From the UHGV virus genome UHGV-0197628: a stretch of 14,528 bases of DNA; one strand, given 5' to 3'. Below are positions 1-14,528 of the stretch, piece after piece. The translations under genes were made by a program, and so were the position numbers. The notes under the pieces are model-generated. The model was not told the DNA's origin. It did no database searches and was given only the letters and a program-made list of their open reading frames with translations. Numbering within the stretch: the first letter of the stretch is position 1; each line of letters opens with the position of its first letter. This stretch comes from a virus.

Positions 1-1
1 G

Positions 2-946
2 GGTATCACCACGCTTCAGCCGCGCATTAAAAACGGTTCAAAAGTGGAGGTGCTGATTGGTGATGAGCTGGTGATCACCGGCTGGGTGGAGGCTACGCCC
101 GTTCGTTACGATGCCCGGTCGGTCAGCACCGGTATTGCCGGACGCAGTCTAACCGCTGACCTGATTGATTGTGCAGCCGAACCGACACAGTTTAACGGAC
201 GATCACTGGTACAGATTGCGCAGGCGCTTGCTGCGCCCTTCGGCATTGAGGTGGTGAACAGCGGTGCGCCGTCGGGTGTTATTCCTGATGTCCAGCCTGA
301 TCACGGTGAAACGGTGATCGAGGTGATTAACAAAATACTCGGTCAGCAGCAGGCGCTGGCTTATGACGACCCGCACGGCAGGCTGGTGATTGGCGGTATT
401 GGCTCAACGCGGGCACATACCGCGCTGGTACTCGGGGAAAACATCCTTTCCTGCGATACGGAGAAGAGTATCCGGGAGCGGTTTTCTGTTTACCAGGTGG
501 CGGGGCAGCGTGCCGGAAACGACGATGATTTCGGTGAGGCCACCACCACCGCGCTGCGGGCCCGCACAGAGGACGCATTTATTGCCCGTTACCGTCCGAT
601 GTATATCAGGCAGACAGGGCAGGCCACGGGGGCAGGCTGTATTGCGCGTGCTGACTTTGAAGCCCGGCAACGGGCGGCGCGGACGGATGAAACCATCTAT
701 GTGGTGCAGGGCTGGCGACAGGGTAACGGTACGCTGTGGCAGCCCAACCAGCGGGTGATTGTCTTTGATCCGGTCTGTGGTTTCGACAATACCGAACTGC
801 TTGTATCGGAAGTCACGTTTACTCAGGGCCAGAACGGTACCCTGACGGAAATCCGTGTCGGCCCGCCTGATGCTTATCTGCCTGAACCCGAAGATCCCGG
901 CGCGCGGAAAAAGAAAAAAGCCAGAGTACAGGAGGACCCGTTCTGA
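2..946 (+). CDS. Phage baseplate/tail protein, Mu gp44 (P) / late-control-D-like; 5' end lies outside the window
   Basis: Reading frame is open from nt 2 (no in-frame stop before the first Met at 44) to the TGA at 944-946, so the gene starts upstream of the window. Its stop overlaps the next start (TGATG at 944-948), indicating translational coupling. It sits first in a co-oriented gp44-gp45-gp46-gp47-gp48-like series. Family assignment rests on gene order and size, not a search. Confidence 0.55.
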   Translation, partial: GITTLQPRIKNGSKVEVLIGDELVITGWVEATPVRYDARSVSTGIAGRSLTADLIDCAAEPTQFNGRSLVQIAQALAAPFGIEVVNSGAPSGVIPDVQPDHGETVIEVINKILGQQQALAYDDPHGRLVIGGIGSTRAHTALVLGENILSCDTEKSIRERFSVYQVAGQRAGNDDDFGEATTTALRARTEDAFIARYRPMYIRQTGQATGAGCIARADFEARQRAARTDETIYVVQGWRQGNGTLWQPNQRVIVFDPVCGFDNTELLVSEVTFTQGQNGTLTEIRVGPPDAYLPEPEDPGARKKKKARVQEDPF

Positions 947-1494
947 TGAGGGCGATTGAAACCATACAGCGACAACTCCTCGGGCTGATTGGGCGGGCCG
1001 TGGTGAAAAGCATCAGTGCCGCCACGAAATGTCAGACCGTGGATGTGTCCCTGATTGCCGGTGAACCCAAAGCCGGGGTTGAACATCTTGAACCTTACGG
1101 TTTTACCGCAAGGGCAAACAGCGGTGCGGAAGCGGTGGTGTTGTTTCCGGATGGTGACCGTTCTCATGCGGTGGTTGTTACGGTGTCGGACCGGCGTTAC
1201 CGCCTGAAAGGGCTGCAGACGGGTGAGGTGGCTGTCTATGACGATCAGGGGCAGTCCGTGACGCTGACCCGGGAGGGGATCGTGGTGGACGGTGCAGGTA
1301 AAACGATCACGTTTCGCAATGCACCTGAAGCACGTTTTGAAATGGATCTGGAAGTGACCGGACAGGTGAAAGACCTGTGCGACTCCGGCGGCACCACCAT
1401 GTCAGCGATGCGGCTTGCCTATAACGGGCATCGTCACAGAGAGAACGGTCAGGGCAGTAACACCGATAAACCTGATAAAGCGATGGAGGCATGA
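946..1494 (+). CDS. Baseplate spike/assembly protein V-like (Mu gp45-like)
   Basis: 182-aa ORF, ATG at 946 overlapping the upstream stop, and its own stop overlapping the next start (ATGATG at 1491-1496). Size and position match the gpV/gp45 slot of Mu-like tail modules. Confidence 0.65.
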   Translation: MRAIETIQRQLLGLIGRAVVKSISAATKCQTVDVSLIAGEPKAGVEHLEPYGFTARANSGAEAVVLFPDGDRSHAVVVTVSDRRYRLKGLQTGEVAVYDDQGQSVTLTREGIVVDGAGKTITFRNAPEARFEMDLEVTGQVKDLCDSGGTTMSAMRLAYNGHRHRENGQGSNTDKPDKAMEA

Positions 1495-1919
1495 TGGAAC
1501 TGTGGCTGACGGTGAACGGTAAACGCACCTGCGCCAGCGCACCGCTGGATCCGCTGACCCGCGCTGTGGTGATTTCCCTGTTCACCTGGCGGCGGGCGGA
1601 GCCTGATGACTATGCCGACGTCCCAATGGGATGGTGGGGGGATACCTGGCCTGCGGTACAGAATGACCGTTACGGCTCCCGACTGTGGCTGCTTCAGCGC
1701 AGCAAACTGACCAATCAGCTGGTGCAGACGGTAAGGGGATATATCCGCGAATGCCTGCAATGGATGATTGATGACGGCGTGGTGTCCCGTATTGATCTGG
1801 ATATCCGCCGCACCGGGATTAATGAGCTGGGTAACAGTATCATCCTCTGGCGTCGTGATGGACCAGTAGTGATTTCTTTTGATGATCTGTGGAGTGCGAT
1901 AACGCATGGCGGACAGTGA
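1491..1919 (+). CDS. Mu gp46-like baseplate protein (gp25/W-like)
   Basis: 142-aa ORF with 4-nt start/stop overlap to the upstream gene and 14-nt overlap with the downstream gene. Size matches Mu gp46 (~140 aa) and it is in the conserved position. Confidence 0.6.
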   Translation: MMELWLTVNGKRTCASAPLDPLTRAVVISLFTWRRAEPDDYADVPMGWWGDTWPAVQNDRYGSRLWLLQRSKLTNQLVQTVRGYIRECLQWMIDDGVVSRIDLDIRRTGINELGNSIILWRRDGPVVISFDDLWSAITHGGQ

Positions 1920-2964
1920 ATTTCAGCGCCCGACGCTGGCAGAAAATATCAGTATGCTCCGTAACGATTTATTCGCCAGGCTGGACGTCAGCGACACGCT
2001 CCGGCGCATGGATGAAGACGTGCGGGCAAAGGTGTATGCGGCGGCGCTGCATACGGTCTACGGTTACATCGATTATCTGGCAATGAATATGCTGCCTGAC
2101 CTGTGCGATGAGTCCTGGCTGGCGCGACATGCTGCGATGAAACGGTGTCCGCGCAAGGGAGCCACGGTTGCCAGCGGGTATATGCGCTGGGAAGGTGTCA
2201 GCGATGGCCTGAAGGTGACTGCCGGGAGTGTTATTCAGCGCAATGACTTGGTGCAGTACACGACAACTGACGATGCAATCAGCTCCGGTGGTGTCCTGCG
2301 TGTGCCGATCGCCTGCTCAAGTGCAGGTGCGGTTGGTAACGCTGACGACGGTACGGCATTAATCCTGGTCACGCCGGTGAATGGTCTGCCGTCTTCCGGC
2401 GTGGCTGACACCCTGACAGGCGGATTTGATACTGAAGAGCTGGAAACGTGGCGCGCCCGCGTCATTGAGCGGTATTACTGGACGCCGCAGGGCGGGGCTG
2501 ACGGGGACTATGTCGTCTGGGCTAAAGAAGTACCTGGCATTACCCGCGCATGGACATACCGACACTGGATGGGAACGGGGACTGTCGGTGTGATGATTGC
2601 CAGCAGTGACCTGATTAATCCCATTCCGGAAGAATCAACGGAAACGGCAGCAAGACAACATATCGGGCCACTGGCCCCGGTGGCAGGCTCTGATTTGTAT
2701 GTATTCAGGCCGGTGGCACATACGGTGGATTTTCATATCCGCGTGACGCCGGACACACCAGAAATACGGGCTGCCATCACCGCCGAGTTGCGTTCGTTCC
2801 TGCTGCGTGATGGTTATCCGCAGGGAGAACTGAAGGTATCGCGTATCAGTGAGGCGATTTCCGGTGCGAACGGGGAATACAGCCATCAATTGCTTGCACC
2901 GGCGGACAATATCTCCATTGCAAAAAATGAACTGGCGGTTCTGGGGACGATTTCATGGACGTGA
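1906..2964 (+). CDS. Baseplate J-like protein (Mu gp47 / P2 gpJ family)
   Basis: 352-aa ORF in the conserved position between the gp46-like and gp48-like genes, overlapping the downstream gene by 10 nt. Size is typical of baseplate J proteins. Confidence 0.7.
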
Positions 2965-3539
2965 CAAACGATGATTACATCCGTCTGTTGTCGGCACTGC
3001 TGCCGCCCGGTCCGGCGTGGTCAGCCAGCGATCCGGCGATTGCCGGTGCGGCACCGTCATTAACTCGTGTTCATCAGCGTGCGGATGCCCTGATGCGGGA
3101 GCTGGATCCGCGCACCACCACCGAACTGATAAATCGCTGGGAGCGTCTGTGCGGCCTGCCGGATGAATGTATTCCCGCAGGGACACAGACCCTTCGCCAG
3201 CGTCAGCAACGGCTGGATGCGAAGGTTAACCTGGCGGGTGGCATCAACGAGGATTTTTATCTTGCACAGCTTGCTGCCCTGGGCAGACCAGATGCCGCCA
3301 TCACGCGATACGACAAAAGCACGTTCACCTGCTCATCGGCCTGTACTGACGCTGTGAATGCGCCGGAATGGCGGTATTACTGGCAGGTCAACATGCCAGC
3401 CGCCACCAACACCACCTGGATGACATGTGGCGATCCCTGTGATTCCGCACTGCGTATCTGGGGGGACACCGTTGTCGAGTGCGTGCTTAACAAACTCTGC
3501 CCGTCGCATACCTACGTAATTTTTAAATATCCGGAGTAA
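2955..3539 (+). CDS. Mu gp48-like tail protein (P2 gpI-like / YmfQ-like)
   Basis: 194-aa ORF immediately upstream of the tail-fibre gene, with a 3-nt gap to it. Size and position match Mu gp48 and e14 YmfQ. Confidence 0.6.
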
Positions 3540-3542
3540 TCC

Positions 3543-4208
3543 ATGCATCGTATAGACACGAAAACCGCGCAGAAGGATAAGTTCGGCGCGGGTAAGAACG
3601 GTTTTACCCGTGGTAACCCCCAGACCGGCACGCCTGCCACCGATCTGGATGATGACTACTTTGATATGTTGCAGGAAGAACTCTGCAGCGTGGTGGAGGC
3701 ATCCGGTGCCAGTCTGGAGAAGGCGCGGCACGACCAGCTGCTTACCGCGCTTCGTGCGCTGCTGTTAAGCCGCAAGAATCCGTTTGGCGATATCAAATCG
3801 GATGGCACGGTGAAAACGGCTCTCGAAAACCTTGGTTTGGGAGAAGCGGCAAAACGGGATGTGGGTAACGGGCAAAACCAAATTCCTGATATGTCAGCGT
3901 GGGAGTGTGGGGGAGATACAACGACGGGATGGAGGCGAAGCCCGGATGGTTATATTGAACAATGGGGGCTAACTGGGGCCACAACAAATGAAGTTTTGAT
4001 TAATTTTCCTATCCCATTTCCGACAGCCGTCATTTCTATTAATGAACATGACCAGGCTCCTGTGGCAGGGAAAATGTCAGTATGGCAATTCTATAAATTG
4101 ACTAACTCAAATGTCATAGCAGAGAACCTGGGATCTCTTGATAAAGGAAATCCATCCTTCAATGTTCCAACTGTCGCTGGTTGCCGCTGGTTTGCTACAG
4201 GAAGATAA
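3543..4208 (+). CDS. Side tail fibre protein (Stf / Mu S-like); constant N-terminus (to ~nt 3833) fused to the currently expressed variable C-terminus inside the invertible segment
   Basis: 221-aa ORF. The N-terminus ([26 protein letters not shown]...) is, from memory, characteristic of e14 StfP-type fibre proteins. The 26-bp inversion crossover site lies in the ALENLGLGE codons (nt 3820-3845). Sequence downstream of the site is visibly more AT-rich and unrelated to the constant part. Confidence 0.8.
3820..3845. repeat. Left inversion crossover site (gix/pix/hix-like, 26 bp, central TT)
   Basis: ctctcgaaaaccTTggtttgggagaa resembles the Hin/Gin crossover-site pattern (..GAAAACC NN GGTTT..). 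Its reverse complement matches the right site at 5659-5684 over 15 contiguous bp (cttctcccaaaccaa), with partial similarity beyond. Confidence 0.75.
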
Positions 4209-4209
4209 A

Positions 4210-4650
4210 ATGAGTAAATATCTTTACGATGCTAAAACTAATATGTTTTACCCATTTACTCTGGAAAGTCAGTATAAGGAGTCTGGGTTATGGCCTCATA
4301 ATGGAGTTGAAGTTGATGAGGATATATTTATTAAGTACCTGTCCCCACCTCCAGGGAAGGTGAGAGTTGCGGGTGATGATGGCTATCCTGCATGGGATGA
4401 CGTACCGCCGCTAACTCATGAAGAACAACTGTCAGAAGCGGAACGAAAAAAACAGGCACTCATAAATCGAGTTAATGAATATATTAACAGTAAGCAGTGG
4501 CCAGGAAAGGCTGCTATTGGTCGTCTGAAAGGTGAGGAACTGGCGCAATATAATTTATGGCTGGATTATCTGGACGCACTGGAACTGGTCGATACTTCCA
4601 GTGCTCCAGATATTGAATGGCCTACGCCTCCGGCAGTTCAGGCCAGATGA
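4210..4650 (+). CDS. Tail fibre assembly chaperone (Tfa / Mu U-like)
   Basis: ATG at 4210 lies 1 nt after the stf stop (TAA 4206-4208), with an AGGAAG Shine-Dalgarno-like sequence about 8 nt upstream. C-terminus ...GRLKGEELAQYNLWLDYLDALELVDTSSAPDIEWPTPP is the conserved Tfa tail. The longer ORF from 4138 starts inside stf and was not used. Confidence 0.75.
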   Translation: MSKYLYDAKTNMFYPFTLESQYKESGLWPHNGVEVDEDIFIKYLSPPPGKVRVAGDDGYPAWDDVPPLTHEEQLSEAERKKQALINRVNEYINSKQWPGKAAIGRLKGEELAQYNLWLDYLDALELVDTSSAPDIEWPTPPAVQAR

Positions 4651-5215
4651 CATCCGGCGCGGTGCTGGTATCTGTTGCCGCCACCGCGTCAATGTAATCC
4701 AGCACAGCGTTAAGCCGGGTTGTTTCTGCCTGCGTCAGTTTCCGCCCGGCCTGTAATTTCAGCTGAATCAGACTAATGGAAGCCATTGCTGCATCAATCA
4801 GTGACTGGCGCTGTGCTTCTGCCGCTTCTACTGCGGCACCGTGTTGTGCCTCAGTATCTGTCACCCATTTCTCACCATCCCATTTATCATATGGCGTTAA
4901 CGGTGAAAGCGTGACATAACCGTTTTTGATGGCACCGATATAATCCACTGTAACAGCAGCACCATTTTCGATTGAGTAAACAGTCTCATTGCGATGGTCT
5001 TCTTCATGGCACCATCCCTTACCTGTAAATACTGCCACTTTTCCCGGAATGTTTTCGCCCGGGTCAATACCAGTGGAACAGGCGGGCATACTTACGCCAG
5101 TATTAATATATTCATCAGACCAGCCCGTATACTCAGATGTTTCAGCATCATAATAAAAACAACGCATATCGCCCGGCACTGTAGCCAGCCCATTTTCATC
5201 AAAAACAGGTTTCAT
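4622..5215 (-). CDS. Tail fibre assembly chaperone, alternative copy (Tfa' / Mu U'-like)
   Basis: 197-aa minus-strand ORF ending in the same conserved Tfa C-terminal motif (...LDYIDAVAATDTSTAPDVIWPELPEA). It is convergent with tfa, with the 3' ends overlapping by 29 nt, and sits immediately downstream (minus-strand sense) of the alternative fibre cassette. Confidence 0.8.
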   Translation of the reverse strand: MKPVFDENGLATVPGDMRCFYYDAETSEYTGWSDEYINTGVSMPACSTGIDPGENIPGKVAVFTGKGWCHEEDHRNETVYSIENGAAVTVDYIGAIKNGYVTLSPLTPYDKWDGEKWVTDTEAQHGAAVEAAEAQRQSLIDAAMASISLIQLKLQAGRKLTQAETTRLNAVLDYIDAVAATDTSTAPDVIWPELPEA

Positions 5216-5682
5216 TATTTAGCCCTCACCAGAAAGTTAAATGCAATATTTCGCGGTCTGACAGCAACAAAATTCACACCATCACCCACAGAGCTACTGG
5301 TGAAATTAAATCGTGAAAATCCTGGCTGATTTCCGGCGATGCCATCATGAAAGTTAATTGCGTGTCCCGCACCTTCGCCTATATTCCCGGCAAACTGAGA
5401 AAAGTTTGTAGCTTCCTGCCAGCTTAATAATTCGCGACCACCATCTGCACCTCGCCCGTCATCCCAGATACGAATGAAATCACCGCGGGCTTCAGGTAAT
5501 ACCAGCGAAGGAAACACTTTCGCCAGCACAGGGTAATTAGAGGCAGAAAATTTCGCCCCGTTGAACTTCAAAAACACCATACCGGACCAGCTGTCGATTA
5601 CAGTATTTGGCATTGCCGCGGAGGGCCAGAAGAACGGAACGCCAATAGCTGGAGCACCTTCTCCCAAACCAACATTTATGAA
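5215..5682 (-). CDS. Alternative tail-fibre variable C-terminal cassette (S'-like), silent in this orientation
   Basis: Minus-strand frame is open from the right crossover site and encodes ...NVGLGEGAPAIG..., i.e. the same L-G-L-G-E junction residues as the expressed fibre. It has no credible start or RBS of its own; the track's Met at 5712 lies in the pin upstream region. Its stop abuts the tfa' start. Confidence 0.7.
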   Translation of the reverse strand, partial: FINVGLGEGAPAIGVPFFWPSAAMPNTVIDSWSGMVFLKFNGAKFSASNYPVLAKVFPSLVLPEARGDFIRIWDDGRGADGGRELLSWQEATNFSQFAGNIGEGAGHAINFHDGIAGNQPGFSRFNFTSSSVGDGVNFVAVRPRNIAFNFLVRAK

Positions 5683-5684
5683 AA
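5659..5684. repeat. Right inversion crossover site (26 bp, central AA; inverted relative to the left site)
   Basis: ttctcccaaaccAAcatttatgaaaa. The first 14 bp are the exact reverse complement of the inner half of the left site. It lies 55 bp upstream of the invertase start codon, as in Gin/Pin/Hin systems. Confidence 0.7.
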
Positions 5685-5738
5685 TGCAGAAATAACGAGC
5701 AAATGGCATCATTCCTGCTTTTGCTAGGGAGATCTACC

Positions 5739-6293
5739 ATGCTTATTGGCTATGTACGTGTGTCAACAAATGACCAGAACACAGATCTACAACGTAATGC
5801 GCTGAACTGTGCAGGATGCGAGCTGATTTTTGAAGACAAGATAAGCGGTACAAAGTCCGAAAGGCCGGGACTGAAAAAACTGCTCAGGACATTATCGGCA
5901 GGTGACACTCTGGTTGTCTGGAAGCTGGATCGGCTGGGGCGCAGTATGCGGCATCTGGTCATTCTGGTTGAGGAGTTGCGCGAACGTGGCGTTAATTTTC
6001 GCAGCCTGACGGATGCTATTGATACCAGTACCCCAATGGGGCGCTTTTTCTTTCATGTGATGGGGGCCCTGGCTGAAATGGAACGAGAACTGATTGTTGA
6101 ACGAACAAAAGCTGGACTGGAAGCTGCTCGCGCACAGGGACGAATTGGTGGACGTCGTCCCAAACTTACACAAGAACAATGGGCGCAGGCCGGGCGATTA
6201 ATTGCATCAGGCGTTCCTCGCCAGAAGGTGGCGATCATCTATGATGTTGGTATATCGACACTGTATAAGAAGTTTCCGGTCGGAGATAAATGA
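5739..6293 (+). CDS. pin: Serine DNA invertase, Pin/Gin/Hin/Cin family
   Basis: 184-aa product from ATG 5739 (MLIGYVRVSTNDQNTDLQRNALN...). It has the N-terminal catalytic-serine motif (YVRVSTNDQ) and a C-terminal helix-turn-helix region (...GRRPKLT..QKVAIIYDVGISTLYKKF), and is near-identical in character to E. coli PinE as I recall it. The 12 extra N-terminal codons in the ORF track (from 5703) were rejected. Confidence 0.9.
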   Translation: MLIGYVRVSTNDQNTDLQRNALNCAGCELIFEDKISGTKSERPGLKKLLRTLSAGDTLVVWKLDRLGRSMRHLVILVEELRERGVNFRSLTDAIDTSTPMGRFFFHVMGALAEMERELIVERTKAGLEAARAQGRIGGRRPKLTQEQWAQAGRLIASGVPRQKVAIIYDVGISTLYKKFPVGDK

Positions 6294-6334
6294 AACCGTA
6301 GCACGTCGTATGCAAGAAGATCGTGCTGCGGTTT
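6293..6334. terminator. Bidirectional terminator-like hairpin between convergent pin and the GIY-YIG gene (repeat copy A)
   Basis: 13-bp stem (aaaccgtagcacg / cgtgctgcggttt, one G-U pair) with a 16-nt loop. It starts at the last base of the pin stop codon and ends 20 nt beyond the stop of the minus-strand gene. Flanks are moderately T-rich on both strands. Confidence 0.55.
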
Positions 6335-6353
6335 ATGCTTATCACTTAAAGAC

Positions 6354-7223
<870 letters not shown>

Positions 7224-7312
7224 CTAATCCTTTGAATTTACATAGTAAAAAAAGATACTTTTCCTCATAGTGTGAGCTAATTTTATGTTTCGTTTGATGA
7301 TCGGACCGGTCT

Positions 7313-7352
7313 CAAAAACCGCAGGCACGTTGTATGCAAGAACGTGCTGTGG
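7313..7352 (-). terminator. Rho-independent terminator-like hairpin on the minus strand (repeat copy B), downstream of the FRG-motif gene
   Basis: Stem ccgcaggcacg / cgtgctgtgg (about 10 bp with one bulge) and loop ttgtatgcaagaa. On the minus strand it is followed by a UUUUUG run (plus-strand aaaaa at 7314-7318). Stem and loop are closely related to hairpin A (shared gtatgcaagaa loop). Confidence 0.5.
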
Positions 7353-7658
7353 CTGGCTGGTGAACTTCCAATAGTGCGAATATTGAATTATTTCCAGCTG
7401 TTATCGATTTTACGTATTTTTTGCATGAGAGGATTTCCACCACCTCCCACCGACCATCTATGGCTGTACGGCCCTATCTCTAGGGCTGCTATGTGCTAAA
7501 AGCAGACATTGATAACATTGAGATATGTTAATTTATAGGTAGCGGGTCAAGGCCACTGAAGATTCCAGTTTTTGACCCTGAGCCTGAAACCGTCCCCGAT
7601 GAGCAGTTCCACCTGAAGACTGCACAGTCTTAGTTTTCTTTGCCATTAATTTATCCAT

Positions 7659-8993
7659 TTATGATATCGATATATACTTTTTTGCAATTTCCGCTGCCGT
7701 TTTCTCCATGCTGGGATATACAGTGCTTTCGGAGATATTAAGCTGGGCCAGCTCTTTCAGAATTTTATTTTTGTTTGCTATCTCCACTCTGTTAAGAGGA
7801 AAATCAGCATCTGTTTCCGGTAAAATAGGATCAAGTCCGAACAGAAGAAATGCGCCTGCCTGAGACTGTATGCGTTCATTATTTATTTTAGCTTTAAGGA
7901 AAACAACTTTTTTTAAGTCATCAGAGATTATTTTGTTTCTGAAATATGATTTTTCATTCTGTATAAGGTCTGCAAGTTTATCAGTGAGTTCAGATAGCTC
8001 TACAGTATCTTTTCTGACATCAATGGAAGACAATTTTTCCAGCTCTTCGTAAGATAAAACTGATAAGTTTGCTATGCAGCTTACTGTATCTGAATCAAAA
8101 TATTTAATTTTCTTTCTGTTTGTTGAGAACGAAATCACCTGCCCATTTTCATTATGGTTCGAACTGCAAGCAAAATATAATGCTATCAGTGGGTTAGATG
8201 TGATATCCAGGAGTCTCGTAGGTAAGCCATAATGCTGCATGCGGACAAGTTTATCAATCGTAAATTTATCCTCCTTAAATTCATTTGGTCTTGCACTGAG
8301 TATCTCACGTACTAAGTCAGATTCTGAAGCAAGATGCCTGTATGTCCCGTTTTCATTCTTTCTGTAAAGAGAGGGGACAAGCTCATATGAGCTTTTAGAG
8401 TGTCCACGATAAAAGGTAACGAGGCCATCCGGACTGTTTTTTTTAATAAAGGCAAGATAATCCATGACATTCTCAACCACCTGATATGTTTGTTTTTTTA
8501 ATTTGATTGTACCTTTCAGACGGTTGTTTTTCTTGTTTAAACTAAGTCCTTTCAGAACAATATTTAAATCCTTATCTTTTACTGCCCAGTGTGTACGACT
8601 TAACCCGAAAGTTCCTAGTTCTAGGATTTCTTTATATAATGCTGTTTGGGGATTTGTTATTTCTCCAAAATCATGGTTAATCTTGAAGGAAAATAAAATG
8701 TCGTCACCATCTTTACGTAAATTTCTTATTTTCCCAAGCCTGATTCTGATGTACCTGTTTTTATCATTTTCAGTATCTTTCATATAAGTTTCGGTCATGA
8801 ACAACACAGGTAGCATGGCGAGTAATTTTAAGCTATCGGGTCTTACAGGTATTAATTTACTGTAAATATCGCTTGGGGTGCCTTCCAGCATGCGGGACAT
8901 CGAGAAGCTTTCCTCGCCTTCTTTAAGCCCAGGATTCATACACGGCCAGCGGTCAAAAACGTCCGGTTCTCCGGCCATGATTAAGTTAAACAT
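7659..8993 (-). CDS. FRG-motif protein (Abi-like), uncharacterised N-terminal ~170 aa plus central FRG-type domain (candidate defence gene)
   Basis: 444-aa product from ATG 8991-8993, with AGGAG 6 nt upstream on the minus strand; the track's start is the adjacent GTG. Contains F-Y-R-G-H followed by ...RMQHYGLPTRLLDITSNPLIALYFAC, which I recognise as the FRG-domain signature. The gene is AT-rich. Confidence 0.7.
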   Translation of the reverse strand: MFNLIMAGEPDVFDRWPCMNPGLKEGEESFSMSRMLEGTPSDIYSKLIPVRPDSLKLLAMLPVLFMTETYMKDTENDKNRYIRIRLGKIRNLRKDGDDILFSFKINHDFGEITNPQTALYKEILELGTFGLSRTHWAVKDKDLNIVLKGLSLNKKNNRLKGTIKLKKQTYQVVENVMDYLAFIKKNSPDGLVTFYRGHSKSSYELVPSLYRKNENGTYRHLASESDLVREILSARPNEFKEDKFTIDKLVRMQHYGLPTRLLDITSNPLIALYFACSSNHNENGQVISFSTNRKKIKYFDSDTVSCIANLSVLSYEELEKLSSIDVRKDTVELSELTDKLADLIQNEKSYFRNKIISDDLKKVVFLKAKINNERIQSQAGAFLLFGLDPILPETDADFPLNRVEIANKNKILKELAQLNISESTVYPSMEKTAAEIAKKYISIS

Positions 8994-9505
8994 CACAATC
9001 TCCTGAATTTACTCACTAAAGTCAGTGTGTTTTTATTATGTTGCATCATTGTGAATGAGGATGGCATGAGTTGTCCATGCTTGTTTGTCTTTCATAATTC
9101 ACAAAGTACATCAGCTTCTAATGTGTTTACGGTACGACCATGTGGGCGATGTCTTTCCATTCCTGAAAACTTCCTACTCAACCATGATGTATAAGCTGTA
9201 GTATGAAGTTTCTTGCCATCCAGTTAAGTAAATGTCTGCTCCTCGCTCACAACAGACATTCACTACAGTTGTGGCAGAAAGGTATGCATACTGGGTGGGG
9301 AAAGTGTGAAAGAAAGGAAGAATACTGCGCCGTTTGTCGTCGCGTTTATCTTCATTGGCTATGCAAGTCGTAATACAAGGTGGGACAAAACTGAGACACA
9401 TAAGGCCTCACAATGGCTTGCAAGGCTTTACATGTTTTGATGTGGTGGGACGTGTGAGCGCAGTGTTGATGGGGTAATGCTTTGAATTAGAAGCGGATTC
9501 TTATA

Positions 9506-9551
9506 ATTCGTAATGCGAAGGTCGTAGGTTCGACTCCTATTATCGGCACCA
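9506..9551 (+). tRNA. Partial tRNA-Thr(CGU) gene, 3' 46 nt only (anticodon loop to CCA); att-site direct-repeat remnant, not a functional tRNA
   Basis: attcgtaatgcgaaggtcgtaggttcgactcctattatcggcacca matches the 3' portion of enterobacterial tRNA-Thr(CGU) (thrW) as I recall it, including anticodon CGT, T-arm GGTTCGACTCC and the CCA end. The 30 nt upstream do not encode the 5' acceptor/D arm, so the tRNA is truncated. Confidence 0.75.
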
Positions 9552-9663
9552 TCTCAACTTCCTCAAACGTCCGTATTAGTCCTTAAATCTTCTGATTTAT
9601 AAGGTTTTTTCTTCTTTTAAGTCCATGGTAGTCCGTAACCATCCAGTAGAATCCGGTACTGAA

Positions 9664-9714
9664 TGTGTATAGGATTGTGTATATGTTCCTGTTCGGTCTG
9701 GATTCCTATACACA
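9664..9714 (+). promoter_or_regulatory. Perfect 11-bp inverted repeat (tgtgtatagga ...29 bp... tcctatacaca) spanning the integrase translation start
   Basis: The arms at 9664-9674 and 9704-9714 are exact reverse complements. The right arm ends at the A of the preferred int ATG (9714) and the left arm begins inside the alternative upstream ATG (9663). A partial third copy (ttgtgtatatg) lies at 9675-9685. Confidence 0.4.
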
Positions 9715-10901
9715 TGCCTTTAAACGATATGCAGATTCGCCGCGCTAAACCTGAAGCTAAAGCCTATACACTTGGAGATGGGCAAGGGCTGTCTTTGCTT
9801 ATAGAACCTAATGGAAGCAAGAGCTGGCGGTTCCGCTATCGTTTTGCCGGTAAACCAAAAATGATCTCGCTTGGTGTTTATCCAACAATAACACTTGCCG
9901 ATGCGCGTTCCCGTCGTGACGATGCCCGAAAACTGGTCGCGGAAGGAAAAAATCCGAGCGAGGTTAGAAAAGAGCAGAAAATTGCTTTGCAAACGGAGTC
10001 CGAGAGCGCGTTTGAAAAGATAGCCACAGAGTGGCACCAAATGAAGTCTGCTAAATGGTCGGAAGGATATGCCTCAGACATCATGGAAGCGTTTCAGAAC
10101 GATATTTTTCCTTACGTGGGTACAAGACCAATAGGCGAAATCAAACCGCTAGAACTGCTTAACGTGCTACGTAAAATTGAAAGGCGCGGTGCATTAGAAA
10201 AAATGCGCAAAGTTCGGCAGCGATGTTCAGAGGTTTTTCGCTACGCCATTGCTACAGGAAGGGCTGAGTTTAACCCAGCAGCGGATCTTTCTAGTGCCCT
10301 CGATGTACACCAATCAAATCACTTCCCGTTCCTAAAAGCTGATGAGATACCCGATTTTCTGCGCGCTTTGGATGGTTACACCGGAAGTCGGCTTGTCCTG
10401 ATTGCTACGAAATTACTGATGATTACTGGTGTAAGAACCATCGAATTACGTGCGGCATTATGGTCAGAATTTGATCTAGATAACGCTATTTGGGAAATTC
10501 CAGCAGAAAGGATGAAAATGCGTAGGGCACACCTTGTGCCACTATCTACTCAAGCGTTAGATTTACTCAGCGAAATCAAAATAATGACAGGGAACTATAG
10601 TTATGTTTTTCCGGGACGGAATGATCCGAACAAGCCGATGAGTGAAGCAAGTGTCAATCAGGTAATCAAACGCATTGGTTATAAAAGTAGGGTCACTGGG
10701 CATGGTTTTAGGCACATGATGTCAACTATCTTACATGAGCATGGGTTTGATTCCCGGTGGATAGAGTTACAGCTGGCTCATGTTGATAAAAATACCATTC
10801 GAGGTACTTATAATCATGCGGTCTATCGTCACGAGAGAGCTACTATGATGCAGTATTTTGCTGATTTGCTATTAGGAAAGTCTCATGACAATAATCAATG
10901 A
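9714..10901 (+). CDS. int: Tyrosine site-specific integrase, P4 / CP4-57 family
   Basis: 395-aa product (MPLNDMQIRRAKPEAKAYTLGDGQGLSLLIEPNGSKSWRFRYRF...). It has the N-terminal arm-binding region typical of P4-type integrases and C-terminal catalytic residues in context (...HLVPLS..., HGFRHMMSTILHEHG, LAHVD...RGTYNHAVY). It sits directly downstream of a tRNA 3' fragment. Confidence 0.9.
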   Translation: MPLNDMQIRRAKPEAKAYTLGDGQGLSLLIEPNGSKSWRFRYRFAGKPKMISLGVYPTITLADARSRRDDARKLVAEGKNPSEVRKEQKIALQTESESAFEKIATEWHQMKSAKWSEGYASDIMEAFQNDIFPYVGTRPIGEIKPLELLNVLRKIERRGALEKMRKVRQRCSEVFRYAIATGRAEFNPAADLSSALDVHQSNHFPFLKADEIPDFLRALDGYTGSRLVLIATKLLMITGVRTIELRAALWSEFDLDNAIWEIPAERMKMRRAHLVPLSTQALDLLSEIKIMTGNYSYVFPGRNDPNKPMSEASVNQVIKRIGYKSRVTGHGFRHMMSTILHEHGFDSRWIELQLAHVDKNTIRGTYNHAVYRHERATMMQYFADLLLGKSHDNNQ

Positions 10902-11811
10902 GGTGAATAAATTTGTATCTGTCAACAAGCAAGATTTTGATGCTTGTATTGATGTTGTTGAGCATTTCTTTTGTATCAAATCGCTCTGTGCAGAGGTACG
11001 ATTTCATCATTTGAAGTTTGATGGTAATGGACGACCTATGGTGAAGGCGTTAGCTGAAAAACTTTACGAGTATATAATCGAGTACTGTTTTTCGATGCAA
11101 GATAGATGTGAACCTCTCTCATCTCAACAATGGCTTGCCTTAGCGAAACAGGCTCGTTCATTGTTTAGGCATCCCAAAGTCACAGACGATTCGCCTGATA
11201 AAACAGGCGAGGCTGGCGAAACTTTATTATTTTTCCTTTTGGAAGCTATAATTGGTGCTCCACAGTTAGTGGCAAAAATGGAGCTTAAAACCAACTCGAA
11301 TGATGAGGTAAAAGGTTCTGACGGCATACATATAAAATGGAATGAAACGGATAAAGTTGTTGATTTCTACTTTGGTGAGTCAAAGCTCTATCAGAAAATA
11401 TCCTCTGCAATGGACTCAGCACTTAAAAGTATCGATGATTTCCATACTAATGAAATGTATAAGCATGAGTTTGGTATGGCAACAAAACATTATAAATACG
11501 CTAAGGATGAAGTCAGGGACGCTGTAAGGAAACTATTCGTTTCTGGAGAACCCGGTTCTGATGTTCGTGTTAATCATGCGTGTTTAATTGGTTTTGACTG
11601 GAATGGTTTTGACAAGTTAGATTATGGATCTTCGATTTCTATAAATGAGCAGTTTATTACAGAGTTGACTAACACACTTCCGCAATGGATTGGTCTGTTA
11701 GATGAAAAATTCAGTAGGTTTAACCGTAAATATTTAAGGTTTGATGTTTTCTTTATTCCATTTCCTTCGGTAGTCGATTTTAGAAATGAATTTAACAAGG
11801 CATTAAATTAA
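10885..11811 (+). CDS. PD-(D/E)xK-like nuclease candidate; HamA-like (Hachiman effector) by architecture
   Basis: 308-aa ORF with AGGAAAG 5 nt upstream of its ATG, overlapping the int 3' end by 17 nt. Candidate catalytic triad spacing: E120 (FLLEAIIG), D146 (GSDGIHI), E165-x-K167 (FYFGESKLY). It is followed 2 nt later by a large SF2 helicase gene. Strongly AT-rich. DUF1837 membership could not be verified without an HMM search. Confidence 0.6.
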   Translation: MTIINEVNKFVSVNKQDFDACIDVVEHFFCIKSLCAEVRFHHLKFDGNGRPMVKALAEKLYEYIIEYCFSMQDRCEPLSSQQWLALAKQARSLFRHPKVTDDSPDKTGEAGETLLFFLLEAIIGAPQLVAKMELKTNSNDEVKGSDGIHIKWNETDKVVDFYFGESKLYQKISSAMDSALKSIDDFHTNEMYKHEFGMATKHYKYAKDEVRDAVRKLFVSGEPGSDVRVNHACLIGFDWNGFDKLDYGSSISINEQFITELTNTLPQWIGLLDEKFSRFNRKYLRFDVFFIPFPSVVDFRNEFNKALN

Positions 11812-11813
11812 CT

Positions 11814-14345
11814 ATGTTAAAGATAAATGAGTTGTACTCTAAACTTGTCAAGGTTAGCATTGATAACATATTTGGAGTGGTAGGGGAGTTAAAGGTAAGT
11901 ATTAGTGATATTTATAAGTTATTATCATATGGCTCCATACTGTCTTTGTCAGAGAATGAATCTGACATAAAAAAAGCCTACGACATTGTCAGTAGAGTTT
12001 TAGAATTAGATACTCAGTACGATTCGAACATAATTGCAGCTTGTGATCTTATTTTATCTAGAATCGGAAATTTTCCAGGTAGAGGGTTGCTAAGAGATAA
12101 ATATAATAATGGAGAGTCTCCTTCGCTGAATTTATCACTTTCGCTAGAACGTATTGGGCGTGAAACAGAAAATACATACAATGATATAACTTTGACAAAC
12201 TTCCAATGCAAGTTGCTTAATTCGCTAAGAAAGAATAATTATCTCAGTGTGTCCGCCCCAACGTCTGCTGGAAAATCTTTTGTTCTTTCATTAGCTGTTA
12301 TTGATAAAATTCAAGCTTATGAAAAAGAATGCATTGTTTATGTAGTACCAACTCGTGCGTTAATTAGTGAGGTGTCAAATAAATTTCGTTATGAGTGTAA
12401 ACAAGCAGGGTTAAATAAAGTTATTATAAGAACTGCACCAGAAATAATAGAGAGTAATAGTATAGAACAAGGCTTAATTTATGTGCTCACACAAGAAAGG
12501 CTTGTTAGTTTACTCTCGAATTCTTATGGGAATAGCAATTTCCATATAGATACATTACTCATAGATGAAGCCCATGAAATCCAAAAAGGAAAAAGAGGTA
12601 TAATTCTTCAAAATGCTGTTGAATTAGCTCTTGAAAAACATCCTCATATGCATGTTATGTTTTCCAGCCCTTTGATAAGTAATCCTGATTATTTTTTTTC
12701 AATTTTTAGATGGCGCAAGGATGGTAAGTCATTTATTGAAACTATATCACCTGTTACACAGAATGTTTTACTTGTTAATCAAGTGAAAAATAACACTCAA
12801 GCTATTAACGTAAAGTTAAACAATGAAGATAAACCCATTGATCTTGGGAATTATAATTTAGATTTTGTGTTGCGGGGCAATCGTAAGGTTCAGAAAGCAA
12901 AAATTGCTGAGTTTATATCTCGCTCCGGTGGTGCTGTAATTGTATTTGAAGATACACCGTCTAATGCAGAAGGTGTTGCTATCAATATAGCGGAAAGTAT
13001 TGGTGATACATCTTTACAAGATGATTACGAAGAGTTTGTGTCTTCGATTGAAGAAGAAATGCATGAGCAATATACTTTGATCACATGCTTACGGTCAGGA
13101 GTGGCTTTTCATTATGGGAATATGCCATCTATAATAAGAAATGGGATTGAGTACTTCTTTAAACGTGGCGATATTAAGTTTATAGTTTGTACTAGTACAT
13201 TACTTCAGGGTGTTAACTTACCTGCAAAGCATCTTATTTTAGAGAATCCACACAGTGGTGATGAACCAATGTCAAGGGCTGATTTCTTGAACCTTGCTGG
13301 TAGAGCTGGCCGTTTGAAATATGAGTTTCATGGCAATGTTTGGTGTGTGAGAAGTAATCTTTGGGATAACAAGTCCTTTGAAGGTGATACTCTCCAAACT
13401 ATAACTTCCGCGATGTCAAAAGTTATGGAAGATGGCGGTAGCATCATTTCAAATGCTATTGATAATGTATTTTCCCCAACTGATGACAAGGAATTGGCAG
13501 ACGTTGCATTCGCGCGTTTTTATCAAGAAGTGCAAAGAGATGGTTTTCAATTATCATACTTCTCTGAGTTAGAGGGGGAGGAGTCCAATGAAATGTTGGA
13601 ATATAATTATGATAAAGTTCGACGAATGAAGATAACCATCCCTGAAGAACTGTTGAAATTGAACTCAGGCACGAGACCTGATTACATACAACGACTTTAT
13701 GAATTCTTCACCCAACAGGATGATTTAGATGATTACATTCTGCATAGCCCTTATCAACAAGGAGGGAAAGCAAGAGTAGACCGCGCCATCGAGATTATTA
13801 TTGATATATTCGCTTGGCCGGTTACATTGCAATATGCAAAGTTAATTAGTGTTATGGCTCATCATTGGATGACCTCTCACTCCCTTAAATCCATGATTAA
13901 CTATAAGATTAGAAGTTCTCATGAACTATCAGATATGATTAATCGTGGTGAATCAATTGGTAAAATAAGAAGAAAAACATCCTCTCTTATTAGGGATGTG
14001 CTAAATACACTTGAGAATCAAGTTAGGTATAATTTAGTTCGATATTTAAAAGTATATAGAGAAACTCTTGTCTATGTTCTTATTTCAAAAGGAGAAAAAG
14101 GTAAGGCTGAGAAGGTCGAGAATATTAGTGCCTATCTAGAGTTTGGTTCCTGTAATCCAACTGAATTAAGCCTTATGTCATTAGGCCTTTCTCGAAGTAC
14201 TGCTTTATTTTTAAAAAATAAATTTAATTTCCCGCGGGATTCCTCCCCTGAAGCGTTGATTGAATTTTTATTAACGAAAGATTTGAATTCTAAAAACACA
14301 CCAGAATTTAGAGTTAGAGAAATTAAAGATGTACTTGGAATTTAA
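11814..14345 (+). CDS. Superfamily-2 DEAH-box helicase with ~340-aa uncharacterised C-terminal region; HamB-like (Hachiman helicase) by architecture
   Basis: 843-aa ORF. Walker A is SAPTSAGKS (K154, nt ~12255-12278), motif II is LLIDEAHE (nt ~12561-12575), motif V-like is TSTLLQGVNLP and motif VI is LAGRAGRL (aa ~493-500). The start is 2 nt after the upstream stop. Strongly AT-rich. Confidence 0.7.
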   Translation: MLKINELYSKLVKVSIDNIFGVVGELKVSISDIYKLLSYGSILSLSENESDIKKAYDIVSRVLELDTQYDSNIIAACDLILSRIGNFPGRGLLRDKYNNGESPSLNLSLSLERIGRETENTYNDITLTNFQCKLLNSLRKNNYLSVSAPTSAGKSFVLSLAVIDKIQAYEKECIVYVVPTRALISEVSNKFRYECKQAGLNKVIIRTAPEIIESNSIEQGLIYVLTQERLVSLLSNSYGNSNFHIDTLLIDEAHEIQKGKRGIILQNAVELALEKHPHMHVMFSSPLISNPDYFFSIFRWRKDGKSFIETISPVTQNVLLVNQVKNNTQAINVKLNNEDKPIDLGNYNLDFVLRGNRKVQKAKIAEFISRSGGAVIVFEDTPSNAEGVAINIAESIGDTSLQDDYEEFVSSIEEEMHEQYTLITCLRSGVAFHYGNMPSIIRNGIEYFFKRGDIKFIVCTSTLLQGVNLPAKHLILENPHSGDEPMSRADFLNLAGRAGRLKYEFHGNVWCVRSNLWDNKSFEGDTLQTITSAMSKVMEDGGSIISNAIDNVFSPTDDKELADVAFARFYQEVQRDGFQLSYFSELEGEESNEMLEYNYDKVRRMKITIPEELLKLNSGTRPDYIQRLYEFFTQQDDLDDYILHSPYQQGGKARVDRAIEIIIDIFAWPVTLQYAKLISVMAHHWMTSHSLKSMINYKIRSSHELSDMINRGESIGKIRRKTSSLIRDVLNTLENQVRYNLVRYLKVYRETLVYVLISKGEKGKAEKVENISAYLEFGSCNPTELSLMSLGLSRSTALFLKNKFNFPRDSSPEALIEFLLTKDLNSKNTPEFRVREIKDVLGI

Positions 14346-14528
14346 TATTTTATCGCAATTATTTTGATGCCAATATAAATAATCATTCTCAATGGCGAAT
14401 TGCTAAAGGAAAGTTCATACGATGACCGCGCGCAATGCTCTCCCCGCCACGCCTGCCCGCTTTGTAGGGCAGTTTTCATGCAGGTGCATGAACCGGCTCA
14501 GGCCGCGCCGGTACTGGCGTGGTGGGGA

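Follow-up and report, generated by a model that had tools for sequence, protein, structure and literature searches.

The 14,528-nt window analysed here (from the viral genome UHGV-0197628) very probably contains a Pin/pix invertible tail-fibre segment, i.e. the system known from the P segment in e14, a cryptic prophage of E. coli K-12, and a near relative of the Mu G/Gin and P1 C/Cin systems. The first-pass annotation had proposed the mechanism of the Mu G and e14 P segments, and this assignment is supported by the pix sites, the reading frames, the cassettes, the identity of the invertase to PinE, and the same gene order as in Mu. The switch is an ordinary, long-known phage DNA device, which looks intact and is not new: the e14 system was reportedly described by Plasterk and van de Putte in 1985, and also by Mehta, Casjens and Krishnaswamy in 2004, and the Mu and P1 systems had been described before 1985. 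Since such systems have long been known and are annotated in E. coli genomes by the hundred, the region is of low interest and has little value as a discovery; its practical use lies in annotation.

Coordinates of the features in the window, with the evidence for each
Feature	Position	Strand	Evidence or remark
gpP/gp44-like baseplate gene	44-946	+	Pfam; cut by window edge
Gp45 baseplate gene	946-1494	+	Pfam
GP46 baseplate gene	1491-1919	+	Pfam
Baseplate_J gene	1906-2964	+	Pfam
Gp48/YmfQ gene	2955-3539	+	Pfam
Constant N-terminal tail-fibre part, residues 1-97	3543-3833	+	Translation; outside the invertible segment
Whole fibre, present orientation	3543-4208	+	221 aa
Left recombination site	3820-3845		Inverted relative to right site; identical to published pixL (26/26)
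Cassette A, currently expressed fibre C-terminus	3834-4208	+	Gp53-like_C, Pfam PF21882, E 6e-12
Chaperone of cassette A, tail-fibre assembly, 146 aa	4210-4650	+	Pfam Caudo_TAP, E 1e-34
Chaperone of cassette B, 197 aa	4622-5215	-	Pfam Caudo_TAP, E 7e-27; convergent with cassette A chaperone
Cassette B, silent alternative fibre C-terminus	5215-5670	-	Within ORF 5215-5712
Right recombination site	5659-5684		Differs from published pixR by one base (25/26; CATTT vs CGTTT)
pin, serine DNA invertase, 184 aa, Ser9	5739-6293	+	Pfam Resolvase, E 9e-52, and HTH_7, E 3e-13
Recombinational enhancer homologue	5757-5828		Inside pin coding region; homology to annotated P1 cin enhancer

Analysis of the two recombination sites confirmed their presence and inverted orientation as originally annotated and identified them as pix sites, with the correction that the right site is one base off pixR. 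The left site reads CTCTCGAAAACC-TT-GGTTTGGGAGAA, with the crossover dinucleotide at 3832-3833, and the right site reads TTCTCCCAAACC-AA-CATTTATGAAAA (reverse complement TTTTCATAAATG-TT-GGTTTGGGAGAA), with the crossover dinucleotide at 5671-5672. Complementarity between them extends to 20 of the 26 positions, namely 14/14 in the inner half-sites and core and 6/12 in the outer half-sites, and because of the latter they do not form a perfect 26-bp inverted repeat; a repeat search reported arms of 20 nt at 90% identity for this pair. The 14-mer TTCTCCCAAACCAA occurs exactly at both sites and is absent from the rest of the window (0.12 chance matches are expected at two or fewer mismatches). When each strand is compared with the consensus of the Din family, TTCNNNNAAACNNANGTTTNNNNGAA, either site fits with 1-3 mismatches (1 and 2 mismatches, respectively, in the test against the 16 specified positions), and the count of consensus matches in the window was reached in none of 200 shuffles; alignment with the gix, hix, cix and pix sites places both in this family, as the earlier assignment implied. 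The core dinucleotide is equal in both sites when they are read inverted, so that the ends would be able to religate after a 180-degree rotation. The window holds only two sites of this kind, and eight E. coli genomes share its variant right site.

The left site splits the fibre gene. Over its first 103 residues the product shares 98% identity with the short tail fibre of SfV, SfI, and SfIV (97% with that of SfII), and codons 1-97, being outside the segment, would always be transcribed with the baseplate operon, with the putative receptor-binding C-terminus and the chaperone carried inside the segment in two convergent copies. We found two convergent units, each comprising a cassette and a Caudo_TAP gene, in which the chaperone abuts or overlaps the cassette stop (for cassette B as TAATG), in agreement with the claim that each cassette has its own tfa chaperone. 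The two tips resemble different fibre types, one gp53-like and the other lambdoid-Stf-like; cassette B is 92-97% identical to the side-tail-fibre tips of phages mEp043, mEp213, vB_EcoM-683R1, and 500465-2. On the plus strand the core occupies positions 2-3 of the codon CTT (Leu97, 3831-3833), followed by G-L-G-E, and on the minus strand (5672-5671) it occupies positions 2-3 of the codon GTT (5673-5671), followed by GLGEGAPAIGVPFFW. This codon mapping bears out the placement of the central dinucleotide suggested by the first-pass annotation, and the same phase on both strands implies a complete fibre in either orientation. The predicted in-frame fusion was likewise recovered: in-silico inversion joined residues 1-97 to cassette B and gave an uninterrupted fibre of 248 aa, and fused fibres of 248 aa of natural origin are annotated in relatives.

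Searches of complete E. coli genomes revealed the flipped left junction, full-length and with an identity of 96-98%, in 72 of them, and the junction of the window in 7. Thus, both orientations occur among genomes, contrary to the possibility raised at the outset that only one would ever be seen, and they include isogenic pairs: the only difference between GPEC1209 and GPEC1210 across 8,400 bp is an exact 1,811-bp inversion, and across 10,900 bp an exact 1,803-bp inversion is all that distinguishes S1-JOR-02-A from MSB1_6C, both of which carry the exact left and right sites of the window and an intact pinE. These two pairs, from relatives, demonstrate that inversion at such sites occurs in nature, in the second pair at exactly the site pair of the window. 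They also bear on the interpretation of the repeat itself. The inner half-site encodes GLGE, and a very similar sequence is found at the same joint of a non-invertible fibre in the lambdoid phage mEp043, as would be expected if the repeat were not a recombination site and were instead a by-product of two opposed homologous fibre genes that share the LGLGE coding motif. This explanation is scarcely credible and is already contradicted by the natural inversions, which terminate exactly at the sites; moreover, the fit to the consensus extends to the outer half-sites, where no coding sequence is shared, the sites are the experimentally defined pix sites, and an invertase gene adjoins them.

The Pin protein is identical to PinE of K-12 at 174 of 184 positions (95%) and matches the structure of Gin (3UJ3) with an E-value of 5e-94, its Ser9 being aligned with the catalytic position of Gin (S9A in 3UJ3). 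The Q-A-G-R-L sequence is kept in DBD helix 1, and K46, K47, and R50 are present in RPGLKKLLRTL, as in Gin. In Hin, Gln151, Arg154, and Leu155, together with the basic helix B, provide the contacts to Fis and the enhancer (PMC3798978); as judged from a tentative mapping to Hin numbering, Pin appears to keep these contact residues. The enhancer that the first-pass annotation had suggested looking for in the 5' part of pin is represented there by a homologue of the annotated P1 enhancer (70/72 positions identical to K-12 pinE, 55/72 to P1 cin, and 54/72 to gin), although the Fis motif itself does not exceed chance. Fis-like 15-mers are located at 5761-5775 and 5809-5823, with their centres 48 bp apart, which is the spacing of Fis sites in the enhancer, and about 96 bp from the right crossover. 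They fall in the same columns of pin, gin, and cin, yet the degenerate motif is no more frequent in the window than chance predicts: we rejected the consensus KNNYRNNWNNYRNNM as independent evidence, as it has 113 matches in the window, the number expected by chance, and three pairs at the 48-bp spacing.

According to the Hin/Gin paradigm, dimers of Pin would bind the two 26-bp sites, and the bound sites would synapse with the enhancer, itself occupied by Fis and located within the initial 90 bp of pin; both sites would then be cut at the central TT/AA via Ser9, rotated by 180 degrees, and religated. The product would be either the 221-aa fibre with the gp53-like tip or the 248-aa fibre with the lambdoid-Stf-like tip, each followed by the matching chaperone. 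The reaction would depend on Fis, the switch may currently be active in the source strain, and its state would be expected to affect adsorption. The e14 P segment does invert in culture, driven by PinE (PMC4272514; PMC12529663).

It is improbable that the window carries only an inherited architecture that no longer turns, e.g. because the right site has an A in place of a G or because pin is not expressed. This single change relative to pixR does affect a position specified by the family consensus (the G of -GTTT-), but hixR likewise has no G at that position, a clean inversion separates the isogenic S1-JOR-02-A and MSB1_6C, whose right site is this very variant, and loci found both ways round show wide variation in the outer half-site on the pin side (CGTTTAAG, CCTTTCAA, CGTTTTTA). 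A simple promoter and terminator scan of 3300-6500 yielded nothing above the shuffled expectation, including no promoter-like site upstream of pin; a result at the shuffled level, however, carries no information on the expression of pin or the cassettes. Truncated pinE pseudogenes are found in relatives, but Pin in the window is of full length with Ser9 present, and other invertases can act in trans (PMC12529663; cf. the GPEC pair).

Comparison with the e14 P segment of K-12 extends the likeness beyond the pix sites and Pin to YmfQ (190/194 identical), the constant fibre part (98 of the first 100 residues match StfP), and the gene order ymfQ, stfP, tfaP, tfaE, stfE, pinE. The cassettes, in contrast, are different alleles: cassette A is little similar to the C-terminus of StfP, the silent cassette is identical at 86/165 positions, and the chaperones at 65/146 (TfaP) and 125/197 (TfaE). 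The segment spans 1837 bp in the window and 1825 bp in e14, the baseplate J gene is intact in the window and a pseudogene in K-12, and the cargo directly downstream of pin comprises the defence genes PD-T4-3, a PDC-S15 candidate (FRG-domain protein), and Hachiman, as opposed to mcrA in e14. We therefore rejected the identification of the segment as the plain K-12 P segment; the 95% matches labelled 'DH5alpha' belong to a P2-like prophage.

Among the other systems of this type, Mu has the same gene order (gp47, gp48, S(c+v), U, U', S'v, gin) and 26-bp sites that follow one consensus with those of the window, and its enhancer is situated at the 5' end of gin, as is the putative homologue in pin, but its core dinucleotide is GA (AA in the window), its fibre is about 500 aa long with the crossover near codon 170 (codon 97 of 221 or 248 aa in the window), and its cassettes are unrelated in sequence. 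The P1 C/Cin/cix system belongs to the same site and invertase family, and its 72-bp enhancer (cin nt 19-90) aligns without gaps to the homologue in pin; however, cin is located at the opposite end with respect to the constant S part, cixL overlaps the end of cin, and the segment is 4.2 kb long. The Salmonella H/Hin/hix system shares the recombinase family and 26-bp sites with an AA core, and its enhancer, like the putative homologue in pin, is embedded in the 5' coding region, with the nearest site at a distance of about 100 bp, but it flips a promoter for flagellin genes and not a fibre coding joint. In plasmid p15B, whose Min/mix system performs multiple inversions, related sites (TTCCCCCAAACC followed by AA) are combined with tail-fibre cassettes, but there are six sites, allowing many permutations.

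The segment itself recurs in P2-like E. coli prophages, with about 95% nucleotide identity over 3821-6196, a stretch that starts in the left site and covers most of pin, a 100% identical chaperone, the same inner half-sites, and both orientations present. They differ in that the constant part is a long P2 H-type fibre (products of 427-502 aa), the fibre-side outer half-site is GGTATGCGAGAA, and the invertase gene is flanked by the fibre module on one side and by the sheath gene on the other. An identical protein to the cassette A chaperone occurs in three tail contexts (P2-like, SfV/Mu-like, and a third), and the comparisons show a single module of cassettes and invertase in both P2-like and SfV/Mu-like tails.

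The baseplate genes upstream of the fibre are of the Mu/SfV type, equal in length to those annotated in relatives, and intact as far as visible in the window; the left end of the prophage lies outside it. No tRNA gene marking an attachment site was found, and a search with the whole window revealed no E. coli genome with more than 56% of it in one place; the element is a mosaic. One relative of identical layout looks like a complete prophage, and the close relative TUM10008 retains a tail-module remnant only. The latter, together with the defence genes behind pin, would suit a cryptic prophage whose segment the host retains as a phase-variable defence against phages, with the same inversion mechanism and another selected function. 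A precedent has been published for K-12, where inversion of e14 gives rise to StfE2, a short StfE leader joined to the C-terminus of StfP, which blocks adsorption of T2 (Kirigo et al. 2025, PMC12529663). In the window, ORF 5215-5712 brings its own ATG and 14-codon leader (5712-5671) to cassette B; after inversion, this minus-strand ORF would encode about 138 aa with a gp53-like C-terminus (annotated as 137 aa in GPEC1210), and a short StfE2-like protein may be produced in this manner. However, the cassettes are only about 30-50% identical to StfP and StfE of K-12, so that the T2 result is not transferable to the window, the ribosome-binding context of the leader is poor (AGGA abutting the ATG), and the StfE2 claim comes from one laboratory. 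Also against it are the complete-looking relative and the homology of both cassette tips to fibre tips of viable phages. We therefore regard it as unlikely that the switch has ceased to serve the virion and forms one functional unit with the defence island, and we give equally modest weight to a related reading, in which the cassette pair and pin may move as a portable module between unrelated tail types, docking at the conserved GLGE/pix sequence.

For annotation, the Pin/pix assignment means that the prophage fibre has two forms, of 221 and 248 aa, that the 'phage tail protein' fragment adjoining pin is the silent cassette and not a pseudogene, and that a difference in segment orientation between assemblies of one strain may be legitimate. 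We also observed that the 248-aa form is commonly mislabelled as 'integrase' in RefSeq.

The first-pass annotation had proposed a frame-preserving invertible tail-fibre switch of the Gin/Pin type, an interpretation supported by pix sites, a PinE-like invertase, gene order, reading frame and inversions in relatives. We regard it as highly probable that the best explanation is classical inversion of the segment by Pin, presumably Fis-assisted, which would exchange the fibre tip together with its chaperone. The switch belongs to a system already described and is not new in kind.

Two inverted 26-bp sites are indeed present, but in inverted orientation they agree at only 20/26 positions: the segment-facing half-sites and the 2-bp core are identical (14/14), whereas the outer half-sites match at 6/12. 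A repeat search of the window returned the pair as 20-nt arms, 90% complementary, with 1,811 nt between them. The 14-mer comprising inner half-site and core is found at no other place in the window, and with two mismatches allowed 0.12 matches are expected there by chance. In agreement with the anticipated alignment to the Gin/Hin family, both sites match the Din-family consensus TTCNNNNAAACNNANGTTTNNNNGAA on both strands with 1-3 mismatches, a match count reached by 0/200 shuffles. In the published site table (PMC3241671) pixL is TTCTCCCAAACC AA GGTTTTCGAGAG and pixR is TTCTCCCAAACC AA CGTTTATGAAAA; the left site equals pixL exactly, and the right site departs from pixR by a single substitution (CGTTT to CATTT), at a G specified by the family consensus. 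That hixR likewise lacks this G (PMC3241671), that outer half-sites on the pin side vary widely among the relatives compared, and that the exact 90 bp around the variant site are present in 8 complete E. coli genomes argue that the change is not disabling. Five of these genomes annotate the feature adjacent to pinE as "phage tail protein" and the other three as "gp53-like", a split indicating that the segment is present in both orientations within this group.

Features of the window (empty cells: nothing reported)
Feature	Coordinates	Strand	Assignment or sequence
Mu gpP/gp44-like hub protein	44-946		Pfam
Gp45	946-1494		Pfam
GP46	1491-1919		Pfam
Baseplate_J	1906-2964		Pfam
Gp48/YmfQ	2955-3539		Pfam
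Fibre with Gp53-like C-terminal domain	3543-4208		Pfam
Left site (26 bp)	3820-3845		CTCTCGAAAACC-TT-GGTTTGGGAGAA
Caudo_TAP chaperone, cassette A	4210-4650	+	Pfam
Caudo_TAP chaperone, cassette B	4622-5215	-	Pfam; convergent with 4210-4650
Right site (26 bp)	5659-5684		TTCTCCCAAACC-AA-CATTTATGAAAA
Resolvase + HTH_7 protein (pin)	5739-6293		Pfam
PD-T4-3 (GIY-YIG)	6354-7178	-	E 3e-140
FRG-domain protein	7659-8996	-	matches candidate system PDC-S15
P4-type tyrosine integrase	9663-10901		
HamA	10885-11811		complete Hachiman pair with HamB
HamB	11814-14345		complete Hachiman pair with HamA

Translation bears out the claimed phase of the crossover. The core TT (3832-3833) occupies codon positions 2-3 of Leu97 in ORF 3543-4208, and 5672-5671 occupies the same two positions of a Val codon within ORF 5215-5712 (minus strand), the core codon being followed by GLGE in both. 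Flipping 3832-5672 in silico yields an open 248-aa fibre ending ...NLGLGEGAPAIGVPFFW...VRAK, so that inversion keeps the frame, as proposed. Each fibre form is also paired with its own chaperone, the stop of each cassette abutting or overlapping the start of its Caudo_TAP gene. The gene order is that of Mu (gp47-gp48-S-U-U'-S'v-gin) and of K-12 e14 (ymfQ-stfP-tfaP-tfaE-stfE-pinE). The 3' ends of the convergent chaperone genes share 29 nt (4622-4650), and an imperfect 23-nt inverted repeat on either side (4560-4582 / 4681-4703) probably reflects the C-terminal domain common to both chaperones rather than a terminator. The silent cassette lies within an ORF with a separate ATG pair and a leader of 14 codons, MMPFARYFCIFINV (5671-5712, minus strand; K-12 counterpart MPFACYFFIFINV); this ORF is divergent from pin, 27 bp from its start codon, and AGGA directly abuts its first ATG.

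Of 5,426 complete E. coli genomes searched with the in silico flipped left junction, 72 contain it at full length (~96-98% identity), against 7 that have the junction as it stands in the window. Natural pairs are stronger evidence for inversion than these counts. Across 8,400 bp, the only difference between GPEC1209 and GPEC1210, both isolated from chickens, is that the 1,811 bp lying between the sites are exactly reverse-complemented; across 10,900 bp, S1-JOR-02-A and MSB1_6C differ solely by an exact 1,803-bp inversion. In the latter two, both sites are exactly those of the window, A variant included, and pinE is intact, 179/184 identical to the window's. These isogenic pairs contradict both a frozen relic, which we consider very unlikely, and a mere coding-motif repeat, which can practically be dismissed. 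For e14, cultures derived from MG1655 contain both orientations side by side (PMC4272514); the share of inverted segments rises when PinE is overproduced, and mutation of pinE locks the orientation (PMC12529663). The observation of a single orientation, named in the first-pass annotation as an argument against the switch, is therefore not what is seen at the family level. In the GPEC pair pinE is a truncated pseudogene (79 codons; 6107-6343 in their loci, L002 and L003) despite the clean inversion; either a different invertase encoded in the genome must therefore have acted in trans, or the inversion predates the truncation. PinQ and PinR are reported to act in trans on the e14 segment (PMC12529663).

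Pin is identical to K-12 PinE at 174/184 positions and matches the Gin structure 3UJ3 over residues 1-181 (E 5e-94), with Ser9 at the nucleophile position. It keeps the QAGRL stretch and basic helix-B residues, linked by McLean et al. to Fis/enhancer activation (PMC3798978). The Cin enhancer is annotated at cin nucleotides 19-90 (P1 GenBank record). Over their first 130 nt, pin, K-12 pinE, gin and cin can be aligned gap-free, and the homologous stretch of the window is 5757-5828 (identity 70/72 to pinE, 55/72 to cin, 54/72 to gin). Within it, a degenerate Fis consensus is matched by two 15-mers (5761-5775 and 5809-5823), in the same columns of all four genes; the distance between their centres is 48 bp, the Fis-site spacing of Hin, Gin and Cin, and the nearer 15-mer lies ~96 bp from the right crossover. 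Because this motif is no more frequent in the window than expected by chance it was discarded as evidence, which leaves positional homology as the sole support for the putative recombinational enhancer that the first-pass annotation had sought in the 5' part of pin.

The fibre parts have different relatives. Over residues 1-103, the constant N-terminus shares 98% identity with the short tail fibres of SfV, SfI and SfIV, and 97% with its SfII counterpart; all are viable Shigella phages. Side tail fibre tips of mEp043, mEp213 and a number of Escherichia phages are 92-97% identical to cassette B, with similarity setting in at residue 93-94, i.e. at the crossover. The cassettes are not K-12 alleles: past the common N-terminus StfP has little similarity to cassette A, and StfE matches the silent cassette at 86/165. 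In a P2-like prophage, the invertible segment is ~95% identical to window 3821-6196 (left site into pin). Copies of the 146-aa chaperone, 100% identical and in both orientations, were found (loci L012-L021) in three tail contexts, namely P2-like, SfV/Mu-like, and a baseplate type with Collar, Phage_Wedge1 and Sheath_initiator (L014). The inner half-site is constant across all three, whereas the fibre-side outer half-site varies with tail type. Each copy has a partner cassette, and most also a Pin-like invertase; in L019 an IS element takes the place of the fibre gene. Such sharing is the modular swapping of fibre tips that has long been known, in this case together with the invertase. In lambdoid mEp043 (L011), the non-invertible side tail fibre contains just one pix-like sequence, TTCTCCCAAACCAAGGTTTGTGCGAG (about 4001-4030; minus-strand coordinate 4442). 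This sequence lies at the same GLGE joint where cassette B homology starts and may be a docking site when cassettes are exchanged.

Every baseplate and fibre ORF of the window has the full length known from relatives, the window edge falling inside the hub gene. Strain 14EC007 has the same layout inside a complete-looking prophage (lysis, terminase, portal, capsid, sheath, tube and tape-measure genes), and TUM10008 only a remnant. No tRNA gene was found in the window. Defence genes lie directly downstream of pin (6354-14345), at the position occupied in K-12 e14 by mcrA. Compatible with Pin-mediated inversion, yet unlikely in our estimate, is retention of the switch by the host for defence, as claimed for K-12, where the chimeric StfE2 formed after inversion blocks T2 adsorption (PMC12529663): the switch adjoins defence genes and has a leader ORF equivalent to that of K-12, but its cassettes differ from those of K-12 and the translation signals of the leader look poor.

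Many E. coli genomes in RefSeq label the 248-aa inverted fibre "integrase", e.g. at 3911-4657 in the relative loci L002 and L004 (WP_264117929.1, WP_483548057.1) and in many matches of the junction search. The protein is a tail fibre, no recombinase domain was seen in the equivalent product, and the label looks like a propagated annotation error.

Follow-up and report, generated by a model that had tools for sequence, protein, structure and literature searches.

The window, by which we mean the whole 14,528-nucleotide stretch analysed, corresponds to the right-hand end of a prophage. This prophage has a Mu-type baseplate and an invertible tail-fibre segment controlled by a Pin/Gin invertase. 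Beyond the invertase come CMoRE/PD-T4-3, a gene encoding an FRG protein, and then a P4-type integrase with Hachiman hamA and hamB. The features discussed here are as follows.

6354-7127: CMoRE/PD-T4-3 (PADLOC E=2.7e-140), about 480 bp from the FRG gene, in the same cargo region
7488..9257: mobile cassette, comprising the gene with about 170 bp downstream and about 260 bp upstream, delimited by blastn
7659..8993, minus strand: FRG gene, complete coding sequence of 444 amino acids plus a TAA stop (from the ORF list, the translation and phrog_4962)
9000..9004, minus strand: AGGAG ribosome-binding site, 6 nt ahead of the start codon ATG, read from the sequence
8544..8993, minus strand: N-terminal domain, amino acids 1-150, predicted to adopt a PUA-like fold and belonging to an unnamed family
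8502..8543, minus strand: linker, about amino acids 151-164, variable and of low confidence, with gap-rich, length-variable alignment columns
7671..8501, minus strand: FRG module, about amino acids 165-441, with a predicted ADP-ribosyltransferase-like fold and a helical insert at about amino acids 301-361
8148..8417, minus strand: Pfam FRG (PF08867) segment, amino acids 193-282 (hmmscan E=1.7e-22)

The open reading frame on the minus strand spans 7659..8996 when a GTG at 8996 is included. As the N-terminus is MFNLI in all 45 of the 45 aligned homologues, we take the ATG at 8993 rather than this GTG as the true start; the TAA stop lies at 7661-7659. The first-pass annotation of this DNA described an AT-rich gene of 444 codons with an AGGAG ribosome-binding site, and such a gene is present on the minus strand. 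Windows across 7501-9000 have a GC content of 0.35-0.38, lower than the 0.54-0.60 of the tail genes (1-3750). Scans for promoters and terminators gave matches no higher than the shuffled expectation.

The same annotation took the gene to be a horizontally acquired moron. This is borne out by the AT-rich cassette, which two or more unrelated prophage backbones carry with a nucleotide identity of 85-90%. In blastn comparisons with the LF82/Tritos lambdoid and pinE-prophage loci, 7488-9105 aligned at 90% and 9092-9257 at 85%, and in an FRG-less strain (L004) homology is lost exactly between 7515 and 9235. Close to the ends of the cassette are the two arms of a perfect 10-bp inverted repeat, AGCAGACATT at 7501-7510 and AATGTCTGCT at 9231-9240.

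The gene keeps varied company. CMoRE is a type IV restriction endonuclease specific for 5hmC/5ghmC (PMC12923530; PMC12366544), which cleaves DNA directly with no abortive infection (PMC12923530). The exact FRG protein is on record in 49 assembly-collection blocks, from which 24 contigs were read. At all six places listed, CMoRE adjoins it at the Mu-tail/Pin prophage end, and on its far side lies the chromosomal yagP-paoABCD region in some cases and a P4-like satellite in others. The integrase-proximal slot of that satellite, the psu-int hotspot (PMC9122126), holds Hachiman, DRT3 or an unknown gene. Of 5426 complete E. coli genomes, 496 (about 9%) carry an allele of 88-90% identity. Some of these alleles lie alone between the replication genes and hokD in a lambdoid LF82 prophage, known as phage Tritos; others are also at the Pin-prophage end, but with Septu PtuA/PtuB in place of CMoRE, and one more strain has CMoRE and no FRG gene. 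More distantly, a 47% homologue (231 member sequences) occupies the P2 gpA-gpQ site, a defence hotspot (PMC9122126), adjoining a type VI retron, and a 50% homologue lies between genes of the tail module in a Klebsiella prophage. Temperate phages that carry the gene are Tritos, PhiR11_1 and the P2-like P2_2H1.

When a single genome from each of 185,579 species was pattern-scanned, 441 loci were confirmed (about 0.24%), mostly in Proteobacteria, and many of these loci have no obvious prophage nearby. We surveyed the nearest upstream and downstream ORFs at the loci of 76 species, giving raw counts for 142 proteins. These match 130 different Pfam families, and integrases, transposases, DNA methylases, SWI2/SNF2, HNH and LmuB proteins are mixed with ordinary genes. 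As no family recurs more than three times, there is neither a conserved partner gene nor a housekeeping operon among the 142 flanking ORFs of these 76 species. Consistent embedding in housekeeping operons had been named at the outset as something that would tell against a defence role. In one clade a 267-residue upstream ORF looks like a helical-repeat protein and not like a phosphatase.

FRG is the only Pfam domain in the 444-residue protein. It had been recognised by eye from the motifs FYRGH, QHYGLPTRLLD and ALYFA, which lie at amino acids 194-198, 253-263 and 271-275, and the profile search proposed at the time agrees: PF08867 matches amino acids 193-282 through its positions 3-92 (of 94) and scores 80.5 bits, where the cut-off is 25. 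The PADLOC family PDC-S15 reaches further. Fourteen of its models match, and positions 15-297 of 300 in the best, PDLC04936 (E=1.2e-98), align to amino acids 165-441. Because the PDC-S15 match spans this region, the C-terminal 150 or so residues form the second half of the FRG module. The protein thus contains a single FRG module of about 280 amino acids, and the Pfam model covers no more than its first third. The phage family phrog_4962, of unknown function, matches the protein over its full length (E=6.4e-88), so the complete architecture circulates in phages.

The first-pass annotation could name no motif in the N-terminal 170 or the C-terminal 150 residues. For Pfam and NCBIfam this stands even at permissive thresholds, as searches of amino acids 1-170 and 290-444 with E up to 10 and 1 returned only noise. 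It does not stand more widely: the C-terminal region belongs to the FRG module through PDC-S15, and the N-terminal region is a widespread, recognisable domain.

Across 46 full-length homologues, with identities down to 43%, the invariant residues of the FRG module begin with R196-G197-H198, S208, E224 and E230. They continue through the block D247-K-L-V-R-M-Q-H254, G256, P258-T-R-L261, D263 and N267-P-L to E347-K348, N372, R374, Q378, G380 and F385-G386. The (F/Y)RG motif conserved early in the domain reads F194-Y195-R196-G197-H198, its last three residues being the invariant ones, and the conserved C-terminal motifs are N372-x-R374, S-Q378-x-G380 and F385-G386. R196/H198, S208, E347 and Q378, all invariant among close homologues, are candidate catalytic residues. 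A canonical H-Y-E or R-S-E catalytic triad could not be mapped on the module.

The full-length AlphaFold2 model has a mean pLDDT of 75.8 and is confident in the N-terminal domain; the most conserved FRG motif, KLVRMQHYGLPTR (amino acids 245-258), was modelled at pLDDT <50. In Foldseek comparisons, which were not significant, the best matches of the FRG module to ADP-ribosyltransferase (ART) folds were diphtheria toxin, exotoxin A, TreX and Tpt1/KptA, and the RES toxins, which are NAD+ phosphorylases, were also among them. A full-length profile matched nothing among all PDB chain sequences. The FRG module is set apart from the ART toxins and their relatives (diphtheria toxin, exotoxin A, the RES proteins MbcT/ParT, Tpt1 and the PARPs) by the absence of significant sequence similarity to solved chains, and it differs from them further in its helical insert of about 60 amino acids and in an invariant S-Q-x-G rather than an obvious catalytic Glu. 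The Aravind group has placed FRG in the ART superfamily and predicted that it is antiviral and "might" be an NADase effector (PMC9503650).

The N-terminal domain, modelled separately as amino acids 1-170, gave a pLDDT of 86.6 and a pTM of 0.82, with values below 50 in the linker region (amino acids 156-166). We read this model as a PUA-like beta-barrel, although its fold matches, to THYN1, VcaM4I, McrB-N and YTH readers, were not significant by Foldseek. The signatures of the domain are S-R34-x-L-E37-x-T39, P62, E68, G87 and R133-T-H-W136-A-V-K139. Across 27 diverse members R34, T39, E68 and R133-T-H-W136 are invariant, and E37, P62 and G87 nearly so. The conserved residues of the putative pocket are R34, E37, T39, E68, R133, T134, H135 and W136; they include a single invariant tryptophan but form no obvious aromatic cage. 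No Pfam family, including EVE, ASCH, YTH, PUA and PF24405, matched the domain at E up to 10. Its profile found only a spurious designed-TPR repeat among all PDB chains, and PADLOC found nothing in the domain or in proteins consisting of it alone. Fold-level evidence of moderate strength points to a PUA-like module shaped like a reader of modified nucleotides, and its role is probably that of a sensor.

We built a profile of amino acids 1-165 from 20 homologues and searched it against 1.84 billion cluster representatives. It found 740 proteins at E<=1e-3, ranging in size from about 130 to 1061 amino acids, and 142 of the 740 reach E<=1e-10. A Pfam scan of 82 of the 740 gave the following partner domains.

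CAP12/Pycsar-type TIR: 20 of the 82 proteins scanned
FRG: 17
Abi_C (AbiJ-type HEPN): 7
TIR_2: 5
Protein kinase: 4
TIR: 3
KAP NTPase, PNP_UDP_1 nucleosidase, guanylate cyclase, Schlafen AlbA_2 and DncV-like NTase: 1 each
SEFIR, EAD2, FGE-sulfatase and AbiJ_NTD3: 1 each

PADLOC labelled the partners as PDC-S35, CBASS/Pycsar TIR effectors, PD-T4-6-type kinases, AbiJ, a CBASS purine-nucleosidase effector and QatA/PifA-like NTPases. The N-terminal domain lies directly upstream of the effector in all the multi-domain proteins inspected, including the longer arrangements NTase-Ndom-FRG (P0198), AbiJ_NTD3-Ndom-TIR (P0196) and EAD2-Ndom-kinase-FGE (P0224), where Ndom is the domain described here. All the partners identified are suicide- or dormancy-type effectors, and there is no DNase among the Pfam families listed for the 82 proteins. 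Allosteric sensing of infection therefore fits better than DNA targeting, and the pattern looks like that expected of an allosteric sensor and not of the targeting domain of a restriction enzyme. For AbiJ, a model of a sensor N-terminal domain joined to a suicide effector has been proposed (PMC3710099).

Several known systems resemble the FRG protein in part. It is a direct member of the PDC-S15 and Pfam FRG families and, like them, a single gene with no obligatory partner. Both sets of models leave its N-terminal 160 amino acids uncovered: the PDC-S15 profiles have 254-535 positions, and the best-matching ones (about 286-300) cover only amino acids 165-441 or so, without the N-terminal domain. 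PDC-S15 is itself a candidate defence family with no published test that we could find, and the searchable literature yielded no experimental work on any FRG protein. The type IV reader enzymes (EVE-HNH VcaM4I and the McrB N-domains) likewise join a reader-type domain to an effector in one polypeptide, but the FRG protein has no nuclease domain and its N-domain family no nuclease partner that we saw. The likeness to AbiJ-type HEPN and single-protein TIR systems (PDC-S35, CAP12/Pycsar-type) is that this N-terminal domain precedes Abi_C/AbiJ HEPN and CAP12-type TIR effectors. In contrast to AbiJ, the domain is not a Pfam AbiJ NTD family, is separate from AbiJ_NTD3 in P0196, and is followed here by a different effector.

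The closest parallel in logic is Metis (MisA/MisB), also called PUA-Cal-HAD, described in preprints of late 2025 and early 2026. Its PUA-like sensor binds m6dAMP, and the bound sensor switches on a fused calcineurin-like enzyme, leading to abortive infection. The enzyme cleaves NAD+ according to the Metis preprint and depletes dNTPs according to the PUA-Cal-HAD preprint, and a HAD phosphatase clears the basal ligand. The preprints also report fusions of this PUA-like family to HEPN, DrHyd, TIR, HNH and McrB, those other than Calcineurin-CE being mostly without HAD. The FRG protein similarly has a PUA-like domain followed by an enzyme predicted to use NAD+, but its effector is FRG/ART-like rather than a calcineurin-like metallophosphatase.

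We considered membership of the Metis family and rejected it. The protein does not match PF24405, lacks the VWWGWW(xKxxExxP) and TPxYY motifs, and has no calcineurin-like domain, its only Pfam domain being FRG. No MisB/HAD phosphatase lies beside the exact protein or among the top 25 families listed for the 142 neighbours. For a more sensitive comparison, MisA/PUA-Cal-like sequences were recovered from viral contigs with back-translated VWWGWW and made into PF24405 alignments of 4 and 34 sequences. Against these, hhalign gave the N-domain family E=0.1 and E=0.16, respectively, over 13 columns, which is not significant, and the only part aligned was the RT[H/I/L]W strand. The resemblance of the [KR]xxE and RTxW motifs to the Metis sensors is therefore only a lead.

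We infer a function in defence, and the gene very probably protects the bacterium from other phages. As the protein follows a Metis-like logic without belonging to the Metis system, we propose that it combines sensor and effector in a single polypeptide. In this proposal it would be a self-contained, prophage-borne abortive-infection protein with a PUA-like N-terminal domain and an NAD+-consuming FRG module, a reading that we hold tentatively and place slightly short of an even chance. The fold and architecture suggest that the N-terminal 150 or so amino acids would bind a nucleotide-derived cue of infection. The cue could be a modified base within nucleic acid, or else a modified mononucleotide in free form, of the kind that arises as a phage breaks down host DNA. 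Binding would release the activity of the FRG module (amino acids 165-441 or so). Going by its predicted fold and the ART assignment in the literature, the module would most likely hydrolyse NAD+, and with its NAD+ consumed the infected cell would no longer support phage replication. The class of ligand, NAD+ as the substrate and the abortive outcome are the parts of this scheme that we infer. The analysis itself establishes the gene and its domain boundaries, the families it belongs to, its movement between prophages, its neighbourhoods rich in defence genes, and the reuse of the N-terminal domain ahead of many immune effectors.

The same architecture could house a different chemistry. Instead of just consuming NAD+, the FRG module may be a true ADP-ribosyltransferase that acts on a macromolecule. 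In its most specific form, this idea has the PUA-like domain binding phage DNA or RNA that carries modifications, while the FRG module would ADP-ribosylate that nucleic acid, as DarT or Tpt1 might, or a phage or host protein. The best fold matches of the module are indeed transferases (diphtheria toxin, exotoxin A, TreX and the RNA-acting Tpt1/KptA), the PUA-like readers THYN1, VcaM4I, McrB-N and YTH bind bases within nucleic acids, and the reviewed literature has FRG only as an enzyme that "might" be an NADase. However, the NAD+-phosphorylase RES toxins are among the fold matches too, and no nuclease or other DNA-directed partner was seen among the N-domain fusions scanned. The N-terminal domain is moreover exchanged among effectors that share no substrate (TIR, HEPN, kinase, nucleosidase and KAP NTPase) and so behaves like a generic switch rather than a substrate-binding module. 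A macromolecular transferase seems unlikely to us.

We think it similarly improbable that this is a defence protein whose N-terminal domain reads no nucleotide and instead recognises a phage protein or merely mediates oligomerisation, for which the N-domains of Lon that bind protein substrates and many Abi and Avs sensors offer parallels. A role outside host defence is very unlikely. The gene could serve counter-defence or lysogenic conversion, for example by acting on ADPr-based immune signals, or it could be an addiction toxin that stabilises the prophage. Such roles would suit its carriage by Tritos, P2_2H1 and PhiR11_1, and ART-superfamily and ADPr-processing enzymes are also found on the viral side of conflicts (PMC9503650). 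Yet the slots that the gene occupies hold validated defence systems elsewhere, the N-terminal domain is partnered with effectors of the classic suicide type from host immunity, and the 142 neighbours include no conserved antitoxin-like partner. The scatter of the gene across Proteobacteria, at about 0.24% of species representatives and often with no obvious prophage, also tells against such roles.

Returning to the single-polypeptide sensor-effector, a broader claim can be made for its N-terminal domain, though we are more doubtful of it. The domain may be a new family of PUA-like sensors, separate from PF24405, that detects a nucleotide-derived danger signal and has been shuffled onto at least eight classes of effector, counting FRG, three TIR types, HEPN, Ser/Thr kinases, the PNP nucleosidase, the KAP NTPase and nucleotide cyclases. 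Examples of such a signal would be a hypermodified base of a phage and a modified mononucleotide left over from DNA degradation. If this is true, the FRG gene would encode the first ligand-gated NAD+ consumer of the FRG/ART fold, in one polypeptide and with no ligand-clearing phosphatase.

FRG/PDC-S15 was known before as a candidate family with a predicted effector fold. What is new here is the assignment of the C-terminal region to the FRG module and the recognition of the N-terminal domain as a separate, widespread module, absent from Pfam, NCBIfam and PADLOC and common to TIR, HEPN, kinase and further effectors. FRG proteins have been flagged as defence candidates, and this locus, at 1.8 kb and with what may be its own promoter region, is a compact, self-contained and mobile example on which to study them. 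An anonymous candidate thereby becomes a concrete sensor-effector hypothesis. If the N-terminal domain is a nucleotide sensor, it would be a sensing module common to hundreds of TIR, HEPN and kinase proteins, and would bear on whether the sensing of danger nucleotides arose more than once.

The FRG cassette is edged by a perfect 10-bp inverted repeat belonging to a pair of 25-nt arms with 76% complementarity. Its positions mark both the exact homology break against the FRG-less strain and the ends of the cassette common to lambdoid prophages. The repeat may be a recombination scar, or it may be a chance match. The features of the window considered here are as follows.

3832-5672, tail-fibre/tail-fibre-assembly segment
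5739-6293, invertase, Pin/Gin-type
6301-6318 and 7325-7342, 18-nt direct repeat GCACGT[C/T]GTATGCAAGAA, either side of CMoRE/PD-T4-3
6354-7127, minus strand, CMoRE/PD-T4-3 (PADLOC E=2.7e-140)
7501-7510 and 9231-9240, inverted repeat, AGCAGACATT and AATGTCTGCT
9714-14345, P4-type integrase and Hachiman region
10885-11811, Hachiman hamA, following the P4-type integrase with a 17-nt overlap
11814-14345, Hachiman hamB, following hamA

CMoRE/PD-T4-3 is a published GIY-YIG type IV restriction endonuclease with specificity for 5hmC/5ghmC (PMC12923530, PMC12366544). From its sequence context, it lies between its direct repeats as if it were a second exchangeable cassette beside that of FRG.

On the other side of the FRG cassette, the P4-type integrase has Arm-DNA-bind_3, Phage_int_M and Phage_integrase domains. 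Sister contigs carry DRT3, Gabija or an unknown gene of 274 aa in the integrase-proximal slot in place of Hachiman, followed by Psu, Delta and primase genes. This slot is the published P4-satellite defence hotspot (PMC9122126), and a P4 satellite is integrated immediately beside the prophage end.

In scaffold L090, the tail-fibre/tail-fibre-assembly segment is inverted relative to the window, with 15-bp overlaps (window 3832-3846 and 5658-5672) marking the crossover sites; apart from this segment, identity is 99.97-100% across 1-14404. The flipped orientation provides evidence of an active Pin/Gin-type inversion switch in the population.

More distant FRG homologues have other neighbours. In a clade of about 47% identity (contig L010, from which the coordinates are taken, and likewise L012, L064 and L081), a 267-aa ORF (1511-2314) stops 14 nt upstream of the FRG gene and a 148-aa ORF (3836-4282) lies 3' of it on the same strand. 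The three genes are possibly a clade-specific operon, and the 267-aa protein looks helical-repeat in character. Within the tail module of the Klebsiella prophage loci L224-L228, a 439-465-aa protein is encoded upstream of the FRG homologue, with gpU-like tail genes on its other side. A Pfam scan of this protein returned no match; it may be a further uncharacterised moron or defence candidate.

Four IMG/VR viral contigs (L182, L153, L206 and L223) encode proteins of 537-548 aa resembling MisA/PUA-Cal, the Metis sensor-effector, and carrying VWWGWW, TPxYY and metallophosphatase motifs. Only the final conserved strand of the Metis-type sensors (D-x-T-[LI]-W) aligns with the FRG N-domain, where it pairs with the RTHW strand. 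The occurrence of such genes on viral contigs indicates that Metis-type sensors are phage-borne too.

Follow-up and report, generated by a model that had tools for sequence, protein, structure and literature searches.

A 46-nucleotide thrW fragment at the junction of an SfV-like prophage and a P4-like satellite with Hachiman genes

The stretch of DNA analysed here, hereafter called the window, comprises 14,528 nucleotides of the virus genome UHGV-0197628. Its plus strand opens with an SfV-like baseplate module (positions 1 to 3539), recognized by its identity to SfV and by matches to the Pfam Baseplate_J, Gp44-like and GpP domains; in this module a hub gene resembling Mu gpP/gp44 is cut at the window start and is followed by gp45-, gp46-, gp47- and gp48-like genes. 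Positions 1 to 3893 are 96.8% identical to SfV 13129-17021, and SfI, SfII and SfIV are similar (96-97% for SfV, SfI and SfIV); the stretch represents the Mu-like baseplate module of these serotype-converting phages, which are of the lambdoid type and integrate at thrW. Next come tail-fibre and tail-fibre-assembly genes (3543 to 5712; Gp53-like_C domain) with a Pin-invertible segment between two 20-nt inverted repeats (3827-3846 and 5658-5677), next to which lies the gene for a pin-type serine DNA invertase of 184 amino acids (5739 to 6293, plus strand; Resolvase and HTH_7 domains, pinE annotation in analogous genomes). The segment from 3832 to 5672 lies in the opposite orientation in the otherwise 100% identical contig L017, and also at L015, L016, L018 and L020; L019 has the orientation of the window. 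These inversions are consistent with an active Pin-driven host-range switch. An exact look-up of the tail-fibre protein returned matches only in other phage variants. A weak Rfam match to the Shigella sRNA CssrB at 6271-6330 (24.5 bits, the gathering score being 76; E 0.18) spans only the terminator-like hairpin that follows pin and is probably not meaningful.

Two morons, both on the minus strand, follow the invertase gene. The first encodes a GIY-YIG protein (6354 to 7127; Pfam LEM-3_GIY-YIG) that matches the PADLOC model for the PD-T4-3 defence protein over its full length (E 2.4e-140). The second, located beside the tRNA fragment described below, encodes an FRG-domain protein (7659 to 8993; Pfam FRG) and is a candidate defence gene of the PDC-S15 type (PADLOC E 1.2e-98). 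The identical FRG protein, in its 444-aa version, is carried by the same phage in many other contigs, L017 included; the 445-aa version of the reading frame, which starts at a GTG codon, had no record in the exact-protein look-up. Together, the PD-T4-3 and FRG genes occupy the slot that in SfV holds gtrV-gtrB-gtrA (gtrABC) in front of attP.

Across SfV-like prophages, the cargo of this slot, which extends from the tail-fibre/pin region to attR, is variable. The slot holds gtrABC in SfV (L003, 4859-7391), PD-T4-3 and FRG in the window (6354-8993), PD-T4-3 and an EcoRII-type restriction-modification system in L012 (12830-16681), an IS element with Abi_2 in L013 (10746-13587), HNH, AAA ATPase and FRG genes in strain 14EC007, and GIY-YIG and AraC genes in O157 genomes; positions 8207-11840 of L002 were also taken into this comparison.

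To the right of the FRG gene, positions 9506 to 9551 (plus strand) read ATTCGTAATGCGAAGGTCGTAGGTTCGACTCCTATTATCGGCACCA. All 46 bases match E. coli thrW, the tRNA-Thr(CGU) gene beside proA, at tRNA positions 31-76, and the match terminates in CCA. The reference for this alignment was the tRNA-Thr gene adjoining proA in E. coli O157:H7, whose anticodon is read as cgt by ARAGORN. The sequence directly upstream of the fragment (..gaagcggattcttata) shows no match to the thrW 5' half. ARAGORN, run on the whole window, reported no tRNA, so that the complete cloverleaf of a functional tRNA gene is lacking from it, and the window likewise contains no Rfam tRNA match at E<=1. These results bear out the sequence-only reading, which had described a 46-nt tRNA-Thr(CGU) 3' match ending in CCA with no 5' half upstream. 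A chance match was rejected as an explanation: even for a 22-nt subset of the fragment, zero matches were expected (200 shuffles). The window holds no further full or partial copy of the 46-nt sequence.

Downstream of the fragment, a stretch of 162 nucleotides (9552 to 9713, plus strand) leads to a gene for a P4-family tyrosine integrase (9714 to 10901, plus strand; Arm-DNA-bind_3, Phage_int_M and Phage_integrase domains). The distance from the fragment to the int ATG is about 112-163 nt, according to whether translation starts at 9663 or, more likely, at 9714; the 395-aa product is the one used by gene callers. Compared with P4 Int, the integrase shows 39% identity along its entire length (E 1e-99); to SfV Int it is unrelated. 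It is followed by hamA (10885 to 11811, plus strand), encoding the DUF1837 component of Hachiman (Pfam HamA E 6.9e-50; PADLOC HamA E 8e-135, full length), and by hamB (11814 to 14345, plus strand), encoding the Hachiman helicase (DEAD, Helicase_C and ResIII domains; PADLOC HamB E 1e-279, full length). Hence, by both Pfam and PADLOC, adjoining HamA and HamB genes of a Hachiman system are present.

What kind of element lies to the left of the fragment is indicated by its right end. The 125 nucleotides abutting the fragment (9381 to 9505, plus strand) correspond to the P arm of an SfV-type attP, the phage side of attR, as seen from a match to SfIV and from an alignment with the SfV attP: positions 9381-9552 are 98.8% identical to SfIV 23073-23244, through the core, and the SfV attP is identical to the window throughout the P arm and all 46 nt of the core and begins to diverge two bases past the CCA. 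The flank immediately to the left of the core, tttgaattagaagcggattcttata, is common to the SfV attP and to every attR that we examined. The att core common to SfI, SfII, SfV, SfX and P22 has been printed as a 46-base string identical to 9506-9551 (PMC3636060), and the same string is present in the SfV attP (L003, 7593-7638). In SfI, attP is located directly after the O-antigen genes and in front of int and xis (PMC3636060). The boundary of the 46-nt fragment coincides exactly with the end of the identity between the SfV-family attP and thrW. The junction thus combines a thrW-identical 46-bp core with a P arm directly to its left that is contiguous with the late and moron region, the arrangement of an SfV/P22-type attR, and the matching attL (intact thrW, P' arm and SfV-type int/xis) is present in the analogues 14EC007, O157 TR01 and 2017C-4109. 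Because of the 98.8% identity of the P arm and the published 46-base core string, we identify the fragment as the attR of an SfV-like prophage.

The suggestion that the fragment is an att-site direct repeat is therefore upheld by the SfV/SfIV attP arm and the published core. It had been proposed that a longer, unrelated conserved sequence around the 46 nt would speak against such a reading; the conserved sequence is indeed longer, but the additional part is the phage attP arm, which favours an att site. By contrast, the idea that the left element is a remnant of a Mu-like prophage did not hold. A Mu-like transposable prophage moves by transposition and has neither a tyrosine integrase nor an att core at its ends, whereas the right end of the left element is an SfV-type attR and int/xis adjoin thrW in analogous prophages; only the tail module is Mu-like, as the annotation of SfV shows. 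No sign that the phage is a remnant was found within the window. Judged by its sequence, the left element is a temperate SfV-like phage predicted to integrate at thrW through a tyrosine integrase of its own. The length of 46 nt is a property of the attP of this left-hand SfV-type phage and is not due to the P4-family integrase downstream.

Upstream of the P arm and partly overlapping it, about 210 nt (9233-9441) are 86% identical to a stretch to the left of int/att in phage 21. The related stretch is non-coding or hypothetical and also occurs in several lambda-like phages that integrate at other sites; in the window it overlaps a 75-aa reading frame on the minus strand (9174-9401) with no Pfam match. 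It may represent a shared module at the end of the b region.

The right-hand element begins at the base after the CCA. Within its int-proximal att arm (9552 to 9713), a tandem pair of 12-nt repeats (9661-9672 and 9673-9684) is accompanied by an inverted copy (9704-9715) lying over the int ATG; the tandem repeats are about 110 nt from the core, a layout equal to that of the annotated P4 attP arm repeats. The window itself therefore contains hallmarks of P4-like satellites: an integrase of the P4 family, a core equal to a tRNA 3' end and, beside int, arm-type repeats. The same arm sequence follows intact thrW in seven contigs (L004-L006 and L008-L011), in which the satellite sequence from 9552 onward directly succeeds the intact tRNA-Thr(CGU) gene; over 5 kb this right flank is 99.5-99.8% identical to the window, with an identical HamB. 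Past HamB, these seven contigs carry psu, ogr/delta, a sid-like gene, alpA, ash, a DUF5375 gene and the alpha primase gene, the L004 alpha primase being 84% identical to P4 alpha. The 100%-identical contig L017 ends just after HamB. Defence systems of P4 elements lie mostly between the integrase gene and psu-delta-sid, and P4-like elements, but not P2, have been found to carry Hachiman (PMC13586616); the HamA/HamB pair thus occupies a known int-psu defence hotspot of P4-like satellites. By analogy with these relatives, the right element is considered to be a P4-like satellite of about 11.4 kb, of which the window would hold the first 5 kb. The sequence-only reading had described a small islet of int plus nuclease and helicase genes; its recognition of a separate right-hand element stands, while the small islet gives way to the ~11.4 kb P4-like satellite with Hachiman seen in the relatives.

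The far end of the satellite was located in these relatives as well. It is marked by an imperfect thrW repeat of about 16-23 nt, TCCTATTATCG-CACCA(TCTCAA), which has a 1-nt deletion; it lies at 19091-19112 in L004 and L005 and at 32989-33005 in L025, and is followed in each case by the native chromosomal flank, which after TCCTATTATCG(G)CACCA reads ..gttaccccatatttaaatacaccacg. In L004 the repeat is 11.4 kb from the tRNA gene, equivalent to about 20.9 kb on the scale of the window and hence beyond its end. An ungapped scan for this right-end repeat found nothing, because of the 1-nt deletion; a gapped short-query BLAST search recovered it. The identical deletion is present in the right-end repeats of two P4-like satellites with different cargo (L004 and L025). 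From these sequences, it is suggested that the attP core of such satellites is imperfect and that the crossover takes place on its right side, so that thrW would be preserved. In two of the seven satellite-bearing contigs, the metagenome contigs L009 and L011 (5300-7740), the place of proBA ahead of the intact tRNA-Thr gene and the satellite is taken by EAL and PEMT genes together with an ecp-like fimbrial operon; this context suggests either another host species or a rearrangement of the locus.

To relate the two elements to each other, we compared the junction flanks at 20 loci. The phage attP, consisting of P arm, core and P' arm, is represented by SfV (L003), and the prophage attL, in which the P' arm follows intact thrW, by L001 and L014. 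The phage occurs alone at L015, L018, L019 and L022, where P arm and core are followed by the native flank (yagP/paoD), the same flank that succeeds the CP4-6 fragment in K-12. The satellite occurs alone, with its arm behind intact thrW, at L004-L006 and L008-L011. The tandem state, with P arm, core and satellite arm in succession, is found in the window and at L017, L001 and L002. In addition, the same phage is joined through P arm and core to the arms of other P4-like satellites at L016/L021 and at L020, the satellite of the latter carrying reverse-transcriptase cargo, and the same satellite lies behind a different phage at L007, where the fragment in front of its arm is only 19 nt long. Copies of the phage at L015-L022 are 99.9-100% identical to window positions 5658-9552. 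L017, from sample SAMN05826846, is 100% identical over 5658-14404, but its 25-kb scaffold stops short of both thrW and the right end of the satellite. Since each element is found without the other, the view of the fragment as the boundary of two independently acquired elements, placed in tandem at tRNA-Thr, was confirmed.

The same junctions were counted in 5,426 complete E. coli genomes, a match to at least 80% of a 201-nt probe being scored as positive. Of these genomes, 304 have the composite junction (among them O157:H7, with Sp1/Sp2), 502 have the phage attR joined to the native flank, and 120 have thrW followed by the satellite arm. In 14EC007 the order is proA-thrW-int-xis-early-head-tail-baseplate-pin-FRG-46 nt-P4-type int, with the intact thrW about 40 kb to the left of the fragment, and in O157-type genomes it is thrW, an Sp1-like remnant, the 46 nt, an Sp2-like satellite, a 16-nt repeat and the native flank. 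The expectation that the intact tRNA gene and a further repeat copy lie outside the window is thus matched in these analogous genomes, and the same would apply to the source of the window. For the window as a whole, megablast against the 5,426 complete genomes gave a best coverage of 56%, and an exact 50-mer from the spacer between FRG and attR had no matches in the collections of genomes, metagenomes and viral contigs.

Several other origins of the fragment were weighed against these data. It might be a direct repeat made by the downstream P4-family integrase, its 46 nt reflecting the att core of that enzyme; the int ATG, about 162 nt downstream of the fragment, fits this idea, as does the fact that P4-type elements carry a tRNA 3' end beside int (annotated as such for the P4 attP core). 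However, where the same satellite stands alone, its far-end repeat measures only about 16-23 nt, and in L007, where another phage precedes the satellite, this int has a fragment of no more than 19 nt in front of it; 46 nt as a P4-type core was rejected on these grounds. With the 46-nt boundary also coinciding with the end of SfV-family attP/thrW identity and with the published 46-base core (PMC3636060), we consider this origin very unlikely, and the attribution of the 46-nt extent to the P4-family integrase, implied by the sequence-only reading, has to be dropped.

A single composite element, with the phage and the int-Hachiman region moving together and the fragment a relic inside it that marks no boundary, is likewise a highly improbable interpretation. 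While the identical combination does recur in L017 and the composite junction is found in 304 complete E. coli genomes, near-identical halves occur apart from each other, the phage alone or with other satellites at L015-L022 and the satellite alone behind intact thrW at L004-L011, and the complete genomes include 502 with phage attR and native flank and 120 with thrW and satellite arm. This separate occurrence at near-identical sequence led us to reject the composite. IS elements are common at the thrW locus of relatives (IS1203, IS1, and an IS in L013), and a truncated tRNA pseudogene could have been formed by a deletion or rearrangement, for instance IS-mediated, of the 5' half of thrW. Yet the junction at 9505/9506 shows neither an IS end nor a scar; instead, the SfV-family attP arm abuts the fragment up to the core boundary, and the same junction is present in the phage attP (L003, 7593-7638) and in every attR examined. 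As the left junction is that of the phage attP, truncation by deletion was rejected, and we give it almost no credence.

We are thus highly confident that positions 9506-9551 constitute a recombination scar common to two mobile elements in tandem at the thrW hotspot, serving as the attR of an SfV-like phage and as the attL of a P4-like satellite. According to this model, the phage attP, with its 46-bp copy of the thrW 3' end, would have recombined at thrW by means of the phage's own SfV/P22-type tyrosine integrase. This event would have left intact thrW and int far to the left (about 40 kb in the closest analogue), with the P arm and the 46-nt core at the right. The satellite would start at the base after the CCA with its arm repeats, P4-family int and HamA/HamB, would continue with psu-delta-sid, alpA and the alpha primase gene, and would end, as in its relatives, about 11.4 kb from the fragment at the imperfect 16-23-nt thrW repeat, beyond which the native flank would resume. 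Two unrelated tyrosine integrases would accordingly use nested cores in the 3' end of thrW, 46 bp in the SfV/P22 case and, in the P4 case, the final ~17 nt together with a few bases beyond them. Because the last ~17 nt of the fragment would be the P4-type core as well, the junction would be phage attR and satellite attL at once, and each element could in principle excise separately through it. Given the intact arms and the intact int gene, both att sites are likely to be still functional.

Two orders of integration can be envisaged. Were the satellite the first to arrive, the phage would later have entered the regenerated thrW gene; were the phage the first, the satellite would have used the phage attR copy as its attB. 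Both orders yield exactly this structure. Experiments with Sp10 next to Rac have demonstrated such a use of an attR copy as attB (PMC2669165). In the O55:H7 strain DEC5A and the O157 strain 493/89, the satellite arm directly follows thrW, a state that hints at a satellite-first order in the O55:H7/O157:H7 lineage, with loss of the phage as the alternative.

Set against the phage-alone (502) and satellite-alone (120) states, the tandem state (304 genomes) is about five times as frequent as expected if the two elements were independent, a figure uncorrected for phylogeny, and this excess is probably due to heavy over-sampling of O157:H7. No copy other than the attR left by the phage retains the native flank downstream. 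A non-passive pairing of phage and satellite at thrW, whereby satellites prefer the phage attR copy, or exploit or guard SfV-like phages, is in our opinion improbable.

The closest parallels to this junction come from well-studied elements. The attR sites of the Shigella flexneri serotype-converting phages SfV, SfI, SfII, SfIV and SfX and of P22, at thrW beside proA, have the same 46-base core. The likeness of the left element to the SfV family extends to the P arm (98.8%, SfIV), the baseplate genes (96-97%; SfV, SfI and SfIV) and the order of tail, moron slot and attP/attR. Unlike in that family, the slot of the window has pin-adjacent PD-T4-3 and FRG genes in place of gtrABC, and the core is followed by the arm of a P4-like satellite and not by the native flank or a phage int gene. 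The array of E. coli O157:H7, whose Sp1 and Sp2 elements have been described for strain Sakai (PMC2669165), presents the same succession of proA, thrW, phage, 46-nt fragment, P4-family int, defence cargo, delta/psu/sid, alpha, short repeat and native flank, with a junction 92-96% identical to that of the window. It differs in that Sp1 is a heavily degraded lambdoid prophage and in that the P4-like Sp2 has an ABC-three-component system as its cargo, not Hachiman; its integrase region has only ~87% nucleotide identity to the window.

P4 itself resembles the right element in Int (39%, full length), in the alpha primase (84%, L004) and in the presence of psu, delta, DUF5375 and alpA in the same element (seven contigs), and in both att regions a tRNA 3'-end core is separated by about 110 nt from a tandem pair of 12-nt repeats, a further copy of which lies inverted over the int ATG. 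The arm repeats, however, are of the TGTGTATA type in the window satellite and of the TGGGGGCA type in P4, and the window satellite sits at thrW with Hachiman in its hotspot, whereas P4 targets leuX, its attP core lying in the 3' end of that gene. The cryptic prophage CP4-6 of K-12 (thrW ... intF - thrW 3' fragment - yagP) likewise has a thrW 3' fragment at its right end and the native flank ttaaaatcaaagagttaccccatattt, but differs in its island content and has intF, on the opposite strand, to the left of its fragment.

Earlier descriptions thus exist for the att core, for the thrW locus and its tandem architecture, and for the defence hotspot of the satellite, and the value of the junction lies mainly in annotation, including a corrected label for the supposed Mu-like remnant. 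The fragment fixes the exact boundaries of the elements, at 9505/9506 and at 9551/9552. The junction is also an example of how elements would be stacked at one tRNA gene by two integrases that are unrelated but whose cores are nested, a principle that has been documented before. With these boundaries in place, the three or four defence loci of the window (PD-T4-3, FRG/PDC-S15 and Hachiman) ride on two vehicles and not on one island.

Follow-up and report, generated by a model that had tools for sequence, protein, structure and literature searches.

A probable two-gene Hachiman system carried as cargo in the integrase–cos slot of a P4-like satellite at thrW

At one end of UHGV virus genome UHGV-0197628, a stretch of 14,528 nt referred to here as the window, two AT-rich genes lie directly behind a tyrosine integrase, which raises the question of whether they form a known immune system, a divergent relative of one, or something unrelated to defense. 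An earlier note on this DNA had proposed an integrase-linked nuclease and helicase operon, either of the Hachiman type or an undescribed relative. The gene layout is exactly as it described: hamA (10885..11811, forward strand, 308 aa) and hamB (11814..14345, forward strand, 843 aa) both begin with ATG in the ORF listing, are co-oriented and separated by 2 nt (a TAA-CT-ATG junction), and follow an integrase ORF spanning 9663-10901. Their GC contents of 36.5% and 34.7%, respectively, compare with 44% for the integrase and 57% for positions 1-4000 of the window. These are not chance ORFs, because both proteins matched curated family models over their full lengths, with E values from 1e-50 to 1e-279. 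We conclude that the locus very probably represents an intact two-gene Hachiman system, composed of a DUF1837-only HamA with an intact nuclease motif and its HamB, carried as cargo in the int–cos/psu slot of a P4-like satellite at thrW. The proposal of a Hachiman-type HamA/HamB system on a P4-like element was thereby borne out on every point tested.

Membership of the small protein in DUF1837 could not be verified by eye, and the earlier note had allowed for a different nuclease fold paired with a HamB-like helicase. Profile searches settled the membership: HamA matched Pfam PF08878 across profile positions 1-230 of 230 (E = 6.9e-50, 170.5 bits, cut-off 25), and among the 20 PADLOC HamA models that matched, HamA1 (PDLC00168) was the best, covering the full length from residue 3 (E = 8.1e-135; 447 bits vs 285 bits for HamA2). 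The predicted fold likewise superposes on solved HamA chains, as expected for a HamA/PD-(D/E)xK-like protein. Sequence comparison with solved structures was far less sensitive: phmmer with HamA alone as the query gave one weak match in the PDB, 9wh1_A (E = 0.0024), a profile of 43 HamA homologues did not reach the K-12 HamA chain, and ECOR31 HamA was reached by neither query and was bridged by structure comparison alone. Such distances would suit a divergent, undescribed nuclease–helicase system merely resembling Hachiman, or another nuclease fold joined to a HamB-like helicase. However, the whole-profile Pfam match, the breadth of the PADLOC matches, the name "HamA C-terminal domain-containing protein" already borne by homologues in NCBI and UniRef, and the superposition on solved chains make this reading extremely unlikely; the profile matches and the superposition already refute it. 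The pair is a canonical two-gene Hachiman, and the idea of an undescribed relative found no support.

We predict that the hamA product is an effector nuclease of the PD-(D/E)xK type. The residues singled out beforehand, E120, D146, and E165-S-K167, all occur at those positions, and D146, E165, and K167, along with E109, E112, and E120, are invariant in 43 of 43 homologues (54-92% identity). In the structural model, D146, E165, and K167 fall at the start of strand 147-153 and inside strand 158-169. Candidate catalytic residues are E109/E112/E120, D146, and E165-x-K167, and for the acidic position preceding D146, E109 or E112 of an invariant G108-E-A-G-E112 motif is as plausible as E120. In S. 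thermophilus HamA the mutated residues were G89/D90/E93, D127, and E147-x-K149 (PMC13064477); the G/E109/E112...D146...E165-x-K167 arrangement appears to parallel them, in a match based on spacing and made without alignment.

The hamB product is a Ski2/Hel308-like SF2 helicase by PADLOC, Pfam, and structure. It matched PADLOC HamB2 (PDLC00199, E = 1.3e-279, 5-840 of 841) and HamB1 (PDLC00186, E = 3.2e-278), with PADLOC HamB models aligning from residue 2, and contains the Pfam domains DEAD, Helicase_C, and ResIII. The complete SF2 motif set recognized earlier thus belongs to a full-length HamB: K154 (in AGKS), DEAH at 251-254, and AGRAGR at 495 sit where they had been placed, and Walker A, DEAH, and motif VI are invariant or nearly so in 40 homologues. 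The closest solved HamB by sequence was 9wh1_B (phmmer against the PDB, E = 1.4e-53, over residues 7-800), while Foldseek with the AF2 model (pLDDT 87.7) ranked 8vxa_A, the ECOR31 HamB-DNA structure, first (TMq 0.73), followed by Hel308, the Pol-theta helicase domain, and 8zue_B. From the secondary structure of the model, which gives approximate limits, we distinguish an N-terminal helical bundle (~1-120, all-helical over residues 4-119), RecA1 (~121-300) with the Walker A lysine and DEAH, a beta-rich insert (~304-348), RecA2 (~355-512) with motif VI, and a C-terminal all-helical region (~533-843). The model has no beta-strand past residue 512, and HamB would therefore lack the C-terminal OB-like barrel of ECOR31 HamB. 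The roughly 340 C-terminal residues in which no motif could be named by the earlier note most likely correspond to the winged-helix and helical C-terminal parts typical of HamB, minus the ECOR31 OB barrel.

In PADLOC, Hachiman type II calls for HamC as a third gene. The present locus has no such gene, nor any other third gene, and offers no room for one, as the hamA ATG overlaps the integrase stop by 17 nt and cos begins only ~90 nt past the hamB stop. In all contexts examined, namely the E. coli P4-like satellite and chromosomal loci of Serratia and Pseudomonas, hamA (308 aa) and hamB (~835-844 aa) are adjacent, with no third gene common to these loci. These observations bear on the reading that the pair belongs to an extended or alternative subtype, such as PADLOC type II, types I-B/C/D of Cui et al. 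(N-terminal Cap4 or peptidase), or trypsin-MBL, in which DUF1837 acts as a scaffold and another effector kills. Two results lean that way: HamB2 is the top HamB model, marginally above HamB1, and 9wh1_B comes from trypsin-MBL Hachiman. Yet HamA, at 308 aa, has no additional N-terminal domain, its HamA1 alignment begins at residue 3 and outscores HamA2, and D146 and E165-x-K167 are invariant, whereas 9wh1_A has H and non-E/K residues there. Having found neither an extra gene nor a HamA N-terminal effector domain, as in type II, I-B/C/D, trypsin-MBL, or Pez-Ham systems, we consider an extended subtype highly improbable. Classified by sequence, the pair falls under "type I" of PADLOC and under "type I-A" as defined by Cui et al. 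2025 (PMC11914072).

Differences from the solved extended systems follow the same lines. HamA of K-12 HamAB/AbpAB (type I-B of Cui et al.; PDB 8ZUE) is 531 aa long with an N-terminal Cap4-type nuclease domain (PMC11914072), and its DUF1837 lacks the catalytic residues that are intact in the DUF1837-only HamA here. In trypsin-HamAB (PDB 9WH1/9WHK/9WHU; bioRxiv 10.1101/2025.09.03.673762), HamB measures 853 aa against 843 aa here, and the C-terminal DUF1837 of trypsin-HamA aligns with nearly the whole of our HamA; however, that protein carries an N-terminal trypsin domain, has H at the D146 position, and has lost ExK (9wh1_A alignment). Hachiman-trypsin-MBL works with an MBL effector, and neither a trypsin nor an MBL gene is present here.

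At 9506..9551 (forward strand) are the 3' 46 nt of tRNA-Thr(CGU) (thrW), which match the tRNA-Thr of E. coli G47-1 exactly over its positions 31-76. Homology to the attP side of SfV covers 9381-9552 (97%) and homology to the P4-like element begins at 9506; on sequence grounds, this fragment is the att core common to the right end of an SfV-like prophage and the left end of a P4-like satellite. ARAGORN found no complete tRNA in the window because only these 46 nt of tRNA-Thr are there, and it located an intact tRNA-Thr(cgt) adjoining the same element in contig L005. The P4-family tyrosine integrase follows at 9714..10901 (forward strand), with a likely start at 9714 (395 aa) within the longest ORF from 9663; gene calls on identical contigs give 395 and 390 aa, the start being the equivalent of 9714. 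This protein contains Arm-DNA-bind_3 (4e-27), Phage_int_M (9e-35), and Phage_integrase (7e-27), shares 39% identity with P4 Int over 386 aa (E = 1e-99), and is encoded by DNA ~92% identical to the thrW-adjacent integrase of G47-1.

On the other side of hamAB, we located a cos-like site at 14435..14453 on the reverse strand, whose reverse complement, GGCGTGGCGGGGAGAGCAT, agrees at 16 of 19 positions with the first 19 nt of the P4 record, GGCGAGGCGGGGAAAGCAC, which we take to be the cohesive end. Window positions 14428-14523 align at 80% with the P4 psu-cos junction, and by this resemblance the cos-like site bounds the cargo slot on its far side. Adjoining cos at 14453..14472 (no strand assigned) is a GC-rich hairpin with a T-run (CTGCCCGCTTTGTAGGGCAG followed by TTTTCATGCA), conserved in P4 as GCCCGCTTTGCGGGGCGGTTTTAATGCA, which is a possible terminator closing the slot. 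The backbone past the cargo is 88% identical in G47-1, where it lies downstream of SIR2 cargo. Just past the window, on contig L004, which extends it, is psu (Psu Pfam E = 6e-47); sister elements in G47-1 and contig L008 both have psu plus an ogr/Delta-family gene, joined in G47-1 by an alpha-type primase. Full P4-like satellites include delta/sid and the alpha primase besides the integrase, cos, and psu. The order is thus tRNA-Thr att core, integrase, hamAB, cos site, and then psu, with only int, cargo, and cos of the satellite inside the window. The satellite sits in tandem behind the SfV-like prophage at the same tRNA-Thr site. Its far att site lies outside the window, and its near end is set by homology to tRNA-Thr, SfV, and E. 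coli G47-1; a search for direct repeats as island ends in 6200-14528 gave only short, chance-level repeats.

We also considered and rejected the reading of tail, attP, int, and hamAB as a single vegetative phage genome. The integrase, cos, and psu are of the P4 type, and the SfV integrase lies beyond its attP on the opposite strand. The expectation of a P4-like integrative element as carrier therefore holds, with hamAB occupying the int–psu/cos hotspot. The int–psu region of P4-like satellites is a described defense hotspot (Rousset et al. 2022, PMC9122126), and Hachiman is among the systems borne by P4 elements (bioRxiv 10.64898/2026.02.27.708500). As in that hotspot, cargo here lies between the integrase and cos/psu and its content varies by element (hamAB here, SIR2 in G47-1, gop-beta-cII in P4), with no substantive difference.

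The HamB fold resembles Hel308, Hjm, and the Pol-theta helicase domain, and HamB gives matches to NCBIfam Hel308 equivalogs, which might indicate a housekeeping or satellite-lifecycle pair for DNA repair or replication. Those matches, however, score about 90-114 bits, roughly tenfold under the curated cut-offs of 887-1200, and a Hel308-type repair helicase was rejected on these scores and on the position of the locus as mobile cargo. A SIR2-family gene fills the slot in a sister element, P4 itself lacks hamAB, and the pair is strongly AT-skewed relative to its surroundings. It is also nearly absent from E. coli: megablast against complete E. coli genomes found no near-identical hamAB and matched the integrase only, and sensitive blastn found a relative of the pair, 65% identical, in 1 of 5,426 genomes. 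We give a housekeeping role a negligible chance.

A genuine Hachiman locus could nevertheless be silent or decayed in its host. Directly upstream of hamA there is no clear sigma-70 promoter, the sole candidates overlapping the ATG. Across the AT-rich stretch we counted 25 promoter-like sites, not clearly higher than the shuffled expectation of 17.1 ± 4.1, and the scan is uninformative because AT-rich sequence yields many consensus-like sites. Against non-functional cargo, both ORFs are full length relative to the family models with all catalytic motifs intact, the exact HamA sequence of the window occurs on four independent metagenome contigs, and all four match the window at 99.7-100% identity across the int-hamAB DNA. 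The hamA ATG moreover lies behind a good Shine-Dalgarno and overlaps the integrase stop, as does the start of the SIR2 cargo in G47-1, an arrangement that would allow hamAB to be transcribed together with int, either from the integrase promoter or from one within int. Silent or decayed cargo thus seems very unlikely, and we retain an intact Hachiman system as our reading.

By homology to characterized systems (PMC12278908, PMC11914072, PMC13064477), HamA and HamB would form a 1:1 complex through the HamB N-terminal helical bundle, with the HamA nuclease held in check while HamB, as a Hel308-like 3'-to-5' DNA helicase, surveys DNA. Damaged DNA or free 3' single-stranded ends caused by phage would be bound by HamB with ATP hydrolysis, and helicase motion would activate the putative metal-dependent site of HamA (D146/E165/K167), leading to indiscriminate degradation of phage and host DNA and to death of the infected cell without phage release (abortive infection). 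As satellite cargo, the system would shield both the lysogen and its satellite against competing phages and spread horizontally with the satellite. How HamA is activated is disputed: Tuck et al. propose release from HamB (PMC12278908), whereas in the work of Cui et al. (PMC11914072) and Tian et al. (PMC13064477) HamA was active solely as part of the HamAB complex. Mechanistic detail from the solved systems may not transfer here, given a structure-based identity of 11-17% to solved E. coli HamA/HamB chains and a closest solved HamB by sequence (9wh1_B) that comes from a variant whose HamA is devoid of the D/ExK residues.

The closest known systems are the type I-A Hachiman of E. coli DEC14B (Cui et al. 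2025, PMC11914072) and HamAB of E. coli ECOR31 (Tuck et al. 2024, PMC12278908; PDB 8VX9/8VXA/8VXC/8VXY). Like them, the present locus is a two-gene hamA-hamB operon with a DUF1837-only HamA, an intact D...ExK (E150/K152 in DEC14B, E138/K140 in ECOR31, E165/K167 here), and a Ski2/Hel308-like SF2 HamB in which a bundle of N-terminal helices, predicted here from the model, precedes two RecA domains and a helical C-terminal region. Compared by structure, however, the proteins share only 11-16% identity with the ECOR31 chains, and HamB has 843 aa here vs 1,174 aa in ECOR31. The Walker A lysine of HamB is residue 154 rather than the K273 of DEC14B HamB, which leaves a far shorter N-terminal region. 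Relative to ECOR31, the helicase motif is DEAH rather than DEGH, and the HamB model has no C-terminal beta structure; Tian et al. confine the OB fold to the ECOR31-type (III-A) clade (PMC13064477).

The hamAB pair is already known in kind, a standard Hachiman in a known defense slot, and has little discovery value because PADLOC-type models annotate it automatically, the hotspot is published, and homologues are already named HamA. It does represent a widespread gammaproteobacterial Hachiman subclade, for which neither the PDB nor the Hachiman literature surveyed yielded a solved structure or a phage assay, and which could suit comparative work on HamB activation of HamA. We consider it unlikely, though conceivable, that this compact subclade (308-aa HamA, ~843-aa HamB, no OB barrel, a trypsin-MBL-like HamB with an intact HamA) differs from ECOR31, DEC14B, and K-12 in sensing or HamA licensing, and that the hamA/integrase overlap wires defense to the integrase transcription unit rather than to a promoter of its own. 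The locus itself illustrates cleanly how the P4 int–cos slot exchanges its cargo, with hamAB in one element and SIR2 in another alongside the same integrase and backbone.

The earlier note had read two adjacent plus-strand ORFs in the window as a Hachiman-type pair or an undescribed relative. Coordinates, lengths, spacing and AT-richness all held up in the ORF listing and base composition: hamA (10885-11811, +) encodes 308 aa, hamB (11814-14345, +) encodes 843 aa, the two are spaced 2 nt apart, and GC content is 36.5% and 34.7%, respectively, whereas the integrase gene before them has 44% and window positions 1-4000 have 57%. The first codon of the pair is coupled to the integrase gene of the satellite (ORF 9663-10901, +, start probably at 9714; Arm-DNA-bind_3, Phage_int_M and Phage_integrase domains), whose stop overlaps the hamA ATG by 17 nt. 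A scan upstream of hamA found no clear promoter; a silent or decayed copy is nonetheless unlikely, given that both ORFs are intact and widely conserved.

Profile searches identify the small protein as HamA. It matched the Pfam HamA family (PF08878, formerly DUF1837; E = 6.9e-50; score 170 bits, cut-off 25 bits) across profile positions 1-230 of 230, as well as 20 PADLOC HamA models, the best being HamA1 (PDLC00168, E = 8.1e-135, positions 6-311 of 312); these full-length matches settle the DUF1837 membership that had been left to a profile search. Residues E120, D146 and E165-S-K167 lie where they had been placed by eye; E120, D146, E165 and K167, along with G108, E109 and E112, are invariant in an alignment of 43 homologues (54-92% identical). 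The AlphaFold2 model (mean pLDDT 83.8, pTM 0.85) has a core of helix 109-123, strands 127-130, 147-153 and 158-169, helix 172-188 and a further strand at 227-238, with D146 at the start of the second strand and E165-x-K167 inside the third. This predicted layout is that expected for a PD-(D/E)xK nuclease, in agreement with the arrangement proposed from sequence. The predicted fold superposes on solved HamA chains, and Foldseek with the model returned the same top three. The family-model matches and fold comparison exclude the alternative of a different nuclease fold or an undescribed system.

The large protein, in turn, matched PADLOC HamB models along their whole length (PDLC00199, E = 1.3e-279; PDLC00186, E = 3.2e-278) and contains Pfam DEAD, Helicase_C and ResIII domains, matches by which we assign it to HamB. 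K154 of Walker A, the DEAH box at 251-254 and AGRAGR at 495 are positioned as previously described, and an alignment of 40 homologues shows the residues of Walker A, DEAH and motif VI unchanged or almost unchanged (A498 kept in at least 90%). The HamB model (pLDDT 87.7, pTM 0.86) fits best to ECOR31 HamB (8vxa_A; query-normalised TM 0.73, E = 2.8e-21), followed by Hel308/Hjm, the Pol-theta helicase domain and K-12 HamB. As the two RecA domains make up ~45% of the chain, a TM of 0.73 over 843 residues exceeds what they alone could give. Thus, the C-terminal ~340 residues, in which the earlier note could name no motif, are present as described but can now be read as the usual HamB/Ski2-type arrangement of Tuck et al. 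(PMC12278908), in which a degenerate winged helix is joined to a helical "ratchet" region at the C-terminus. Beta structure is absent from the model beyond residue 512, so this HamB would be without the OB-like barrel of ECOR31 HamB, a feature reported only for the ECOR31-type clade (Tian et al., PMC13064477). At the other end, residues 4-119 are predicted to form an all-helical bundle corresponding in position to the HamA-binding NAH domain (PMC12278908). For this compact HamB subclade, the PDB search returned no solved structure and the literature search no phage assay.

We then considered subtype. The window HamA has no extra N-terminal domain and retains its catalytic residues, and the locus leaves no space for a third gene, since the hamA start lies within the end of the integrase gene and the cos-like site of the satellite follows the hamB stop after only ~90 nt. 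The examined relatives in E. coli, Serratia and Pseudomonas loci share no common neighbour gene besides hamAB. The lack of an extra domain, the intact residues and the lack of a third gene indicate the plain two-gene Hachiman form, and we classify the pair on these features as type I-A of Cui et al. (PMC11914072), which accounts for 86% of HamA sequences in that study. An extended Hachiman subtype was ruled out by the domain content, the intact motif and the absence of space for another gene. By sequence, the closest solved HamB is 9wh1_B (E = 1.4e-53, residues 7-800), which comes from the trypsin-MBL Hachiman variant. In contrast to the window protein, which keeps all three residues, the HamA of that variant has histidine at the D146 position and non-acidic and non-lysine residues at the E165 and K167 positions, a loss that underlines the place of the window HamA in the nuclease-active class.

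Family membership, intact motifs and operon structure are established for the window allele, and homology suggests its complex formation, trigger and outcome. HamA and HamB form a 1:1 complex through the HamB N-terminal bundle, and HamB is a DNA helicase of 3'-to-5' polarity that resembles Hel308 in function and recognises damaged DNA or 3' ends; its ATP-driven ratcheting alters the interface with HamA, upon which the D-ExK nuclease degrades DNA indiscriminately, yielding DNA-free cells and abortive infection (Tuck et al., PMC12278908). DNA-damaging drugs can trigger Hachiman even without phage (PMC12278908). By analogy, the window proteins would assemble 1:1 via the same bundle, HamB would sense 3' ends or damaged DNA and remodel the HamA interface by ATP-driven ratcheting, and the HamA nuclease would degrade DNA indiscriminately, leading to abortive infection. 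A type I-A system protects against seven dsDNA phages, and its E150A/K152A or Walker A mutation abolishes both defence and DNase activity (Cui et al., PMC11914072); the corresponding HamA residues are essential in a Streptococcus system, where HamA is active only when complexed with HamB (Tian et al., PMC13064477). Published accounts differ on whether HamA must be released to act or acts while bound to HamB.

Several features identify the carrier as a P4-like satellite, as had been suspected. Its integrase shares 39% identity with P4 Int (E = 1e-99), window positions 14428-14523 align at 80% with the P4 psu-cos junction, including a 19-nt cos-like site (14435-14453) that matches the opening 19 nt of the P4 record at 16 positions, and a 99.8% identical contig that reaches beyond the window continues with psu (Pfam E = 6e-47). 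A sister satellite in E. coli G47-1 (NZ_CP195164.1, 6209-10104), compared over window positions 9714-14345, has a 908-aa SIR2-family gene where the window has hamAB, with the integrase 92% and the cos-side backbone 88% identical; further along the sister element are psu, an ogr/Delta-family gene and a gene for an alpha-type primase. The SIR2-family gene start overlaps the integrase stop by 4 nt, and the recurrence of this overlap in both elements may reflect co-transcription of cargo and integrase. This cargo position is the int–psu hotspot for defence genes already published for P4 (PMC9122126), and Hachiman is already listed among P4-borne systems (2026 preprint, bioRxiv 10.64898/2026.02.27.708500). 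Family models, motifs and location bear out the Hachiman-type interpretation, and both the hamAB system and the place it occupies are of kinds described before; residual novelty is limited to the compact HamB subclade and the coupling of the hamA start to a satellite integrase.

Homologues (several hundred HamA, several thousand HamB) come mostly from Gammaproteobacteria and match in length (~308 aa and ~835-850 aa); NCBI/UniRef names many of the HamA homologues "HamA C-terminal domain-containing protein" or "DUF1837 domain-containing protein". The exact pair was absent from the 5,426 complete E. coli genomes searched, only one of which held a blastn-level relative (65% identity); four metagenome contigs do encode an identical HamA. 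An E. coli Hachiman relative (HamA 82%, HamB 72% identity) occupies the same slot in a thrW P4-like element. A housekeeping repair helicase operon was also considered and ruled out by this rarity, by the mobile, swappable location and by NCBIfam, where HamB drew only Hel308-type helicase matches, all far sub-threshold.

Two further loci show the pair in other settings. One of the four metagenome contigs (L005, 1-1990; Logan SRR32251461) has a 99.7% identical int-hamAB-psu element adjoining an intact tRNA-Thr(cgt); what precedes it is a PEMT-family gene and split EAL-domain genes, not proBA or a prophage, which suggests a recent transfer of the satellite between distinct genomic backgrounds or hosts. 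In Serratia proteamaculans (GCA_946226125.1; locus L010, 5038-9464), a 63%-identical hamAB immediately follows proBA near thrW, and neither an integrase nor psu was called around the pair; it may be the remnant of a decayed satellite whose defence cargo was left behind.

Upstream, window positions 1-3893 are 97% identical to the Mu-type baseplate/tail genes of phage SfV and are followed by an invertible tail-fibre segment and a Gin/Cin-like serine invertase (5703-6293, +; Pfam Resolvase E = 1e-51). The 1,841-bp segment (3832-5672), which adjoins the invertase and is flanked by the 15-bp inverted repeat TTGGTTTGGGAGAAG, encodes, on opposite strands, the variable C-termini of tail fibres and two genes for tail-fibre assembly. 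Metagenome contig L003 has this segment at 100% identity in the reverse orientation, which is direct evidence that a host-range switch of the G-segment type is active in the SfV-like prophage. The stretch from the invertase to the att site of the prophage contains two single-gene defence candidates, PD-T4-3 (GIY-YIG; 6354-7178, −; PADLOC E = 2.8e-140) and PDC-S15 (FRG domain; 7659-8996, −; PADLOC E = 1.2e-98, Pfam FRG E = 2e-22), at the position where SfV instead carries gtrA/gtrB/gtrV for O-antigen modification. The att-proximal moron slot of the SfV family thus seems to swap serotype-conversion genes for anti-phage genes. A 75-aa ORF between PDC-S15 and the att region (9174-9401, −) had no Pfam or PADLOC match and may be spurious or a small prophage gene. 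Positions 9381-9552 are 97% identical to SfV attP-side sequence, 9506-9551 are identical to the last 46 nt of tRNA-Thr (thrW), and from 9506 on the window is 92% identical to the element after thrW in E. coli G47-1. As the SfV side ends and the P4-like side starts at the same tRNA-Thr core, the prophage and the satellite are integrated in tandem at a single tRNA site. In all, the window contains three or four defence systems on two stacked mobile elements, within a stretch of ~8 kb.

What the first reader, a model, noticed from the sequence alone, without database searches (positions are those of the whole stretch)
10885..10901. Cargo gene start overlaps the integrase stop by 17 nt
The ATG of the 308-aa gene (10885) lies inside the last codons of int (stop at 10899-10901), in a different frame, with an AGGAAAG ribosome-binding sequence embedded in int coding sequence. 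Cargo is normally separated from int by an intergenic region. This tight junction suggests that int and the defence operon can be co-transcribed, coupling defence expression to integrase expression. Alternatively, the int 3' end was remodelled when the cargo was acquired.
Basis: seen in the sequence. Interest (0 to 1): 0.45.

Follow-up and report, generated by a model that had tools for sequence, protein, structure and literature searches.

The report
Integrase–Hachiman gene overlap in P4-like satellite
The 17-base overlap between the integrase stop and the first defence gene is real, but it is the normal operon-style junction of P4-like phage satellites that carry swappable anti-phage cassettes, here shifted from a 4-base ATGA overlap by a one-base deletion.

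Summary
The integrase gene (int, 9714-10901) ends at TGA 10899-10901. The 308-aa gene starts at ATG 10885, in another frame, behind AGGAAAG (10874-10880). The 308-aa and 843-aa genes are HamA and HamB, a type I Hachiman system.

The locus is the int-to-cos/psu defence hotspot of a P4-like satellite integrated at tRNA-Thr. A tRNA remnant lies at 9506-9551 and a cos-like site at 14435-14453. Contigs carrying the identical element have psu next.

The junction is not unusual for this lineage. In 19 of 23 related satellites with a co-oriented first cargo gene (14 cargo types), that gene starts -17 to +30 nt from the int stop. Its ribosome-binding site usually lies in the last int codons.

Two Hachiman-carrying relatives have the classic ATGA overlap. 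This window lacks one base 8 nt before the ATG, so int reads 13 nt further.

The last ~220 nt of int share their history with hamAB, not with the rest of int. Cassettes are therefore swapped by recombination inside int.

Co-transcription with int is the best reading: no terminator, no consensus promoter in the int 3' part. It is inferred, not shown. This is a new member of a known kind, of low to moderate interest.

The parts
9506..9551 (+). attL: the 3' 46 nt of tRNA-Thr (thrW), the duplicated attachment core at the left end of the satellite
   Evidence: Alignment A2: identical to the 3' part of the intact tRNA-Thr in E. coli S30 (L092), in Citrobacter L014 and in metagenome contig L085. The 5' part of the tRNA is missing here and in O157 TR01. 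ARAGORN finds no complete tRNA.
9714..10901 (+). P4/CP4-family tyrosine integrase (395 aa). The ORF listed from 9663 is over-extended.
   Evidence: Pfam Arm-DNA-bind_3, Phage_int_M and Phage_integrase. Gene calls of 395 or 390 aa on L083-L086. PDB sequence matches to CP4-like / CPS-53 integrase domains. 84-92% aa identity to integrases of psu-bearing elements.
10640..10683 (.). Zone of the recombination breakpoint inside int. Upstream, int resembles integrases that carry other cargos. Downstream, it resembles integrases linked to Hachiman.
   Evidence: Maximum chi-square on informative sites for 12 triplets. In 10 the best break falls at 10628-10683; the two triplets that use L007 place it at 10553-10601. 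Fisher p ranges from 0.0023 to 9e-16, and from 3e-5 to 9e-16 without L007/L088. 60-nt identity profile.
10684..10901 (+). int 3' segment (last ~73 codons, including H-x-x-R, the second His and the catalytic Tyr in GTYNHA) that is co-inherited with the hamAB cassette
   Evidence: All 129 E. coli megablast matches to the int 3' end stop at window 10819. No E. coli complete genome has this tail or hamAB.
10874..10880 (+). Shine-Dalgarno-like AGGAAAG for hamA, made of int codons Leu-Gly-Lys
   Evidence: SD-like 4-mers lie in the last int codons in 16 of 20 co-oriented tight junctions, against 2 of 10 loci with reversed or distant first genes.
10885..10901 (+). 17-nt overlap of the hamA start (ATG 10885) with the int end (TGA 10899-10901)
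   Evidence: Derived from an ATGA 4-nt overlap by a 1-nt gap 8 nt upstream of the ATG, relative to L087 and L088.
10885..11811 (+). hamA (308 aa, DUF1837/HamA)
   Evidence: Pfam PF08878, 6.9e-50. PADLOC HamA1 PDLC00168, 8e-135.
11814..14345 (+). hamB (843 aa, SF2 DEAD-box helicase), 2 nt after the hamA stop
   Evidence: Pfam DEAD, Helicase_C and ResIII. PADLOC HamB, 1e-279.
14435..14453 (+). cos-like packaging site of the P4-like satellite; right edge of the cargo hotspot
   Evidence: 16 of 19 match to the complement of the P4 cos, with 0 matches in 200 shuffles. Exact reverse complement of GGCGTGGCGGGGAGAGCAT in a Klebsiella P4-like clone in Rousset et al. Table S2A.
14453..14472 (+). Terminator-like hairpin plus T-run, the first such site downstream of int on the + strand after the junction
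   Evidence: CTGCCCGCTTTGTAGGGCAG TTTTCATGCA. It lies in the conserved cos-proximal sequence, so a terminator role is inferred only.

Best explanation
The window holds the left half of a P4-like phage satellite integrated at tRNA-Thr. The order is attL, int, hamA, hamB, cos, with psu just beyond the window end. Hachiman sits in the known int-to-psu defence hotspot.

In this integrase lineage the first co-oriented cargo gene is normally docked directly onto the end of int. Its ribosome-binding site is written in the last int codons, and its start codon lies a few bases either side of the int stop. No terminator or consensus promoter lies between them. The most likely working is therefore one transcription unit, int-hamA-hamB, read from the promoter upstream of int. 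In P4-family integrases that promoter is weak and negatively autoregulated. The unit would end near the cos-proximal hairpin. hamA would be translated from ATG 10885 using AGGA 10874-10877, possibly helped by ribosomes finishing int 14 nt downstream.

The unusual length of the overlap has a simple origin. Hachiman-carrying relatives have the classic ATGA stop/start overlap. This element lacks one base 8 nt before the ATG, so int misses that TGA and runs 13 nt further to the next one.

The last ~220 nt of int share their history with hamAB rather than with the rest of int. Cassettes are thus exchanged between satellites by recombination inside int, with the cos/psu side presumably serving as the other arm. 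That carries the junction along with the cargo.

Shown: the anatomy, the recurrence across relatives, the indel and the mosaic ancestry. Inferred: co-transcription, translational coupling and the expression level.
For: Identity of the parts: int, HamA, HamB; attL; cos. Searches show psu after hamB on contigs L084-L086, which carry the identical HamA and int.

Same architecture in relatives, with different cargo between int and psu/delta.

Tight junction is the rule: 19 of 23 co-oriented first genes lie at -17 to +30 nt in the psu-associated clade, covering 14 cargo types. Among more distant integrases without psu the figure is 10 of 34. Counting all loci, 19 of 29 against 10 of 54, Fisher p = 3e-5 (raw junctions).

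SD in the int tail: 16 of 20 against 2 of 10.

No sigma-70 consensus site on the + strand between 10204 and 10866. 1 site against ~9.6 expected over 19 loci.

ATGA ancestor and the 1-nt gap. A parallel case is L004 (TGA, then 4 nt, then ATG) against L003 (TGA changed to TGG, giving an 8-nt overlap) with the same cargo.

Mosaic int: (break at ~10640-10683). One search shows that pairs with the same cargo have int-tail identity at least equal to int-body identity, while pairs with different cargo have tails at 72-79% despite bodies at 85-95%.

The element recurs with an identical junction next to an intact thrW in a different neighbourhood (L085). It was therefore recently mobile and int is probably functional.

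Negative autoregulation of P4-family integrase promoters: PMC7286903 and Piazzolla 2006 as cited there. Hachiman is reported in P4 hotspots: PMC13586616.
Against: No transcript data exist. Consensus scans miss weak or non-sigma-70 promoters.

A perfect TATAAT (10809-10814, from the Thr-Tyr-Asn codons of the catalytic motif) with TTGATA at 10783-10788 lies in the int 3' end. The spacer is 20 nt, outside the usual 16-18.

The 19 loci in the promoter count share homologous int sequence and are not independent.

I could not identify a consensus promoter upstream of int in the window either.

The RNA fold of the junction is no more stable than shuffles (z = +0.9), so there is no structural support for coupling.

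The polarity of the 1-nt indel rests on only two relatives, which may be sisters.

One counter-example exists: L005 shares an int tail with L014/L002 but carries different cargo. Breakpoints are therefore not always deep inside int.
Confidence: 0.65

Rival explanations
1. hamAB has its own promoter inside the int 3' segment that travels with the cassette. Defence expression would then be independent of int transcription, and the overlap would only reflect genome compaction in a size-limited satellite.
For: The int 3' ~220 nt co-segregate with the cargo, as a cargo-specific promoter would. A perfect -10 hexamer TATAAT at 10809-10814, with TTGATA 20 nt upstream, lies 70 nt before the ATG. Rousset et al. 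cloned co-oriented P4 hotspot systems as 'native promoter' fragments that begin at this same GTYNHA motif, and at least one (pFR97) was active.
Against: The 20-nt spacer is outside the functional range, and the tool scan lists no site between 10204 and 10866. Consensus sites are depleted, not enriched, in 19 related junctions. The active clone pFR97 has its own ~50-nt intergenic region, so it says nothing about tight junctions. PARIS-1, cloned from the same motif, was inactive until driven by Ptet. The TATAAT is explained by conserved catalytic codons.
Confidence: 0.25
2. The overlap marks decay. A frameshift in the int tail damaged a no-longer-needed integrase in a fixed satellite remnant, and the junction has no function.
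For: The 17-nt overlap does arise from a 1-nt indel that changes the last int residues, NVS* to KSHDNNQ*. Related elements in E. coli are often degraded: IS3 in int in L002, and truncated delta.
Against: The frameshift affects only residues after the conserved MMQ(W/Y)(Y/F)xDxL helix. That is a tail which varies freely in length and sequence among intact relatives. All catalytic motifs are intact (translation). The identical element is found both beside an intact thrW and in tandem behind another element, which indicates recent mobility.
Confidence: 0.07
3. hamA really starts at GTG 10903, so there is no overlap at all.
For: GTG 10903 is in frame and lies 1 nt after the int stop.
Against: GAGG abuts the GTG with no spacing. 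The first six residues are conserved in homologues, which all begin with ATG at the aligned position. The HamA1 profile extends to residue 3. Gene callers chose ATG on four contigs.
Confidence: 0.03

Closest known systems
P4-like satellite int-psu defence hotspot (Rousset et al. 2022, PMC9122126; Moura de Sousa et al. 2026, PMC13586616)
   Same: A P4-family integrase next to a tRNA-derived att site. A variable anti-phage cassette lies between int and cos/psu. Hachiman is explicitly listed among P4 hotspot systems. Different cassettes sit at the same place in closely related elements.
   Different: In the text I could search, these papers do not describe the fine structure of the left junction. 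That structure comprises a cargo start docked on the int stop, an SD inside int codons, and the int 3' end inherited with the cargo. In canonical P4 the co-oriented gene after int (cII) is separated by 66 nt, and the integrase has a longer C-terminal tail.
Type I Hachiman (HamA DUF1837 nuclease + HamB SF2 helicase)
   Same: Both genes are present, adjacent (2-nt gap) and co-oriented, with full-length matches to PADLOC HamA1 and HamB profiles.
   Different: Nothing unusual in the proteins was detected. No PDB chain matches HamA by sequence at E <= 1e-3, so it is a divergent subtype. A relative at 71% identity (L089) sits without an integrase upstream, and another Hachiman-like pair (L013) lies 407 nt after int. 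Docking to int is therefore not intrinsic to Hachiman.
Operon-type stop/start overlaps (ATGA, TAATG) with translational coupling in bacteria
   Same: Same geometry as the ATGA overlap seen in relatives L087/L088 and L012. An SD lies inside the upstream ORF, with no intergenic space.
   Different: A 17-nt overlap is longer than the usual 1 or 4 nt, and here it results from a secondary 1-nt indel. The upstream partner is a mobile-element integrase, not a functionally related gene. Coupling is untested.
Integron expression platform (intI, Pc, attI, cassettes)
   Same: Conceptually similar: promoterless swappable cassettes that rely on a fixed platform next to an integrase gene.
   Different: Cassettes here are co-directional with int and directly downstream of it. 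There are no attC/attI sites. Exchange appears to occur by homologous recombination within int, not by site-specific cassette capture. This is an analogy only, not membership.

Membership tests
P4-like satellite (int-psu hotspot) | P4/CP4-family tyrosine integrase at the element edge next to a tRNA-derived attachment site | tested here: met
   Pfam domains. The 3' 46 nt of tRNA-Thr lie at 9506-9551, 163 nt upstream of int, as in E. coli thrW-integrated relatives.
P4-like satellite (int-psu hotspot) | psu-delta-sid module on the far side of the variable cassette | tested here: inconclusive
   The window ends 183 nt after hamB, so psu is not in it. Contigs L084, L085 and L086 carry the identical HamA and int and have a Psu gene (PF07455, 5e-47) convergent after hamB. 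Delta and sid were not seen for this element.
P4-like satellite (int-psu hotspot) | cos packaging site adjacent to the hotspot | tested here: met
   14435-14453 matches the P4 cos complement at 16 of 19 positions, with 0 matches in 200 shuffles. It equals the cos variant in a Klebsiella P4-like clone.
P4-like satellite (int-psu hotspot) | alpha primase, epsilon, cI/AlpA core genes; helper-dependent mobilisation | not testable with these tools
   These lie outside the window and outside the short contigs that carry the identical element.
Hachiman type I | HamA (DUF1837) and HamB (SF2 helicase) encoded side by side | tested here: met
   HamA1 8e-135 and HamB 1e-279, full-length, with a 2-nt gap.
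Hachiman type I | Anti-phage activity dependent on nuclease and helicase motifs | not testable with these tools
   An ExK-type motif (GESK) and DEAD-box motifs are visible in the translations, but no functional test is possible.
Translationally coupled operon pair | Downstream start within or next to the upstream stop, with the SD inside the upstream ORF | tested here: met
   AGGA 7 nt before ATG 10885, and the int stop 14 nt after it.
Translationally coupled operon pair | Both genes on one mRNA, with downstream translation dependent on upstream translation | not testable with these tools
   Indirect support only: no terminator or consensus promoter between the genes. The RNA fold gives no significant occluding structure.

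The most novel reading that the evidence does not exclude
In this lineage of P4-like satellites the 3' end of the integrase gene acts as a general expression dock for swappable defence cassettes. Cassettes would carry no promoter of their own. They would be transcribed from the autoregulated int promoter and initiate translation on an SD written in the int tail. They would be exchanged as a unit with the last ~70 int codons by recombination inside int. Defence dosage would then be tied to integrase homeostasis, and each swap would create a chimeric integrase.
Probability: 0.4. Interest if true: 0.5.

Novelty: new member of a known kind. Interest (0 to 1): 0.3.

Why it matters
For this window it matters little. 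The overlap is a lineage-typical junction with a trivial one-base origin, in a well-described kind of element.

The wider pattern has some practical value:
- It says where the left recombination arm of P4 hotspot swaps lies. That arm is inside int, so integrases are chimeric and poor phylogenetic markers for these elements.
- It warns that 'native promoter' clones starting at the int GTYNHA motif may lack the real promoter for tightly docked cassettes. That could explain inactive constructs.
- It predicts that defence expression in these satellites follows int autoregulation.

Tried and rejected
- Looked for the same hamAB or the same int tail in 5,426 complete E. coli genomes. There was none: hamAB gave no match, and all 129 int 3' matches end at 10819. 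Near-identical int with different cargo could therefore not be taken from that set.
- The metagenome scan for HamA relatives gave only 4 loci. That was enough for the ATGA comparison but thin for polarity.
- RNA folding of 10835-10935 gave a weak hairpin pairing the hamA start (GUCUCAU) with the int stop region (AUGAGGU). Overall stability was no better than shuffles (z = +0.9), so I did not use it as evidence for coupling.
- The promoter scans found nothing convincing, either inside the int 3' end or between attL and int. I therefore could not locate Pint.
- PDB sequence search with HamA gave no hit.
- I tried to read the classical P4 literature on int/cII transcription (Lindqvist et al. 1993). 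It is not held, and a text search did not recover it.
- A programmed frameshift or int-HamA fusion was considered and rejected. There is an in-frame TAG 9 nt before the ATG, and relatives have separate ORFs with varied spacing.
- An integron-like site-specific cassette system was considered and rejected. There are no repeated att-like sites, and the junction positions vary.

Full report

Yes. The sequence shows AGGAAAG at 10874-10880, ATG at 10885 and TGA at 10899-10901. The ORF table lists 9663-10901 (+) and 10885-11811 (+), which overlap by 17 nt in different frames.

An in-frame TAG at 10873-10875 excludes any earlier start for the downstream gene. The only nearby alternative is GTG 10903.

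ATG 10885 is the credible start, for three reasons:
- The best PADLOC HamA profile aligns from residue 3.
- Homologues start at the aligned position with conserved first residues.
- Gene calls on four independent metagenome contigs give the same pair with the same overlap.

The int ORF is over-extended in the mechanical list. The likely start is ATG 9714 (395 aa).

**2. What are the genes and the element?**

The upstream gene is a P4/CP4-family tyrosine integrase with three Pfam domains: Arm-DNA-bind_3, Phage_int_M and Phage_integrase. It also matches PDB chains of CP4-like integrase domains.

The 308-aa protein is HamA (PF08878; PADLOC HamA1, 8e-135). The 843-aa protein, 2 nt downstream, is HamB (1e-279). 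Together they form a type I Hachiman system.

Other landmarks:
- The 3' 46 nt of tRNA-Thr lie 163 nt upstream of int, at 9506-9551. They are identical to the end of the intact thrW that precedes related integrases in E. coli, Citrobacter and one metagenome contig.
- A cos-like site lies 90 nt after hamB, at 14435-14453. It matches P4 cos at 16 of 19 positions with no match in 200 shuffles. It is identical to the cos variant of a Klebsiella P4-like clone in Rousset et al., Table S2A.
- The window ends there. Three contigs carrying the identical int and HamA continue into a convergent psu gene (PF07455, 5e-47).

E. coli relatives of the integrase have the same layout, with other cargo between int and psu/delta:
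- an ABC-three-component system in O157:H7;
- a reverse transcriptase;
- Drt4;
- an AAA ATPase plus an HNH endonuclease.

This is the int-psu defence hotspot of P4-like satellites (PMC9122126). Hachiman has been reported in that hotspot (PMC13586616).

**3. Is the tight junction unusual?**

No. I collected 80 loci with relatives of the integrase from species-representative genomes. To these I added E. coli and metagenome loci, then measured the distance from the int stop to the first downstream gene.

| Group | Loci | Co-oriented first gene | Of those, within ±30 nt of the int stop |
|---|---|---|---|
| Integrase ≥60% identical (the only loci with psu nearby) | 29 | 23 | 19 |
| More distant integrases, no psu | 54 | 34 | 10 |

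In the first group the 19 distances are -17, -11, -8, -8, -8, -4, -4, -4, 0, 0, 3, 3, 3, 4, 4, 5, 9, 11 and 30 nt. They cover 14 different cargo types. Counting all loci, 19 of 29 against 10 of 54 gives Fisher p = 3e-5.

An SD-like 4-mer lies in the last int codons in 16 of 20 tight co-oriented junctions. It does so in only 2 of 10 loci where the first gene is reversed or distant, and several of those show a hairpin right after int instead.

In P4 itself, the co-oriented cII gene follows int after 66 nt.

The window is simply the most overlapped case in a continuum.

**4. Why 17 nt?**

Two relatives with HamA 87% identical (L087, L088) have the int tails ...LLLENIS* and ...LLLGNVS*. In both, the int stop is fused to the hamA start as tcATGAaa, a 4-nt overlap.

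A three-way alignment shows a single 1-nt gap in the window, 8 nt before the ATG. With that base missing, int no longer reads the TGA of ATGA. It continues for 13 nt to the next TGA, and the tail becomes ...LLLGKSHDNNQ*.

A parallel case exists. L004 and L003 carry the same cargo. In L004, int stops at TGA 4 nt before the ATG. In L003 that stop is TGG, and int runs to a TGA 8 nt inside the cargo gene.

The position of the int stop is therefore plastic. It is set by whatever sequence surrounds the cargo start. The residues after the conserved MMQ(W/Y)(Y/F)xDxL helix vary freely in length and sequence among relatives.

**5. The int 3' end travels with the cargo.**

Megablast of the int 3' end against 5,426 E. 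coli genomes gives 129 near-full matches, and every one ends at window 10819. That is two codons after the catalytic GTYNHA motif. hamAB has no match at all in that set.

A 60-nt identity profile shows two patterns:
- The int body (9500-10640) is 85-100% identical to integrases carrying other cargos (L014, L003, L005, L006, L007, L001). Identity falls to 63-80% over 10640-10820, then to noise.
- L087 is only ~75% identical in the body, but ~80-85% identical in the tail and in hamA. L088 stays at 83-93% across the junction.

Informative-site triplets place the switch at 10628-10683 in 10 of 12 comparisons. The two that use L007 place it at 10553-10601. Fisher p ranges from 0.0023 to 9e-16.

The pattern is general:

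| Pair | Cargo | int tail identity | int body identity |
|---|---|---|---|
| L004-L003 | same | 97.4% | 90.9% |
| L014-L002 | same | 93.7% | 89.1% |
| L095-L094 | same | 88.9% | 85.5% |
| window-L087 | same | 78.9% | 77.0% |
| L014-L003 | different | 74.7% | 95.6% |
| other different-cargo pairs | different | 72-79% | 85-95% |

One exception, L005, shares a tail with L014/L002 but has different cargo. Breakpoints can therefore also lie at the very end of int.

I conclude that cassettes are exchanged between satellites by recombination with the left crossover inside int. That preserves the docked junction and makes the integrases chimeric.

**6. How it most likely works.**

Several points favour a single int-hamA-hamB transcription unit:
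- There is no space for a terminator.
- The SD lies inside int.
- hamA and hamB are 2 nt apart.
- The first terminator-like hairpin on the + strand after the junction is at 14453-14472.

The tool scan lists no sigma-70-like site on the + strand between 10204 and 10866. My re-implementation of the same rule found 1 site against ~9.6 expected in the 400 nt upstream of the cargo start over 19 tight junctions. Those loci are homologous and not independent.

P4-family integrase promoters are negatively autoregulated (PMC7286903, citing Piazzolla 2006). That would give low, steady expression, which suits a nuclease/helicase defence.

Ribosomes finishing int 14 nt downstream of the hamA ATG could reinitiate. 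The junction RNA shows no significant structure, so coupling is only a possibility.

All of this paragraph is inference. No expression data were available.

**7. Rivals.**

*Internal promoter in the int 3' segment.* This remains possible, at about 0.25. A perfect TATAAT (10809-10814) is formed by the Thr-Tyr-Asn codons, with TTGATA 20 nt upstream. The spacer is too long, and the hexamer is explained by coding constraint.

Rousset et al. cloned co-oriented P4 systems as 'native promoter' fragments starting exactly at this motif. One with its own 50-nt intergenic region was active. PARIS-1 was inactive until driven by Ptet. This is anecdotal and cuts both ways.

*int decay.* This is unlikely. 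Only the variable tail is changed, the catalytic motifs are intact, and the identical element occurs next to an intact thrW elsewhere.

*A GTG 10903 start.* This is very unlikely.

**8. Novelty and verdict.**

The element type, the hotspot and Hachiman as P4 cargo are all published. In the text I could search, the two hotspot papers do not discuss three points:
- the docking of cargo onto the int stop;
- the SD in the int tail;
- the linkage of the int 3' end to the cargo.

These are modest refinements that a specialist would find plausible rather than surprising. I rate the finding as a new member of a known kind, with interest 0.3.

Noticed in passing
window 1-9505, with attL at 9506-9551: The satellite sits in tandem behind another element at thrW. 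Only the 3' 46 nt of tRNA-Thr precede int here. Upstream lie Mu-like baseplate and tail-fibre genes (Gp45, Gp46, Baseplate_J, Gp48 families on contig L083). E. coli O157:H7 TR01 has the same arrangement: tail fibre, pinE, a GIY-YIG gene, then int.
   Followed up: partly
window 4138-6293: Converging tail-fibre C-terminal and tail-fibre-assembly ORFs on both strands (4138-4650 +, 4622-5215 -, 5215-5712 -) sit next to a Pin/Gin-type serine invertase (5703-6293, Resolvase + HTH_7). It looks like an invertible host-range segment. I did not search for the inverted repeats.
   Followed up: no
window 6354-7178 (-) and 7659-8996 (-): Two further defence-type genes lie between the invertase and the satellite. 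One is a GIY-YIG protein matching PADLOC PD-T4-3 (2.7e-140). The other is an FRG-domain protein matching the candidate system PDC-S15 (1e-98), with an extra ~165-aa N-terminal region not covered by the profile.
   Followed up: partly
window 10809-10814 (and 10783-10788): The conserved catalytic-motif codons Thr-Tyr-Asn spell a perfect TATAAT. A TTGATA lies 20 nt upstream. The hexamer is TATAAT or TATAAC in relatives. It is probably just coding constraint, but it is the only promoter-like element in the int 3' end.
   Followed up: partly
window 10880-10906: GUCUCAU (covering the hamA AUG) can pair with AUGAGGU (covering the int stop). The pairing is retained in L087 and L088. The overall fold is not more stable than shuffles.
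   Followed up: partly
L013:7584-11014 (Atlantibacter sp. RC6): A 299-aa plus 844-aa gene pair of HamA/HamB size lies 407 nt downstream of a 62%-identical integrase. If it is Hachiman, this would be a case of the same kind of cargo with a long intergenic region. Its identity was not checked against profiles.
   Followed up: no
L092:3975-4010, L009:7171-7200: Where the hotspot cargo is on the opposite strand, a GC-rich hairpin follows the int stop directly (for example aggcctcTGAaacgaggcct). This fits a bidirectional terminator between convergent genes.
   Followed up: no
window 9663-9713: The mechanical ORF start at 9663 adds a Cys-rich 17-aa extension (MCIGLCICSCSVWIPIH). Gene callers and the Pfam arm-domain alignment do not support it. 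The true start is probably 9714, or 9729 (MQIRR...).
   Followed up: partly
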